From contig JAHDDK010000017.1 of NCBI GenBank assembly GCA_020629375.1, positions 78 through 64,077 on the forward strand: a stretch of 64,000 bases of DNA. Reading direction: 5' to 3'. The stretch comes from Acidimicrobiales bacterium (GTDB taxonomy: Bacteria > Actinomycetota > Acidimicrobiia > Acidimicrobiales > SHLQ01). Positions 1 to 64,000 of the stretch are shown here, in pieces (position 1 is the first letter of the stretch; every line of letters starts with the position of its first letter). The translations under genes were made by a program, and so were the position numbers. Below the pieces are notes generated by a model. It saw nothing but the letters and a program-made list of their open reading frames with translations, ran no database searches and was not told the origin of the DNA.

Positions 1-408
1 GACCGAGGTCCCGTCTGGATTGTCGAGCGAACCAGTGACGTTGCCAAACGAATCATGCTGTGTGATGCGACCAAGGCCGAGGCTGGCGACGAAGTAATCC
101 CCGTCGAATGCGGCCAAGCTGTCGGGACGACGGACCACGTTGTTGGAGGCTTCGGTGCGCCAATCGCCGCCGTCATCGGTGACGATGTAGAGGCCGTCGA
201 ACTGACCGCAGCTCCGTACGGCGATCGCATTGCCGTTGGCCACCATGCGATCGGGCCAATAGCAATCCGGCGTCGAGGAGGCGACCGGGCCAGCAGCTAC
301 GGACTCACCGCGCTCCGCAACGACGAGAGCTACGGCTTCGGAGTCCGGATGAACGAGCCACTCGTCATAGTCGGCACCAACGACGCGTGCGAAGACTCGT
401 TCTGGCAA
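1..408 (-). CDS. hypothetical protein, 3' end outside window (Gly/Asp-rich, beta-propeller-like)
   Basis: Own minus-strand translation: LPERVFARVVGADYDEWLVHPD...CYWPDRMVANGNAIAVRSCGQFDGLYIVTDDGGDWRTEASNN... This frame has higher third-position GC than the listed + ORF 55..474. An in-frame TGA lies at 409-411. The only start candidates are TTG 406-408 or an internal ATG. Confidence 0.3.
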   Translation of the reverse strand, partial: MPERVFARVVGADYDEWLVHPDSEAVALVVAERGESVAAGPVASSTPDCYWPDRMVANGNAIAVRSCGQFDGLYIVTDDGGDWRTEASNNVVRRPDSLAAFDGDYFVASLGLGRITQHDSFGNVTGSLDNPDGTSV

Positions 409-672
409 TCAGACATCCTCGACTCGTTCCTCGACATCGACATTGCCGAGATGAGCAGCTCTTCGAGCGAGTAAGGCTCGAAGAGCCGGACAACGGCTCG
501 TCGTCCACCGCGTGGATCACTCCGGCTTCAGTTCAGCGCGTAGACGTCGATCCGACTGCGAAGTCGATCATCGAGCAGCGATACGCCCACCACGCTGCCT
601 CCGACCGCGATCTGCGGCAAGGACATGACAAGTCGACGGCCATGGCTACGAGAACCAGCGACGCTGCTCGAA

Positions 673-1095
673 TCAGGGCCACACCGTCGGATCGGCGAAC
701 TCGACTTCGATGATCGGGGCCTTGTCGACGAGCAGATCGATCGACTCGCCTTGCTCCCGGTACCACTGCGTCGAGGGGTGCGTCATGATCGCTCGGCGAT
801 CATCCGGATCGGTCACGACGTGGGCAACCGCCTCGAGCTCGGTCGACATCGACTCCTTCAGCCGGAACACGAAGTTGGGATGCGCGGTGAGATTCGCCAC
901 CCAGTCACGAACGTGGCGACCCCGACCACCCGTGATCGAGCCTGCGGTGCCGCAGATGATGATCCGATCGTCGACTCGCATGAACCAGATCTCCGTCGTG
1001 CGTCGGAGGCCGCTCTTCGCCCCCGTCGTCACGATGTCGATGGTCATATCGGTGCGCAAGGCGTCCCGAATCGCCGCCAGGTTGTCCATCACCAA
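673..1095 (-). CDS. deazaflavin (F420)-dependent nitroreductase family protein (DUF385-like)
   Basis: 140 aa. The segment TIDIVTTGAKSGLRRTTEIWFMRVDDRIIICGTAGS resembles the conserved N-terminal core of this small actinobacterial family. Confidence 0.7.
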   Translation of the reverse strand: MVMDNLAAIRDALRTDMTIDIVTTGAKSGLRRTTEIWFMRVDDRIIICGTAGSITGGRGRHVRDWVANLTAHPNFVFRLKESMSTELEAVAHVVTDPDDRRAIMTHPSTQWYREQGESIDLLVDKAPIIEVEFADPTVWP

Positions 1096-1158
1096 AGTCT
1101 GGCATCTCCCGGTCGGCCTGTCTGAAGAGTTTGGTGTCAGGGGCGAGCGCTCATCGGG

Positions 1159-1512
1159 TCAATACGCCTCGAACCGAGCGCTGAGGTCGGCCATGTCGTC
1201 GGGGTCTCCGGTCAGGATGAATGTTCCGAGGCTCGCCGCCACGACGGCGAGATGGGCGTCGACGACATCGGAGGTCTCGGATTCGGCGAGTTTCAAACCA
1301 ACCGGTACCGCATCGTCGAGCGCGTGAATCTCGAAGTTTCGGAGCGCCCTTGCGAGGTTCGCCTGCCGTCCGGGCTGACGCCACACTTGGGCGAGCACCG
1401 GATGGGTGGTGTGGAGCTCATCGTCTCGTTCGAGTGCTCGTTTGATGAGCGCCCACAGGCGCGAGTTCACACGCTCGCCATCGACGATGAACGGGGTTGC
1501 ATCGACGATCAA
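1159..1512 (-). CDS. vapC: PIN-domain ribonuclease toxin (VapC-like)
   Basis: 117 aa. It has the N-terminal MIVDATPFI acidic PIN signature. It overlaps the upstream small antitoxin ORF by 4 bp. Confidence 0.75.
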   Translation of the reverse strand: MIVDATPFIVDGERVNSRLWALIKRALERDDELHTTHPVLAQVWRQPGRQANLARALRNFEIHALDDAVPVGLKLAESETSDVVDAHLAVVAASLGTFILTGDPDDMADLSARFEAY

Positions 1513-1775
1513 CGATCGACCTGTTCCTTCTCAACGCCTTGCCGATCGAGAACGGCATCCGCCCAGTCCAGGTGCGCCTGATCGATCGGGCCGTCCTTGG
1601 CCTCCCAGTCGGCGATGAGATCGAGCATCGCCTGACGACGGCGTCGGCGTTGCACCTGCGCCATCAGCGACCGCTTGATGGCAAGGGTCTTTGTGCCGTC
1701 GAGTTCGACGAGCTCGGCGAGTGCCGCTTGCATCTCGTCGTCGAAGTTGATCGTCGTCTTGACTGCCATACACAT
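1509..1775 (-). CDS. vapB: type II antitoxin (VapB-like, ribbon-helix-helix type)
   Basis: 88 aa. MAVKTTINFDDEMQAAL is a typical antitoxin N-terminus. Its stop overlaps the PIN gene start. Confidence 0.7.
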   Translation of the reverse strand: MCMAVKTTINFDDEMQAALAELVELDGTKTLAIKRSLMAQVQRRRRRQAMLDLIADWEAKDGPIDQAHLDWADAVLDRQGVEKEQVDR

Positions 1776-1802
1776 ATGGTATCGAGGGCATACCTGTATG
1801 GT

Positions 1803-2807
1803 TCAAGTGAGGGTCGGGAGTCGGAGGCTCGAGTTTGCTCCATGATCGAGGGCTGCCGGACCATCCGACCCGAAGCGGTGGAAGCCGGCTGCCGCGACCA
1901 TCGCCGCGTTGTCGGTACACATCGACCGGCTCGGGATGAACGCCTTCAGCCCATCCTCGGCAGCGACGTCGAGTGCTCGCTGCCGTAGCGATGAGTTGGC
2001 GGCCACTCCCCCGGCCAAGCACAGACCCCGGGCACCGGTCTCGGCCATGGCGCGACGAGCCTTCGTGATCAACACGTCGACCACTGCTTCCTGAAACGAC
2101 GCCGCGACGTCGGCCGTGTCGACATCCGGGTTCTTGCGCACATGGTTGACGACCGACGTCTTCAGACCCGAGAACGAGAAGTCGTAACCGTCGTTCTTCA
2201 TGCCCCGCGGGAACGCGATCGCCTGTGGATCGCCCTCGGCTGCAAGCGCATCGATGGCTGGGCCACCTGGGTAGCCGAGCCCGAGGTAGCGGGCGACCTT
2301 GTCATACGCCTCGCCCGCCGCGTCGTCGAGGGTTTGGCCGAGCAAGCGGTACTGCCCGTGTCCCTCCATGAGGACGAGCATCGTGTGCCCACCGGAGACG
2401 AGCAGCGTGATGAGCGGCAACTCGAGGTCCTGATCCTCGAGAAACGCCGAGTACAGGTGCGCTTCGAGGTGATTGACCGCCACGAACGGCCGATCCCAAA
2501 CCAGGGCAAGTGACTTGGCCGTGCTGACGCCGATGAGGAGCGACCCGATCAGGCCGGGCCCGACCGTCGACGCCACCGCCGTGAGGTCGCCGGGTTCGAC
2601 CCCCGCCTCGACCATCGCTTGGGCAACGACGGGCACCATCATCTCGACGTGTGCCCGACTGGCGACCTCGGGGACGACACCGCCGTAGCGGGCATGAATG
2701 TCGATCTGGCTCGACACGACCGACGAACGCACGTCGTGCCCGTCGGCGACGACGGCCGCAGCCGTCTCATCGCAGCTCGTTTCGATTCCGAGGATCAGCT
2801 CCGGCAC
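1803..2807 (-). CDS. tsaD: tRNA N6-adenosine threonylcarbamoyltransferase TsaD
   Basis: ILGIETSCDETAAAVV...HLEAH...GGVAAN motifs are present. The track ORF 1803..3563 was trimmed to GTG at 2805-2807 because the upstream 250 aa are Arg/Pro-rich and overlap rimI. Confidence 0.9.
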   Translation of the reverse strand: MPELILGIETSCDETAAAVVADGHDVRSSVVSSQIDIHARYGGVVPEVASRAHVEMMVPVVAQAMVEAGVEPGDLTAVASTVGPGLIGSLLIGVSTAKSLALVWDRPFVAVNHLEAHLYSAFLEDQDLELPLITLLVSGGHTMLVLMEGHGQYRLLGQTLDDAAGEAYDKVARYLGLGYPGGPAIDALAAEGDPQAIAFPRGMKNDGYDFSFSGLKTSVVNHVRKNPDVDTADVAASFQEAVVDVLITKARRAMAETGARGLCLAGGVAANSSLRQRALDVAAEDGLKAFIPSRSMCTDNAAMVAAAGFHRFGSDGPAALDHGANSSLRLPTLT

Positions 2808-3349
2808 GAAAACACTCCTCCGGCCAGTTCGGTCGACAGTTCGACAGGGTCGGGCCACTCCATCGCGTCGAGTCTGGCGGGCCAGCCGTCGGGTGAGTCG
2901 TCGATGGGCGGCGACCACAAGATCAGCGCGTCGTCGCCGGTGTCGGCGTAGTAGCCGGGGCGTACACCGACGGGTGCAAGCCCGAACGATCGGTACAGGC
3001 CGAGCGCCGCATCGTTGCCGGCGCGGACTTCGAGGGTCAGACCCCGCATCCCCGCCTCGCACGCCACCCGGGCGAGCGCCAACATGATGGTTCGGCCGTG
3101 CCCATGGCCCTGTGCGGCCGGATCGACTGCGATAGTCGACACGTGGGCTTCGTCGGCCAGGAACAACACGCCGCCATGGCCGATCACCCGACCTCGCTCG
3201 ACCACGACGACATGGGTTCGGTCGGGTCCGGTGATCTGATCGATCGTCATCTGCCGCGACCATGCGGTCGGATACACCTGCCGGTCGATGCGTTGAATGT
3301 CGTTGACGTCTTGGAGCTCCGCGTTGCGCAACAACAGCTTCGGGTTCAT
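2795..3349 (-). CDS. rimI: ribosomal-protein-alanine N-acetyltransferase RimI (GNAT)
   Basis: 184 aa with GNAT core AVDPAAQGHGHGRTIM. It sits between tsaB and tsaD as in other actinobacteria. Confidence 0.85.
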   Translation of the reverse strand: MNPKLLLRNAELQDVNDIQRIDRQVYPTAWSRQMTIDQITGPDRTHVVVVERGRVIGHGGVLFLADEAHVSTIAVDPAAQGHGHGRTIMLALARVACEAGMRGLTLEVRAGNDAALGLYRSFGLAPVGVRPGYYADTGDDALILWSPPIDDSPDGWPARLDAMEWPDPVELSTELAGGVFSCRS

Positions 3350-4044
3350 CGGTTGTCCCGGGTTTGCCAGTTGATCTCCGCGTCCGGTTTGCGCAGATAC
3401 AGCGGCTGGATCTCACTCGGCGACACGAACTCCTCGCGGAGGGCCCGGGGATGTGCGAGTTCGACAAGCGACCGAGCTGAAGGGTGCGCCGTCCCCGGTC
3501 CGGCGAAGTCGACACTCGCAACCGGTTCGAACACCTCGCGATAGCGGATCCCGCCGTCACCAACCATCAGCACGTCTTCGCCACCGGCGAGAAGCTCCGC
3601 GGCAAAGTCGTCAGGCTGCCACACCGCAGGCTCGGAGATGCGCTGCACTCCGCCGGGCACCGATCGATACCGGGCAGCGAACACTTCGCCACGACGAGCG
3701 TCGTAGCAGGCGGCGATCTGTTTCGGGCTGTGACGAACGGCGAACGCTCCGAGGTCGAGGCTCGATACGCCAATCATGGGCACGCCGAGCGCATGGGCGA
3801 CCGCCATGGCCGATGCAATCCCGACCCGGAGGCCGGTGAAGAGCCCCGGACCGACGTCGACCGCAACGACGCTGATCTCGGATATCTCGACCCGAGCTTG
3901 CTCGCACACGAAGGCGATCTGCGGCGTCAGGTTCTCGGCATGACGCCGATCCCGCGAACTGTGGGCCGATGCGAGCACCCCTTCGTGTCCGCCGATCGCA
4001 ACGCCGACCTGTGCCGTCGCCGACTCGATGCCGAGGACCAACAT
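3346..4044 (-). CDS. tsaB: tRNA threonylcarbamoyladenosine biosynthesis protein TsaB
   Basis: MLVLGIESATAQVGVAI...AVDVGPGLFTGLRVG. It overlaps rimI by 4 bp. Confidence 0.85.
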   Translation of the reverse strand: MLVLGIESATAQVGVAIGGHEGVLASAHSSRDRRHAENLTPQIAFVCEQARVEISEISVVAVDVGPGLFTGLRVGIASAMAVAHALGVPMIGVSSLDLGAFAVRHSPKQIAACYDARRGEVFAARYRSVPGGVQRISEPAVWQPDDFAAELLAGGEDVLMVGDGGIRYREVFEPVASVDFAGPGTAHPSARSLVELAHPRALREEFVSPSEIQPLYLRKPDAEINWQTRDNR

Positions 4045-4532
4045 CAGCGATCACCGTCGCGCGGCACGTCGAGCACCTTCGCCAGCGCCGACTCTCGAGC
4101 AGCCCACCGAGGGCCAACGGGCACGAACTCGATGAGACGATCGTCGTCTCCCTCTCCGAACGTGAACCGCACCTCGAGGTAGTCCGCAGGCAGCATCGGC
4201 ACGATCACGTCGCCCCACTCGATCAGCACAATCCCGCCCGAGTCCAGGAGGTCTGGGAGGTCGAGGTCGAGCGCTTCGGCCATCTGATCCAGCCGGTACA
4301 CATCGAGGTGATGAAGAGGCAACCGACCCTGATACTCACGGGCCAGGGTGAAAGTCGGACTCGTCATTGGCTCGTCGACGCCGAGCGCAGCGCCGAACGC
4401 CTTCGAGAAGGCCGTCTTGCCGGCACCGAGGTCACCCACCAGCAACAGGACGTCGCCTGCGGCCGCATGCTCGGCGAGCGCTGCGGCGATGCCCGCAGTG
4501 TCGGCAGGGCTGGAAGAGGCGACCAAGAACAT
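4044..4532 (-). CDS. tsaE: tRNA t6A ATPase TsaE
   Basis: P-loop GDLGAGKTAF followed by SPTFTL...HLDVYRL. Confidence 0.85.
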   Translation of the reverse strand: MFLVASSSPADTAGIAAALAEHAAAGDVLLLVGDLGAGKTAFSKAFGAALGVDEPMTSPTFTLAREYQGRLPLHHLDVYRLDQMAEALDLDLPDLLDSGGIVLIEWGDVIVPMLPADYLEVRFTFGEGDDDRLIEFVPVGPRWAARESALAKVLDVPRDGDR

Positions 4533-4545
4533 GTCGCGGCTGAGT

Positions 4546-5460
4546 CTACGGATTCGGGTCCTCAGCCACGGACACGATCGCCCGATGCATCGTCGACGCG
4601 ACCAGCGTCCGAAGGCGACTCATCCCGACGACGTCGAGCGGTTCGGCACTCGGGTCGGCGTGTGAGACGACGACGACCGCGTCCCCGTCGAAGGGCGCAT
4701 GAGCGGGAAACAGCGCACGGGCGAATCCGTCGTGGGCGCCCTCAGCCAAGATTCGGCACTGCGTTTTGGTGAGCGATGCGTCGGTGGCAATCACGCCGAT
4801 CGTGGTGTTTTCGCCAATCGGTGCCGGCGCTGTGGGCCAGTCGAACGATTTGTCGATTTCTGCGGTCAGCTCCACTCCGCCATCTCGGACGATCTCGCCG
4901 AATGCGTTGACGACCACGAGAGCGGCGACCGTCATGCCATCGGTCGAACCCGTCGCGGCCGCGAAGCCCGACGGTTGCGCCTGATCGACACCGCGCCATT
5001 TCGCCGTGGTCGCCCCAGTGCCTCCGCCGACCGCTCCGGGTTCGAAGGTCGTGTCCGCAGTGCGCCACGCAGCCCCGCCGTCGCTCGCGGTCGGCGCCGT
5101 CGTCGAGTCACCGACGCCGAGGTCGTAGATCGACATCCCCACGACGATCGGGACCGGCCCATGCGCGGTCGGGTGACCCAGGTCGGCCGATCGGAGTTCG
5201 GTCATCACGCCGTCGGCTGCGGCCAGACCAAACGCCGACCCACCCGACAAGACAACAGCGTCGACCGACTCGACGCTTCGTCGAGGGTCGAGCAGTGCGA
5301 ACTCACGCGTGGCTGGCGCGCCGCCACGCACCTCCCCCGATGCAACGTTGGGACGATCGAACGCCACCACGGTGCATCCGGTCTTGCCGGCCGGGTCGGT
5401 CGAGTGCCCAACCCGCATCCACGAGAACGGAGAGGTTGCCCGCTGATCGACGTCATCCAC
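4546..5460 (-). CDS. P1/S58 family peptidase (DmpA-like aminopeptidase)
   Basis: VLSGGSAFGL and NTTIGVIATDASL motifs. Confidence 0.7.
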   Translation of the reverse strand: MDDVDQRATSPFSWMRVGHSTDPAGKTGCTVVAFDRPNVASGEVRGGAPATREFALLDPRRSVESVDAVVLSGGSAFGLAAADGVMTELRSADLGHPTAHGPVPIVVGMSIYDLGVGDSTTAPTASDGGAAWRTADTTFEPGAVGGGTGATTAKWRGVDQAQPSGFAAATGSTDGMTVAALVVVNAFGEIVRDGGVELTAEIDKSFDWPTAPAPIGENTTIGVIATDASLTKTQCRILAEGAHDGFARALFPAHAPFDGDAVVVVSHADPSAEPLDVVGMSRLRTLVASTMHRAIVSVAEDPNP

Positions 5461-5487
5461 GGGCTCAGTCTCGCGTGCGGATCGGGA

Positions 5488-6651
5488 TCAGACCCGCTCC
5501 ATACGCCAGGCCTCACGCCAGCCGAGCATCCGGTCGGTGTGGATCACCGAGCGCACATAGATCCGCTCGGCGAGCCAGAGTGCAGCGAGCGCACCCACAC
5601 CGGTGACGAGCATCGAGCCGACGATTTCCCACCAGTCGACCGCGCGGGCCGCGATGCGGCCGGGCATCGCAAACGGGGCTGACAGCGGGATCCACGACAT
5701 GACCTTTGCCGCCGTACCGGTCGGTTCGCCGGCCGCGAAGATCGATGCGAAGTAGCAGATCATCAAGATCACCATGATCGGGCTCAACGTCGACTGGGCG
5801 TCCTCCTGACGAGGAGCGAGCGACGACGCCGCAGCAAACACCGACCCGTACAGGAGGTATCCGAGCAAGAACCACACGAAGGCGGTGCCGATCAGCGTGA
5901 ACGACAACGCTGGCACCGCGTCCGAACCGAAGATCCGTGCCGCGACGATCGACGCTATGGCGAGCACGGCGACCTGGATCACGCCCAGCAGCCCGATGCC
6001 AATGATCTTGCCGAGCAGAAGATCTCGCGCCCGGACCGACGCCAGGACGAGCTCGACGACCTTCGTCGACTTCTCCTCGAAGACCGCCATCATGATGTAG
6101 GCGCCCGTCGCTTGGATGGCGATGAACATCAAGATCACCGACATGAAGGCCACGCGCTCGCGAACCTCCTGATCGGGATCGGCATCGAGTTCTTCGATCT
6201 CGATCCCGCCGGCGGACAGCGCCTGCCCGATCTGCTCTCCGGAGAGTCCTGCGTCGGACAACCCGTTGACCAGGGCGAGCTGCTCGAAGGCCGGCGACAC
6301 GATCGCCACGACGTAGTTGTCGATTTGTTCGAACAGCAACGTCGATCCATCGAGCACACCATCGACATCTCCGGCGACGAGTGCGGCCTCGGCTGCCTCA
6401 CGTCCGGCGAAGGTCTCGAACTCGACCTCTTGATCGTCGAGCTCGGCGATCGATTCGATCGTGGCACTCAGCCGTGGGTCGAGCTCGGTGGTCGAGCCGA
6501 GGCGAACTGGATCATCGCCGCCGAGCGTCGAGCCAAGACCGAAGATTGCGAAGATGATCGCAACCGTGACGATCTGGGCGATCACGAACGGGCGGCTCAG
6601 AATGCGAGTGCTTGCCTCACGGCGGCTCACCAACCGGACGGCGCGATTCAT
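5488..6651 (-). CDS. ABC-2 type exporter permease (NatB-like)
   Basis: 387 aa. It has an N-terminal TM helix, a large extracytoplasmic loop and a C-terminal multi-TM block. It overlaps the upstream ATPase gene by 4 bp. Confidence 0.7.
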   Translation of the reverse strand: MNRAVRLVSRREASTRILSRPFVIAQIVTVAIIFAIFGLGSTLGGDDPVRLGSTTELDPRLSATIESIAELDDQEVEFETFAGREAAEAALVAGDVDGVLDGSTLLFEQIDNYVVAIVSPAFEQLALVNGLSDAGLSGEQIGQALSAGGIEIEELDADPDQEVRERVAFMSVILMFIAIQATGAYIMMAVFEEKSTKVVELVLASVRARDLLLGKIIGIGLLGVIQVAVLAIASIVAARIFGSDAVPALSFTLIGTAFVWFLLGYLLYGSVFAAASSLAPRQEDAQSTLSPIMVILMICYFASIFAAGEPTGTAAKVMSWIPLSAPFAMPGRIAARAVDWWEIVGSMLVTGVGALAALWLAERIYVRSVIHTDRMLGWREAWRMERV

Positions 6652-7586
6652 GACGCCACCTCCTCGCGGCTCGATCCGTTCGAGTGGGCGACCGCGAGTT
6701 CGGTGAAGACGTCTTGGAGCGATGGCAGCCCGTAGTCGAAGCGGGTCACGTCTCCGACGCCGCGTACTGCGGCGAGCGCAGCCTCGAGATCGACCGAATC
6801 AGTGACCGTCAGCGACGCCACTCGACCGTCTTCGATCGAGAGGTGTTCGGGGGAAGCGAACGGAGCGACGGCTGCTTCGAGGGCGGCCGCAGGTTCGGCG
6901 AGCTCGATCTCGAGCGAATGGACTCCGGCCGACCGCCGGACATCGTGGACCGAGCCAGTCGCCACGATCCGGCCGCCGAGAATGATGACCAGCTCATCGC
7001 AGAGCCGTTCGACGAGATCGAGTTGATGCGAGCTGAACAACACGCCGGTGCCCGCCTCGACACGAGCCTCGAGCACGTCTTGCAACGTGTTGACCGCGAC
7101 CGGATCGAGCCCGTTGAACGGTTCGTCGAGGACGAGGAGCTCGGGGTTGGTGCACAACGACACGGCGAGCTGCACGCGCTGCTGGTTGCCGTGGCTCAAC
7201 TTCTCGAGCGGATCCTTCAATCGGTCCTCGAGATCGAGCGATCCCAGGATCTCCTCGGCCCGGGCCGTCGCCGTCTTCCGGTCGACGCCCTTGAGCTCAG
7301 CGAAGTACGCCACCTGCGCCGCGATCGGCATCTTCGGATAGAGACCCCGTTGTTCGGGCATGTACCCGAAGACCTCACGAGTCTTGGTGTCGACCTCGGA
7401 CCCGTTCCACGTGATCGTGCCTGCCTCGGGTGCCACGAGCCCGAAGATCGACCGCATCGTCGTCGACTTGCCGGCGCCATTTGGGCCCACGAAGCCCACC
7501 ATCCGTCCGGCAGGGACATCGAAGGACACATCGTCGACCGCTTGAAGGTCGCCATACCGTTTGGACAGGTTGCGGATTTCGAGCAT
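6648..7586 (-). CDS. ABC transporter ATP-binding protein (NatA-like)
   Basis: Walker A GPNGAGKST, signature LSHGNQQR, Walker B LLVLDEP. Start taken at MLEIRNL. Confidence 0.9.
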   Translation of the reverse strand: MLEIRNLSKRYGDLQAVDDVSFDVPAGRMVGFVGPNGAGKSTTMRSIFGLVAPEAGTITWNGSEVDTKTREVFGYMPEQRGLYPKMPIAAQVAYFAELKGVDRKTATARAEEILGSLDLEDRLKDPLEKLSHGNQQRVQLAVSLCTNPELLVLDEPFNGLDPVAVNTLQDVLEARVEAGTGVLFSSHQLDLVERLCDELVIILGGRIVATGSVHDVRRSAGVHSLEIELAEPAAALEAAVAPFASPEHLSIEDGRVASLTVTDSVDLEAALAAVRGVGDVTRFDYGLPSLQDVFTELAVAHSNGSSREEVAS

Positions 7587-7717
7587 GCAGCAATCATGCA
7601 CGACCGCTGGGGCGTTTCGAATCGGTCCTGGGTGGGTTCGGCTTCAACCGATTGGCGGAGCGATGGTCATCCCCGCGACGGATCCCGGGTTTCTCGCCCA
7701 TCGATACCATTCGAACC

Positions 7718-9067
7718 GTGACCCGTCTCGACTCGCTGGTGCGATCGCTTCGGGCCTCGTCGCGTGCGGTCTTGGCAATCGAGTTCGTCCTGGCGTGTGT
7801 CGCTGTGTTCTACGTGTGGGCCGAGTATCAAGTGTTCTCGAGCGGCGACGTGCGTTTCGGCCCCACCGAACCAGCCGGATTCGCGCTCTCGATGCTGCTG
7901 TCGTGCACCGGCATCGTTGCCACGCTGTTGAGGCGCCGATGGCCGCTCGTGATGGCCGTGCTCGGCCCGGCCACGCTCATTGCGATCCGCGAACTCGACG
8001 TACCCGACCTAACGGTCTCGTCCGTCGTATTGGTCCTCACGCTCTACGCCGCCGGCCGATACGGCCGAGACGACCGCCGAAATGTCGTGCGAGCGATCGT
8101 CGCCATCGCCATGATCGTGGTCGTCGTCCGCGACGCCTGGATCTCGTTCGACCAACTCGACACGCTCGGCGTCACCGTCCGCACCTACCTGTTCTCGATC
8201 AGCCAAGGAATCCTCGTCAACGTATTGCTCCTCGCCATCACGTGGTGGGCTGGCGACGCCGCCCGGAAGCGACACGAACGAGAGCAAGAACTCGCCGCCC
8301 GTTCGATCGAACTCGAGATGAGCCGCGCCGAAAACTCCCGACGGGCCGTCATGGACGAACGTGTCCGGATCGCCCGCGAGCTGCACGACATCGTCGCCCA
8401 CCACGTCAGCGTCATGGGCCTCCAAGCCGGCGCGGCGCGACGGATCGTCGACCACGACCCGGCAGCGGCCACCGAACCCCTGCTCGCCATCGAGGAATCG
8501 AGTCGCGAGGCGGTCGCCGAGCTCCACCGGCTGCTCGGCTTTCTGCGCCGCGCCGACGAAGTCGACCCCGACGGTGTCGGCCCAGACGCCCTCGATCCAA
8601 CACCAGGCCTCGAACGTCTGCCCGAGCTGTGTCGCCAACTCGAGGCGGCGGGACTACGAGTCGACCTCACTGCCACCGGCACCGTTCGGGACCTGCCGCC
8701 AAGCGCCGACCTGAGCGCGTTTCGGATCATCCAGGAAGGCGTCACGAACTCCCTGAAGTACGCCAACGTCGACTCGGTCGAGGTCGACCTCGACTACGGA
8801 GCGGACTCCCTCACCGTCGTGGTGCGCGACCGTGGCCGAGGCGCCGCGGCGGCCACGACAGACGCCGGATCCGGGCAGGGCCTTCGGGGCATGGCCGAAC
8901 GCGTTGCTCTGCTCGGCGGGTCACTCCGGCATGGCCCGAGGACCGGTGGCGGGTTCGAAATCACCGCCGAGCTGCCATGGCATGGGCGCGTCGACCCGGC
9001 GCCTGCCGCTCGACCGGCCGACACCACCGAACCCCAATCCGTGACCGCCAACAAGGACCTCGCATGA
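7718..9067 (+). CDS. sensor histidine kinase (NarL-type, HisKA_3)
   Basis: TM-rich N-terminus, H-box ELHDIVAHHVSVM and an ATPase G-boxes region. The track ORF 7430.. was trimmed to GTG 7718 because the upstream part overlaps the ABC gene. Confidence 0.8.
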   Translation: MTRLDSLVRSLRASSRAVLAIEFVLACVAVFYVWAEYQVFSSGDVRFGPTEPAGFALSMLLSCTGIVATLLRRRWPLVMAVLGPATLIAIRELDVPDLTVSSVVLVLTLYAAGRYGRDDRRNVVRAIVAIAMIVVVVRDAWISFDQLDTLGVTVRTYLFSISQGILVNVLLLAITWWAGDAARKRHEREQELAARSIELEMSRAENSRRAVMDERVRIARELHDIVAHHVSVMGLQAGAARRIVDHDPAAATEPLLAIEESSREAVAELHRLLGFLRRADEVDPDGVGPDALDPTPGLERLPELCRQLEAAGLRVDLTATGTVRDLPPSADLSAFRIIQEGVTNSLKYANVDSVEVDLDYGADSLTVVVRDRGRGAAAATTDAGSGQGLRGMAERVALLGGSLRHGPRTGGGFEITAELPWHGRVDPAPAARPADTTEPQSVTANKDLA

Positions 9068-9708
9068 TTCGGGTCGTGCTCGTCGACGATCAAGACATCG
9101 TCCGCAAGGGCCTCTCGCTCATCATGTCGTCAGAGAGCGACATCGAGGTCGTCGGCGAAGCAGCAACCGGCGAGGACGCCGTACGCCGAGTGGCATCGAC
9201 ACCGTGCGACGTCGTGCTCATGGACGTACAGATGCCGGGCATGGACGGGCTGGAAGCCACACGGCAGATCGTCGCCTCTGGCGCAGACACCCGGGTCTTG
9301 ATCCTGACCACCTTCGAACGAGACGAGTACATCTTCGAAGCGCTACGCGCTGGCGCAGCGGGCTTCTTGCTCAAGAACGCTCCGCCCGAAGAGATCATCG
9401 ACGCGATCCGGATCGTCGCCGGAGGCGACGCCCTGCTCAGCCCCAAGGTCACCAGTCGAGTCATCGATGCGTTTGCCACATCGATGCCCGCCCCGACCGA
9501 ACCACCCGCTTCGCTCGACCAGCTCACCGACCGCGAACACGAAGTGCTCTCGCTGGTCGCCGAAGGCCTGTCGAACTCCGAGATCGCCACCGCCCTGGTT
9601 CTCGGTGAAGCAACGATTAAGACCCACGTGTCGAGCGTGCTGTCGAAACTGCACCTCCGGGACCGCGTTCAGGCCGTCGTTTTCGCCCACCGCCACGGGA
9701 TCGTCTGA
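9064..9708 (+). CDS. response regulator, NarL/LuxR family
   Basis: MIRVVLVDDQ...VLMDVQMPGMDG receiver domain plus a LuxR HTH (LTDREHEVLSLVAEGLSNSEIA). An ATGA overlap links it to the kinase gene. Confidence 0.9.
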   Translation: MIRVVLVDDQDIVRKGLSLIMSSESDIEVVGEAATGEDAVRRVASTPCDVVLMDVQMPGMDGLEATRQIVASGADTRVLILTTFERDEYIFEALRAGAAGFLLKNAPPEEIIDAIRIVAGGDALLSPKVTSRVIDAFATSMPAPTEPPASLDQLTDREHEVLSLVAEGLSNSEIATALVLGEATIKTHVSSVLSKLHLRDRVQAVVFAHRHGIV

Positions 9709-9723
9709 ACTGGCCCTGCGGGA

Positions 9724-10815
9724 TCAGACCCTCAACCTGTCGACAATCCGATCCAGCCGTGCGGCGATCCGGGGCCAGCCGAAGCGGTGCTGCACCTCCG
9801 CGGCGAGACCGGCCGACCGGTGCCTCCACTCCTCGACGTTCTCGAGCGCGTCACGGAGTCGTTCGGCGAGGTCGTCATCGTCGAGCGCCAACGGGTGGTA
9901 CTCGGCCGGGATGACTTCTCGATAGGCGAGATCGTTGGGCAGCAGCGGAATGGCGCCGCTCGCCACCGCTTCGGCAACCGCAATGCCGAAGAACTCGTGG
10001 TACGCCGTCGAAACGACGAAATCGGCAGTACGAAGAAGTTCGAGATAGCGGGGCCTCGGCACCCAACCCCATTCTTCGATGCGATCGGTGTGCCGTTGCC
10101 GCGCCGATCGAAACTCGCGGGGGTCCATACGCGTATTGCGACCGACCACCGCCAACCGCCAATCGAGGTCTTCGATGTCTCGGAGCGCCGAGAAGAAGTC
10201 CTGAGGTCCCTTGTCGTGGTCCCACCGGTGATTCCACAAAATCAGCGGAGACGTGTTCGGTCGGGGATCGGCGTCGACGGACAGCAGGTCTGGAGCAATG
10301 CCGATGGGGACCGTGATCGAACGATCGGAGATCCCCTCGAGCTGCGCTTCGGAGCACACCGCGTGCTTGCGGATCGCGGACGTGGCGATCCGCTGGTGGA
10401 AGTCGCTGTTCCACACGATCGCCTCTGCGGTGAGCAGCGCAGACGTCGTGATCGACGCGAACTCCGACGACGTCGGACGAGGTGACCCGCTCACATCGCG
10501 ATCGGGATAGGCGACGTGATTCTCGTGCATCATCACCATCGACGGGATGGTGCGAAGCTGCGGCACGATCGCCACGAGCTGCGACAGATTCGTCATGCTC
10601 GACGCCACCAACACATCGGGGGTCAGATCCCGTCGGACGATTTCGTCGGCGATGTCGATCGAGGCATGGCGCAACCGATCACGCCACCGATCTCCGGGCC
10701 GGGTGATCGCCGTGAGCTGATGAACGGAGTGCGCTGCCCAGCCGTCCACCCATGCCGCGTGCGAATCGACGAAGTACGGCTCGACGACAAGCACGTCGAG
10801 CGGGTCGCTGGTCAC
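9724..10815 (-). CDS. glycosyltransferase (DUF3524 plus GT1/GT4-type domain)
   Basis: VLVVEPYFVDSHAAWV N-terminal motif and a C-terminal GT-B fold signature (EFFGIAVAEAVASG). Start placed at GTG 10813-10815, which forms a GTGA overlap with the alr stop. Confidence 0.6.
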   Translation of the reverse strand: MTSDPLDVLVVEPYFVDSHAAWVDGWAAHSVHQLTAITRPGDRWRDRLRHASIDIADEIVRRDLTPDVLVASSMTNLSQLVAIVPQLRTIPSMVMMHENHVAYPDRDVSGSPRPTSSEFASITTSALLTAEAIVWNSDFHQRIATSAIRKHAVCSEAQLEGISDRSITVPIGIAPDLLSVDADPRPNTSPLILWNHRWDHDKGPQDFFSALRDIEDLDWRLAVVGRNTRMDPREFRSARQRHTDRIEEWGWVPRPRYLELLRTADFVVSTAYHEFFGIAVAEAVASGAIPLLPNDLAYREVIPAEYHPLALDDDDLAERLRDALENVEEWRHRSAGLAAEVQHRFGWPRIAARLDRIVDRLRV

Positions 10816-11930
10816 GACGACGGGCGATTGATGCGCGGGACCCGTTTCGAGATCGCGCACGTGACTTCATAGCCGATCGTCCCGAGGGTGGCGGCGACGT
10901 CGTTGGCCGTGATCGTCCGGCCTCCGTTGGAGCCAATCAGCGTGACGGTGTCGCCGACCGCCACGTCATCTTCACCGATATCGACCATCAACTGATCCAT
11001 CGTCACGACACCCACGATCGGATGCCGTTTCCCGTTGATCAGGACTCCTCCGCCTCGCAGACCGAGGTCGCGCCGCACGCCGTCGGCGTACCCGATCGGG
11101 ACGGTGGCGATCGTGGTCGGCTTTTCGGCGCGCCATCGATGGCCGTAGCCGACGGCTTCGCCCGCCCCGATCGGCTTCGCGAACGAGACGGCCGATTCGA
11201 GGGTCAGCGCGGGGCGTAGTTCCGCGGCGCCCGCCATCGCTGGATCAGGGTCGATCCCGTACATCGCAATACCGACACGACAGAACATCACATCGTTCGC
11301 TAGCCGACGGATCGTCACCGCGGAGTTGGCGACGTGAACGGGGAGGTCGGCAAGTGCCTCGATGGCACCGAACCGCTCGAGCTGCATCTCCGTGAACGGA
11401 TTGGCCGGCTCGTCACCGACAGGGGCGTGCGTCCACGCCGCCGAGATCGTGACCCCGTTGTCGTCTGCATGGCTCAAGAGCCGGGCAACGTGCTCAGGCT
11501 CCGCACCGACGCGGCGCATCCCTGTGTCGACCACGAGGTGTCCGATCGCCTTCACACCGACGGCTGCGCCGGCCGCACCAAACGCGGCGATTCCTGCCTC
11601 CGTGTACAGCGAAGGGGTCAGACCCCATTCGACCATTGCGGCCATGGCCGTGGGAGGTGGTTCGGACAAGACGAGAACGTCGATCTCGTCGAGACCCGCT
11701 TCACGCAGCTCGATTCCCTCTTCGACGAGGGCGACCGCCAGCCACTCGACTCCCGGGTGTGCAGCCGCGGTCCGAGCCACATCGATCGCACCGTGCCCGT
11801 AGGCATCGGCCTTCACCACAGCGCACAGCGGTGAGGCGCCGGCATGCGATTGCAGTGTCGTGAGATTGGCGGTGATCGCCTCGTGGTCGACGACGCAGCG
11901 GGTCGGACGCAGGTTGGGACCGGATGCCAT
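10812..11930 (-). CDS. alr: alanine racemase
   Basis: PLP-lysine motif AVVKADAYGHG. 372 aa. Confidence 0.9.
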   Translation of the reverse strand: MASGPNLRPTRCVVDHEAITANLTTLQSHAGASPLCAVVKADAYGHGAIDVARTAAAHPGVEWLAVALVEEGIELREAGLDEIDVLVLSEPPPTAMAAMVEWGLTPSLYTEAGIAAFGAAGAAVGVKAIGHLVVDTGMRRVGAEPEHVARLLSHADDNGVTISAAWTHAPVGDEPANPFTEMQLERFGAIEALADLPVHVANSAVTIRRLANDVMFCRVGIAMYGIDPDPAMAGAAELRPALTLESAVSFAKPIGAGEAVGYGHRWRAEKPTTIATVPIGYADGVRRDLGLRGGGVLINGKRHPIVGVVTMDQLMVDIGEDDVAVGDTVTLIGSNGGRTITANDVAATLGTIGYEVTCAISKRVPRINRPSS

Positions 11931-11955
11931 CAGAGGTCAAGGGTACGCTCGACGA

Positions 11956-12534
11956 GTGAATCTCCTGTTGATCCGACACGGCCGCCCCGAGCGCATCGAC
12001 CACGATCCCAACGGCGCCGACCCGGCGCTGACCGACCTCGGGGCCCGTCAAGCCGAAGCGATGGCACACGCGCTCGGCGCCGAGCCGCTCGACGCGATCT
12101 ATGTCAGCCCGCAGCGCCGAGCGATCGAGACCGCGGCTCCTCTGGCGGCATCGCACGGAATCTCACCCGTGGTCGTCGACGGCATCGCCGAGTTCGACCT
12201 TGGCCAGCCGAGCTACATCCCCGGCGAAGAAGCCGGGCCGATGACCGACGACGATCTCACCGCGTTGATCGAGGCCATGACGAGCGACGATTTCGTCTCC
12301 CGTGTACACGCCGGCATCAACCACATCGTCGACGAGAATCCCGGCCGGAACGTGGCCGCGGTCTGCCACGGTGGCGTGATCTCCACGGTGCTCGGTGCGA
12401 TCCTCGACGCACCGGCGGGCACCTACTTCGATGCGCAGTACACGTCGGTCACCCGCCTTCGGGCGAGCCGAGACGGACGCCGATCGATGTTCACCTTCAA
12501 CGAGCACCACTGGCTCAGGGGTCTGGCCCCATGA
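11956..12534 (+). CDS. histidine phosphatase family protein (phosphoglycerate mutase-like)
   Basis: LLLIRHGRPE catalytic RHG motif. GTG start at 11956. Confidence 0.8.
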   Translation: MNLLLIRHGRPERIDHDPNGADPALTDLGARQAEAMAHALGAEPLDAIYVSPQRRAIETAAPLAASHGISPVVVDGIAEFDLGQPSYIPGEEAGPMTDDDLTALIEAMTSDDFVSRVHAGINHIVDENPGRNVAAVCHGGVISTVLGAILDAPAGTYFDAQYTSVTRLRASRDGRRSMFTFNEHHWLRGLAP

Positions 12535-13511
12535 GCGCCGTCGTAGTGATCGGTGCAGGGCTTGCCGGCCTCAGCGCTGCACGGGTCTTGCACGACGCTG
12601 GCCACGACGTCACGGTCATCGACAAGTCCCGAGGCGTCGGCGGACGCATGGCGACCCGGCGCATCGGCGACGCCGTGTTCGACCACGGTGCACAGTTCTT
12701 CACGGTCCGGAGCGGTGAGTTCGGCGCCGTCGTCGACACGGCTGTCGAGGCCGGCGCAGTCGAGGTGTGGTGCCACGGGTTCGATGGACACGACGGCTAC
12801 CCGCGGTACCGGGGAGCTGCAGGAATGACCTCGCTCGCCAAACATCTCCGGACCGGGCTGGCGGCAGACGGCGTCGTCTTTCGACTCGGCGAACGAATCG
12901 AACAGGTCTCGGCCTCCGGCATCGGCTGGAGTCTCAACGCGGTGAGCAGCAGCTATGTCGCCGACGCCGTCGTCGTGACCTCGCCAGCACCCCAGACTCT
13001 CGACCTTCTGGACGCCGGCCACGTGTCCGTCGACGCGGAGCTACGCGAATCGCTCGACTCGATCGATTGGAAGCGGGCGTTTGCGCTCATGCTCGTCCTG
13101 GACGGTCCGTCCGCGATGACTGACGTCGGAGGCGACCAGCGGACCGAACACGATCTGTTCACCTTCGTGGCAGACAACCACCTCAAGGGCATCAGCCCCG
13201 TTCCGGCCCTCACCCTGCACACCAATGGCGAGTTCACGCTCGAGCGATGGGACGACGACTGCGAAGCCGTCCGAGCCGAACTCATCGCCGCTGCATCTCG
13301 GTGGATCGGGTCGGCGGCGGTCGTCGACTCACAGCTCCACGCCTGGAAGTTCGCGGCGCCCCGGCCAGCGCTCGCTCAACCCTTCGCCGAACTGCAATCC
13401 CCAGACGGTGCGCCCCTCCTTCTCGCCGGCGAAGCGTTCGGCGGGCCGAAGGTCGAGGGGGCGTTCCGTTCAGGACTCGCTGCAGGATCAGCGCTCGCAG
13501 ACCGACTCTGA
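12531..13511 (+). CDS. NAD(P)/FAD-dependent oxidoreductase (renalase/amine-oxidase-like)
   Basis: Dinucleotide fold VVIGAGLAGLSAA...DKSRGVGGR. An ATGA overlap links it to the upstream gene. Confidence 0.75.
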   Translation: MSAVVVIGAGLAGLSAARVLHDAGHDVTVIDKSRGVGGRMATRRIGDAVFDHGAQFFTVRSGEFGAVVDTAVEAGAVEVWCHGFDGHDGYPRYRGAAGMTSLAKHLRTGLAADGVVFRLGERIEQVSASGIGWSLNAVSSSYVADAVVVTSPAPQTLDLLDAGHVSVDAELRESLDSIDWKRAFALMLVLDGPSAMTDVGGDQRTEHDLFTFVADNHLKGISPVPALTLHTNGEFTLERWDDDCEAVRAELIAAASRWIGSAAVVDSQLHAWKFAAPRPALAQPFAELQSPDGAPLLLAGEAFGGPKVEGAFRSGLAAGSALADRL

Positions 13512-13544
13512 CCATCCCGACGACCGCCCCGAAAGGCGCCCGCC

Positions 13545-14474
13545 ATGGCCCTCGACCATCTCCAACAAATCCGATACGACGTCGACGGACCGGTCGCCAC
13601 AATCACCCTCGACCGGCCCGACTCGATGAACGCCTTCACGTCTCGGATGGTGCACGAGATGCTCGCAATCCTCGACGAGACCGACGCCGACGATGCCATC
13701 CGTGCCGTGATCATCACCGGAGCGGGGCGGGCCTTCTGTGCAGGAGCCGACATGTCGACCGGCTCCGATACGTTCGAGAAGACCTCGAGCCATGGCGATG
13801 CTCCGGCCGCGGACGACCGCCCGGCGCACGACGAAGACCTTCGCGATCGCGACGGCGGAGGGATCGTGTCACTGCGAATGTTCCAATCGCTCAAGCCGAT
13901 CATCGGAGCCGTCAACGGCGCCGCTGCGGGAGTCGGTGCCACCATGCTGCTGCCGATGGACATCCGACTCGCGTCGACGACCGCCCGTTTCGGATTCGTC
14001 TTCACCCGTCGTGGAATTCTGCCGGAGGCGGCCTCGGGGTGGTTCTTGCCGCGAGTCGTCGGTATCTCTCAAGCACTCGAGTGGGCGTTCCTCGGAGACG
14101 TCTTCGACGCCGAAGAAGCACTGCGCGGCGGACTGATCCGAAGCGTGCACGAACCTGATGCACTGCTCGATGACGCTCGCGAGCTCGCCCTTCGCCTGGC
14201 GTCGAACACCTCATCGGTGTCGGTTGCGATGACCCGTCAACTCTTGTGGCGCATGCTCGGCGAAGATCACCCCATGATGTCCCACCGGATCGAATCCGCA
14301 GCCGTCCCGCAGCTTGGCGCGATGGCCGACGCACACGAAGGCGTGCGATCATTCTTCGAGAAACGGCCACCCGAATTCACGCTCGGCCCATCGGCCGACA
14401 TGCCGGCCATCTACCCGTGGTTCGACGAACCACCGTTTCGGGTCAGCGACGAGCCCGCTTCATCCCCAGAGTGA
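13545..14474 (+). CDS. enoyl-CoA hydratase/isomerase (crotonase) family protein
   Basis: ATITLDRPDSMNAF...ITGAGRAFCAGADM. Confidence 0.85.
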   Translation: MALDHLQQIRYDVDGPVATITLDRPDSMNAFTSRMVHEMLAILDETDADDAIRAVIITGAGRAFCAGADMSTGSDTFEKTSSHGDAPAADDRPAHDEDLRDRDGGGIVSLRMFQSLKPIIGAVNGAAAGVGATMLLPMDIRLASTTARFGFVFTRRGILPEAASGWFLPRVVGISQALEWAFLGDVFDAEEALRGGLIRSVHEPDALLDDARELALRLASNTSSVSVAMTRQLLWRMLGEDHPMMSHRIESAAVPQLGAMADAHEGVRSFFEKRPPEFTLGPSADMPAIYPWFDEPPFRVSDEPASSPE

Positions 14475-15267
14475 TCTCCCGCACCTCGGCGAGGTCGAAA
14501 TCGACGACAACCGGTACGTGCTCTTCGAACCGCAGCGACTTGATCCACGTATCCCGCTGGCCGATCTGCACGCTGCGCAACGCCGGGATCCAGGCCGACG
14601 GCACGAAGCAATAGTCGACGTGATGACCGACTTCCTGCCCGATCGGATCGACCTGAAAGCGGGTTGGCGCCTCCCGCGGATCACCGTGCTCGAGCCCAGT
14701 GAACGCGTGATACGCGCTGACGAGATCATGAGCGTCCAGTAGCGCGACGAGCTCGAGCATGTCGTGGTTCGGGTCGTTGCGATGAAAGATCGGATTGTTG
14801 TTGAAGTCACCGGCCACCACCGTTGGCTTCTTCAGCGTTGTCCGATGGAGCCGAACCATCTGATGCAGCTGTGACGCTGGCGGCTTCGACTTGAAGGTGA
14901 CCTGTGCCTTCTCGTTCATCGCCCAAACCGCGAGGAGGTGATGTCCGACTGGACCATTGACCAGAACCGGAGCGATCCACTCGAGTCGCTGGTCCCAGCG
15001 AGCCCCATCCAGGCGGACGTAGGTCGGAGCAAAGCCGAGAATCCCGAGGCCCCGTTGCACATGGCGACCGACCCACGCCATCGACGAGTGTGAGTCGCGC
15101 CGATGCTTGAGCAGCCGGACCTCGTTCGCACTCCGAGCGGCCACGGCGAGGTCGGCGTCGAGCGCGACGAGCCGCGGGTACTTCCGCTCAAACGATGGGC
15201 CAATCGTCCACACCACGATCCGATAGGTGTTCTCGGGTTTCGGGTCGATATCGATCTCGAAGCTCAC
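14443..15267 (-). CDS. endonuclease/exonuclease/phosphatase (EEP) family protein
   Basis: The C-terminal 274 aa of track ORF 14443..15768 (VVAGDFNNNP...HHVDYCF). Trimmed to GTG 15265-15267 because the upstream part is antisense to a convincing membrane protein gene. Confidence 0.6.
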   Translation of the reverse strand: MSFEIDIDPKPENTYRIVVWTIGPSFERKYPRLVALDADLAVAARSANEVRLLKHRRDSHSSMAWVGRHVQRGLGILGFAPTYVRLDGARWDQRLEWIAPVLVNGPVGHHLLAVWAMNEKAQVTFKSKPPASQLHQMVRLHRTTLKKPTVVAGDFNNNPIFHRNDPNHDMLELVALLDAHDLVSAYHAFTGLEHGDPREAPTRFQVDPIGQEVGHHVDYCFVPSAWIPALRSVQIGQRDTWIKSLRFEEHVPVVVDFDLAEVREITLGMKRARR

Positions 15268-15291
15268 GGTCGTTCTCGCTAGCGTGTCGCC

Positions 15292-15708
15292 ATGGATCGT
15301 TTTGCACGAGGAATCTCGTTGGCGGCCGCACTCGTGCTCGTCTCGAGCGGACTCCGAAAAGTATTCAGCAGCGCGGCACGAAGCGACATGAGCCAAGTCT
15401 ACGAGTTCGGAGATTCGAGCTTCGGCACGTGGTTCTTCCTTCTGGTCGGAGTACTCGAGCTCGCCCTGGGCGCCTTCATCGTGTGGCCACGGACCCGTGT
15501 GCCTGCGGGGCTGGCCATGATGGGTTTCTTCGTTGGCGCATTGCTCTTCAATGTGCTCTTCGCAGTGGATGAGGTACCCGACGGATTGAACGACCCATCG
15601 CAACTCATCGTCGCCGATGTCGTCCTCGGACTCCTCGGCTTGGGCGTGGCCGCCCTTTGGCACCGCCGAGGAGTCGAAACCGACCTCCTCACAAACCCCA
15701 TCACCTGA
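15292..15708 (+). CDS. DoxX-like small membrane protein
   Basis: 138 aa with four hydrophobic helices. It is divergent from the EEP gene. Confidence 0.5.
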   Translation: MDRFARGISLAAALVLVSSGLRKVFSSAARSDMSQVYEFGDSSFGTWFFLLVGVLELALGAFIVWPRTRVPAGLAMMGFFVGALLFNVLFAVDEVPDGLNDPSQLIVADVVLGLLGLGVAALWHRRGVETDLLTNPIT

Positions 15709-15724
15709 GCGGCGACCCAGATGG

Positions 15725-16915
15725 CTACTGGGCGAGCGCGGTCGCAAGGACTTCGGATGCCGCCGCAACGCCAGATTGGCCGATCGGCGCGTTCATCGAT
15801 CGCAATCCGGCCTCGATCACGCCCAACGTGCCGAGGATCATCGGCGGACTCACCATTCCCATATGGCCGATCCTGAATGACTGATCAGGATGCGTCGTCA
15901 TGCCGATGCCGAGGGTCAGACCCCCGCGGTGTTCGCACCGCTGCCGCAACGCGGTCGCATCGATCACTCCGGTGCTGACCGTCGTCACCGCGTTCGATCG
16001 AAACCCCTCCGCGGCGACGAAGCCGATCCCGTCCGGCGTCGACCAGGCCTCGACAGCTGCACGAACCGCAGCGGCGATCACCTCGTGGCGAGCCCAGACC
16101 GCATCGAGCCCGCCTTCGTTGTCGATCAGGTCGAGCGCGACGTCCAGCGCCCGAATATGCGCAACGGGAGGCGTCCCGGAGAACGTGTCGTAGAAGCCAC
16201 GCGGCTCGAGGCGTGGCCCCCAATCGAAATAGCTCGTTGCCGGCGAGCCGGCGCGGCCGCGGTAGGTCTCGATCGCTCGTTCATCGGCCCACACGATGCC
16301 CAGGCCCGGCGGGCACATCAGTCCCTTCTGCGACGCGGAGACCGTGACATCGACGCCCCAGTCGTCCATCAGGTAGGGCTCGCATCCGAGAGACGCAATG
16401 CAGTCGGCCATCAGCAGCGCAGTCGATCCACAAGCATCGAGTGCTCGCCGGATCTCCGACACGTCGTTGCGCACCGACGTCATCGTGTCCGTGTGACTCA
16501 CGAGCACGGCGGCGTAGTCCTCATCGACCATGTCGAGATGCGCCGACAAAGCCTCGGCACCAACCGGCTGACCGAGGTCGGCTGTCAGCGTGTCGACCGT
16601 CGCACCTACCCGCTCGGCGTACTCGCCCCACAAGACGGCAAACCGACCGGTCTCGACCACGAGCACCCGGTCGCCGGGAGCAAGCACGTTCTGGACCGCG
16701 AGTTCCCAGGCCCCATGCCCGTTCGACGTTGCGATGAAGGCCCGAGCCGCGGTGCGGGCGATGGCCGGCAACCGTTCGAGCACTCGATCCGCGCATTCGA
16801 GCAAGTCGCCTGCGTAGATGTTTGGCATTGGCGACGACATCGCGATGCGAACGGCCTCGGGGATCACGCTCGGCCCGGGGATGGCGACCAACTGGGTACC
16901 CGCGGAGAGATCCAT
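15725..16915 (-). CDS. class V aminotransferase (serine-pyruvate/alanine-glyoxylate type)
   Basis: 396 aa with the PLP-Lys region SASQKGLMCPPG. Confidence 0.85.
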   Translation of the reverse strand: MDLSAGTQLVAIPGPSVIPEAVRIAMSSPMPNIYAGDLLECADRVLERLPAIARTAARAFIATSNGHGAWELAVQNVLAPGDRVLVVETGRFAVLWGEYAERVGATVDTLTADLGQPVGAEALSAHLDMVDEDYAAVLVSHTDTMTSVRNDVSEIRRALDACGSTALLMADCIASLGCEPYLMDDWGVDVTVSASQKGLMCPPGLGIVWADERAIETYRGRAGSPATSYFDWGPRLEPRGFYDTFSGTPPVAHIRALDVALDLIDNEGGLDAVWARHEVIAAAVRAAVEAWSTPDGIGFVAAEGFRSNAVTTVSTGVIDATALRQRCEHRGGLTLGIGMTTHPDQSFRIGHMGMVSPPMILGTLGVIEAGLRSMNAPIGQSGVAAASEVLATALAQ

Positions 16916-16973
16916 CCGTCGAGCCTAGGCCTCGTCCGAAAACCGGCACGGTCACTGCTCTAGGCTCCTCGCC

Positions 16974-17480
16974 GTGCTCGAGACCGTTCCGCTTCGACGC
17001 TCCGGCCGAGCGTTGGTCACCACGCCAGCACGCGAGGTCCTCATGGTCAGAGGTGTCGATCCTGCCGACCCGCAACGTGGTGGCTTCTGGTGGACTCCGG
17101 GCGGCGGGGTCGAAGGCCACGAGTCGACGGCGCAGACCGCTGAACGCGAACTCTGGGAAGAAACCGGTCTCCGATCGACGGCCGGTCCGATCGTGCTCGA
17201 ACGTCGAAGTCAGTTCATGTTCGACGGTCGCCCGTTTCGCCAGCACGAGACTTTTCACTGGTTCGTCGTCGAGGAGGCGTTTGTTCCCCAACCTGAGTGC
17301 CTGAGCGAGGTCGAGCAGCGAGCAATCACGGATGTTCGGTGGTTGAGCCTGACCGATGTTTCAGGGCTCGATGAACCGTGTTACCCGCGGTGCCTCGCCG
17401 ATCTCGTGCAGGCCGTCACGAAAGCGGGCGCGCCCAACCCGCCGTGGTTCGAGGAACAGATCGAACCGGAGAGTCAGTGA
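16974..17480 (+). CDS. NUDIX hydrolase
   Basis: Nudix box GGGVEGHESTAQTAERELWEETGL. Confidence 0.8.
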   Translation: MLETVPLRRSGRALVTTPAREVLMVRGVDPADPQRGGFWWTPGGGVEGHESTAQTAERELWEETGLRSTAGPIVLERRSQFMFDGRPFRQHETFHWFVVEEAFVPQPECLSEVEQRAITDVRWLSLTDVSGLDEPCYPRCLADLVQAVTKAGAPNPPWFEEQIEPESQ

Positions 17481-18346
17481 CCCGTTGGGTCGGCCCCCAT
17501 GTTTGCCCGATACTCGGCCGGGGACATGCCGGTCTGGCGTTTGAAGAACTTCGCAAAGTTGCTCGCTTGGCTAAAGCCAAGCTGCCGAGCGATCCACGCA
17601 ACCGAAATTTCGGTGCTTCGAAGCAGCCTCGTGGCGGCGTACGTCACACGAGCATCGATGACTTCCTTCGGCGACTGACCAAGTGTCTCGCGGGTCGCCC
17701 GAGTGAGGGTCCGAGCCGAGCAACCAACGATCTGGGCATAGTCCGCCACAGACCGAGTCGTTGCAAAGCGGAGCTCAAGCTCGCGTCGGAAGTCGGAGAC
17801 GAGTTGCTGGTACACCGCTCGTTCGGGCGAAATGCCATCGTCTTCACCGGCGAGGGCAATCAACTCGAGCAGCACACCCGCGATGCTTGTCCGAAGCCGA
17901 TCTTGTGCTTTGGCTGGCAGTAGCTCTGGCTGAGTTAGCGAAGCGACGAGGGCGTGAGCCACCTCGATCGATCGGCCGAGAACCACGATTGGGCGATGTG
18001 CACGTCGGTCGAACAGACCTGGCGGGCAGACATCAGCCTGGATCGTCAACACCCAGCCATCGAATTGTTCTTCGACAAGCCAGCGGTGAGTGCTGTCGGG
18101 GCGGAGATGAACAACCATGCCGGGCTCGACGCGATGTTCGACACCGTCGACGACGTGAAGCCCCGCACCGGCGGTGAGGACCACGACGACGTGTCCCGAT
18201 GAACGAATCGTCCATCCCTGCCGCGCGTGCGGCGACTCACGGACCTGGCCGATTGGGGTGCAGACCACCGGAGCGGTCGACGCCCCGCGAGCGCGCATGA
18301 CGTCGACAAGATCGATGATTCGATCGTTCGAGACGTCCGAGGTCAT
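17474..18346 (-). CDS. AraC family transcriptional regulator
   Basis: C-terminal double HTH (VADYAQIVGCSARTLTRA...IARQLGFSQASNFAKFFKRQTG). ATG at 18344-18346 is preceded by GGAGG. The track ORF 17474..18691 was trimmed. Confidence 0.85.
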   Translation of the reverse strand: MTSDVSNDRIIDLVDVMRARGASTAPVVCTPIGQVRESPHARQGWTIRSSGHVVVVLTAGAGLHVVDGVEHRVEPGMVVHLRPDSTHRWLVEEQFDGWVLTIQADVCPPGLFDRRAHRPIVVLGRSIEVAHALVASLTQPELLPAKAQDRLRTSIAGVLLELIALAGEDDGISPERAVYQQLVSDFRRELELRFATTRSVADYAQIVGCSARTLTRATRETLGQSPKEVIDARVTYAATRLLRSTEISVAWIARQLGFSQASNFAKFFKRQTGMSPAEYRANMGADPTGH

Positions 18347-18353
18347 GCCTCCA

Positions 18354-18794
18354 CTATTGCGCATTGGATACCCGATCGACCACTGAGGTGACGGCGTTAA
18401 GGGCAGTGCTGTCGAGAATCGCGTTCGGTGACACGCCGAGTACCTCCTCGAGCACATCGAGTGGAGCACCCGACGGGAACCACAACGGGTCCAGGAGATG
18501 CATGCCCCATTCGCCGAATCGGCGCTCGGACACCACAAGATTGGCGTGGCGTTCGATGGAGTGCCGATCGTCGGCAAGGAGGCGACTCCACAACGCATCG
18601 ATCGCCTGTGGAGAACCCTCGATGTACTGGGTGAAGACACCGTTTCGGTGCGTGAGGAATCCCGTAACTCCGTCCGATCGATTTCGGACATTTGCCCGAT
18701 CGGCGAGGGCGCGGAGAGTCGTCACGTCGAGCGGTTGCGGTGAACGGCTCAAGTAGATTCGTGCTACCAACTCGCTGTCGGCCACTACCGCCAC
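18354..18794 (-). CDS. BLUF (blue-light sensing FAD) domain protein
   Basis: The conserved BLUF Tyr (RIYLSRS), Gln (FTQYIEG) and Trp/Met (FGEWGM) are all present. Confidence 0.8.
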   Translation of the reverse strand: MAVVADSELVARIYLSRSPQPLDVTTLRALADRANVRNRSDGVTGFLTHRNGVFTQYIEGSPQAIDALWSRLLADDRHSIERHANLVVSERRFGEWGMHLLDPLWFPSGAPLDVLEEVLGVSPNAILDSTALNAVTSVVDRVSNAQ

Positions 18795-18884
18795 CGTACC
18801 TCAGCGAGACCACGCATCTTCGAAGAACGTGGAGAATCCGAAGGAACTTGGCCGTCTTTGACCTGACTGAGTCGCTTCGAGACC

Positions 18885-18900
18885 TGTGATTTTCATCACA
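18885..18900. promoter_or_regulatory. CRP/FNR-family binding site candidate
   Basis: TGTGATTTTCATCACA is a perfect TGTGA-N6-TCACA palindrome. It lies in the 280-bp divergent intergenic region, 91 bp upstream of the BLUF gene start. Confidence 0.45.
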
Positions 18901-19073
18901 AGAGGAGCACGATGTTCATAGGGCTAGTCACGCCCTTCTGGAACTCAGAAACAACGTCGTTGCGGGCGTCGTTTCGAATCGAGATCCAGAATCCCCCTTG
19001 TCGACTCGGTCGTGTCCAGCCCGCGACCGGGTCGATGAGGGCGTAAAGCGCGAGCGACTAACGTGCGCCGCCT

Positions 19074-20060
19074 ATGCCACAACTCTCCGCGCACGACATC
19101 TACTCGACGGTCCATGAGGCACTTGTTGTCCACGGCGCAAACGAGCCTGCTGCGGCCAGTGTTGCCACTGCGGTAGCCGAAGCCGAATCCCGTGGCAACC
19201 GGATCTGCGGGCTCTACTACGTCGAAAGCTATTGCCAACAACTCGTGACGGGCCGGGTCCACGGTGACGTGACTCCAGATGTCTCTCGACCGAAGCCTGG
19301 CATCATCGCGGTCGACGCACGGTTCGGGTTCGCTCAGGTTGCCTTCGACGCAGGGATCGAACCCGCAGTCGCTGCATCCCAAGAGAATGGCACCGCGGTC
19401 TTAGCAATTGGGCACAGCCACACGTGTACGTCGCTCGGCTATTTCACCCGCAGACTCGCCGAACGGGGCGTCATCGCCCTTGGCGCCACGAACTCCACGG
19501 CGCGAGTGGCACCACCCGGCGGCGCAAGTCGGCTGCTCGGAACCAACCCGATGTCATTCGCCGTGCCGGGTGAGGCTGGCAATGTCGCCATGCTCTTCGA
19601 CTGGAGTACGGCAGCGACCGCGCTCGGCACGATCACCATGGCCGCAGCCGCAGACGACCAGCTTCCACCCGGTCTGGCGATCGACCGAGACGGCGTGGAA
19701 ACGACCAACCCTCACGAAGCTCTCGATGGTTCGCTTCTCTCGGCGGCGGGATACAAGGGTTACGGGTTGGGCCTCATGGTCGAAGTGCTGGCAGCTGCCC
19801 TCACGGGGTCGTTGGCGAGCACCGAGATCCCTCCGCTCAAAGCGCCTGAGGGTCCGCACCACGACATCGGGCAAACCTATCTGCTGGTCGATCCTTCCTC
19901 GTTCGACTCCGGCTTCGGATCAATGATTGCGACCCTGACTGCCTCGGTCGAACGAGATCGTGATGCCCGGGTGCCCGGCACGACCGCGCCCAACACGACG
20001 GCGATCGATGTCCCCGACGAGCTCTGGGCAAAGGTCGCTGCGTTGACAACGAGACGCTGA
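19074..20060 (+). CDS. Ldh_2 family (malate/L-lactate/ureidoglycolate dehydrogenase-like) oxidoreductase
   Basis: GHSHTCTSLGYF...LLGTNPMSFAVPG. Confidence 0.8.
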   Translation: MPQLSAHDIYSTVHEALVVHGANEPAAASVATAVAEAESRGNRICGLYYVESYCQQLVTGRVHGDVTPDVSRPKPGIIAVDARFGFAQVAFDAGIEPAVAASQENGTAVLAIGHSHTCTSLGYFTRRLAERGVIALGATNSTARVAPPGGASRLLGTNPMSFAVPGEAGNVAMLFDWSTAATALGTITMAAAADDQLPPGLAIDRDGVETTNPHEALDGSLLSAAGYKGYGLGLMVEVLAAALTGSLASTEIPPLKAPEGPHHDIGQTYLLVDPSSFDSGFGSMIATLTASVERDRDARVPGTTAPNTTAIDVPDELWAKVAALTTRR

Positions 20061-20071
20061 ACCGCTGAACC

Positions 20072-20108
20072 GGGGTCAGACCCTCCCGATACTGGGGGTC
20101 AGACCCCC
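20072..20108. repeat. REP-like palindrome pair (GGGGTCAGACCC, GGGGGTCAGACCCCC)
   Basis: Two copies lie between convergent genes. The second copy contains the stop codon of the Lrp gene. Confidence 0.8.
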
Positions 20109-20563
20109 TTGTCGGCGAGGACAAGATCGGCCACTGATCGTTCGAGCAAGGTGGAGAGCGCGAGCTGCGACTCGGCCCGGCCGACTTCGGGCATCGAGAC
20201 GATCTGCTGCAGCGTGAGATGAAGATGGTCGTTCGACTTGGCGGCCACTCGACAGAGCAAGTCACTCGATCCGGTCACCACGTGGATCGACAGCACCTCG
20301 GGAGTCGCTCGCAGACGTTGCACGAGCGAATCATGCCCACCTTGCAGAATCGAAAGCGTCGTGAAAGCCACGACCGGAAACCCGGCCTGGGCAGGATCGA
20401 GGTCGGGGCCGAACCCCGTGATCACCTCCTGGTCCACCATCCGACGGAGCCGCGTTTGCACGGTGCCCCGTGCGACACCGGCCACCTTGGCGAGTTCGGT
20501 GATGCTCGCCCGCCCATTCCGGCGCAGTGCCAGAAGAATCGACCGGTCTGTCGAATCGATCAT
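20099..20563 (-). CDS. Lrp/AsnC family transcriptional regulator
   Basis: DRSILLALRRNGRASITELAKVAGVARGTV HTH plus an RAM domain. Start taken at MIDSTD. Confidence 0.9.
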   Translation of the reverse strand: MIDSTDRSILLALRRNGRASITELAKVAGVARGTVQTRLRRMVDQEVITGFGPDLDPAQAGFPVVAFTTLSILQGGHDSLVQRLRATPEVLSIHVVTGSSDLLCRVAAKSNDHLHLTLQQIVSMPEVGRAESQLALSTLLERSVADLVLADKGV

Positions 20564-20704
20564 CTGCGAGGCTCTCCCTGAATCGTCACTGCGCGAATCG
20601 CGCAACCTAGTCAGATCTACTGATCATATCGATCAACTGCATTGCACTGAAGTGTCAATTCGCTCACCGTATGTAACAAGCGGCCAGCCGATACGGAGGT
20701 TCCC

Positions 20705-21337
20705 ATGGCATTTCTGAAGCGAGTCGACCACATCACCTACGCGTGTCGAGCAGGTTCAATCGAGAAGTGGGCCTGGTTCCACATCGAGGTCGAGGGCGGC
20801 ACGTTGATCAACCGCATCGACGATGTTCGACCCGACGATCCCAATGACTCGATGAAGATCTGGTGCATCGACTACGGCGAGTTTGGCGTTGCGCTCATCG
20901 AAGGCATCGATCGAGCCAAGGTGTCGCAGGTCTCCGCCTTCGTGGAGCGGCACGGCGATCATTCGGTCCAACACGTCGCCTTCGACACCTACGATCTCGA
21001 GAAGTTCCAGGAACATATGAAGTCGCTCGGAGGCTCACCTCGAGGCGAGACGCTTGTCCGCAACGACGGCTTCGGTGTGCTCAAGCAGATGTTCGCCCGC
21101 GGCTACGAAGAGGGCAGCGCCGACGAGACCAGCTTCCCCGAATACGTTCAGCGCCCCGGCGCGCAATCTGCCGAGGAAGTCGCCATCACCTTCGCAGAAG
21201 AAACGGGTAAGGGCTTCTACGACCAGGTCGCAGACGCCGTCGATTCGGGAGACACCGAGCCCTTCTTCGACTTCTCCCGCATGCCAACCGACTGGGTCGT
21301 TCCCGAAGCCGAGCCACTCGAGGGCTATCGCGCCTGA
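20705..21337 (+). CDS. VOC (glyoxalase/dioxygenase) superfamily protein
   Basis: VDHITYA...HGDHSVQHVAF is a metal-binding style motif. GGAGG lies upstream of the ATG. Confidence 0.55.
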   Translation: MAFLKRVDHITYACRAGSIEKWAWFHIEVEGGTLINRIDDVRPDDPNDSMKIWCIDYGEFGVALIEGIDRAKVSQVSAFVERHGDHSVQHVAFDTYDLEKFQEHMKSLGGSPRGETLVRNDGFGVLKQMFARGYEEGSADETSFPEYVQRPGAQSAEEVAITFAEETGKGFYDQVADAVDSGDTEPFFDFSRMPTDWVVPEAEPLEGYRA

Positions 21338-22764
21338 CAGAGTCCGGCTCTGGCGGACTCCGCGTCGATCCGAGCTACGTTCCATTCGCGCCAACTCGTT
21401 GTCGAATCGGTCTCGCAGAGGTGCGCCACCATGCGTTCGAAGCGCGAGTTCGGAAGCGGGCGAAGCGCGTCGAGGCGCGTCACGATCTCCGGCGTCGCGT
21501 CTTCGGACAGCCACGACAGCGCTCTCACGCTGATGACCCCGTCGACCTCTCGGGGATGTTCGAAGTTGTACTGCGCGATCCGTTGATCCGGGTTCGACAG
21601 CCCCATCGCGAAAACGAATGCCAGCCAGGCGCACAGCAGCGCCCCCGTCATCCACTCGGCGTCCGGACGAATCTCGTGAATCCGAACGAGCACGAGTCCG
21701 AGAACGATGACGAGCAGGAGTCCGAAACCGAACGACCACCATCGCAACGGAGTCTGGAAGTTCCGCTCGACGTACTCGGCGATCCGCTGAAGCGCGATCA
21801 CATCGATGGCCGCAGCCAGCGCGACCACGAAGGTGGCCAAGCGTCGAAACCGTCGTCGTTCGATAAGGCCCTCGAGTGCTACGTGTCGCCGGAGGGTCAG
21901 GATCAGCACGACGGTGAGCGCCGCCACGAAGAGTAATTGGAAGAATCCCGAGCGGACCTCCGAGCGCCACGCGTCTTCGCTCAGCGGTGCACCAAGCCGG
22001 CCGAGTCGCACGGCGACGAAGACGCCGAACAGTGCGGCGACCGCTCCGAGGACGATCGTCGATTCGATGGATCGGAGTCGACGTCTCGCCGTCGAACCTT
22101 CGGTGGAGCGGCCCAGGTGAACCAGCGCGAAGAGCCCGCCGATCGCTGCGGTAGTGGCAAAGCCGAGCGCGATTCGAGGCGCGGGTAGTCGTCCGATGTC
22201 GACGATCGCCGCGAACACCTCATCGGCGGAAGCGAGCAGGCTCCAGAAGATTGTGACGACGACGAGTGCGAGGGTCAGACCCCGAACGATCACGAATGCA
22301 CTGTCCCCCGGCATCGCCGGTTGGACCAACGTCCCGCGGACCCCGCTGGCCCCGCTGGCTGTCGGGTTCCCCCGCCAGGCACGGAGCGTGCGCCCGATCC
22401 GGTAGTCGAACAGGGCTTGGTTGGTCGAGGTCGCGCTCGACGCGAGAACCACGATGGCCACGCAGCTGGCGACGACGCACCAGGCAAGCCAGCGATTGTC
22501 GCGAACCACGAGGAAGGCGCTCAGCACGGCTCCTGCGAGAAGCACGCTGTTCAATGCACCCTGGTTCTTCTGCCCGGTATGACGGAGGGCCGCGCCGGTT
22601 GCCCCCAGCACTCCGACGATCGCCACAGCCAACCCGAGGCTCGGAACCCACGTTGCCGAAACGGCGACAACCGTGCCCACGAGGACGCTCAGCCAGCGAC
22701 TCGTCACCGAGGTGCTGGGGCCGTCTGCGGCCACTGGCGACTCGGGAGCGTCTACCGACGTCAT
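21325..22764 (-). CDS. polytopic membrane protein (DUF4153/DUF4173-like)
   Basis: 479 aa with more than 10 hydrophobic helices. It is a paralogue of the upstream gene, with a similar C-terminal soluble tail. Confidence 0.55.
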   Translation of the reverse strand: MTSVDAPESPVAADGPSTSVTSRWLSVLVGTVVAVSATWVPSLGLAVAIVGVLGATGAALRHTGQKNQGALNSVLLAGAVLSAFLVVRDNRWLAWCVVASCVAIVVLASSATSTNQALFDYRIGRTLRAWRGNPTASGASGVRGTLVQPAMPGDSAFVIVRGLTLALVVVTIFWSLLASADEVFAAIVDIGRLPAPRIALGFATTAAIGGLFALVHLGRSTEGSTARRRLRSIESTIVLGAVAALFGVFVAVRLGRLGAPLSEDAWRSEVRSGFFQLLFVAALTVVLILTLRRHVALEGLIERRRFRRLATFVVALAAAIDVIALQRIAEYVERNFQTPLRWWSFGFGLLLVIVLGLVLVRIHEIRPDAEWMTGALLCAWLAFVFAMGLSNPDQRIAQYNFEHPREVDGVISVRALSWLSEDATPEIVTRLDALRPLPNSRFERMVAHLCETDSTTSWREWNVARIDAESARAGLCQAR

Positions 22765-22767
22765 GGA

Positions 22768-24330
22768 TCAGTCGCTGCTTGACGAGGTTCGGCGCGGGGT
22801 CGGGCACAGTTCGTCGAGCTCCGACTCGGCCTGGCGGTCAGCCAGGTTCCAGCCCAGCGGGCCGTAGCGAAGCTCGTCGACCGGCTCGTCACAGAGCGCA
22901 CGAAGCATCGCTCCTCGGTGGCCGGCACTCAGGTCGACGAATGCGTCGGCGATCGCGGGTACCGCATCGTTCGACAAACGGGCGACGGTGATGGCATCGA
23001 ACTCGGCCCCCGCATTCGAGAGGTTGTACCGAGCGACCGTCGCGTCGGGATTCATGACGTTCATCGAGAATACGAAGACCGCAGCCGACACCAGGGTGAA
23101 GCCGGGAAACCACGACCGACCCTCAGCGAAGCCGGCGATTGCGACCGCGTACGCCACGATGACGACGATCACCCAGCCGACCCCGGCGATCGACCAGAGC
23201 CTCAGCGGCGTGAGGTCGAAGGATCCCACGTACAGCAGCAATCGCTGAAGAGCCACTGCCGCTATCGCGAGGGTCAGACCCAAGACGATGATGGCAATCG
23301 GACGGAACCGGCAGCGTTCGCCCTCGGCGAGTGGGCGACGAAGTCCTCGTACGGCGCCGACGACCGCGAGGCTGAGCGCAGCAACCCAGACCAGCTGAAA
23401 GAACCCACGTCGGGCATGCTGCGCCTGAGTGAGCCCTTCTGTTTCGAGCACGTGGTCGACGCCGCCCACCGCAACCGCGATCTGGGTGGCGACGAAGCCC
23501 GCAAAGAGGACGGCGAGGCTTCCGAGCACGATCGTGACCTCGACCGGGGCGAAGCCCGAGGGTTTGATGCGCATCTCCTGCGGAGCGGTTTCGTGGGCAG
23601 CGCGGGACAGCAAGCCGAGCAGGGCAACGGCGACGAGGGCCGACAACAGCACGTGTCCGATCATCGATGGCAGGTTGTCGAGAAGCAGCAGGCTGGCGAA
23701 CACGTCGTCGGCGGAGGCGAGAAGTGCACCAAAGACGAACACGACCGGCACCGCGACCAACAGGCCACGGAGAATCGCTGTGCCCTGCCCTCGCTGGGCT
23801 GCCGTTCGAACAAACCGTTGAACCATGTCGATGCCGTACGTCCACTCCACCACCTGCGACCCGGCGTGCGCCACGAAGGCAACAAACGGGAGATCGAAGA
23901 GTCGTCCGCGCTGGGAAAGCCCGACGGCGACGGTCCCCAGAAGCACGATCGCCATCGCCGTCGCTGCAGTCAGTGACCCGGACGATCGGATCGCCAGCCA
24001 TGGCGCAAGGGCAAGCGCGGCGAGCACAAGGACTTTCGACGATCCGGTTTTCAGTCGCCCCGATCCCCACAACCCGCCGGCAAAGACCGCGACACCCAGT
24101 GTGCTGGCCAAGCCGATGACCCCGACCCGAAGGCCGATGTTCAGCAGGAACCCCGCAACGACGACAGCGAGCAGCTCTTTCCAGCCAAGGTCCGGCTTCT
24201 CCGATCGAGCGAATGGGTTAGGTGGGGGCGTAGGCTTCAGGGAGGTGTTCGGCCCCGCAACGCGAACATGGGTTGCGTCGGCCGCCGGGTGTTCCGGGAC
24301 CGGCGGTGGTGGTTGATCAGAGATCGACAT
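22768..24330 (-). CDS. polytopic membrane protein (DUF4153/DUF4173-like), tandem paralogue
   Basis: Start taken at MSISDQ. It has the same helix pattern and C-terminal tail (ARYNLSN...L..LC) as 21325..22764. Confidence 0.55.
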   Translation of the reverse strand: MSISDQPPPPVPEHPAADATHVRVAGPNTSLKPTPPPNPFARSEKPDLGWKELLAVVVAGFLLNIGLRVGVIGLASTLGVAVFAGGLWGSGRLKTGSSKVLVLAALALAPWLAIRSSGSLTAATAMAIVLLGTVAVGLSQRGRLFDLPFVAFVAHAGSQVVEWTYGIDMVQRFVRTAAQRGQGTAILRGLLVAVPVVFVFGALLASADDVFASLLLLDNLPSMIGHVLLSALVAVALLGLLSRAAHETAPQEMRIKPSGFAPVEVTIVLGSLAVLFAGFVATQIAVAVGGVDHVLETEGLTQAQHARRGFFQLVWVAALSLAVVGAVRGLRRPLAEGERCRFRPIAIIVLGLTLAIAAVALQRLLLYVGSFDLTPLRLWSIAGVGWVIVVIVAYAVAIAGFAEGRSWFPGFTLVSAAVFVFSMNVMNPDATVARYNLSNAGAEFDAITVARLSNDAVPAIADAFVDLSAGHRGAMLRALCDEPVDELRYGPLGWNLADRQAESELDELCPTPRRTSSSSD

Positions 24331-24494
24331 GGGTGACCGCACCTCTTCGGCTTGGATGATGAGTTCAGAACGCCGTCCGGTGGGGGAACGCCCACCAACC
24401 ACCACTCAACGTAGTGAAAGGGAGGGTAAAGGTGTGGTGAAAGTGCGATTGCGGTCTTGTGACGGACGTGCGATCCGCAGGAGATCTGGTCGAC

Positions 24495-25700
24495 TCAGAA
24501 GCTGCCGAGACGCTCGACGAGTTCATCGAGACGGTCGAGCTCGGCATTGGCGAAACTCATCCGGATCATCGAGCGATCCTGCGGTGTGAACGCCGTGCCG
24601 GGGATTGCCAACACGCCCTGCTCCAGGATCAGACGCTCGACGACTTCGACTGTCGGTACGTCGTGGCGATGCTCGACCCAGCCGTAGTATGCGCCCGCGG
24701 AGTGCAGCACGAAGCCACCGGGTTCGGCAGCCATGACCGACTCGAACCGACCTTGCTTGGCAGCGATGGCAGCCACCTTGTCGGCACGCCATTCGAGCGC
24801 CTCGGTGAGCCCGGCGTGGACCGCTTCTTGGCCGAGCCTTGGCGCGCAAATCGACACGCAGTCGATGAGCTTGGCCGCCTGGGTGAGCAGCTCTGGCGAC
24901 GCAACGATCGCGCCGACACGATGCCCGGGAATGGCGAAGTCCTTCGAGAAGGAGTGGAGGCTGACCACGGTTTCTCGCCAAACCTCGTGATCGAAGAGCC
25001 CATGCGGGCGACCACCCGGGACAAACGAGCGGTAGGTCTCGTCGACGATCAGGACGACACCGTGAAGGCGAGCCAGATCGGCGTAGGCCGACAGCGTCGT
25101 CTCGTCGATGATGTGCCCGGTTGGGTTGCCGGGCGTAACGACCACGATTGCGCGCGTGCGAGGCCCAATCGCGGCAGCCACCTCATCGACTGTCGCCTCG
25201 ATGCCGTCGGCCGGATCGACGATCGTTGCGCCAACCGAGTCGAGCCCGAGCCACATGTGATGGTTGAAGTACCAGGGAGCGATCAGAACGATGTCGTCGC
25301 CGGGTTCAGCGAGCGCAGAGGTCACCATGCAGAACGCCTGATTGCATCCCGACGTGAGGCAAATGTCCTCGGTGTTCACATCCGGAGTCGCGTCCGTGTC
25401 GGCAGCTCGATATGCCTCTCGGAGCTCGTCAGCGAAGGCCTCCCGGACGTGCGGCAACCCGAGCAGGGGCGCATACCGGCCACCATCGGGGTGGGTGGCG
25501 ACTTCGGCGATCCGAGCAGCGATGTTGGGCGCAGTCGGAAAGCCCGGTGCCCCTTGAGACAGATCGATCAGGGGACGATCGGCTGGTACCTGTTCGAGGA
25601 GGTGCGCATGGGCGCCGATGGGCGAGTCGATCTGGCGTTTGGTGCGTTCGGTCAGGCGCATGTGATCAGCATCCCATGGACGCGATTCGGGCGTCATCAA
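24495..25700 (-). CDS. class I/II PLP-dependent aminotransferase
   Basis: SFSKDFAIPGHRVG PLP-lysine motif. The start could instead be the internal Met at 25661. Confidence 0.85.
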   Translation of the reverse strand: MMTPESRPWDADHMRLTERTKRQIDSPIGAHAHLLEQVPADRPLIDLSQGAPGFPTAPNIAARIAEVATHPDGGRYAPLLGLPHVREAFADELREAYRAADTDATPDVNTEDICLTSGCNQAFCMVTSALAEPGDDIVLIAPWYFNHHMWLGLDSVGATIVDPADGIEATVDEVAAAIGPRTRAIVVVTPGNPTGHIIDETTLSAYADLARLHGVVLIVDETYRSFVPGGRPHGLFDHEVWRETVVSLHSFSKDFAIPGHRVGAIVASPELLTQAAKLIDCVSICAPRLGQEAVHAGLTEALEWRADKVAAIAAKQGRFESVMAAEPGGFVLHSAGAYYGWVEHRHDVPTVEVVERLILEQGVLAIPGTAFTPQDRSMIRMSFANAELDRLDELVERLGSF

Positions 25701-26754
25701 ACGTGAAACCAGCTCCAGGGCGATCAGGGATTGCGAGGTGCCCGTGTTGGGTCAACTCGAGTTCTTCCACGAAGAGCGGCGCGAACCAGTCCATGTGCTC
25801 AACCGACACGCATCCGGGCACGGCTCCGGCGAGGGCCAACGAGTGCTCGGTGAAGATGTGGGTCGAGATGGCGATGTCGTGCGTTGCCGCGTACGCCGCA
25901 GCAACACGGAACTCGCTGTATCCGCCCATGCGCTGCAGGTCGGGCATCAACAGGTCGGCGGCTCGGGCCTCGACGAGGTCGCGGATGCCGTAGCGCGTGT
26001 ACTCGGTCTCCCCGGTTGCGATCGGCACATCGAGCGCCGCTCGGACATCAGCGCTGCCGACACGGTCGTGGGTGACGACCGGTTCTTCGAACCACACGAG
26101 GTCGAACGGTTCGAGGAGGCGGCCGAGTCGGATCGCCGTCTTGGGATCGAACTTCTGATTGGCGTCAGCATGGAGCGCGATGTCTGGACCGATGGCCTCA
26201 CGGACCGCTTGGACACGGGCCACATCATCCACGGGCTTCGGGCTACCGAGGCGAATCTTCATCGCCCGAAAACCCCGATCGACAAACGACTGGGCCTCCT
26301 CGACCAGTTCATCGATCGACTGCGTGAGCCAGAGACCCGAGCTCGCATAGGTCGGAATGGTGACCCGGCAGGACCCCCACAGCCGGTGCAGCGGCATGTC
26401 GAGGTTCTTCCCGACCGCATCCCAGCACGCGACATCGAGCGCCGACATCGCCCCGATCGTCACGCCTTTGTGGCCCGTCGGGTTCAGCGCCGACCACGCA
26501 GCTGCCCACATCCCTGACGTTTCGGTTGCGCCCCGACCGACGACGTGTGCGTCGGCCAAGCCACGAACCATCGCCTCGAATGCGTCGATGCGTTCACCGT
26601 TGATCGTGAAGCAGTAGCCCTGCCCGACCGCGCCGTCGGACGTCCGCACGTCGACGAGAACGCAACCGACCGACGTAATGGAGTGGATGGCTGTTCCGAT
26701 CGGCGTCGGGAGCGACACATCCACCACCCGGGTGTCGACGCGCTCGATGTGCAT
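25666..26754 (-). CDS. enolase-superfamily enzyme (mandelate racemase/muconate lactonizing family)
   Basis: MKIRLG, HADANQKF, WFEEP and GETE metal-ligand motifs. The track ORF 25666..27828 was trimmed to ATG 26752-26754. Confidence 0.85.
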   Translation of the reverse strand: MHIERVDTRVVDVSLPTPIGTAIHSITSVGCVLVDVRTSDGAVGQGYCFTINGERIDAFEAMVRGLADAHVVGRGATETSGMWAAAWSALNPTGHKGVTIGAMSALDVACWDAVGKNLDMPLHRLWGSCRVTIPTYASSGLWLTQSIDELVEEAQSFVDRGFRAMKIRLGSPKPVDDVARVQAVREAIGPDIALHADANQKFDPKTAIRLGRLLEPFDLVWFEEPVVTHDRVGSADVRAALDVPIATGETEYTRYGIRDLVEARAADLLMPDLQRMGGYSEFRVAAAYAATHDIAISTHIFTEHSLALAGAVPGCVSVEHMDWFAPLFVEELELTQHGHLAIPDRPGAGFTFDDARIASMGC

Positions 26755-26759
26755 CCGCG

Positions 26760-27539
26760 CTAGCTCCGGTAGCTCGGGTCGAGTTGGTCGAGCAACCGAA
26801 GCAGAGCCGGCCACTCGTACTTGCCTAGCGGAAAGTGGTCGTACTGTCGCTTCGAGAGTTCCCAGATCTCCTTCGGTCCAGCGTCCAGCTCGAGCCCGGT
26901 CGCATGGGCTTGAAGAAATGCACGGCAGCCGCGGACGAAGTAGTGCATCACCATGAACGCCTCGCCGGGCGTCTCGCCCACGGTCAGGAATCCATGGTTG
27001 CGCATGATGAGCACGCGATTTCCCTCCATGTTCTGCGCCAGGCGGGTCCGCTCGTCGAGCGTGAGCGACAGGCCCTCCCAGTCGTGGTAGCCGATCTCGC
27101 CGTAGAGCATCGCTGTGTCTTGAACGAGATGATCGAAGCCCCCTTTGATCGACGTGATGGCCAACGCCTCGGGGACGTGGGCGTGGAACACGACCTTGTG
27201 TTGCGGGAAGTCGTTGTGGATCGCTGAGTGGATCACGAATCCGGCCGTGTTGACGTCGGCGGGACCTTCGAGGACGTTGCCCTCGGCGTCGACCTTGATG
27301 ATGTTCGAGGCCGTGACCTCGTTGTAGAGCAGGCCGAACTTGTTGAGGAAGAAGTCGTGGTCGCTCCCTGGGACACGCATCGTGATGTGGTTCCAGATCG
27401 TGTCGTCGTACCCGAAATGTGCAGCGAGGCGATACATCGCGGCGAGATCGACTCGGGCCTGCCATTCGGCGCCCGTGAAGCTGCCACTGTTGGTTGCCGT
27501 GAAGTCGTCGGCGGTGACCTCGTCGAGGGTGTCGCTCAT
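26760..27539 (-). CDS. class II aldolase/adducin family protein
   Basis: FVIHSAIH...VFHAHV and RNHGFLTVG motifs. Trimmed from track ORF 26760..27947. Confidence 0.85.
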   Translation of the reverse strand: MSDTLDEVTADDFTATNSGSFTGAEWQARVDLAAMYRLAAHFGYDDTIWNHITMRVPGSDHDFFLNKFGLLYNEVTASNIIKVDAEGNVLEGPADVNTAGFVIHSAIHNDFPQHKVVFHAHVPEALAITSIKGGFDHLVQDTAMLYGEIGYHDWEGLSLTLDERTRLAQNMEGNRVLIMRNHGFLTVGETPGEAFMVMHYFVRGCRAFLQAHATGLELDAGPKEIWELSKRQYDHFPLGKYEWPALLRLLDQLDPSYRS

Positions 27540-28483
27540 GTCTGGTCCTTTGGGTTCGGGTTGGCGTCGACGGGCGCCGGGGCGTCGCCCACGGTGTGCA
27601 GTAGAAGGTCGTTGTGGCGTTCGAGGAGCTGCGCTGCGAGGCAGTGGGCAGCGGTAGAGCCGAACTCGGCTTCGGCCCGAGCGTAGAGCTCCTCGACCGC
27701 CTCGGTGAACGGGAGATCGATGCCGAGGTCCTCGGCGAGTTGCGTGGCGAGCCGCATGTCCTTGGCTGCGTGGCTGAGCGGAAACGAGGCGTCGTATGTG
27801 CCGGCCAGGATTTCGGGCCCGTACACATCGGCGGCGTAGCTGCGCCCAGCAGAGTGCTGGATCATCTCGAGCATCGCCTGGGGTCTGACCCCACCCTTCA
27901 CGCCCAACAGCATCGCTTCGATCAACGTGATCGTCTGCGTGTAGCAAAGCGTGACTTGGGCGATCTTCGCCACGACGCCCGCACCAGGCGGTCCGACATG
28001 GGTGACTCGCTCCCCGATCACGTCGAGTAGGGGTCTGACCCCATCGAACTCATGCTCTTCAGCGCCGACGAAGATCGCCAACGTTCCGGCCTGCGCACCT
28101 TCGGGTCCGCCGGATACCGGCGCATCGAGAACAGTGACACCGCAGTTGGCGCCTTCTTTCCGGATCGCCGAAGCCGTGACCGCGTCATTCGTCGACAGTT
28201 CGATCCACGTTGAGCCGGCTGCCATCACGCCGAGGAGGCCCGACCCTCGCGAATCGCCAAATGCGAGCTCTCGGATCTGTGGAGGCCCAGGCACCGACGT
28301 GAAAACCACGTCGGTGCCCTGCGCCGCTGCTTCTGCGTTGTCCGCAGCCGTTGCGCCGGATTCGACGACACGACGTAGACGTTCCGAATCGAGGTCCGAA
28401 ACAACGAGGTCGTGGCCCGCGTCGATCAGGCGCCGTGCTGCGCCACCTCCGATGTTGCCGAGACCAATGAACCCGATTCGCAT
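27536..28483 (-). CDS. NAD(P)-dependent oxidoreductase (3-hydroxyisobutyrate dehydrogenase family)
   Basis: MRIGFIGLGNIGG Rossmann start. Its stop overlaps the aldolase start by 4 bp. Confidence 0.85.
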   Translation of the reverse strand: MRIGFIGLGNIGGGAARRLIDAGHDLVVSDLDSERLRRVVESGATAADNAEAAAQGTDVVFTSVPGPPQIRELAFGDSRGSGLLGVMAAGSTWIELSTNDAVTASAIRKEGANCGVTVLDAPVSGGPEGAQAGTLAIFVGAEEHEFDGVRPLLDVIGERVTHVGPPGAGVVAKIAQVTLCYTQTITLIEAMLLGVKGGVRPQAMLEMIQHSAGRSYAADVYGPEILAGTYDASFPLSHAAKDMRLATQLAEDLGIDLPFTEAVEELYARAEAEFGSTAAHCLAAQLLERHNDLLLHTVGDAPAPVDANPNPKDQT

Positions 28484-28514
28484 GCGACGGTCTCCCCTCG
28501 GCGGCTCCGGTGGT

Positions 28515-28883
28515 TCAGGGTGCCGATGCTGGCGACGGTACCAACACCGCATCAACAAGATCCTGTTGGGCGTTCGCAAGGATCTTCGCCGTTTCCTTCG
28601 TGCGCGACGGCTTCGTCGCACGCTGGGCGATCACTTCGACGAACGAACGAGTCACTCCGCCGACCTTGGCGTACCGACGTCGAACGCCGCCACGCACGAT
28701 CACTTCATCGCCTTCACCAATCCGCTGGATGACCGCGGAGGGGTCGACCCAACGGACAGGCACCGACCACTTCCCATCAGGCGTATCGGTCGTAACTTCC
28801 CAGTTGAGAAGCACCGTTCCAGACGGCAGCACCGTCTCTCGGGGCTCGCTCGACAACGTTCCCCTGATCACCACGAGATTCAT
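28515..28883 (-). CDS. small OB-fold single-stranded DNA-binding-like protein
   Basis: MNLVVIRGTLSSEPRETVLPSGTVLLNWEVTT is an SSB-like N-terminus. 122 aa with no acidic C-terminal tail. GGAAAGG lies upstream of the ATG. Confidence 0.5.
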   Translation of the reverse strand: MNLVVIRGTLSSEPRETVLPSGTVLLNWEVTTDTPDGKWSVPVRWVDPSAVIQRIGEGDEVIVRGGVRRRYAKVGGVTRSFVEVIAQRATKPSRTKETAKILANAQQDLVDAVLVPSPASAP

Positions 28884-29014
28884 CTCGGGACCTTTCCAAT
28901 GCCGTAATCGGCACATGATGTGACTCGGGGGAAGCTGAGACAAACACTACGAAGCGCCTCTGACAGTCCGTCTGAACACAACCCAGCCCACGCACAGCCG
29001 ACTGCGCAGACTTC

Positions 29015-29161
29015 GGGGTCAGACCCCCACCACTCGACCATCGCCAGTTGGATGTCGGGATTTCGGGGTCAGACCCCGGGATCTCGGGATCTCGGGTCTG
29101 ACCCCAAGCATTGTTCTCTCGCTGCGGAAGAAGCACAGCGGGTCAGTGGGGGTCAGACCCC
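29015..29161. repeat. REP-like cluster, 4 copies of GGGGTCWGACCCC
   Basis: Copies at 29015, 29065, 29094 and 29148. The last copy overlaps the final codons (GSDPH-stop) of the GH1 gene. Confidence 0.85.
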
Positions 29162-30492
29162 GATGCGGGAAGGACGCCCGTCCGTGCGAGTTGCTCGAAC
29201 CACAGGGCGCTCGATTTGGGGATCCGTTCGAGGGTCTCTGGAACGACTTCGACGATCCCAAAGCGCTTCGCGTACCCCTTCGCCCATTCGAAGTTGTCCA
29301 TCAACGACCACGCGAGATAGCCCGCCATCGGAACGCCGTCGTCGATGGCCGACAGGACCGCAGAAAGATGATCGTGAAGGTAGTCGATGCGATCCTGATC
29401 GTGGACACGCCCGTCGGCACGATCGTTGTCGGGCATGGCCGCACCATTCTCCGTGATGACGATCTTTGGCAGTCCGTACTCCTCGTTGAGCCACGTGAGG
29501 AGGCGGTGAAGCGACGGAGCGTGGATCTCCCAATCCATCTCGGTTCGAGGCGTACCGAATGGCAGCTCCTGGCCCACCGCCGAAAGCACCTGTCGGGTGT
29601 AGTAGTTGACCCCTAACACGTCGATCGGCGCAGCGATCACGTCGAGATCTCCGTCCTGCACGACCGATTGATCCCAGCCGAGTGCCTCGACAGTCGCGGT
29701 CGGATACTCACCGCGGCGGATCGGGTGGATGTACCACTCGTTGTCGAACCCGTGCCGGACATCGGCCAATGCGACGTCGGCGGGTGCGTCCGTTGCTGGC
29801 TCGGCGGGCGTGAAGTTGAGCACAATCCCGAGCTCGGCATGGGGTGCGGCCTCGCGAAGCTGTGCGATCGCGAGCCCGTGCCCGAGGAGGAGATGATGCG
29901 CAGCGGCCAACCCCGCCTCGAGATTCGTAGTTCCTGGCGCGTGCTCGCCCGTGACGTGCCCGAGCACCGCCGACACGTACGGCTCGTTGAGCGTCATCCA
30001 CGTCGGGATGCGTTCACCCAACCGTTCGGCCATCACGCGGGCATAGTTTGCGAACGCCTCGGCGGTGTCTCGATTGGTCCACCCGCCACGATCCTGGAGC
30101 GCCTGTGGCAGGTCCCAGTGATACAGCGTCGGCATCGGCGTGATCCCTGCGTCGAGCAGACCGTCGACAATCGCCTCGTAGAACGCCATTCCTGGCTCGT
30201 TCACGGTCCCGGTGCCATCGGGGATCACCTTCGGCCAGGAGATCGAAAACCGATACGTCGACAGGCCGAGCGACGCCATCAACTCGATGTCCTCGCGCCA
30301 TCGATGAACATGATCGCAGGCGACCAGGCCATGGGTGCCGTCTTCGATCCTTCCGGGTTCTGCGCAGAACGTGTCCCAGATTGAGTCTCCCTGTGGAATG
30401 TCGTTGGATCGACCTTCGATCTGGAAGCTCGAGGTCGCGGATCCGAAGAAGAACCCATCCGGGAAACGACGTGGCGTCTCGATGTTTGCCAT
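29143..30492 (-). CDS. GH1 beta-glucosidase
   Basis: FGSATSSFQIEG, TLNEP and ITENG catalytic motifs. Confidence 0.9.
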   Translation of the reverse strand: MANIETPRRFPDGFFFGSATSSFQIEGRSNDIPQGDSIWDTFCAEPGRIEDGTHGLVACDHVHRWREDIELMASLGLSTYRFSISWPKVIPDGTGTVNEPGMAFYEAIVDGLLDAGITPMPTLYHWDLPQALQDRGGWTNRDTAEAFANYARVMAERLGERIPTWMTLNEPYVSAVLGHVTGEHAPGTTNLEAGLAAAHHLLLGHGLAIAQLREAAPHAELGIVLNFTPAEPATDAPADVALADVRHGFDNEWYIHPIRRGEYPTATVEALGWDQSVVQDGDLDVIAAPIDVLGVNYYTRQVLSAVGQELPFGTPRTEMDWEIHAPSLHRLLTWLNEEYGLPKIVITENGAAMPDNDRADGRVHDQDRIDYLHDHLSAVLSAIDDGVPMAGYLAWSLMDNFEWAKGYAKRFGIVEVVPETLERIPKSSALWFEQLARTGVLPASGSDPH

Positions 30493-31568
30493 CAGGCGGG
30501 CCGGGTCGTCGAACCCTCGTAGAGAGGTCCGTGGTCGATGTTGGGAAGCACGTACTTGGCGAAAAGGTCGGCTTCGGCGGCGTGTGTGTATCCCGAGAGG
30601 ATGAAGGCATCGATGCCGATCTCGCGGTATGCATGAAGCTTGGCCAGGACCTGGTCGGGGTCACCGACGATTGCTGCACCTGCGCCGGAACGGGCACGAC
30701 CGACGCCCGTCCAGAGATTCTCCTCGACGAAACCATCGTCTGAGCTCGACTCACGCAACTCGTTCTGGCGGGCAACCCCGGCGGATGCCGTATCGAGACT
30801 CTTCTGGCGGATTTTCTCGCCTTCGTCCGCCTCGAGCTTCGAGAGCAGCCGTTCGGCAGCCGCACGCGCGTCGGATTCGGTCTCCCGGACAATCACGTGG
30901 GCACGAAGGCCGTACTTCAGTTCACGGTCGTAGCCCGCCGCGAGTGCGGTCATTTCCTCGACCGTGCCGGCGACGCCGGCAACCGTGTCGGGCCAGGTGA
31001 GGAAGACGTCCGCATGCTCGGCAGCGGTGTCCTTCGCCGCCGGACTGAATCCGCCGAAATAGAACGGTGGGCAATGGCCGGACACCGTCCGCATCCGAGG
31101 TGGATCAACGACGAGATCGACAAACTCGCCATGGAACTCGACGGACTCGCCGTTGAGCAGCGCCCGGAGCACATGCATCCACTCCCGAGTTCGCTGATAG
31201 CGAGGCGCACTTTCCAACGGTGCCCCAGGGATATCGCTCGAGATGATGTTGATCGTGAGACGGCCGCCGGCCATCTGATCGATGGTTGCGAGCTGACGAG
31301 CGAGCTGCGGCAGCCACATTTCACCCATCCGGACAGCCAGGAGCAGCTGGATCTGTTCGGTATGAGTGGCGATCGCTGCAGCGAAGGACGTGGAATCCAT
31401 GCCGAGCTGGTAGCCCGACGGCAGGAGCACATTGTCGAAGCCAAGCCGGTCAGCTGTGGTGACAATCTCCGAACAGTGTGTCCAGGAGGACTGAAGTCGT
31501 TCTTCAGGGACACCAAGGAACTCGTAGTCGTCGTCGCAGAGTGCTCCGAACCAGCTGATCTCGGTCAC
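30492..31568 (-). CDS. LLM-class (luciferase-like) flavin-dependent oxidoreductase
   Basis: Luciferase-like TIM barrel sequence. GTG 31566-31568 forms a GTGA overlap with the upstream stop and has GAAGGAG 10 nt upstream. A TGATG overlap links it to the GH1 start. Confidence 0.8.
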   Translation of the reverse strand: MTEISWFGALCDDDYEFLGVPEERLQSSWTHCSEIVTTADRLGFDNVLLPSGYQLGMDSTSFAAAIATHTEQIQLLLAVRMGEMWLPQLARQLATIDQMAGGRLTINIISSDIPGAPLESAPRYQRTREWMHVLRALLNGESVEFHGEFVDLVVDPPRMRTVSGHCPPFYFGGFSPAAKDTAAEHADVFLTWPDTVAGVAGTVEEMTALAAGYDRELKYGLRAHVIVRETESDARAAAERLLSKLEADEGEKIRQKSLDTASAGVARQNELRESSSDDGFVEENLWTGVGRARSGAGAAIVGDPDQVLAKLHAYREIGIDAFILSGYTHAAEADLFAKYVLPNIDHGPLYEGSTTRPA

Positions 31569-32467
31569 GGCAGGGGTACTCCTTCGCTCGCTTCGACAAT
31601 GTCGTAGCAATCGTTGCGGTCGAGATGGACATCGGCAGCTGCGATCGCAGCCGTGAGCCTCTCGGGCGTTTGGGTGCCAAGCAGCGCCACGGGCCGCGAG
31701 GGGTTAGCGAGAACGAACGCCGTGGCGATCGTCGCTCGGTCTGTGCCTTCCCGTTCGGCGAGTCGGTCGACGACCTCGAGAAGTTGGGGTCTGACCCCCT
31801 CGCCGCTGAAAAGACGTCCTCCCGCAAGCGGCGACCACGCGAGAGGGACCACGCCGTCACGCATCGAGCGATCGAACGTGCCGTCGCGCATCGGTTGAAG
31901 TTGAACCACGGAGAACTCGGGCTGGGTCGACACAACCGGAGCCGACAGGTGATGGGCGAGCGCGTCGTATTGATCGACAGTGAAGTTGGAGATACCCACC
32001 ATGCCGATCTTGCCGGCTGCAATCAGGCCGTCGAGGGTGTCGGCAATCTGCGCCGGATGGGCGAACATGTCCGGCCGATGAATCTGCCAGAGATCGATGT
32101 GGTCGACTCCGAGCCGCGACAGTGAGGCGTCAACTGCAGCAACGAGGTACTCCGAGCTGGAGTCATAGGGCAGCGGCGGCATGATTCCGCCCTTGGTGGC
32201 CAGCACCATGCGGTCACGGAGCCCGGGAGCATCCGCAAGCACCTGGCCGAGTCGCTCTTCGTTTTGGCCAAAACCGGTACCGCCCCAGTCCAAGCCGTAC
32301 ACATCGGCCGTATCGATGAGGTTCATTCCCACATCGAGTGCGGTTTCGATGAGCCTGTGGTTCGCAGCTGGGTCCTCAGCCGTGAGACGCCAAGTCCCAT
32401 ATCCGAGCGCTCCAACATCAGGTCCGTCGGTTCCGAGCCGACGAGGAGTCATGTCGACGAGAGTCAT
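31565..32467 (-). CDS. aldo/keto reductase
   Basis: GYGTWRL...DTADVYG...LATKGG motifs. Confidence 0.9.
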   Translation of the reverse strand: MTLVDMTPRRLGTDGPDVGALGYGTWRLTAEDPAANHRLIETALDVGMNLIDTADVYGLDWGGTGFGQNEERLGQVLADAPGLRDRMVLATKGGIMPPLPYDSSSEYLVAAVDASLSRLGVDHIDLWQIHRPDMFAHPAQIADTLDGLIAAGKIGMVGISNFTVDQYDALAHHLSAPVVSTQPEFSVVQLQPMRDGTFDRSMRDGVVPLAWSPLAGGRLFSGEGVRPQLLEVVDRLAEREGTDRATIATAFVLANPSRPVALLGTQTPERLTAAIAAADVHLDRNDCYDIVEASEGVPLP

Positions 32468-32535
32468 GGTGGGGCATCCTATGGTCTTCAGTTTCCGACT
32501 GGACCGGCTCCGCCCGTGAGAAGAAAGTTCGTTCT

Positions 32536-33624
32536 ATGAACCATCGCCACATTCGCTACGGGATCATCGGTACCGGGATGATGGGCGTCGAGCACATCTT
32601 GAACATCCTCGCACTCGAGGACACCAGTGTTGTGGCCATCGCCGATCCCGATGCCGGCTCAAGAGACCACGGGCTCGAGGCGGCGGGGGGCGAGGCGCGG
32701 GTTTACGAGGACTATCACGATCTCCTCGCCGACGAGGATGTGGACGCCGTGGTCGTTGTGACCCCGAACTTCACCCATCTCGAGGTCATGCGAGACGTGC
32801 TTGCAACCGGCAAGCACGTGCTCTGCGAGAAGCCCCTTTGCACGACCGCAGCCGATTGCCAAGCTCTAGTCGAGATGGCCGAGGGGTACGAAGGCGTGGT
32901 CTGGGTCGGCCTCGAATACCGGTACATGCCTGCGGTTCAAGCGCTCATCGCTGAGGTTCATGCCGGCACGGTGGGTGACGTCAAGATGGTGGCGATCCGC
33001 GAACATCGCTTCCCGTTCCTCGTCAAGGTGGGCGACTGGAACCGATTCTCGTCGAACACGGGTGGCACGTTGGTGGAGAAGACGTGTCACTACTTCGATC
33101 TGATGAATCTGATCGTCGGTCGACGGCCAGTCCAGGTGTACGCCTCGGGCGCGCAGGATGTGAACCATCTAGACGAGTCGTACGGGGGTCAGACCCCGGA
33201 CATCCTCGACAATGCGTTCGTGGTCGTGGACTACGAAGGCGGGGCTCGGGCGATGCTCGACCTTTGCATGTTTGCTGAGGCCACCAAGGATCAAGAGGAG
33301 CTGTCCGTTGTGGGCAACCTCGGCAAGGTCGACGCTCGGATTCCGACTTCCGAACTGCACGTCGGCATTCGCTCCGGGAAGGGCATCGCGGACATCGGCC
33401 AGGTCGACACGCGTGCGATCACGAACGACGCCATCAAGCACGAAGGCCTCCACCACGGTTCGAGCTATCTCGAGCACGTCGATTTCGCCGCTGCCATCCG
33501 GGGTCAGACCCCAGCCCTAGTGACGCTCGAGGACGGCCTGTGGTCAGTGGCCATGGGCGAGGCCGCACACCGTTCTATCCAGGAGAACCGTCCCGTCCGC
33601 CTCACCGAAATCCTGGGCATCTGA
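32536..33624 (+). CDS. Gfo/Idh/MocA family oxidoreductase
   Basis: IRYGIIGTGMMG Rossmann motif and EKP motif (VLCEKPL). Confidence 0.9.
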   Translation: MNHRHIRYGIIGTGMMGVEHILNILALEDTSVVAIADPDAGSRDHGLEAAGGEARVYEDYHDLLADEDVDAVVVVTPNFTHLEVMRDVLATGKHVLCEKPLCTTAADCQALVEMAEGYEGVVWVGLEYRYMPAVQALIAEVHAGTVGDVKMVAIREHRFPFLVKVGDWNRFSSNTGGTLVEKTCHYFDLMNLIVGRRPVQVYASGAQDVNHLDESYGGQTPDILDNAFVVVDYEGGARAMLDLCMFAEATKDQEELSVVGNLGKVDARIPTSELHVGIRSGKGIADIGQVDTRAITNDAIKHEGLHHGSSYLEHVDFAAAIRGQTPALVTLEDGLWSVAMGEAAHRSIQENRPVRLTEILGI

Positions 33625-33696
33625 GCTTCGTTCACTCCCGAACGGGAGGAACAGGAGATCTGACCAACGAACTTGGAGGACGGCACGAACCGGTCT

Positions 33697-33814
33697 GGGG
33701 TCAGACCCTAACGGACCCCAACCGAGCGGTCGATCGTTCATCGAAACTGCGCCCGACCGGGGTCTGACCCCTGCATCTCCGAACTGCGCCCGATCGGGGT
33801 CTGACCCCTGCATC
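33697..33814. repeat. REP-like cluster, 3 copies, including a ~36-bp tandem duplication
   Basis: Copies at 33697, 33759 and 33797. Units 33743-33777 and 33781-33814 are near-identical (GAACTGCGCCCGAYCGGGGTCTGACCCCTGCATC). Confidence 0.85.
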
Positions 33815-33981
33815 GACCGCGGGCATTTCGCCAGGTTGGGATAACGAGCCGTGTGTACCCGACTAGACAGACACGTCCGCAATGGGCATCCTCGGAGGAG
33901 ATTCGTTATCGCCGTCGTCTGACGTGCCTTCTCGCTGGCTTCGGCTGGCCTTTCACATACGTGCACGTGAGGACACAAACG

Positions 33982-34722
33982 ATGAGACCGCTTCGAATCG
34001 ACTATGACGGCGCCTGGCATCACGCGATGAATCGCGGAGCCGCCCATCAGCCGATCTTTCGGGACGACGTCGACCGGCACACGTTCCTAGGGTTCGTCCA
34101 GAAAGCCGTCGAAAACACCGGTATACGGATCCATGCGTACTGCCTGATGGGTAATCACTTCCACCTTCTTGTCGAATCCGTGGACAGCTCGCTCAGCGCC
34201 GCGATGAAGATCATCGGTCAGGAGTACACACAGTGGTTCAACCGACGCCACGGCCGAGACGGCGCACTCTTCCGCGGCCGATTCACGTCCAAGATTGTGG
34301 AAGACGATGGGCATCGGCGGACGATCGTCGACTACATCCACGCCAACCCCTTCAGCGATCAGACAGCTCGATCCGGATTCTGCTGGTCCAGCTTCGATGC
34401 CTTGAAAGGGCTCATTCGCCCGCCGAGCTTCCTCACAACGAGCGTGGTCGGCCGGATCTTCAGACCCAAGAAGCGCGCTACTCGAGATCGTCGAAACCCG
34501 TGTTCGCCCCACAGAGGACAACACCGACGACCTCGTCCTTCGCAGGCCGGTACATGCCCGCTCGCAGCACAGCCACCGTCGTGGCCACCGCAGGCTCGAC
34601 GAGAACTCGAAAGGTTGTCCAGAGCCAACGACGCGCCTCGAGGACGACCTCATCCCGAACCGTCAGGCCCGCAGCGTCGACCCGGGACAGCGCCTCCCAA
34701 GCTAGCTCACCGATCTGTGTAG
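33982..34722 (+). CDS. REP-associated tyrosine transposase (RAYT; IS200-like Y1/HUH transposase, COG1943 type)
   Basis: MRPLRIDYDGAWHHAMNRG N-terminus, HUH motif NHFHLLV and catalytic-Tyr motif VDYIHANP. The last ~80 codons are Arg/Pro-rich and antisense to the next gene, so the real C-terminus is uncertain. Confidence 0.75.
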   Translation: MRPLRIDYDGAWHHAMNRGAAHQPIFRDDVDRHTFLGFVQKAVENTGIRIHAYCLMGNHFHLLVESVDSSLSAAMKIIGQEYTQWFNRRHGRDGALFRGRFTSKIVEDDGHRRTIVDYIHANPFSDQTARSGFCWSSFDALKGLIRPPSFLTTSVVGRIFRPKKRATRDRRNPCSPHRGQHRRPRPSQAGTCPLAAQPPSWPPQARRELERLSRANDAPRGRPHPEPSGPQRRPGTAPPKLAHRSV

Positions 34723-35461
34723 CCCCGAGCGCATCCGCAGTGACTCCGGAGACTTCCACGTCCACGGGGTGTCCGGCTCGTACGGCCGACGCGTACGCGC
34801 TGGTACGTTCGCCTTCGCATGCGATGATCGCTGGCCCCTTCGTTGACCCGTCACCGTACGAGGCGATAGCGGCACCGCCAGCGAGTCCACCGCCGCCGCA
34901 GGCGTACAAGATGGTGTCCAGCTCACGGCTCGACCTCTCAACCTGGTCGACAAACTCTGTGGTGACTGTTGCAGCACCGGCCATGACGCTCGGATGGTTA
35001 TACGCATGGATGTTTGTCGCCTCAAACCGCTCGACGTGTTCGAGACATGCCTCTAGGGACTCTGAGTAGATCGAGCCAACCTGACGAACGTCAGCACCGT
35101 AGCTGCGGAGCCGATCGACCTTCGACGGGTTCGAGATCGTTGGGACGAAGATTGTCGGGGTCAGACCCCGCTGCTTGGCCGCCCACGCCACCGCAGCCCC
35201 ATGATTTCCACCCGATGCCGCTGCGACCCCGCCCGGGCCGATCTCATTCGTTGCGAGGAAGTTCGTAGCGCCACGAGCCTTGAACGACCCCGAGTGCTGT
35301 AGGTGCTCGAGCTTGAACACGACCGGTGCGCCTGCTTCGAGCCCGAGCTCGTCCCGGCTGACTTCGAGCAGTGGGGTGGATCGGACGACGTTGCGGAGCC
35401 GCAAGCTTGCAGCTCGGACTTCGGCGATTGTCGGAAGAGTCATAATGGATGATTCAACCAT
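34478..35461 (-). CDS. PLP-dependent threonine/serine dehydratase family protein
   Basis: PLP-lysine motif HSGSFKARGA and glycine loop GGGGLAGG. Confidence 0.85.
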   Translation of the reverse strand: MVESSIMTLPTIAEVRAASLRLRNVVRSTPLLEVSRDELGLEAGAPVVFKLEHLQHSGSFKARGATNFLATNEIGPGGVAAASGGNHGAAVAWAAKQRGLTPTIFVPTISNPSKVDRLRSYGADVRQVGSIYSESLEACLEHVERFEATNIHAYNHPSVMAGAATVTTEFVDQVERSSRELDTILYACGGGGLAGGAAIASYGDGSTKGPAIIACEGERTSAYASAVRAGHPVDVEVSGVTADALGATQIGELAWEALSRVDAAGLTVRDEVVLEARRWLWTTFRVLVEPAVATTVAVLRAGMYRPAKDEVVGVVLCGANTGFDDLE

Positions 35462-35530
35462 CCCCTATGCGGGCAAGGGGCGAACCGCAGAAATCGTGCC
35501 CATCGATCGCCGGAAGGCACGCCACAGACC

Positions 35531-35652
35531 GCTCGAACGAGGGTCTGACCCCCGTTCGTTCCGTTCGCTGACTGGCCTCGGTTGCGAGAGCTCGCTGACC
35601 GTGACCGCACGGCTTGGAGGGGTCTGACCCCGTGCAACGAGGGTCTGACCCC
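35531..35652. repeat. REP-like cluster, 3 copies plus one degenerate copy
   Basis: Copies at 35531, 35619 and 35641. A degenerate GGTCAGAC follows at about 35668. Confidence 0.8.
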
Positions 35653-35705
35653 GGGGTAGTCGCCCCGAGGTCAGACTCGACGGATTCTCGAAGCGCGGAA
35701 CTCGT

Positions 35706-36647
35706 TCAGCCCTTGACGGAGCCGGCGAGGAGGCCGCGTACGAAGAATCGTTGCATGCTGAAGAACACGACCAGCGGGACGAATGCCTGCACGAACGCCG
35801 CAGCGGTGAGCAAGTGGTCCGTGTTGTCGAAGTCGCCAGCGAGATTGGCGATGCGGACTGTCGTCGGAACCGACGACTGTGCATCGAGCATGGTGTTCGC
35901 GATCAGGTAGTCATTCCAGGTCCAGAGGAACTGGAAGATCGCGAACGATGCGAGCGCGGGCACAGACAACGGAACCACGAGACGCCAGAACGTGGTGAAG
36001 TGATCGGCGCCATCGATACGGGCTGACTCAAAGACCTCTTTCGGTAGCTGCGAGATGTAGTTGTGCAGCAGAAAGATCGCGAACGGCATGGCGAACCCGG
36101 TGTGGGTCAACCACACCGCCGCCGGGTCCCCGGCGAGATCGATATCCGGCAGAAAGGTCATCGTCTTGTCCGTGAACGGAAGGGTCAGATGCGCGCCTCC
36201 GATGTACAGCCGAAGCAGTGGGATGAGCGCAACCTGTAGCGGAATCGCCAGCAACGACACCGTCGCAATGAAGAGCCACTTCCGCCCCTTGAAGTCGATC
36301 CAGGCGAATCCGTACGCCGCGAATGCTGCGAAGGCGATCGGAATGATCGTCGCTGGCACCGAGATCGCCGCCGACGTGATGATGGAGTCCGTCAGATCGT
36401 TGGTCGATCCGGCGCTCAGCACGTCGGAGTAGTTCTCTACCGTCGCATCGCGCTCGTTGAGGATGTTCCAGAAGGCATCGTTGCGCTGAGCGTCACGGTT
36501 GCGGAACGAGTTGACGAACAAGCTGAAGCTCGGGATCGTCCACACAACGACCAACATCCACAACACCCACGTCGGGATGTCGGCGAGTCGCTGATAGATC
36601 CGATCGCCGAGGCCATTTCCCCCCTGAGGAGCAGTGATCGCTGCCAT
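35706..36647 (-). CDS. carbohydrate ABC transporter permease (MalG-like)
   Basis: EAA-loop region ESARIDGADHFTTFWRLVVPL. Confidence 0.9.
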   Translation of the reverse strand: MAAITAPQGGNGLGDRIYQRLADIPTWVLWMLVVVWTIPSFSLFVNSFRNRDAQRNDAFWNILNERDATVENYSDVLSAGSTNDLTDSIITSAAISVPATIIPIAFAAFAAYGFAWIDFKGRKWLFIATVSLLAIPLQVALIPLLRLYIGGAHLTLPFTDKTMTFLPDIDLAGDPAAVWLTHTGFAMPFAIFLLHNYISQLPKEVFESARIDGADHFTTFWRLVVPLSVPALASFAIFQFLWTWNDYLIANTMLDAQSSVPTTVRIANLAGDFDNTDHLLTAAAFVQAFVPLVVFFSMQRFFVRGLLAGSVKG

Positions 36648-36648
36648 C

Positions 36649-38934
36649 TCAGACCTCCCCCTTCTGCATGTTGTAAATGTTGTAGACCATCACCGGAAGC
36701 ACCGTCAGGAACATGACGACGGCGACCGCCGAGCCCAGACCTCGATTGCCGAAACTGAACGACTGTTCGAACATCTCGTTGGCGAGCACGTTGTTGCCGA
36801 ACTTGCCACCCTGACCGGCGACCTTGACGATGTCGTACACCTTGGTGACCTGCACGATCATCGTCGTGACCACCACTCCGACGGTCGGCAAGATCGACGG
36901 CAAGGTCACGTTGAAGAACGTCTGCGACTCGGTTGCACCATCGACGCGGGCGGCTTCGATGAACTCCTGCGGCACCGCCTTGATGGCTGCGGACAGAATC
37001 ACCATGGCGAAGCCGGTCTGCATCCAGATCAGGATGATCATCAAGAAGATGTTGTTGAACGGCGTGTTCGTGAGGAACAGCACGGTGTCGGGAACGATCT
37101 CGCCCTGCGCACTCGTGGTGTACCCGCCGATGGCACCTGCCAAGAATCGATAGGCGAGAAAGACCACGACCCCGAACATCAACGATTGCGCCGTTGCTGC
37201 TTGGCCATTCTGCAACCGCGTGACTGCCGTGTAGGCCAACGCCGCGGCGATCGCGACGAGGAACACGATGACGAACAGGCGGAGCGAACCCGTCTCTGCT
37301 CCGAGGCCGATCTTGAGGAACAAGAATCCGGCGACGAACAGCAAGATCAACGGACCGGCAAGGGCATCGAGCCGAGGCTTCGATGTCACGACGAAAAACA
37401 GCGCTGCGGCAAGGAAGAGACCGAAGATAACGAAGCCGATTGGCCGGAAGGTCAGCCCCCCGGGAAGGCCAAGTTCGCCGGTCCCCATCTTGCCCAATCC
37501 GACCCAGATGGCATTCAGGACACCGGTCTGGTTCTTACTAATCGGGCGGGCTTGGTACTGCAGACGCCACACGATCGATGCGCCGACGAACGAGATCGCC
37601 ATCGGCATGAAGATCAGCGTCTTGGCTGCGTTCTCACCGACCGAAGAACGGTCCGCAAGAACGGCGATCAATAGCCCAGCGACGGTCGCCACCGTCACCA
37701 CGGTGATCACCCACCAGAGGTTGTTGAAGAACGTGCCCCGAAGCACCGAGAGCGCACCCATCGACAGGATGAACGCGCCGACCGTCAGGAGCCCGACTGT
37801 CGTCGGGTTCCGTTCGAAGCCCGGCTCACCGTTGCGTCGGATGTTCGTCACGAGGCCGATCACGATGGCGGCGACCGCAAGGACGAAGGCGATCCAGAAG
37901 AGCCGAGACGTGAAGAGCGCCGACCATTCGGAGAAGTCAAACGACTGATCTGAGGTGAAGAGTTCGTTGTAGTTCTCGAATCCGACGTAGTCGACCGAGT
38001 CCCGTCCTCGAAGCGACAAGAGGAAGGTGGTGATCGCCGGGACGATCAGGGATCCGAAGAGGAACAGCAGAGCCGGGCCAAGGAAGACCGTGGCTCGAGC
38101 TCGGTTGTCGAACTCCGCCATCGCCTTCGGTCCACGACTGCCGTTCCATGCAATCGCAAGTCCGAGGAGGACCATTGGCACGATCATGCCGATCCAGCGA
38201 CCCGATCCAGCTCCGGTCCACTCGCCGCCTCCCCACGCGCCGTACGAGAAGCCGATCGCTGCGCCGATGAGGGCGGTCGGAATGGGGTTCCGAAGTCGAA
38301 TGACCCCGCCGAGTCCTGCGCCGACGACCGCACCGATGAGGCCGGCCACGTAGTCAAGCGATGGGTAATACCAAACCTTGAGTTTCCAGGCGAGCAACGC
38401 ACCTGCGATAGCTCCCATCGCGACGCCAGCGGCCAATCGCACTTCGCGCTGGGGGATCGATGCGGTGAGATACGAGCCCGCCCCGAAGACAATCGCACCG
38501 ATAACTGGCCATTCGGCATGCCCGAGAAGACCGCCGCCCGAGAACAAATAGAGCGGGTCTTGCGCAGCAAAGATCGGGAGCACCGACAAGGTGCCTCTCA
38601 TGATCCCGAAGAACAAAGCGCCGAACAGTGCCCCGGCGATACCGGCGTACATCGGCCAGCCACGTTTGGCGGACGACACAACCATGTTCGAGATCACCCA
38701 GATCCCGATGCATACGACCACCGAGATGAACACGGTGCCGAGCATGTCGAGCAGCCGCTCGAGTTTGCCGCGATCGCCAACAGCGATTGCGACCCAGACC
38801 ACGACGATCGCCACGGCGAGCATGCCCACGAATTTCGGCACGTTCGTTCTCGCCAGACCGATCAGGCCGAGAACGGCCGATACCCCCAACCCGATGGCGG
38901 TCAGCCCACCGAGCACGGTCAATACGACGCCCAT
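36649..38934 (-). CDS. carbohydrate ABC transporter permease (MalF-like) with long N-terminal and internal multi-TM extensions
   Basis: EAA loop EAARVDGATESQTFFNVTLP near the C-terminus. At 761 aa it is much longer than ordinary ~300-aa permeases. Confidence 0.8.
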   Translation of the reverse strand: MGVVLTVLGGLTAIGLGVSAVLGLIGLARTNVPKFVGMLAVAIVVVWVAIAVGDRGKLERLLDMLGTVFISVVVCIGIWVISNMVVSSAKRGWPMYAGIAGALFGALFFGIMRGTLSVLPIFAAQDPLYLFSGGGLLGHAEWPVIGAIVFGAGSYLTASIPQREVRLAAGVAMGAIAGALLAWKLKVWYYPSLDYVAGLIGAVVGAGLGGVIRLRNPIPTALIGAAIGFSYGAWGGGEWTGAGSGRWIGMIVPMVLLGLAIAWNGSRGPKAMAEFDNRARATVFLGPALLFLFGSLIVPAITTFLLSLRGRDSVDYVGFENYNELFTSDQSFDFSEWSALFTSRLFWIAFVLAVAAIVIGLVTNIRRNGEPGFERNPTTVGLLTVGAFILSMGALSVLRGTFFNNLWWVITVVTVATVAGLLIAVLADRSSVGENAAKTLIFMPMAISFVGASIVWRLQYQARPISKNQTGVLNAIWVGLGKMGTGELGLPGGLTFRPIGFVIFGLFLAAALFFVVTSKPRLDALAGPLILLFVAGFLFLKIGLGAETGSLRLFVIVFLVAIAAALAYTAVTRLQNGQAATAQSLMFGVVVFLAYRFLAGAIGGYTTSAQGEIVPDTVLFLTNTPFNNIFLMIILIWMQTGFAMVILSAAIKAVPQEFIEAARVDGATESQTFFNVTLPSILPTVGVVVTTMIVQVTKVYDIVKVAGQGGKFGNNVLANEMFEQSFSFGNRGLGSAVAVVMFLTVLPVMVYNIYNMQKGEV

Positions 38935-39073
38935 GACGTCTCCCCCCTGAAGTTTTCAATCCGAATCGAGATGCCGGGGACAGGCGGTCTGCCTGTCCCC
39001 GGCTCTCGTCGATCAGATGATCCTGCGACCGATTCGCAGAATCACACAATCACTGGCCCGAAGGCCAGTTGGA

Positions 39074-40570
39074 TCAGCTGCTCGGCCAGCTGGCGTCCAT
39101 GACAGCAGCGGCTTCCTCAACGGTGGTGTCACCGTTGACGAGGGCCGTGCCCTGCTCCCAGAAGGTGCCAGCGCCGACATCGGCGGGCATGAGGTCGGAT
39201 CCGTCGAAGCGGAGAACCTCAGCCTCTTGCATGATCGCAATGAAGCTCTGCTCGAGCGGCGCCCACAGCGAGGTGTCAGCGCTGAGGTTTGCGGTGTTGA
39301 AGCCCGAGAGGACGTCGCCGCCACCCTTGAGCTCCTGCTGTGCGACCTGACGGCGGTCGGCATATACGCCCGAACCGAAGTACTCCATCACGGCCCACAC
39401 CTCGGGACGATCCTCGAATGCGCCGGCGAGCGTGCCGGAGCCGAGCACCGGACGACCCGTCGAACCCTCGGGGAAGTAGAACACGTCAACAGCGGTTTCG
39501 CTGCCGTCGGCGGCGGGAGTGCCCTCCGGGAAGAAGGATGAGAAGAACGACGCCTGGCGGTGCATCATGCAGTCGCCATTGACAAGCGGCTCACCGTTGG
39601 CCTGAAAGGCGGTGGTGGCAATCGAACCACCGGCGGCGAACACGGCGCCCGGCTTGTTCCACTGCTCGAGCACGGCGCTCATTGCGCCGGTGACCTCGGG
39701 GCTTGCGAACGGCAGTTCACCCGTGGTCCATGCGTCGTAGTTCTCGGGCGTGGTGGTGCGGAGCATCATGTCCTCGACCCAGTCGGTGAAGGCCCAACCG
39801 GTGGCGTTGCCGGACTCGATGCCGATGCACCACGGGGTGTTGCCGTCGGCGATCATCTGATCGGAAAGCGCCCACAGCTCGTCGAGCGTGCCGGGGATGT
39901 CATAGCCATTGGCTTCGAATCGGGCTGGCTGGTACCACACGAGCGACTTGAGGTCGTTCTTGTTGGGGACACCGAACTGCGTGCCGTCAACGTTGCCGAA
40001 GCCCATTGCGCCATCGCTCCAGTTCTCGCCGACAGCGGCGGTCACGTCGTCCGGCAGCGGCAGCACGAGGCCATCGCGGGCGAAGTCAGCGAGCTTGCCC
40101 GGCTGCGGGAAGATCGAGATGTCGGGGTTCGAGCCAGCGGCGAGCTGGATGTTGATGTCCGCTTCCCACTCGGCGGAGCCTTGGTAGAAGATCGTCATGT
40201 CGTTCTCGTCGGCGAAGGCGGAGAGCGCTGCGAGCAGCGCGCCGGCTTCGGCTTCGGAACGTTCCGGGCCCGAGACGGTCACCGTGGTGCCGGCGAGCGG
40301 GTTGGCATTTTCATCTTCCATGGCGTCGCTGCCAGCGTCAGCTGCAGCGGCTTCGGCATCGGCAGCGCGGTCTTCGGCGTCGGCCGCTGCGGCCTCTGCG
40401 TCGGCCTGCGCCTGCTGAGCGTCTTCGAGCGCTGCTTGAGCTTCTGCCAAAGCGTCGCTGTCGCCAGTATCGGTGGTATCAGAGGCCGTCGACGTGTCGG
40501 AGCCGCAAGCGGCAGCCACGAGCGCAACGGCGAATAGAGCTGCGAACAGCTTCATCCACTTGCTTCTCAT
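39074..40570 (-). CDS. ABC transporter solute-binding lipoprotein (family 1, sugar)
   Basis: Start MRSKWMKLFAALFAVALVAAACG (lipobox) with AGGAGG upstream. An Ala/Asp/Glu-rich linker precedes the SBP fold. Confidence 0.85.
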   Translation of the reverse strand: MRSKWMKLFAALFAVALVAAACGSDTSTASDTTDTGDSDALAEAQAALEDAQQAQADAEAAAADAEDRAADAEAAAADAGSDAMEDENANPLAGTTVTVSGPERSEAEAGALLAALSAFADENDMTIFYQGSAEWEADINIQLAAGSNPDISIFPQPGKLADFARDGLVLPLPDDVTAAVGENWSDGAMGFGNVDGTQFGVPNKNDLKSLVWYQPARFEANGYDIPGTLDELWALSDQMIADGNTPWCIGIESGNATGWAFTDWVEDMMLRTTTPENYDAWTTGELPFASPEVTGAMSAVLEQWNKPGAVFAAGGSIATTAFQANGEPLVNGDCMMHRQASFFSSFFPEGTPAADGSETAVDVFYFPEGSTGRPVLGSGTLAGAFEDRPEVWAVMEYFGSGVYADRRQVAQQELKGGGDVLSGFNTANLSADTSLWAPLEQSFIAIMQEAEVLRFDGSDLMPADVGAGTFWEQGTALVNGDTTVEEAAAVMDASWPSS

Positions 40571-40638
40571 TTCAGGGGTCCCCTCCTGGTTGGGATTCTG
40601 TGGGAGACGCGGACCTGTACCCGCGCACCGTCGCAAAC

Positions 40639-40652
40639 TGTAAACGTTTGCA
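40639..40652. promoter_or_regulatory. LacI/GalR-type operator candidate
   Basis: TGTAAACGTTTGCA is a near-perfect 14-bp palindrome of the TGNAANCGNTTNCA type, 69 bp upstream of the SBP gene start. Confidence 0.5.
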
Positions 40653-40762
40653 ACGCCGAACGTTACCGCACTGTGTGCGCCCTGTCACACCGCGAGCGCC
40701 AACTTGGCGAACACGCTTCCCGACGACTCATGAACTGAGCCATTTCGCCAAGCTGATCCGGA

Positions 40763-40847
40763 GGGTCTGACCCCGGGTCGTGAGCCCGGGTCGGCCGAGT
40801 CCCTGACCCACGTGTCGACAGGTCGGGGCATGTCAGGGTCTGACCCC
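40763..40847. repeat. REP-like palindromes, 2 copies
   Basis: GGGTCTGACCCC at 40763 and 40836, between the lacI-family gene 3' end and the SBP operon promoter region. Confidence 0.8.
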
Positions 40848-40908
40848 GACCGGCTCAGAGCCCCCACGACCGGACTGGCGAGCTTGCCAGCACGGCTTCA
40901 GAAGATGG

Positions 40909-41949
40909 TCAGCGCCGCTCGCCCACTGTCGAAGCGCGAGGCACGAGTTCGATCCACCCGGGGTCATCGACCAGCCGAATGATCTCGTCGTCCGGAGCTG
41001 CGGCCATCGATGCCAGCAACGCGTCTGCGGCCGCTGCACCGAGTCGTCTATGGGCGAGCCGCAGCGTCGTCAGGTCGACCATCTCCGCGAGCTCATGCCC
41101 GTCGACTCCCACGACGGCGACGTCGTGTGGCCACGAAAGCCCCGCGTCTTGCAGCGCGCGCCAGGCGCCAAGCGCCATCTCGTCGGACATGGCAAAGACG
41201 GCGGTCGGCGGATCATCGAGGCCGAGAAGCTCGGCCATGGCTTCTCGCCCACCAGTAGCGGTGAAGCGACCGGACCGTTCGAGGGTCTCGTCGTAGTCGA
41301 TGCCGAACTCGGCGAGCGCGGCCACATAACCCATGTGGCGGAAGCCCGGCACCGAGAATTCGAGCGGATGATTGGGCTCACCAGAGATCAACCCGATCCG
41401 GCGATGACCAAGATCGAGTAGGTGGCGAGTCGCCTGCCGACCGACTTCGACATCGTCGATCACGACGGACGGAAACGCAGGTGTCGTCGAACCGGCGGTC
41501 ACCATCGGAACTCCCGCTTCGCGCAACAGGCTCGCCTGATCGTCGGAGATGTGGAGATCGATCACGATCACGCCATCGACGCGTTTCTCGATGTGCATCA
41601 GGTCGGCAAGAAACTCGGACCGAGCCTCCGGATCGGCAACCGGTTGGGCGATCGCTTCGTAGCCCTCCGCACGGAGCCGATCGACCGCTCCGGCGATCAT
41701 TCGGGAGAATGACCACCCGTCGAGCTCGGGCGCAGCAATTTGCACCAACTGTGTGCGGCCGGTGGCAAGTCGTGCGGCTGATGGATCGGCGCGATATCGG
41801 AGTTGCCGGGCGACGTCCTCGACGCGCACCCGGGTGCTTTCGGCCACGTTCGGGAGCCCACGAAGTGCCCGGCTGACCGTGGCGACGGAAACACCGGCTT
41901 CGCGAGCGACGTCCTCGATGGACGGGCCGCGCCGGCGTTCGGAAGTCAT
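40909..41949 (-). CDS. LacI family transcriptional regulator
   Basis: N-terminal HTH SIEDVAREAGVSVATVSRALRG plus a periplasmic-binding-fold domain. Confidence 0.9.
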   Translation of the reverse strand: MTSERRRGPSIEDVAREAGVSVATVSRALRGLPNVAESTRVRVEDVARQLRYRADPSAARLATGRTQLVQIAAPELDGWSFSRMIAGAVDRLRAEGYEAIAQPVADPEARSEFLADLMHIEKRVDGVIVIDLHISDDQASLLREAGVPMVTAGSTTPAFPSVVIDDVEVGRQATRHLLDLGHRRIGLISGEPNHPLEFSVPGFRHMGYVAALAEFGIDYDETLERSGRFTATGGREAMAELLGLDDPPTAVFAMSDEMALGAWRALQDAGLSWPHDVAVVGVDGHELAEMVDLTTLRLAHRRLGAAAADALLASMAAAPDDEIIRLVDDPGWIELVPRASTVGERR

Positions 41950-41955
41950 GGGCAG

Positions 41956-43539
41956 TCAGGCGTCCGTGCTCGGTGCGAGCCGGCCAATAATGCCCTCGTC
42001 GGGGTCCAGGGTCAGCGAATCCATCGGCGCATCTCCGCTGCGATACAAGACGGTGCAGTCGAGGTCGAGATCGATCGGCTGGTCGCTGATGTTGGCGGCG
42101 AACAACACGTCATGACGCCGAAACGCAACGACGCTTCGGTCGGGTTCGACCCACTCGAACGGCGCGTGAGCGATCTCTTCGAGTTCGGCGCGCACGGCGA
42201 TGAGTCGGCGATGTCGATGAAGCCACGACGTGGGATCCTCGCGTTGGACTTCGACGGTGTCGGCAGCCGAACGTCCGCCGAATGGCAGCCATGGAGTACC
42301 GGTCGTGAATCCAAAGCCGTCGATCGGCTCCCACGGGATTGGAGTCCGTGTGGCGTCTCTCCCGCTTGCGGCATCACCGTCTTCGCCGATGGGATCGAGC
42401 TTGTCCTCGGGACGCAATTCGGAACTCTCGAGGCCAAGTTCTTCGCCTTGATACAAGAACGGCATGCCGGGAAGTCCCATCAGCAAGACGCAGAACGCGA
42501 GGGCTCGCCGTCGGCCCAGGTCGCCCCGACCAAATCGAGTGACGGATCGGTGTTCGTCGTGGCTGTTCTGGGCCCAACCAAGCCCGGCCGAGATCGAGCG
42601 GATGGGGGTCTCGAACGTCGACTTGATAGACGTGGCAGACCAGTCCATGTGCATCGCGCCGAACCAGAATCCGACGTGGAGCGCGTCGCCGCCCGACACG
42701 AGACGATCGAGCTTGTCGAGACGGTGAAGGTCATAGGTTTCGCCGAGCAGGAGCGCGTCGTACTCAGCGGCGATGCGATTCCACCGTCGGTAGATCTCGA
42801 CCGTTTCGGGTTGGAGAATGTCGTGTTCGTGCTCGAAGGCGTTCCATTGATCCCATCGGAACATCGAGTCATCACACGGTCCGATCTGCGGGTTTGACCG
42901 GAGCTGCTCGTCCTTGACCAGTGCTTGGGCAACGTCGATCCGAAACCCGTCGACGCCTCGGTCGAGCCAGAACCGCAGCACATCGTCGAATGCATCGACG
43001 ACGGCCGGATTGCGCCAGTTGAGGTCGGGCTGAGACGGAAGGAAGAGGTGCAGGTAGTACTGGCCCGACGCCTCGTCGAGGGTCCATGTCGTGCCGCCGA
43101 AGTATCCGACCCAGTTGTTGGGCGGGCCGCCGTCGGGCGCGGGGGCCGCCCAGATGTAGTGGTCTCGGAACGGATCATCGGGTCCGGACTTCGCGCGGAC
43201 GAACCATTCGTGTTGTTCGCTCGTGTGGTTTGGGACCAGGTCGATGATCACCTTCATGCCGAGCTCGTGGGCACGGGCGACGCACGAATCGACCGCATCG
43301 AGATCTCCGAAGAGTGGGTGAACGGCGGTGTAGTCCGCCACGTCGTAGCCCCAGTCGTCCATCGGTGAGGGGTAGAACGGCGTGATCCAGACGACGTCGA
43401 TGCCGAGCCAGGCAAGGTGATCGAGGCGCGACGTCAGGCCACGGAAGTCACCGACGCCATCACCGTCGCCGTCGCAGAACGACCGAATGTAAATCTCGTA
43501 GCCGACGGCGTGATCCCACCATCGGGACATGTGTGTCAT
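41956..43539 (-). CDS. GH13 alpha-glucosidase / oligo-1,6-glucosidase
   Basis: DGDGDGVGDFRG, DLVPNHTS and GFRIDV motifs. Start at MTHMS or MSRWW (43539 or 43530). Confidence 0.9.
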   Translation of the reverse strand: MTHMSRWWDHAVGYEIYIRSFCDGDGDGVGDFRGLTSRLDHLAWLGIDVVWITPFYPSPMDDWGYDVADYTAVHPLFGDLDAVDSCVARAHELGMKVIIDLVPNHTSEQHEWFVRAKSGPDDPFRDHYIWAAPAPDGGPPNNWVGYFGGTTWTLDEASGQYYLHLFLPSQPDLNWRNPAVVDAFDDVLRFWLDRGVDGFRIDVAQALVKDEQLRSNPQIGPCDDSMFRWDQWNAFEHEHDILQPETVEIYRRWNRIAAEYDALLLGETYDLHRLDKLDRLVSGGDALHVGFWFGAMHMDWSATSIKSTFETPIRSISAGLGWAQNSHDEHRSVTRFGRGDLGRRRALAFCVLLMGLPGMPFLYQGEELGLESSELRPEDKLDPIGEDGDAASGRDATRTPIPWEPIDGFGFTTGTPWLPFGGRSAADTVEVQREDPTSWLHRHRRLIAVRAELEEIAHAPFEWVEPDRSVVAFRRHDVLFAANISDQPIDLDLDCTVLYRSGDAPMDSLTLDPDEGIIGRLAPSTDA

Positions 43540-43579
43540 GGACGACCTAACGCAGAGAACAGATCTGGGCCGACTTGAA

Positions 43580-43593
43580 TGTAACCGTTTGCA
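43580..43593. promoter_or_regulatory. LacI/GalR-type operator candidate
   Basis: TGTAACCGTTTGCA differs at one position from the 40639 site. It lies about 41 bp upstream of the alpha-glucosidase start. Confidence 0.45.
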
Positions 43594-43768
43594 GAGTAGT
43601 GCGGCCAACAGTCACACCGACTGTAGATACGTCATCTCCTGGAGCGATCAAGCGCAGCGGGCTCGTGCCGATAGGCGATATGGCGTGGGTTGGTCACAAA
43701 CCCACCGACCAGACCACTCGCGCGGCGTAGTGTTTGAGCCGCACCCAAGATCACGAGGACCACACAAG

Positions 43769-44656
43769 ATGAATCCCGACCAGCTGCGCAAGATCACCGA
43801 CGACATCGGCTTCATCGCCGCTCTCGATCAGAGCGGCGGCAGCACACCCAAAGCCCTCAAGGCCTACGGCGTCGAGGAAGATGAGTACGAGGGCGAAGAC
43901 GAGATGTTCGCCAAAGTGCACGAAATGCGCACCCGTATCATCACGAGCCCGTCGTTCACCGGCGAGCGCGTCATGGGCGCCATCCTCTTCGAGAACACGA
44001 TGAACCGCCAGATTGACGGCATGGACACCGGCGACTTCCTGTGGAACGAGAAGAACGTCGTGCCGTTCATCAAGGTCGACAAAGGCCTCGCCGACGAAGC
44101 CGACGGCGCCCAGGTGATGAAGCCGATGCCCGACCTCGACGATCTGCTGTCTCGTTCGGTCGAGAAGAACATGTTCGGCACGAAGATGCGCTCGGTCATC
44201 AAGCTCGCGAACGAAGTCGGCGTCGGCGCGGTCGTCGATCAGCAGTTCGAGATCGGCCACCAGATCCTCGGACATGGCCTCGTGCCGATCATCGAGCCCG
44301 AGGTCGACATCAACTCTCCCGAGAAAGCCACGGCCGAAGGCCTGCTCCGAGACGCCATCGCCGCCCAGCTCGACACCATCGGCGACGACCAGGTCGTCAT
44401 GCTCAAGCTGACGCTCCCCGAAGAGGCCAACTTCTACGCCGACCTCATCGCCCACCCGAAGGTGGCCAAAGTTGTCGCGCTCTCCGGCGGTTTTGCCCGT
44501 GACGAAGCCAACCGTCGCCTCTCGGAGAACAACGGCATGATCGCGAGCTTCTCGCGTGCTCTTGCCGAAGGACTCTCCGCCAAGCAGAGCGAAGACGAGT
44601 TCGACGCCACGCTCGACGCCACCGTGCAGTCGATCTACGACGCCTCGGCCACCTGA
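43769..44656 (+). CDS. class I fructose-bisphosphate aldolase
   Basis: GFIAALDQSGGSTPKAL and LVPIIEPEV motifs match the ~296-aa bacterial class I FBA. GAGGA lies upstream of the ATG. Confidence 0.85.
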   Translation: MNPDQLRKITDDIGFIAALDQSGGSTPKALKAYGVEEDEYEGEDEMFAKVHEMRTRIITSPSFTGERVMGAILFENTMNRQIDGMDTGDFLWNEKNVVPFIKVDKGLADEADGAQVMKPMPDLDDLLSRSVEKNMFGTKMRSVIKLANEVGVGAVVDQQFEIGHQILGHGLVPIIEPEVDINSPEKATAEGLLRDAIAAQLDTIGDDQVVMLKLTLPEEANFYADLIAHPKVAKVVALSGGFARDEANRRLSENNGMIASFSRALAEGLSAKQSEDEFDATLDATVQSIYDASAT

Positions 44657-44662
44657 TCCCCC

Positions 44663-45631
44663 GTGCTCGACGACGCCGCCCTCGCCCCCGATCCGGATCG
44701 GAGGGCGGCGGTCGAGCGCGCCCTCACGCAGATCGCCGGGCCCGGAGCCGTGCTTGTGGCATCGGATCGTCTCCTCGCGGCCGACGTCGCTCGGAGATCG
44801 TGGGCGGGCGAAGGGTTGAGCTTTGCCTCCCCGCTTGAGCGCGTCGCCAGCGCTGTCGCCACCGATACGGAAGGCATCGATCAGGAGTTCATTGCTGACC
44901 TCGAAGTCCAGGGAATGAACCGCCTCACCTATCTGGAAATTGCGGGCATCGTCGCGCGGCTCTCGACCGTCGATTGGTACGCACGGGGGATCGGCGCCGC
45001 GCCCCCACCGCTCGGCACGCCGTCGGATGAGCCGCCAACGGCAAACGTCGCCGCTGACGCAGCGATCACCGACTCGTGGGTTCCCATGACCTCCGAGGCG
45101 AGCGCACCGCGCACCCTCGACGCCCTTCCCGATGAGGGCGAGGCGCTTCGCTCCCTGCTCGAACCGACGTATATCCCGATGGCGAAGATCGGGGACTGGT
45201 CGGCGGGCGACTCGCTCACGCGACCCCAGATCGAACTCGTCGCATCTCGGACCTCGTATCTCAACGAGTGCTTCTATTGACTGCTCTCCCACGCATACTT
45301 CCTCCGTGAGAGTGGAGCGCCAGCAGGGCTCGACATCGACCTGAAAGCCATCGTCAACGGTACGCCGATCCCCGCAATCGACGGATCGGGCGAGCTGATC
45401 GGTCTCGTCGACGCGCTGGGAACCGATGCGAGCGGCGACGTCAAAGCCGCTCAGGCCGCGTTGACCGATCGCCTGGGCGACGCCGCCGCCGAGCGGGCGG
45501 CCGGCGTGGCCGCCAGCTTTCAGATGATGAACCGAATGCTCGACGCCGTCGGAGCGCCCGTGCGAACCAAACCGCACCTCGTCGACGTCGCCGTCGAGAT
45601 GGGCTTCGACCCCGCCGACCTCACCCGGTAA
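44663..45631 (+). CDS. AhpD/CMD-family (alkylhydroperoxidase-like) protein, candidate selenoprotein with in-frame TGA at 45278-45280
   Basis: The track ORF stops at ...SYLNECFY-TGA. The same frame then continues LLSHAYFLRESGAPAGLDIDLKAIVNG... for 116 codons to TAA 45629-45631. The TGA sits exactly where the second Cys of the family motif N-x-C-x-Y-C-x-x-x-H is expected. Confidence 0.55.
45281..45326 (+). other. candidate SECIS-like hairpin immediately 3' of the in-frame TGA
   Basis: CTGCT (45281-85) pairs with AGCAG (45322-26). CTCC(C)AC (45286-92) pairs with GTGGAG (45312-17). The apical region is about 19 nt. Folded by hand only. Confidence 0.35.
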
Positions 45632-45678
45632 CCGCCTCACGGGTGCCAGCGAACCCGGCGGAGCGTGAGTCGGTGAGT

Positions 45679-45723
45679 GGGGTCTGACCCCTACCGAACG
45701 TTCGTTAGGCGGGGTCAGACCCC
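45679..45723. repeat. REPIN-like inverted pair GGGGTCTGACCCC-N19-GGGGTCAGACCCC
   Basis: The spacer TACCGAACGTTCGTTAGGC contains the palindrome CGAACGTTCG. The element lies between convergent genes. Confidence 0.85.
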
Positions 45724-45765
45724 TGCTCGCCCACACTCGCGATCGCCCGGAGCCCAGCACACCGC

Positions 45766-46665
45766 CTAAGAAAAGCGCTGCTCGAGCTCGACGACCTCGG
45801 GTAGGCCGATGGTGTCGGTGAACTCTCCGAATGCCATGAGCTCATCAACGAACGCCGCCGGAGTGCCGTCGGCGCGAAGCCGACCGAGAAACTCCTGCAT
45901 CGCCCTCGTCGCGGAGAGCAGCGTCCCAATCGGCGCAATGATCATGGCGAAGCCAAGCTCGGCGATCGTGGCGTGGTCGAGCGGCGGCGTCTTGCCACCT
46001 TCGGCCCAGTTGAACAGCAACGGCACGCCCCCGAACTCCGTCGACACCCGTTCGATCTCCTCGATACCTTCGAGCGCTTCGACAAAGAGAACATCAGCGC
46101 CTGCCTCCGCACACGCGTGCGCACGTCGAATCGCCTCGTCGAGGCCATGGGGCGCCCGCGCATCGGTGCGGGCGATCAGCACGAGGTCGGGATCGGTTCG
46201 AGCGGCGGCGGCGGCGCGGACTTTGCCGACCATTTCTTCGTGCTCGACGACCTGCTTGCCCTCCATGTGCCCGCACTTCTTTGGGAGGACCTGGTCCTCC
46301 AAGTGCAATCCAGCCACGCCGGCGCGCTCGTACTCCTGCACCGTCCGAATGACGTTGATCTGATTGCCGTACCCCGTGTCCGCATCGGCAACCACGGGCA
46401 GCCGAACAGCGTCGACGATCCGACGTGCGTTGCCCACCATTTCGTGAAGGCCGAGCAAGCCGACGTCCGGCCGGCCGAGCAGGCCAGCGGATGTTCCGAA
46501 CCCGGTCATGTACACCGCATCGAATCCGGCTTGCTCGATCAGGCGGGCGCCGAGCGCGTCGTAGCAGCCGGGCAAGACCATGGGATTGCGTTCCGACATC
46601 GCCGATTGAAGTGCCGCACGAAGGGCGGGTCGCGGATTGGTCCGTGGAGCGAGGAGGTCGGCCAT
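45766..46665 (-). CDS. isocitrate lyase/PEP mutase superfamily protein (methylisocitrate lyase / phosphorylmutase-like)
   Basis: PGCYDALGARL...ADADTGYG...LEDQV..KKCGH motifs. Start taken at MADLL (46665). Confidence 0.85.
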   Translation of the reverse strand: MADLLAPRTNPRPALRAALQSAMSERNPMVLPGCYDALGARLIEQAGFDAVYMTGFGTSAGLLGRPDVGLLGLHEMVGNARRIVDAVRLPVVADADTGYGNQINVIRTVQEYERAGVAGLHLEDQVLPKKCGHMEGKQVVEHEEMVGKVRAAAAARTDPDLVLIARTDARAPHGLDEAIRRAHACAEAGADVLFVEALEGIEEIERVSTEFGGVPLLFNWAEGGKTPPLDHATIAELGFAMIIAPIGTLLSATRAMQEFLGRLRADGTPAAFVDELMAFGEFTDTIGLPEVVELEQRFS

Positions 46666-46786
46666 GGCAGCTCTTTCCCAGAGGAGTCCGCAGCCGGCCG
46701 AGAACCGCTCTCGCCCCAACCGAATCGTCGGGGTCCGGCGCTCGTCAGACAGTACCCACTTGGCCAGGACGTCTACGGTTCGAGCC

Positions 46787-47422
46787 ATGAGCCAGTCCCC
46801 CACCGACGATTATCGAGCGGCCGGGTTCAACCGTCGGCTCGGTCCAGGCGAACACATCGCCGTCCTTATCGTCGACATGTGCCGGGCGTACTTCACCGAG
46901 GGTTCGCCCCTGAACCTCGCTGACAGAGGACCGGTCGACGCGTGCAACGAGCTTGTCTCTGCAGCACGAGCCGCGCAGGTGCCAGTGCTGTGGAGCCGAG
47001 TGGAGTTCGGCGCCGATCCACTTGAGGCGCCTGGCCGAGTGTTCTACCGAAAAGTGGGCGCCCTCTCCTCGTTCGACGCCGGCAATCCACTCGGCGATTG
47101 GCTCGATGGGCTCGAGCCAATCGAGGACGAAGTCGTGGTGACGAAGACCGGCGCGTCCGCGTTCTTCGGAACGTCGCTCATCGACGAACTCCGGCGCCTC
47201 GACATCGACACGTTGCTGATCGGCGGCGTGTCGACCAGCGGCTGCGTCCGAGCAACGGCGATCGACGCGTGCCAACACGACATCGTGGCGATCGTCGTCG
47301 ACGACGCCTGCGGCGACCGCACGGAAGACATTCATCGTTCGAACCTGTTCGACCTCGATGCGAAGTACGCCGACGTCGAACCGCTTGGTCGAGCTCTCGA
47401 GATCCTGTCGGAAGCCGTCTAG
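46787..47422 (+). CDS. isochorismatase-family cysteine hydrolase (RutB-like amidohydrolase)
   Basis: VLIVDM, VVVTKTGASAFFGT and LLIGGVSTSGCVRAT (catalytic Cys) motifs. Start at ATG 46787. Confidence 0.8.
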   Translation: MSQSPTDDYRAAGFNRRLGPGEHIAVLIVDMCRAYFTEGSPLNLADRGPVDACNELVSAARAAQVPVLWSRVEFGADPLEAPGRVFYRKVGALSSFDAGNPLGDWLDGLEPIEDEVVVTKTGASAFFGTSLIDELRRLDIDTLLIGGVSTSGCVRATAIDACQHDIVAIVVDDACGDRTEDIHRSNLFDLDAKYADVEPLGRALEILSEAV

Positions 47423-47530
47423 AGAGCGTCAGTTGCGGACAGTTCACGTTGTCGTGACGTGTTACGCCCGTCACAGGTAGCCCCGCGCGTGATAGGCCCA
47501 GGGGACGCACCCTCCCGAAAGGCACTTCCC

Positions 47531-48580
47531 ATGGACGTCGGCATCTTCATTCCCATCGGCAACAACGGCTGGATGATGTCGAAGACGGCACCGCAGTACA
47601 TGCCGAGCTTCGAACTCAACAAGGAGACGGCGATTGAAGCCGAGAAGCAGGGCTTCGAGTTCTTGCTCTCGATGGTCAAACTCCGCGGGTTCGGCGGGGA
47701 CACCGAGTTCTGGGATCACAACCTCGAGTCGTTCACCCTGATGGCTGGCCTTGCGGCAGCGACGAACGACATTGGCTTGTACGCGTCGGTGGCGCTCCCG
47801 ACGATGGAACCGGCGATGGTCGCTCGAATGGCGTCGACGATCGACGACATCAGCGATGGACGTTTTGGCATCAACATCGTGTCGGGCTGGAATCAGATCG
47901 AGTACAGCCAGATGGGCGTCTGGCCCGGCGACTGGTACTTCGAGAAGCGCTACGACTACGCGACCGAATACGTGACGATCATGCAAGACCTGTGGTCGAC
48001 CGGTGCGAGCGACTTCAAAGGTGAGTACTTCCAGATGGACGACTGTCGTCTCTCACCGCCTCCCCGGGACAACAAGGTTCCGCTGGTCTGTGCCGGGCAG
48101 TCCGACCGGGGCATGGAGTTCTGCGCGACGTACGGCGACTACCAGTTCATCATCGGCACGAGCGACCTCGACGTTGTCCGAGCTGATGCCGCACGCCTGA
48201 TGGAAGCCGCCGAGAAGACTGGCCGCGACGTTGGGGTCTACGTGCTCTTCCAGATGACGATGGGCGAGACCGACGAAGAAGCCGAGGCCAAGTGGCAGTC
48301 GTACAAGGACGGCGCCGACCTGGAGGCGATCAAGTTCTTGATTGGCGCGGCCGAGATGGACACGGCTGGCGCCACGGCCGACAAGATCGCCGAGATGCAA
48401 CAGGCGTTCAACCTCAACATCGGCGCCATCGTCGGCAGCCACGCCACAATCGCTGCACGCCTCGACGAGGTCGCAGAGATCCCGGGCGTCAAGGGAACGA
48501 TGTGTGTTTTCGATGACTACCCCGTCGCCACGAAAGAGTTCGGCGAGAAGGTCATGCCCCTCATGCAATCCCGCAAGTGA
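47531..48580 (+). CDS. rutA: pyrimidine monooxygenase RutA-like LLM flavin monooxygenase
   Basis: The sequence appears alignable along its length with my recollection of E. coli RutA. Shared blocks: IFIPIGNNGW..S..APQYMP.FELNK and SM.KLRGFGG.TEFWDHNLESFTLMAGLAA. Confidence 0.8.
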   Translation: MDVGIFIPIGNNGWMMSKTAPQYMPSFELNKETAIEAEKQGFEFLLSMVKLRGFGGDTEFWDHNLESFTLMAGLAAATNDIGLYASVALPTMEPAMVARMASTIDDISDGRFGINIVSGWNQIEYSQMGVWPGDWYFEKRYDYATEYVTIMQDLWSTGASDFKGEYFQMDDCRLSPPPRDNKVPLVCAGQSDRGMEFCATYGDYQFIIGTSDLDVVRADAARLMEAAEKTGRDVGVYVLFQMTMGETDEEAEAKWQSYKDGADLEAIKFLIGAAEMDTAGATADKIAEMQQAFNLNIGAIVGSHATIAARLDEVAEIPGVKGTMCVFDDYPVATKEFGEKVMPLMQSRK

Positions 48581-48725
48581 GGGTCTGACCCCAACCTAAC
48601 GAACGTTCGGTAAGTCGGGGTCAGACCCCAACCGAACGCGCGTTAGGCAGGGTCAGACCCCAACCGAACGCGCGCTAGGCAGGGTCAGACCCCAACGAAC
48701 GGCGGGTCGGGAGGGGCCTGACCCC
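48581..48725. repeat. REP-like tandem cluster, 4 copies plus 1 variant
   Basis: Copies at 48581, 48617, 48650 and 48682, with variant GGGGCCTGACCCC at 48713. Spacers are about 20 nt and related to one another (AACCGAACGCGCGTTAGGCA twice). Confidence 0.85.
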
Positions 48726-48728
48726 AGA

Positions 48729-48877
48729 GCGGACAGGGGCCTCCGGCGATCCGCAGCGCGAGCCTCTTGCGAGCCTGCGGCGATAGACAGCAACGATCCG
48801 GCTCCGCCGGTCGTTGCGGACAGGGGCCTCCGGCAATCCGCAGCGCGAGCCTTTTGCGAGCCTGCGGCGATAGTCAG
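48729..48877. repeat. two 62-bp direct repeats (3 mismatches) flanking a GC-rich hairpin
   Basis: Units 48729-48790 and 48816-48877. The hairpin CAACGA-T-CCGGC-TCC-GCCGG-TCGTTG lies at 48791-48816. The second unit ends on the acyl-CoA dehydrogenase stop codon. Confidence 0.8.
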
Positions 48878-50136
48878 TCGTAGCGCGACACTTCGTGGCG
48901 GCCGACGACGAGGTGGTGGACTTCGTCGGGGCCGTCGGCCATGCGGAGCCAGCGTTGGCCCATGTACATCTCGGCGAGTGGGAACCATTGGGAGAACCCG
49001 GCGGCGCCGTGGATCTGCATGGCGTCGTCGACGATTTTGGCGGCCCGTTCGGGGACCATTGCTTTGACGGCCGAGACCCACACCCGGGCTTCGGCGTTGC
49101 CCATCGTGTCCATGGCCTTGGCGGCGCGGAGCACCATGAGGCGCATCGCTTCGATTTCGATGCGGGCCCGAGAGATCATCTCGATGTTGCCGCCGAGGGT
49201 TGCGAGAGGTCGACCGAAGGCTTCGCGGCTCTTACCACGCTCGACCATCATCTCCAGCGCCCGTTCGGCCGTTCCGATCGAGCGCATGCAGTGGTGGATG
49301 CGGCCCGGACCGAGTCGCAGCTGGCTGATCTCGAATCCGCGGCCAGGGCCGAGAAGCACGTTGTCCTTGGGGACCCGCACGTCATGGAACTTGATGTGCA
49401 TGTGTCCATGCGGGGCGTCGTCGTGACCGAAGACCATCATGGGCCCGACGATCTCGACCCCGGGTGTGTCGATGGGGACGAGGATCTGCGACTGCTGCTT
49501 GTGTGGCGGAGCGTCGGGGTCGGACTTGACCATCACGATCATGATTTTGCAGCGAGGGTCGCCGGCGCCGGAGATAAAGAACTTCTGGCCGTTGATCAGC
49601 CACTCCTCGCCGTCGAGCTCGGCGACGGTCGAGATGTTCTTGGCGTCGGACGAGGCGACGTTCGGCTCGGTCATCGCGTACGCCGAGCGAATCTCACCGG
49701 CGAGGAGCGGCTCGAGCCACTGCTTCTTCTGCTCCTCGGTACCGACATGCGCGAGCACTTCCATGTTGCCGGTGTCGGGTGCCGAACAGTTCAGGCACTC
49801 CGACGCGAGACGGTTCTTGCCGAGCTCCCCGGCGATGTATGCGTAGTCGAGGTTCGACAACCCCTCGCCTGTCTCAGCGTCGGGGAGGAAGAAGTTCCAC
49901 AGCCCTTGCTCTCGCGCCTTGGCCTTGACCCCTTCGAGCAGTTCGAGCTGACCGGGCATCCACGCCCAGCGGTCTTCGCGGCCTTCACCCAGCCGGTAGA
50001 ACTCCTCGGTGATCGGGTCGATTTCTTCGGCCATGAACTTCACGACGGCGTCGTAGAGCGGTTGGGCTTTCGCCGACATGGCGAGATTGAGGGCCTCGCT
50101 GCTCGGATCCTCGACGTGCAGACCTGGACGTGGCAT
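48874..50136 (-). CDS. acyl-CoA dehydrogenase (ACAD10/11-like)
   Basis: 420 aa with conserved YAMTEPNVASSD and QIHGAAGFS segments. Confidence 0.9.
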   Translation of the reverse strand: MPRPGLHVEDPSSEALNLAMSAKAQPLYDAVVKFMAEEIDPITEEFYRLGEGREDRWAWMPGQLELLEGVKAKAREQGLWNFFLPDAETGEGLSNLDYAYIAGELGKNRLASECLNCSAPDTGNMEVLAHVGTEEQKKQWLEPLLAGEIRSAYAMTEPNVASSDAKNISTVAELDGEEWLINGQKFFISGAGDPRCKIMIVMVKSDPDAPPHKQQSQILVPIDTPGVEIVGPMMVFGHDDAPHGHMHIKFHDVRVPKDNVLLGPGRGFEISQLRLGPGRIHHCMRSIGTAERALEMMVERGKSREAFGRPLATLGGNIEMISRARIEIEAMRLMVLRAAKAMDTMGNAEARVWVSAVKAMVPERAAKIVDDAMQIHGAAGFSQWFPLAEMYMGQRWLRMADGPDEVHHLVVGRHEVSRYD

Positions 50137-50198
50137 CGGTTCCCCTTTTGGATGTCGTGGTTCGAACGCTACCGCGCATCCGTGGCACGCTCTGAGCC

Positions 50199-51341
50199 GT
50201 GGCCGACCTGATGGATCGTTACCCCTTCATCGACGATCTCGAAGCGCGCGCTCGTCGCCGTCTGCCGCACTTCTCCTGGGAGTACCTCGCGAGCGGAACG
50301 GGCGACGAATCGTCCATGAATCGGAATCGCTCGGCGCTCGGTGAGGTCGTCCTTCAGCCCGAGCTGTGCAAAGGCGTACTCGAGCCGACCACAGACACGA
50401 CGCTCTTCGGTACGACCTATTCGGCGCCCATCGGTATTGCCCCGGTCGGGCTCACCAGCCTGATCTGGCCCGGGGCCGACGCTGCGCTGGCGACGACGGC
50501 CGCCGATGCACGCATCCCGTATGTCCTGAGCACGGTGGCCACCGGTCTGATCGAAGATGCGGGACGCCTCTCGAACGGCATGGGCTGGTTCCAGCTCTAC
50601 CCACCACGCGATCGCGCTCTCCGCCAAGACCTGCTCGACCGTGCGCTGGCCGCCGGGCTGACGACGCTCGTCGTGACTGCGGACGTTCCGTTCGCGAGCC
50701 GTCGTGAACGGCAACGCAAGGCTCACGTTCGGGTCCCTCCGGTCATCGGGCCGCGGGTCATCTGGCAGGCAGCCACTCATCCGGCATGGACAGTTGGCGT
50801 GCTGCGAACCGGCATGCCGCGCTTCCGGACGCTCGAGAAGTACGTCGACGCCAACACGATGAAACACATGGCCGGTTTCGTGGGCGCCAATCTCGGCGGG
50901 TCGTTGTCGTGGGACTATGTCGCTGAGCTCCGCGATGCCTGGGATGGTCCGCTTGTGGTGAAAGGCCTGCTCGATCCGGGCGATGCCCGCAGAGCGGTCG
51001 CCGCCGGCGCCGACGGTGTACAGGTGTCGAACCATGGAGGCCGCCAGCTCGAAGCGGCGCCGGCGGCCATCGACGCACTGCCCCAGATCGTCGACGCGGT
51101 GGGCGCTGACACGGCAATTCTGTTCGACTCGGGGATCCGCTCGGGTGCCGATGTGGCACGAGCGATTGCGCTTGGTGCCGACTTCGTTTTCTGTGGCCGC
51201 GCCTACATGTTCGGCCTCGGGGCACTCGGCGCCGACGGGGCCCAACATGCCCATCGGATCCTGCACGACGGACTCGTCAACGTGATGCATCAGACCGGCT
51301 GCTCGACGCTCGCCGACCTGCGAGACCGCGTCGCCCACTGA
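50199..51341 (+). CDS. FMN-dependent alpha-hydroxy acid dehydrogenase (L-lactate/glycolate oxidase family)
   Basis: [10 protein letters not shown] and [10 protein letters not shown] motifs. GTG 50199 or ATG 50211 as start. Confidence 0.9.
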
Positions 51342-51407
51342 CCGTCCAGAAGGTGTCGACGACGCTCGTCCCGTACTGTTGACCTCGGGCAAACAGGGGG
51401 AACGTCG

Positions 51408-53105
51408 ATGAGTGGGATGCCGTGGCGACAACGGGCTGAGCCGCCGGAGGTGACGATCACCTCGGGACGTCTACGAGGGGCGTGGAAGGACTCGGCGGAG
51501 GTCGCGGTGTTCGCCGGCGTGCCCTTCGCCGCTCCCCCCGTGGGCGATCGGCGATGGAGGCCGCCTCAGGCGGTGGAGTCGTGGACCGGCGTGCGAGCGG
51601 CGACGAAGGAGTCGCCGACGGCATACCAGCGTGCGGCGGGCATGGATGCGTTCATCACGATGCTCGTGAACGGACAGGGTTGGAGCCGTGCCCGAGCGAC
51701 GATGACCAAGACGTTGTTCGACAAGGCGCCACGTCCGAAGGAGAGCGAGGACTGCCTGTACCTCACCGTCCGGACGCCGGACCTGGGCGCCGACGCTCAG
51801 TTGCCAGTCATGGTGTGGATCCATGGCGGCGATCACTCCGACGGGTCGGGGTCTGACCCCTTCTATGCGTCGACCTCGTTGGCGAAGCACGGAGTCGTCA
51901 CCGTCAACATCAACTACCGACTCGGCCTGTTCGGCTACTTCGCACATCCCGAGCTGTCGGCCGAAGGCGGCCGCGGGGTGTCGGGCAACTACGGCACGCT
52001 CGACCAGATCGCCGCGCTGGAATGGGTGCGGGACAACATCTCGGCGTTCGGTGGCGACCCCGACAACGTGACCATCTTCGGCGAGTCCGCGGGTGGCGAA
52101 TCGGTTCTGCACATGATGACGTCGCCCGGAGCGCGCGGGCTCTTCCACCGAGCGATTCCGCAGAGCCCGGCCAACGGCGGCCAGATGATGCATCTCCGCC
52201 GCCCGTTCCTGAACTACGACGCCGCCGAAGATCGAGGGCTCACCTTCGCCGATGCACTGGGCATCACTGGCACTGGCCAGCTCGACCGCCTCCGAAGCCT
52301 GGCGCCCGACGAATTGATGGCGCTGGTTCGTGCCGCTCCGAGGCTCGGCGATCACTACCCCGTGATCGACGGAGAGGTCTTGCCCGAGTCCCCCCTCGCC
52401 GCATTTGCGGGCGGGCGGCAAGCCTCGGTTCCACTGCTCATCGGCTCCAACGCCGACGAAGGAACGTTGATCAAAGCGGCGCTGGACAGCCAGTCGCCGA
52501 TGGTCGAGTTTCGCCATCAGCCGGTCCCAGGAGATGGAGTGCAGCCGGAGATGGCCGAGGCGTTCGGTGACGATCTGGAAGCACTCACCACCCTCTACCC
52601 CGGCCTCGACCACAACGCCGAACGGGCGGCGGTCGACTTCATGGGGGATCACTTCTTCGGGGCGCGCGCCTACTGGTGTGCCCGCCACCATGCAGCAGCC
52701 GGCAATCCGACCTGGCTGTATCTCTTCACTCGTGTTCCGCCGAGCCCGAAGCAGACCGCCGGGGCGTACCACGGTGCCGAGTTGCCCTTCGTCCATGGCG
52801 TCAACATCCCGGTTCTGCCGCTGACAGCTGACGACAAACCCCTGGCCGCCCAGATCCAGGCGTACTGGACGTCGTTCGCCAAGACCGCAAACCCGAACGG
52901 CACCGCGTCGGTGTCGTGGCCGCCATTCGATCCGGCCGACCCCGTGTGGCTCGAACTCGACCACACCATCGAACCGAGAACGGTCGACCGCGTCGCGCAG
53001 TATGAGATCCTCAATCGTCGAACCGAACGGCTGGTCGCGGACATGGCGGAGCTGTCGAATGCTGCGCCGATCGATCTGACCGAGGTCCGCTCGACACAGC
53101 GATAG
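51408..53105 (+). CDS. type B carboxylesterase/lipase
   Basis: PVMVWIHGG oxyanion region and the nucleophile elbow FGESAGG. Confidence 0.9.
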   Translation: MSGMPWRQRAEPPEVTITSGRLRGAWKDSAEVAVFAGVPFAAPPVGDRRWRPPQAVESWTGVRAATKESPTAYQRAAGMDAFITMLVNGQGWSRARATMTKTLFDKAPRPKESEDCLYLTVRTPDLGADAQLPVMVWIHGGDHSDGSGSDPFYASTSLAKHGVVTVNINYRLGLFGYFAHPELSAEGGRGVSGNYGTLDQIAALEWVRDNISAFGGDPDNVTIFGESAGGESVLHMMTSPGARGLFHRAIPQSPANGGQMMHLRRPFLNYDAAEDRGLTFADALGITGTGQLDRLRSLAPDELMALVRAAPRLGDHYPVIDGEVLPESPLAAFAGGRQASVPLLIGSNADEGTLIKAALDSQSPMVEFRHQPVPGDGVQPEMAEAFGDDLEALTTLYPGLDHNAERAAVDFMGDHFFGARAYWCARHHAAAGNPTWLYLFTRVPPSPKQTAGAYHGAELPFVHGVNIPVLPLTADDKPLAAQIQAYWTSFAKTANPNGTASVSWPPFDPADPVWLELDHTIEPRTVDRVAQYEILNRRTERLVADMAELSNAAPIDLTEVRSTQR

Positions 53106-53206
53106 GCGGGCGTCATCGTCGCACTCACGAATCGGCGACTCGACGCGCTCCGCAGGTGGACGTCAGAAATAGCGAGGTCGTCCGATCACACGGACAGCGC
53201 TGCCCG

Positions 53207-53518
53207 TCAGCCGAGGGACCGCAGCGCGGCGGTTACGGCAGCGGCGGCGATGACGACGACGATGAACGGCGCTCGCCGCCACACGAGCACGGCAGCGACC
53301 GCAACTCCGGCGAGGCGGGCGTCGACTTCGATCGTTCTGCCCTGCGCAACCGTCAGCTGCACGATCACGGCCATCACGACGGCGGCCGGCACGAGTCCGG
53401 CCATTCGGGTCAGCTTGGGCTGGCGGTCGAGCCACGGCCCGAGCACAAACGCTCCGACGAGGCGCTGCCCCCACACGCCGATGACGAGCGCGACGATCAC
53501 GGCGACGCTCATCGTCAT
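53207..53518 (-). CDS. azlD: branched-chain amino acid exporter small subunit AzlD-like
   Basis: 103 aa, very hydrophobic. It overlaps the azlC-like gene by 4 bp. Confidence 0.7.
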   Translation of the reverse strand: MTMSVAVIVALVIGVWGQRLVGAFVLGPWLDRQPKLTRMAGLVPAAVVMAVIVQLTVAQGRTIEVDARLAGVAVAAVLVWRRAPFIVVVIAAAAVTAALRSLG

Positions 53519-54201
53519 GACCGACCTCGCACGGGAGCGACGGCAAGCACGGCACCGAAAACGCTGAGGATGATCGGCAGCCCGGCAGGAACAAACGGCA
53601 GCAGACCGAGGCAGATCAATCCGCCGGCCAGACCGGCGACGAACCCGTCGCGTGTTCGAAGAAGATTGCCGATGATCGCTAGTAGCGCGGCAGGAAAGAC
53701 CGCATCGAGGCCGAGCTGCGCCGTGTCACCCACCACGTTGCCCACGACGGTGCCAACGGTGATACCGGAGAACCAGCCGAGCATCATGGCCGCCGTCGTG
53801 CGCCAGAACTCCCGCTCGACTCCCGATGCTGTGGGCTGCTGGATTGCAATCGCGACGTTTGGGTCGAAGGCGTTCAGCGCGGCGAGGGCCCGGCGAGCAA
53901 CCCCGGCCGGAAGCCGGGGCACGAGCGACGTGGTCAGGATGCCGTACCGGCTGGCGACCACCCACCCGGCGACGACGGCCGCCCAGTCGGACCCACCGCC
54001 TTCCCGTACAGCCAGCCAGGCGAACTGCGATGTCGCCGAGAAGATCACAGCCGACGCGGCCAGAGCCCGGCCCGCCGATGTCCCGGCGTCGATGAGCGCG
54101 ACCTGCAACGTGACGCCCAACGAGAAGAACGTGAGCGCCATGGTGGCGAAGTCGATCTTCGAAAGACGTAGTGCGTCGGACGTCGCAGGATTTTGGTCCA
54201 C
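53515..54201 (-). CDS. azlC: AzlC family branched-chain amino acid exporter subunit
   Basis: 228-aa polytopic membrane protein. The AzlC-AzlD gene pairing supports the call. Confidence 0.75.
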   Translation of the reverse strand: MDQNPATSDALRLSKIDFATMALTFFSLGVTLQVALIDAGTSAGRALAASAVIFSATSQFAWLAVREGGGSDWAAVVAGWVVASRYGILTTSLVPRLPAGVARRALAALNAFDPNVAIAIQQPTASGVEREFWRTTAAMMLGWFSGITVGTVVGNVVGDTAQLGLDAVFPAALLAIIGNLLRTRDGFVAGLAGGLICLGLLPFVPAGLPIILSVFGAVLAVAPVRGRS

Positions 54202-54253
54202 TGACCCAGTGGATCACGAAATCGCTCCGACGTCTTCCGGGCAGGTCGGAGAT

Positions 54254-54892
54254 TCAGTCGAGGCGGAGGTCGAAATCGAAGCGGTAATTGCCGACCGGAT
54301 CACCGTTGGGGAAAACCGTCCCGCTGATCGAGATCTCTGTTTGAACGACCTGTCCTCGGGCGCCGAGATACGCGCCGGTTCCGCCGGTCACGACCCGGGT
54401 CGTTACGGCTACTCCATCGCTGGTTGACTCAAGTCCCTGGGTTGTGAGCAGGTCGCCAGGAAACGGATCCGTCTCGGTGATCAGCCCAAAGAGGAACTCC
54501 TGCTGGGTCACCAGGTGAGGATTCGGACGCTGAGGGTGGAGGATGACGTGCCCGCGGCAGAACCATTGCCCGATCGCGCCGTCTGTCGTCGGGATGAATC
54601 CATCACCGGCGATCGTCCCGCCCGGGTAGATCAATCCCTCCAGATAGAAGGGAGATCCACGCAGATCGAACTCTTCGAGACCGGCATCCTCTCCGAGTAG
54701 CTGCGGCATCGGTGCAACGCGACCCGTCTCCCCGATGGGGGCGACGTCGAGCGTCAACATCGACGTCTGAGCTGCGGCGCTGGGCGCCAGTGACAGGCCA
54801 GCACCGACTCCCACCGCTCCTCCGACGGCGGCCCCGAGTCCGAGCGCCGACCTTCGACTCAGCCCCCTCGATGATTCGTCCAGATTGGTCAT
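54254..54892 (-). CDS. Tat-signal secreted protein, allene-oxide-cyclase/dirigent-like barrel (tentative)
   Basis: Twin-arginine signal SRRSALGLGAAV...AAAQ. The C-terminal VTGGTGAYLGARG motif resembles AOC/dirigent-like domains. Confidence 0.45.
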   Translation of the reverse strand: MTNLDESSRGLSRRSALGLGAAVGGAVGVGAGLSLAPSAAAQTSMLTLDVAPIGETGRVAPMPQLLGEDAGLEEFDLRGSPFYLEGLIYPGGTIAGDGFIPTTDGAIGQWFCRGHVILHPQRPNPHLVTQQEFLFGLITETDPFPGDLLTTQGLESTSDGVAVTTRVVTGGTGAYLGARGQVVQTEISISGTVFPNGDPVGNYRFDFDLRLD

Positions 54893-54983
54893 GGTGCTTC
54901 TGCCTTTCTTCTGCTCTTCTCTGGAGTTCTTCGTGCACGACGTTCCGGAGGCGGCGGTCCCGCTCCGGACAACTCATCGGCGA

Positions 54984-57900
54984 TCACGGATCACCGGGTT
55001 CGAGAACTGGGAACGCCGGACAGGTCGACGGAACAGGCTCCTCAGCGACTCCGAACTGCACCCACTCAGCCGCTGTGAGGTTGCGGCCCGCTGCATCGCA
55101 CGCCATCTCGATCCATCGAGACGGGTCGAGGTCCCAGACGAGCCCGTACCCATCCGTGAACGATGTCGCATATCGACCGTCCGAGCTCACGTTTGTCGCG
55201 ACCTCCGGATCGCCCGGTAGTGGTTGTCCGATTGCCATCCCGGTGGCGACATCGAAGACTCGCGGGCGACCATCCAGGTTGGCCACGAGTCGAGACCCGT
55301 CCGGCGTCACGGCGAGCGGGGCGTAGCTCTGAAGGCCGGAGGTCGCTCCGACGAATTCGCGACCCCGAGGTCGGAAGGACGACCCATCACGCTCGGAGAT
55401 CACGCCGTCATCTCCGGCCGTGAACAGCGCATCGCCCGTCGGCGAGAAGCGCACGGCGGTCACTTGACCGTTGCCTTCAGCGATGAGCCGCTCGAAACGA
55501 AGCGTCTTCGCATCGAACGCGGCGGCGCGCCCGTCGGACGCTGCAATGACAACCACCTCGCCACCCGGGTCCAAGGCGAATCCAACGACGTTGTCGGATC
55601 CGTTTGTGGCGAAGTAGTCCGACTCGGCGAGCACCTCACCCGACGCCACGTCAATGAGTTCCACAAGAGGTGGCCCAGGTTGTCCGTAGCCCACGAAGAA
55701 CCGATTGTCCGAAGAATCGAAGAGCCCAGACCACGCACTCTGGCGGTTGACGGTGATCTCGGTCATGGACAGGTCGTCGGCGTCGAGGAGATGGACGCCT
55801 CGAGCGTCGGCGAACGCAGCGGGCCCGAAGACGTCCAGCAGCAACCGTCCAGCCGCGCCGAACTCCACACGCGAGACGAGTGGCTCCAACTCCACAAGTA
55901 CGGCGTTCTGACGCTGACCTTCCATCGAAGTTGCGCGGGTTCCATCGTTCGAGACGAGAAACTCGAAGGGGTCAGACAGCGGAACGGCCCGCGCCACGAG
56001 TCGACGACCATCGAGCGAGAAGACTCGTAATCGCGAGCCGGCGACGGCGAGGGTCTCCCCTGTGGGCGAGATCGAAACGGGCACGCCACCCGGACTCAGC
56101 TCGTCTCCTAGATCGACCTCGCGGTCGGCGGAACTGTCGACCTCCATCGTCCGAAAAACACCCGTCGGCAACCCCAACACGAACATCCCGTCGTGGAAGT
56201 CGAGCCCAAAGCCTGTCCGTCCGCCCGACGTGATCTGCTGCGAGATGCGCAGCTCGCCCACTTGTCTCATGGACCCTGCGTCAACCTCGACGAGGTAGCT
56301 CTCCGTCGCAGCGACGATCGTGTCGTCGGACACCCACCGGATCGTGGTCGGGCGACCCGGTCCTCGACCTTGTGACTCGATCAGCCGCGGCCGGGTGACC
56401 GAAACGTCGCCGATTCTGTCGAGATCGAGATCGTGTACCCGGATCGAAACTCCGCCAGCCGTTGCGACTCGTGTGCCGGTCTGATCGAAGGCAATATCGG
56501 CAACGCCGCCAGGGAAGTCGAGAGGCTCATGCGCCGAGGCGCCAACATCGACGTCCATGGCTTCGAAGTCCGTTTCGGGATGGGCGAGAGCCGTACCAAT
56601 GAGTCTTGGCTGCCCCTGGACGGACCACAGTTCGAGTGTTCCGCGCTCCGTGCCGGCGGCGAGCAACGTTCCGTCGGGCGAGAAGGCGAGGGCGCCGACC
56701 GGCCCTCCGGTGTCGAGGTGCGCGACCACAGTGAGTCTGCGGTCGAAGAGTTGGACCCCGGAGGCAAGGTCGGCGACGGCGATGAGGGCCGAGTTCGACG
56801 ACGACGCGAGGGCACCGCGACTCTGGACCTCCGCGACATGAGCTGTTCCGGCTTCAAGATCGACGAGTTCGACCGTTCCTCGACTCAGCGCTACGACCGC
56901 AGAGGCCCCCACCCAGTCGACGTCGAGAACATCACCTTCTGATCCGTGTGCGCCGAGAAAGGAGCCGAGCCCGACGAGAACCTCGTGGAGCGCACCGAGC
57001 GACTCAGGACCCGGATCTCGTCGGTGCGCTTCAACGGCGAGGAGGAGTGCCGTTTCTCGGTTCGTCTCGACAAGGCGCGCCGCCGACGAGCTCATGCGAC
57101 GTGCATCGGCCACCGTTCGTTCGGCTTCGGCCACGAGTCGTTGATCTCGCTCCCGCCCTTGCGCTCCGATTGCAAAGATCGCAGCTGCGAGGGCGGTCAC
57201 GAGCAGCACAGCTGCAACCCTCAGCGCGTGGCCGAGCCGACGGTTCCGCCCTTCGATGAGCTCGGCGACCGCCCGTTCGGCGGCACGTTCGGCCTCAGCA
57301 GCGTGCGTGCTCGCTTCGATCAGGTCGTGTTCGTCGGCCGAAAGAGTTGCACCCCGTTCGACCAGTTCGACGGCTGATGCGAGACGTGCGCCTCGGATGA
57401 GCTCGGCATCGTCTCGTCCTGCGTCGACCCATGCGTGGGTTCGCTCTGCGATGACTCGCTCCAGACGCAAGTGCTCGAGATCCTCGTCGATCCATTGGCG
57501 AAGTCGTGGCCAACCGTCGAAGAGCGCTTCATGCGCGATCTCGATCGTGGGAGCTCGGGTGAACGGGTCGGTGTCGGTGGTCAACAACCGAGCGTCGATG
57601 AAGGCCTCGATGACCTCCTTCATGCTGGCTGGAACATCTGCGCGTTGCGTCCGACGACGGGTGAGCCGGTCCTCGTATCCCAAGTGCACTAGTCGCCGCA
57701 TGAATCGGCGGAGGCCCGACCGTTCGGCATCGTCGAGATCGTCATGGAGCGCCTCGGCACGTGCTGCCAAAGACGCCATCAACCCGCCGATGCGCTCATA
57801 GGCGTCGAGGGTCAGGACATACGTGCCACTTCGGTCCGCCTCCCGCCAGAGCTCGGACAGACAGAACTGGAGAAGTGGGAGGGAGGCCGTCGCACCGCTG

Positions 57901-60017
57901 GTATCAGCCAGCAACGTGGACACGAGCGCAGCATCGACTCGCCCCCCAGCCAGACGTGCGGGTTGGGTGATAGCGGCTTCGAGGTCGCCCGGCTCCATCG
58001 CCCGAATCGGAACAATGCCGTCCTGGCAGAGCGACCCAAGGCGCGGCCAACGAAGCGCTTCGTCGAAGAAGTCCGATCGCAACGTGGCGACGACTCGTAC
58101 ATCGACCTCGTTGCTGTGGACCATTCGATGGAGTTCGTCGACGAAGGTCTGTGCGTCGACGGGGTGGGCGAGCGTGAAGAGTTCTTCGAGCTGGTCCACG
58201 AGCAGGTTCACGGTCCCGCCGTCGGACGACATTGCCGCGATCCGTTGGACAAGAGGCCCGTGATTCTCGACCGTTTCGATCGATCGAAGTGCGGTCTCGA
58301 GTGCGGCCACCGGATCGGATCCGGGTTCCATCCGGACGATCCAGCCCTCGTCGGATGCGCGTTGCCGTCGGATCGCCGGGAGTACGCCGGCTCGGGCGAT
58401 CGACGATTTCCCCGCACCTGATGGCCCGACGATCACGATGAAGGGGGCTCCGCGACTGAGGCGGGCAACCACCGTGTCGACAGCGAGGCTTCGTCCGAAG
58501 AAGTACCGGGAATCGTGCTCATCGAAGGCTGCGAGGCCGACGTACGGAGTGGTCGACGAGGCCCCTGTCGAGCTGGGTGTCCGCGGGCCGAGCACCGACT
58601 CGATCGTTCGGTGTACATCGACGAGCGTCAACGTGCCCGCGTGAGCCGCCTCGAGCGCCTCTGCCAGACGCCCGTCGATTTCCGGCGTCTGAGGAACGGC
58701 CCCAAGCAGTTGTTTGCCGAGCCGCGCAAACGCACGTGCATCATCCGTCTCGTTGACCGCACGTCCGAGAAGCTGTTGGACACCAATGCCGACGAGCGAC
58801 ACTCGTCCATCGTGGACCCGCACCGAAGATGCGTCGAGAGCGCCATGGAGCTGGCCGTCGGCTGCCGCCGCGAGAAGCACGGATGCGATCGCAGAGAGCA
58901 CCTCGAGAACGTCTCGGCCTTCGCGTCCCTCGATCCACTCCGCGCAGAGTGTCCCCCTGGATCCGCCGTGCACGACATAGATGGCTCCGTGCTCTCGCCA
59001 GACGTCGAGCAGGGGCACGTGCGCAGAGTGGGTGAAGCGCATGAGTCCTCGCGACGCGTGTGCGAGTGATCGAACGACGACGGGGTCGTCAGCGATCGGT
59101 GGCCTCACAATGGTCATCTCGCCGGTTGCATCGATGTGGTCAGCGATGCACGTCCATCGTTCGATCGGGCCCCGCCGTTCGATCAACTCCATGGGCCGAT
59201 AGCAGCGCGTTGGCGGAGTCGTCGTCGCCGTCGACAGCGCCTCGCCCTCCCTCAACGCTCGACCGAATTCCTCGAACTCGGCCGATGGTTCCAGCCCGGT
59301 CCGCTCGATGAGAAGCGACCGGTAGCGATCCAATGCCCGAACCGCATCCGCCGGACCGTGTACTCGCCGCCGAGCAACGAGCTCGAGCCGTCGAAACTCC
59401 TCGGACAGAGGCTCGGCTTCCAGCAGCAGACCAACGCGGGACAGTGCATCTTCAGGGCGGCCGCTTTCGATGCACGTACGCACCTCGAGCACCTGGTGTG
59501 CCGTTCGAATCCCGCGCAACCGGGTCACCTCGACACGGCACCAGGCCCGATCGCCCAAGTCACCGAAGGGCGCGCCGCGCCAGAGCGTCTCGGCGTCTTG
59601 TGACAACGCCGAACTTCGTCGGATGTCTCCCTGATCGAGTGCTTCACGAGCTCGAGAGACCAGAGCGTCGTATCGGGATGCGTCGAACTGCGAGTCGCTG
59701 ATCGTGAGTGTCAGCCCGACGGGTGACGAGACAATCCGATCACCGCCGATCGCCTTTCGGAGCTTGGACACGTAGGTCTGGAGGGTGCGTTCGGCGCGAT
59801 CGGGCGGCACACCGTCCCAAACCGCGTCCATGAGCACCGCGAGCGAGACGGGACGACCGGCATGAGCGAGGAGGCAGCCGAGGAGCACCCGCTGCCGAGG
59901 TCCTCCAATGGCCACCGCCTCCCCGCCTGACTGCACGGCGATGCCGCCGAGAACCCGGAACATCATCCCGGAGCCCACCACCGTTCGAGTCTCACCGGTT
60001 CCACCACCCTCGGTCAA
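54984..60017 (-). CDS. SARP (wHTH+BTAD) / degenerate kinase-like / STAND P-loop NTPase / TM helix / beta-propeller (WD40-like) multidomain regulator
   Basis: MMFRVLGG...LLGCLLAH...YVSKLRKAIG and the WRG..FGDL BTAD region mark the SARP module. Walker A GPSGAGKSS is at DNA 58402-58428. A hydrophobic helix LRVAAVLLVTALAAAIFAIGA is at about 57160-57235. About 720 aa of repeats (FSPDG, SPTG) follow, ending ...ACDAAGRNLTAAEW. The start is TTG 60017 (TTGA overlap with the upstream stop) or ATG 59966. Confidence 0.8.
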   Translation of the reverse strand: MTEGGGTGETRTVVGSGMMFRVLGGIAVQSGGEAVAIGGPRQRVLLGCLLAHAGRPVSLAVLMDAVWDGVPPDRAERTLQTYVSKLRKAIGGDRIVSSPVGLTLTISDSQFDASRYDALVSRAREALDQGDIRRSSALSQDAETLWRGAPFGDLGDRAWCRVEVTRLRGIRTAHQVLEVRTCIESGRPEDALSRVGLLLEAEPLSEEFRRLELVARRRVHGPADAVRALDRYRSLLIERTGLEPSAEFEEFGRALREGEALSTATTTPPTRCYRPMELIERRGPIERWTCIADHIDATGEMTIVRPPIADDPVVVRSLAHASRGLMRFTHSAHVPLLDVWREHGAIYVVHGGSRGTLCAEWIEGREGRDVLEVLSAIASVLLAAAADGQLHGALDASSVRVHDGRVSLVGIGVQQLLGRAVNETDDARAFARLGKQLLGAVPQTPEIDGRLAEALEAAHAGTLTLVDVHRTIESVLGPRTPSSTGASSTTPYVGLAAFDEHDSRYFFGRSLAVDTVVARLSRGAPFIVIVGPSGAGKSSIARAGVLPAIRRQRASDEGWIVRMEPGSDPVAALETALRSIETVENHGPLVQRIAAMSSDGGTVNLLVDQLEELFTLAHPVDAQTFVDELHRMVHSNEVDVRVVATLRSDFFDEALRWPRLGSLCQDGIVPIRAMEPGDLEAAITQPARLAGGRVDAALVSTLLADTSGATASLPLLQFCLSELWREADRSGTYVLTLDAYERIGGLMASLAARAEALHDDLDDAERSGLRRFMRRLVHLGYEDRLTRRRTQRADVPASMKEVIEAFIDARLLTTDTDPFTRAPTIEIAHEALFDGWPRLRQWIDEDLEHLRLERVIAERTHAWVDAGRDDAELIRGARLASAVELVERGATLSADEHDLIEASTHAAEAERAAERAVAELIEGRNRRLGHALRVAAVLLVTALAAAIFAIGAQGRERDQRLVAEAERTVADARRMSSSAARLVETNRETALLLAVEAHRRDPGPESLGALHEVLVGLGSFLGAHGSEGDVLDVDWVGASAVVALSRGTVELVDLEAGTAHVAEVQSRGALASSSNSALIAVADLASGVQLFDRRLTVVAHLDTGGPVGALAFSPDGTLLAAGTERGTLELWSVQGQPRLIGTALAHPETDFEAMDVDVGASAHEPLDFPGGVADIAFDQTGTRVATAGGVSIRVHDLDLDRIGDVSVTRPRLIESQGRGPGRPTTIRWVSDDTIVAATESYLVEVDAGSMRQVGELRISQQITSGGRTGFGLDFHDGMFVLGLPTGVFRTMEVDSSADREVDLGDELSPGGVPVSISPTGETLAVAGSRLRVFSLDGRRLVARAVPLSDPFEFLVSNDGTRATSMEGQRQNAVLVELEPLVSRVEFGAAGRLLLDVFGPAAFADARGVHLLDADDLSMTEITVNRQSAWSGLFDSSDNRFFVGYGQPGPPLVELIDVASGEVLAESDYFATNGSDNVVGFALDPGGEVVVIAASDGRAAAFDAKTLRFERLIAEGNGQVTAVRFSPTGDALFTAGDDGVISERDGSSFRPRGREFVGATSGLQSYAPLAVTPDGSRLVANLDGRPRVFDVATGMAIGQPLPGDPEVATNVSSDGRYATSFTDGYGLVWDLDPSRWIEMACDAAGRNLTAAEWVQFGVAEEPVPSTCPAFPVLEPGDP

Positions 60018-61024
60018 CTGCCCACTTCGGTGAAGAAGTCCCAGGCCACCCGAGCCCCGTCGAGGCCGGAGGTGTCGTACTTCTCGCCGAACCAGCGATT
60101 CTTGAGAACGTCGACGGCAACATGGCGGTGTAGAGCGCCATCAGGACAACCGTCGAAGTCGAACTGGATGCCGAGCTCACCGAAGTCGGATTCAGATGGG
60201 GTGGTGTCACAGCCGACCAGTCCAGCCATCTCCGTGAACGCCTCGAACACCCCCTTGTCGAGAATCTCGTTCACCCCAGGCACCTGCCGGAAATCCGAGG
60301 GCCCGTCTCCTGCATACGGGAAGCCTGGATTGTCGAGGCCATGGACGTGCATGACTGGTGTCGGCACGTCTGGAGTGCACCCGGGCGGAACGTACATGCC
60401 CCCCATCACGTAGGCGGTCTCGATCACGTCCGACGCCCCGCAGATCAGGGTCATCGAGAACATGGCTCCGAGCGCATCACCTGCGATTCGGATTCGATTG
60501 GCATCCACACACCAGTCATCGACGAGTACCGAAGCGAGATCTCGGAAGAATTCGACGTCGTCTCGGCCTTCTTCGTCGAAGTCGGGCACGATCTCCCAGT
60601 TCTTACCGATCGTCAACAAGGCGGGTCCGTCCAGCTCGGTGTCGAGGCCATTCGGATGAACGGAGAGGAAGTTCTCTTCCTCAGACAGCTCGTCGAATCC
60701 CGAATACGAGCGGAATGCGGCGGCGTTGTAGGTCAGCGAATGGAAGGCGACGACTGCGGGTCCCGTCTCCGTTTCGGTCCAGGACTCCGGAACGTGGATC
60801 TCGACGATGTACTCCTTTCCGCCCGACGAAATCACGAGCTCCTGCGAGCCTGTTCGAAGGGATGAACCGCACGCTGGCGGGGCAACCGTTGTGCTGGTCG
60901 TGCTCGTCGTCGACGTCGACGGTGTGATGGTCGACGTCGACGACGCGCTATCTGTCGGGGCCTCGGTCGAACCGCAGGCCGTGGCCAACACAACGATGAT
61001 GATCAGTGCATGCAAACGACGCAT
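60014..61024 (-). CDS. lipoprotein, LpqC/PHB-depolymerase-like alpha/beta-hydrolase fold, probably lacking the nucleophile Ser
   Basis: Lipobox VVLATACG plus a Ser/Thr-rich linker. VVAFHSL...FLSVHPNG resembles the LpqC family. The expected G-x-S-x-G position reads GDALG. Confidence 0.55.
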   Translation of the reverse strand: MRRLHALIIIVVLATACGSTEAPTDSASSTSTITPSTSTTSTTSTTVAPPACGSSLRTGSQELVISSGGKEYIVEIHVPESWTETETGPAVVAFHSLTYNAAAFRSYSGFDELSEEENFLSVHPNGLDTELDGPALLTIGKNWEIVPDFDEEGRDDVEFFRDLASVLVDDWCVDANRIRIAGDALGAMFSMTLICGASDVIETAYVMGGMYVPPGCTPDVPTPVMHVHGLDNPGFPYAGDGPSDFRQVPGVNEILDKGVFEAFTEMAGLVGCDTTPSESDFGELGIQFDFDGCPDGALHRHVAVDVLKNRWFGEKYDTSGLDGARVAWDFFTEVGS

Positions 61025-61137
61025 CGTGGAGTCCTCTCCCTCAGGGCACGGCGTTTCCGTGCTCAGGAGAAGACAACTGCGACGATGTTGCCAATCTGTT
61101 GCAAGCCCAATCCGGGCGTGCTTGCTGGGTGATCAGC

Positions 61138-62967
61138 TCACGAGATGGAGATGACCTGGGGGGACGTGCCGACGTCGACCGAGAAGTCGAATCGTTCACC
61201 GTCGTCGCAGGTCACGGCACGAAGATCGACCGCTCCGGCTGCCATCCGAACCGTTGTCGAAGCACCAGCGGGCAACGTGTCGTCGTCGAGTTCGTCGAGT
61301 CCGTAGTAGCTCGCCCAGTCGTGGCTCCAAAGCAGAAAACAGATCTCGGCGCCGGTGTCGTTGCGCAACTCGACCTCGGTCGAACCTGACACCGGGTCGG
61401 CGGCGACCGTGATCGACTCGCCGAAAAGGGGCTCGTCGTCCACGGCGATCAGCACTTCCCAACCGCCATCGGGGATACCCCCATCGTCCTGAGCACAGAC
61501 CCAGAACCCCTCGCCATCAGCGCCGAAGTCCCAGAGCTGATCGACCAGGGAGTAGTCCTCGACGAGGTCACCGTCGACGAACCACAGCGCCGACCATCGC
61601 ACGCCGTCGGCCATGTCGATCCAGTCGGCACTGAAACACAGTTCGGCAGCTCCGGCTTGCACGATCGCGAGATCGTCAACAGGGAATCCGGCAGTGTCGA
61701 TGCCGGTAGAGAAGATCGGTCGATAGAAGACCGCGTCACTGGGCGACCAATCGCTTCCCGGGACAGGTGTCGAGCGTTCCCACACTCGCTGTGGTGTGGC
61801 GCCATCTGCCTCGGCGAAGAGGCCCGCCGCCAAGGCGATGGGCCGGATGCCATTGATGAACCCGCCGATCGGGACGCACTGGTCGTCGTCGTCGACGGAC
61901 CCGTCGCCGTTCGTGTCGACGAGCACCCGGCAGTCGGCGACTTCGGATCCTTCGCCAGCACTCACCTGCGTGGGCACACCGATCAGGCGTCCGTCGTCGT
62001 CGATGGCCGCACCGCCGGAGTTACCACCGGCGATCGTGGCGTCGGTCTTGATCCATCCCCGGTCGACCGTTCCCGCCGCAGGGTCCTGGGTAAACCCGGA
62101 GATCGACCCGTCGGTGAAGGTGATCGTCTCGCCGCCGATGCCCGGGTAGCCGAGCACCCGGATCCGGTCGCCGAGATCGACGGCGTCGGAATCACCGAGC
62201 TCGATGAACGGGAACGACGCCGCCATCGGCTCGCCGTTGACCGACTCGGCGATCTGGAGGACGGCCAAGTCGAGCGCCGGGTCGACCGCGAGCACGTCGG
62301 CCCGATACACGACCTCGGGCACTTGATCGGCCCGGTCGATGACGCCGATCAGGATCTGGTCGTGCTCGCAGGGCGGTTGCGGGTCGATGACGTGGAAGTT
62401 GGTCAAGATCCGACCGCCAGCCGTCACGATCGAACCAGAACCCGAGCAGCTGGGCCGGCCGTCCTCGTCGGCGACGAGGATCTGGACGGTCGCCCGGGCG
62501 AGTTGCTCAATCGTCGGGGCGACAGGAACAGGTTCATCCGGTTGAACCGTCTCGCTCGAGTTGTCGGCCGGTTCGGTGGTCGACGGCGTCGACGTCGTCT
62601 GTTCGGCAATCGTGGTCGTCGTCGCGATCGGATCTGGAGCAGCGTCGTCGGTCCGACTCGAACGGGTCAGTGCAACGGACACGATCAAGCCAAGCAGCCC
62701 AAATCCAGCCGCCAACGCCACAACGACAAGAACCCAGACACCACCTCTGCCGCGTTTCGGGGATGGAGCGGGCACCGGTCGGACATTCAGCGAGTCGCTC
62801 GGAGCGCCGAACGACGGACCTTGTGGAGGAAGAGGCGGCGGGGTGATCGGACGTTGATCCGCCAAAGGGGTGTGCGGGGCCGGCGGAGGCTGCGGCGGTG
62901 GTGGCGTCGGCGCCGGTCGACCCTCAGGGTCTGGTGGTGGAGGTGGGGGCGATTCGACCATGTCCAT
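61138..62967 (-). CDS. membrane-anchored trypsin-like (S1C/HtrA-like) serine protease with C-terminal unknown domain
   Basis: Pro-rich N-terminus and one TM helix (VWVLVVVALAAGFGLLGLIV). Catalytic triad contexts are TNFHVI, DLAVLQI and GNSGGA. About 230 aa of unassigned C-terminal sequence follow. Confidence 0.8.
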   Translation of the reverse strand: MDMVESPPPPPPDPEGRPAPTPPPPQPPPAPHTPLADQRPITPPPLPPQGPSFGAPSDSLNVRPVPAPSPKRGRGGVWVLVVVALAAGFGLLGLIVSVALTRSSRTDDAAPDPIATTTTIAEQTTSTPSTTEPADNSSETVQPDEPVPVAPTIEQLARATVQILVADEDGRPSCSGSGSIVTAGGRILTNFHVIDPQPPCEHDQILIGVIDRADQVPEVVYRADVLAVDPALDLAVLQIAESVNGEPMAASFPFIELGDSDAVDLGDRIRVLGYPGIGGETITFTDGSISGFTQDPAAGTVDRGWIKTDATIAGGNSGGAAIDDDGRLIGVPTQVSAGEGSEVADCRVLVDTNGDGSVDDDDQCVPIGGFINGIRPIALAAGLFAEADGATPQRVWERSTPVPGSDWSPSDAVFYRPIFSTGIDTAGFPVDDLAIVQAGAAELCFSADWIDMADGVRWSALWFVDGDLVEDYSLVDQLWDFGADGEGFWVCAQDDGGIPDGGWEVLIAVDDEPLFGESITVAADPVSGSTEVELRNDTGAEICFLLWSHDWASYYGLDELDDDTLPAGASTTVRMAAGAVDLRAVTCDDGERFDFSVDVGTSPQVISIS

Positions 62968-63008
62968 CCAGGACCGTAGTTGCTCGCTCCGCTGCGACCT
63001 GCGTCAGC

Positions 63009-64000
<992 letters not shown>

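Follow-up and report, generated by a model that had tools for sequence, protein, structure and literature searches.

Described SARP regulators and STAND receptors

In actinobacteria, large regulators of the SARP-STAND type, such as AfsR, serve as central physiological switches, with the signals that activate them mostly unknown. Hanks-type kinases are coupled to SARPs in the AfsK/AfsR and PknH/EmbR pairs, each of which is made up of two separate proteins. SARP classifications in print give only the NB-ARC-TPR and LAL subgroups. The SARP of AfsR is held back by the NOD and TPR domains until ATP binding lifts the inhibition, and it works as a side-by-side dimer (PMC10936776). The nSTAND1 family of NTPases was defined within predicted counter-invader systems with N-terminal kinase, FHA, TIR, caspase and trypsin domains, in a study where neither BTAD nor SARP is mentioned (Kaur et al., 2021, PMC8195603).

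The protein analysed here is a genuine variant of the large SARPs with a STAND NTPase, as yet uncharacterised, and is best likened to AfsR combined with the topology of ToxR, the latter by prediction. It resembles AfsR and the AfsR-like large SARPs of Streptomyces (SARP-NB-ARC-TPR) in having an N-terminal SARP module, a central STAND NTPase and a C-terminal repeat sensor. It differs from them in that the NTPase belongs to nSTAND1 and not to NB-ARC, the sensor is a WD40 double propeller with no TPR match in Pfam, AF2 or Foldseek, a kinase-fold domain is inserted, a predicted membrane helix parts the switch from the sensor and no biosynthetic cluster was found near the gene.

Domain organisation of the locus

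The window, a stretch of 64,000 nucleotides, carries the gene on its minus strand at 54984-60017 as an open reading frame of 1677 codons from a TTG start to a TGA stop, confirming the frame that had been proposed. The codon-position GC content of 0.73/0.51/0.71 is even along the whole gene. The TTG overlaps by 4 nt the stop of the gene upstream, a lipoprotein esterase (60014-61024, minus strand). Since the N-termini of relatives read M-x-F/I-R-V-L-G and the database copy (P0001, 1660 aa) begins at Met18, the true start is probably the ATG at codon 17 or 18 (59964-59969) and not the TTG; residue numbers are nonetheless counted from the TTG throughout, as in the original prediction.

The order of domains is a SARP module, a Hanks-type kinase fold, an nSTAND1 NTPase, a hydrophobic helix, a three-helix stalk, two propellers and a tail with a pair of cysteines. 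The five domain calls of the original prediction (SARP/AfsR-like module, kinase-like domain, STAND NTPase, strongly hydrophobic helix and propeller region) all hold when set against profile searches, a leave-one-out HMM and two AlphaFold models, and every string that it quoted was located in the translation, with GPSGAGKSS at 531-539, MTIVR at 301-305, LHGALDASS at 390-398, VGIGV at 409-413 and the tail string ACDAAGRNLTAAEW at 1639-1652.

The SARP module

The N-terminus has the domain make-up of the SARP family, with an OmpR-type winged helix-turn-helix (wHTH; aa 40-92; 59742-59900, minus strand; PF00486 Trans_reg_C, 35.4 bits against a cutoff of 26.2) and a BTAD directly behind it (aa 111-256; 59250-59687, minus strand; PF03704, 71.7 bits against a cutoff of 22.1, E 1e-19, full-length over profile positions 1-146). 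In keeping with the SARP/AfsR-like call, residues 17-265 match the structures of AfsR (8hvr, E 6e-22) and EmbR (2fez, E 2e-17). The match to the NCBIfam AfsR model extends no further than aa 12-267, scoring 110 bits against a cutoff of 1430. A transcriptional output acting on DNA targets of its own would be expected of such a module. A search around the gene for SARP-type direct repeats and promoters gave no usable binding site and no target promoter, with the sole tandem 11-nt repeat nearby (54897-54918) lying inside a purine-rich ribosome-binding region. There is also a hairpin 3′ of the stop codon, which is unusable as a binding site.

A pseudokinase between the SARP and the NTPase

Behind the SARP module lies a Hanks-type kinase fold with dead catalytic motifs (aa 275-480; 58578-59195, minus strand). 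In an alignment with 18 relatives the five catalytic residues are all replaced, the β3 Lys by Thr302, the αC Glu by Ala, HRD by HGA, the catalytic-loop Asn by Ser and DFG by GIG. With T, A, A, S and G at these positions the domain is a pseudokinase and not a kinase, and as all the catalytic residues are gone the kinase fold can act only as a scaffold or allosteric spacer. It is also without a Gly-loop and has an activation loop some 27 aa shorter. The original prediction, which read the lack of a VAIK lysine from the string MTIVR, is corrected to the extent that the β3 lysine column falls on Thr302.

A degenerate kinase-like domain was the hardest call of the original prediction, and on this the family alignment, leave-one-out HMM and AF2/Foldseek analyses agree. 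An HMM built without the window protein recognised it with 46 bits (E 2e-16), while the family profile matches PknE, PknA and PknB at 1e-59 to 1e-54. The AF2 model of the region (pLDDT 89, pTM 0.84) matches PknI, PknA, PknB and the Rv3910 pseudokinase in Foldseek with TM scores of 0.64-0.70. Searched alone, aa 260-500 gave nothing in Pfam and just PpkA at E 1.1 against PDB sequences; the kinase homology is visible only by way of the family. Close parallels, both among the top Foldseek matches, are the pseudokinase of Mycobacterium tuberculosis Rv3910 (MviN) and PknI, membrane proteins that likewise use a Hanks fold with impaired or absent catalysis for regulation. The host proteins are different and sequence identity is only 16-18%.

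The fusion recalls AfsK/AfsR and PknH/EmbR in coupling a Hanks kinase to a SARP, and most members of the family described below fuse an intact kinase directly. Unlike those pairs a single polypeptide is involved here, and the kinase of the window protein is catalytically dead. As most family members keep an intact kinase the window copy belongs to a pseudokinase minority. The loss of all five catalytic residues, the activation-loop deletion and a closest relative only ~34% identical might be taken as signs of gene decay, the degenerate kinase marking a regulator that is losing its function. This is the most improbable of the explanations considered, given that the frame runs unbroken for 5 kb with an even codon-position GC, none of the NTPase, SARP, helix and tail motifs has been lost, AF2 models the pseudokinase with confidence as a kinase fold, and degenerate kinases are seen in further full-length relatives, with 8 among 19 near relatives and 11 among 146 representatives. 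Repeated decay of the fused kinase in members with a SARP head is a natural experiment that could show what the kinase fold contributes beyond catalysis.

The nSTAND1 NTPase and linker

The centre of the protein is an nSTAND1 STAND-type P-loop NTPase (aa 491-870; 57408-58547, minus strand), matching PF20703 over profile positions 1-378 of 379 (348 bits, E 1e-103), and the STAND-type NTPase originally recognised by its Walker A motif is therefore present in full length. Both the Walker A motif GPSGAGKSS (aa 531-539; 58401-58427, minus strand) and the Walker B motif LLVDQLEELF (aa 605-614; 58176-58205, minus strand) are intact, the conserved His motif reads IEIAHEAL (aa 825-832) and the family-invariant nSTAND1 columns are kept in the window protein (alignment A2). 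We infer that the domain would act as a nucleotide-dependent switch and oligomerisation module. It is followed by a charged helical linker (aa 871-931; 57225-57407, minus strand) ending in the basic cluster RNRRLGH (924-930). A PDB sequence search with the NTPase and linker found no solved relative.

Predicted membrane helix, stalk, propellers and tail

The linker leads into a predicted single transmembrane helix, LRVAAVLLVTALAAAIFAIGA (aa 932-952; 57162-57224, minus strand), identified by hydropathy and insertion free energy. Its Kyte-Doolittle 19-mer maximum of 2.58 is the highest in the whole protein, and no 19-mer outside it has a negative insertion free-energy sum (-1.96 in the helix, +5.16 for the next best elsewhere). 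Beyond the helix lies a three-helix stalk (aa 955-1016; 56970-57155, minus strand), modelled by AF2 as helices 2-28, 33-46 and 50-62 with pLDDT 84-93 and carrying the motif LLLAVEAHRR, which is conserved in alignments A2 and A3.

The stalk is followed by two tandem WD40-type β-propellers of about 13-14 blades, a putative extracytoplasmic sensor (aa 1019-1630; 55128-56963, minus strand). Pfam PF00400 WD40 scores 47.6 bits against a cutoff of 27 and many further propeller families match, with WD40-type matches at aa 1040-1140 and 1408-1632. The AF2 model of this part (pLDDT 76, pTM 0.67) has about 51 strands, and in Foldseek its best match is 2ymu, which we take to be a tandem double propeller, followed by Pwp2, the Utp21 tandem WD domain and Apaf-1 (E 1e-24 to 1e-20, with 2ymu, Pwp2 and Utp21 at 1e-24 to 1e-22). 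The repeated blades of the original prediction are thus present, while the single giant propeller that it envisaged is replaced, from the AF2 and Foldseek results, by a stalk and a tandem pair.

The C-terminal tail (aa 1631-1677; 54987-55127, minus strand) forms two short helices in AF2 and carries the motif W..xAC..AGR.LT..EW...C. Cys1640 and Cys1666 are the only cysteines past the membrane helix and the pair is conserved in the tail, the last 75 aa holding at least two cysteines in 100 of 114 relatives. The tail is probably disulfide-bonded.

Predicted topology

Several features of the family indirectly favour an N-in/C-out orientation of the helix at 932-952. No other segment of the protein is predicted to enter a membrane, and an equivalent hydrophobic segment lies 40-95 aa past nSTAND1 in 115 of 115 nSTAND1 relatives whatever their N-terminal domain (and in 117 of 124 family representatives), keeping its hydrophobicity but not its sequence. 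The charge distribution is of the positive-inside type, with 4-8 Lys and Arg residues in the 15 aa before the helix in all relatives and 0-5 after it, and the number of cysteines is even past the helix in 90 of 114 relatives compared with 63 of 114 before it, both statistics being drawn from related and hence non-independent sequences. The even-Cys bias agrees with that reported for exported actinobacterial proteins (PMC2823432). Behind the same helix some relatives have the propellers swapped for extracellular solute-binding domains, SBP_bac_1 in one (P0015) and Bmp/PnrA in two (P0039 and L010), and a relative with a TPR sensor (L011) is without such a helix. On these sequence-based grounds the protein is predicted to place its N-terminus inside and C-terminus outside the cytoplasmic membrane.

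A single-pass N-in/C-out membrane receptor doubling as a transcription activator, with the propellers outside as sensor and the nSTAND1 switch, dead kinase and SARP inside, is accordingly held to be moderately probable, a little above an even chance. There are considerations against it, in that a single helix would transmit allosteric signals weakly and that some 720 residues would have to be exported behind a cytoplasmic part of 930 residues, a demanding task. In addition, WD40 propellers beside a STAND NTPase are classically cytosolic, and neither the search for a target promoter nor the gene neighbourhood lends support. A homologue search with the C-terminal 723 aa alone returned generic WD40 proteins with partial coverage and no secreted stand-alone homologue.

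An alternative is a wholly cytoplasmic regulator like AfsR or Apaf-1, in which the helix would be buried, for example at the core of an oligomer or as an anchor on the membrane periphery, with the propellers sensing a cytosolic ligand. Apaf-1, itself among the Foldseek matches, likewise has two WD40 propellers behind a STAND NTPase, regulators of the AfsR type are cytosolic and the TPR-bearing relative is evidently soluble. Apaf-1, a cytosolic protein, differs from the window protein in its NB-ARC NTPase, its CARD output and its lack of a membrane helix. The transmembrane-grade score of the only such segment in the protein, its conservation as hydrophobicity without sequence between positive-inside flanks, the solute-binding domains found at the same position, the even-Cys bias past the helix and the absence of the helix in exactly the TPR variant all speak against a buried helix, making the cytoplasmic arrangement fairly unlikely.

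A possible route from envelope signal to transcription

In the membrane receptor favoured here the stalk, two propellers and tail would together form the sensor outside the cell. A ligand or envelope cue may bind or cluster the propellers, with the signal then crossing by way of the single helix and charged linker, a direction of signalling that follows from the predicted topology. The NTPase would in turn swap its nucleotide and self-associate, setting the SARP modules side by side in the manner of the AfsR SARP on direct repeats overlapping the -35 element, and transcription could thereby be switched on from the membrane as in ToxR and CadC. The nucleotide-gated release of a SARP acting as a side-by-side dimer is proposed by analogy with AfsR, with which this logic is likely to be shared (PMC10936776).

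The predicted layout of the protein, with an N-terminal OmpR-type wHTH in the cytoplasm, one membrane-spanning helix and a C-terminal sensor outside the membrane, is that of ToxR and CadC. These two regulators have no BTAD, no kinase fold and no NTPase and are smaller by a factor of 5-6, and no sequence relationship was found beyond the wHTH, the ToxR-like one-component regulators being a functional class and not a homology family. If the topology is true, switches of the STAND/NLR type could be driven from outside the membrane.

Gene neighbourhood, proteolysis and defence

Two genes upstream of the regulator lies a trypsin-like, membrane-anchored envelope protease of the HtrA/DegS/MarP type (61138-62967, minus strand), which has no effector-associated domain. 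Protease, esterase and regulator lie on one strand with the latter two overlapping, and DegS-type proteases are known to initiate proteolytic cascades in other bacteria. The protease might therefore trim the extracytoplasmic part, with a second cut freeing the SARP-STAND portion from the membrane. Against such regulated proteolysis, tblastn with the three neighbouring genes detected no homologue at 27 related loci out to a distance of 6 kb, the genes are not shared with three inspected contigs carrying relatives, no site-2 protease lies nearby and regulators of the ToxR type function without release; as an explanation of the regulator it appears very improbable. An operon with regulated proteolysis was dropped as the main model on the grounds that nothing is shared at the 27 loci or three contigs. 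The gene neighbourhood is not conserved and gives no functional clue. A blastn comparison of the related loci with the window gave no match.

The same protease has a bearing on whether the protein is a conflict or defence sensor, in which the STAND-propeller core would detect a signal of invasion or damage and the SARP would serve as the effector starting a defence or suicide programme. Its NTPase is of the same family (348 bits) as that of the nSTAND1 proteins from predicted counter-invader systems (Kaur et al., 2021, PMC8195603), with which it also has in common a repeat sensor and an N-terminal head that varies, and caspase, TIR, cyclase and XRE-HTH heads occur on the same scaffold in its relatives. 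With this origin of the family and a trypsin-like protease two genes upstream, a role in defence might be entertained. The head here, however, is a transcription activator and not a caspase, TIR or protease, and neither an effector-associated domain nor a defence neighbourhood was found, the protease being an envelope enzyme. A PADLOC scan gave only weak P-loop matches for the main protein, and the window holds genes of sugar and central metabolism and no defence island. Judged by PADLOC and the neighbouring genes, the locus is not embedded in a conflict or defence system. An outside-facing sensor would also be ill-suited to sensing phage within the cell and, together with the lack of a conserved neighbourhood, this renders a defence function distinctly unlikely.

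A recurrent SARP-kinase-nSTAND1 family

The union of a transcriptional output with a pseudokinase had been thought an unusual combination, a view that does not stand, as the SARP-kinase-nSTAND1 architecture recurs in at least 137 clusters at 50% identity among the best 150 profile matches. These are mostly of about 1700 aa and mostly with an intact kinase. A SARP N-terminus is present in 60 of 115 nSTAND1 relatives. It had been allowed in the original prediction that the architecture might prove common and already characterised; common it is, while no description of the SARP-kinase-nSTAND1-propeller architecture was found in the literature searched. As far as could be found, the family is large, recurrent and uncharacterised.

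Such a family would tie SARP output straight to an extracytoplasmic sensor and so provide a route to the signals of these regulators. The helix may be general in the nSTAND1 branch, with its SARP, kinase, cyclase, caspase, TIR and XRE heads, the proteins being transmembrane NLR-like receptors in which an outside repeat sensor gates a cytoplasmic STAND switch; the window protein would then be the one-component transcription-factor version with its kinase reduced to a scaffold. The chances for and against this generalisation are regarded as evenly balanced. If correct, it would describe an outside-in version of a type of receptor regarded as strictly intracellular. Re-annotation would be possible for many hundreds of database entries that carry no more than the name 'BTAD domain-containing putative transcriptional regulator' or 'WD40 repeat protein'. 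Among genomes, the nearest relatives with a SARP belong to Acidimicrobiia MAGs.

Coding frame and domain content

The regulator is encoded by an intact frame at 54984-60017 on the reverse strand, running from a TTG start through 1677 sense codons to a TGA stop with a codon-position GC (0.73/0.51/0.71) that is even over its whole length, in keeping with the original prediction, whose quoted sequence strings were all found where it had placed them. The start TTG, from which residues are numbered here, and the upstream gene's stop codon overlap by 4 nt. The N-termini of relatives read 'M-x-F/I-R-V-L-G' and the database copy (P0001, 1660 aa) begins at Met18, so that the true start is probably the ATG at codon 17 or 18. 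The predicted SARP, STAND NTPase and propeller-type domains were upheld by Pfam matches to Trans_reg_C (aa 40-92, 35.4 bits), BTAD (aa 111-256, 71.7 bits), nSTAND1 (PF20703; aa 491-870, 348 bits, E 1e-103, over the full-length profile) and WD40-type propeller repeats (aa 1040-1140 and 1408-1632). The NCBIfam AfsR model covers the SARP part alone (aa 12-267), which in the PDB matches the AfsR cryo-EM chains (E 6e-22) and EmbR (E 2e-17). In the NTPase, Walker A (GPSGAGKSS, aa 531-539), Walker B (LLVDQLEELF, aa 605-614) and the conserved IEIAHEAL motif (aa 825-832) are intact and occupy family-invariant alignment columns; no solved structure of an NTPase relative was detectable by PDB sequence search.

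A degenerate kinase in a large family

Searched alone, aa 260-500 matched no Pfam family and, in the PDB, only PpkA (E 1.1), and it was the relatives rather than this single-sequence search that settled the kinase identity. The closest homologues (29-40% identity, 1650-1980 aa) run from Trans_reg_C through BTAD, Pkinase and nSTAND1 to WD40, their kinase domains co-aligning (MAFFT) with aa 275-480 of the window protein. An HMM built from relatives with the window protein excluded scores aa 301-415 at 46 bits (E 2e-16), while the family kinase profile matches PknE, PknA, PknB and StkP at 1e-59 to 1e-54. The AlphaFold2 model of aa 265-495 is confident (pLDDT 89, pTM 0.84) with PknI, PknA, PknB, Stk1 and the Rv3910 kinase-homology domain as its best PDB matches (TM 0.64-0.70), bearing out the kinase layout with degenerate catalytic signatures that had been predicted. 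In the MAFFT alignment with relatives all catalytic positions are altered, the Gly-loop being lost (RRGPIE), the beta3 Lys replaced by Thr302, the alphaC Glu by Ala, HRDVKPAN by HGALDASS and DFG by GIG, with the activation loop and APE region shorter by about 27 residues. Family-specific blocks such as HPHIVPLYDYWRE (HSAHVPLLDVWRE in the window protein) are retained. Gene decay, to which such losses might be ascribed, has some support but fits less well beside the unbroken frame.

The best 120 full-length homologues include 19 SARP-kinase-nSTAND1, 41 SARP-nSTAND1 and 19 kinase-nSTAND1 proteins and 36 nSTAND1 proteins with other heads. A SARP+kinase profile was searched against 1.84 billion cluster representatives and the best 150 matches were taken (582-832 bits; 149 sequences retrieved), all but a few aligning with the entire profile starting at the N-terminus. 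Of the 149 retrieved, 137 are SARP-kinase-nSTAND1 representatives (median length of the 149, 1712 aa). With at least that many representatives the architecture is a large family, and the copy in the window is no one-off. The pairing of a transcriptional output with a pseudokinase had been considered unusual, a view that this recurrence contradicts. It had also been envisaged that the architecture might prove common and already characterized; common it is, but literature searches turned up no account of a SARP-(kinase)-nSTAND1-helix-propeller protein, and relatives are named 'BTAD domain-containing putative transcriptional regulator' or 'WD40 repeat protein' in databases. The relatives with a SARP that occur in species-representative genomes come from Acidimicrobiia MAGs (Ilumatobacteraceae, Acidimicrobiales, Acidimicrobiaceae). 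Directly upstream of one relative (P0002) a second open frame (L001:3-2790, forward strand), where the collection's gene calls put other genes, encodes a C-terminal nSTAND1 part plus downstream sequence and may be a tandem paralogue or pseudogene of the regulator.

All five catalytic residues are kept in 135 of 146 family representatives (among the best 150 profile matches listed), making the window copy, with its predicted catalytically dead kinase, a minority type. Among the best 120 homologues, kinases are degenerate in 8 of the 19 SARP-kinase-nSTAND1 proteins (intact in 11), compared with all five residues kept in 19/19 kinase-nSTAND1 proteins lacking a SARP. Loss of kinase motifs seems confined to SARP-headed members, suggesting that catalysis is dispensable where a SARP output is present. 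In five relatives (P0014, P0016, P0017, P0024 and P0026) a further class-III adenylate/guanylate-cyclase-like domain, about 190 aa long, separates BTAD from kinase and brings the modules predicted to lie in the cytoplasm to five; two of these proteins, P0024 and P0026, have cyclase-like and kinase motifs that both look degenerate.

Predicted membrane topology and sensor

The hydropathy maximum of the whole protein lies at aa 932-952 (Kyte-Doolittle 19-mer 2.58) and, on a Hessa-type scale, this segment alone contains 19-mers whose insertion sum is negative (-1.96), the next best elsewhere being +5.16. An equivalent segment (KD 1.84-3.30) is found in every one of the 115 proteins with nSTAND1 among the best 120 homologues, these being related sequences so that the statistics on segment, charge and Cys parity are not independent. 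It lies 40-95 residues past the NTPase, is always the global hydropathy maximum, with SARP, kinase, cyclase, caspase and XRE-HTH heads alike, and is conserved in hydrophobicity alone, its sequence varying. Among the profile matches listed, 117 of 124 representatives have such a segment, with a median of 717 aa following it as against 725 in the window protein. The 15 residues preceding the segment hold 4-8 Lys+Arg in the 115 relatives and the 15 following 0-5, a distribution that, by the positive-inside rule, agrees with a cytoplasmic N-terminus, which the DNA-binding head by itself requires. SBP_bac_1 stands in the propeller position in relative P0015 (1184-1481) and Bmp/PnrA in P0039 and at an Acidimicrobiales locus (L010), both being domains of extracellular solute-binding proteins. 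Cys counts are even in the post-helix part of 90/114 relatives versus 63/114 for the pre-helix part, and in 100/114 the final 75 residues contain two or more Cys, inside a conserved tail motif; the window protein has eight Cys before the helix and exactly two after it, both in the tail motif (aa 1631-1677; 54987-55127). Even counts are favoured in exported proteins of aerobic Actinobacteria (PMC2823432). A fully cytosolic protein, its helix not spanning a membrane, has some support but fits less well, since the indirect tests (hydropathy, conservation, charge, domain swaps and cysteines) all point in the same direction, and an N-in/C-out topology is judged likely. One TPR-sensor relative (L011, 5998-9309, from an Acidimicrobiaceae MAG), a SARP-nSTAND1-TPR protein of 1104 aa, is without any hydrophobic segment and is evidently a soluble, AfsR-like counterpart with an nSTAND1 NTPase in place of NB-ARC.

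The AlphaFold2 model of aa 955-1677 (pLDDT 76, pTM 0.67) has three helices (955-1016), about 51 strands and two short tail helices, and its best Foldseek matches (E 1e-24 to 1e-20) are 2ymu (a tandem double propeller), Pwp2, the Utp21 tandem WD domain and Apaf-1. The modelled sensor is thus a pair of propellers, each with roughly seven blades, in place of the single giant beta-propeller of the original prediction. The tail motif takes two forms in the window protein and its relatives, 'W..xAC..AGR.LT..EW...C' and 'R.LT..EC..Y....C', for which no Pfam model was seen; in the solute-binding-domain variants P0015 and P0028 it is placed between helix and binding domain.

What the data support best is a membrane-spanning one-component regulator, in which a double-propeller sensor outside would be coupled via one helix to an nSTAND1 nucleotide switch controlling the SARP activator, with the kinase fold kept as a scaffold. 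This mechanism would follow AfsR, whose SARP is kept inhibited by NOD and TPR, is relieved of this inhibition by ATP and works as a side-by-side dimer (PMC10936776), and, for its membrane-bound part, ToxR-type regulators. Recent SARP work recognizes only two types of large SARP, NB-ARC-TPR (AfsR-like) and LAL. The regulator is a variant of the large SARP-STAND regulators from a big but unstudied family.

Gene neighbourhood

A defence sensor has some support, nSTAND1 having been named within predicted counter-invader systems with kinase, FHA, TIR, caspase and trypsin among their heads (Kaur et al., 2021; PMC8195603), but fits less well, PADLOC having given no defence signal. That paper makes no mention of BTAD or SARP, and a 2026 survey of prokaryotic STANDs names transcriptional regulators only as non-immune members. 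The same strand carries, upstream of the regulator, genes for a PHB-depolymerase-type esterase lipoprotein (60014-61024), for a monomeric isocitrate dehydrogenase (its C-terminal part) and for a membrane-anchored HtrA/DegS/MarP-type protease without PDZ (61138-62967, reverse strand). The last, a serine protease of 609 aa, has a proline-rich N-terminus, one membrane helix (about aa 77-100) and an acidic C-terminal region of about 270 aa without family assignment. Proteolytic release of the regulator by this neighbour has some support from its position but fits less well than the membrane-spanning one-component regulator, as the conserved neighbourhood that was sought did not emerge, homologues of the neighbour genes being found near none of 27 related loci nor in three inspected contigs.

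The remaining examined window holds sugar-metabolism genes and no biosynthetic cluster. A 761-aa ABC-transporter permease (36649-38934, reverse strand) has a BPD_transp_1 match beginning only at aa 503, its N-terminal extension of about 500 aa matching no Pfam family at E<=1e-5. A search for direct repeats and promoters found no usable SARP box around the regulator gene. Downstream is a 212-aa protein (54254-54892, reverse strand) with a twin-arginine signal (SRRSALGLGAAVGG...AAAQ), for which Pfam, NCBIfam and PADLOC all gave no match. The two 11-nt tandem repeats CTTCTGCCTTT/CTTCTGCTCTT (forward strand, 54897-54918), 5-26 nt upstream of its ATG, are probably merely a purine-rich ribosome-binding region. 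Shortly past the regulator's stop codon a hairpin, TCCGGAG-N12-CTCCGGA (about 54945-54972), may be a terminator without a T-tract.
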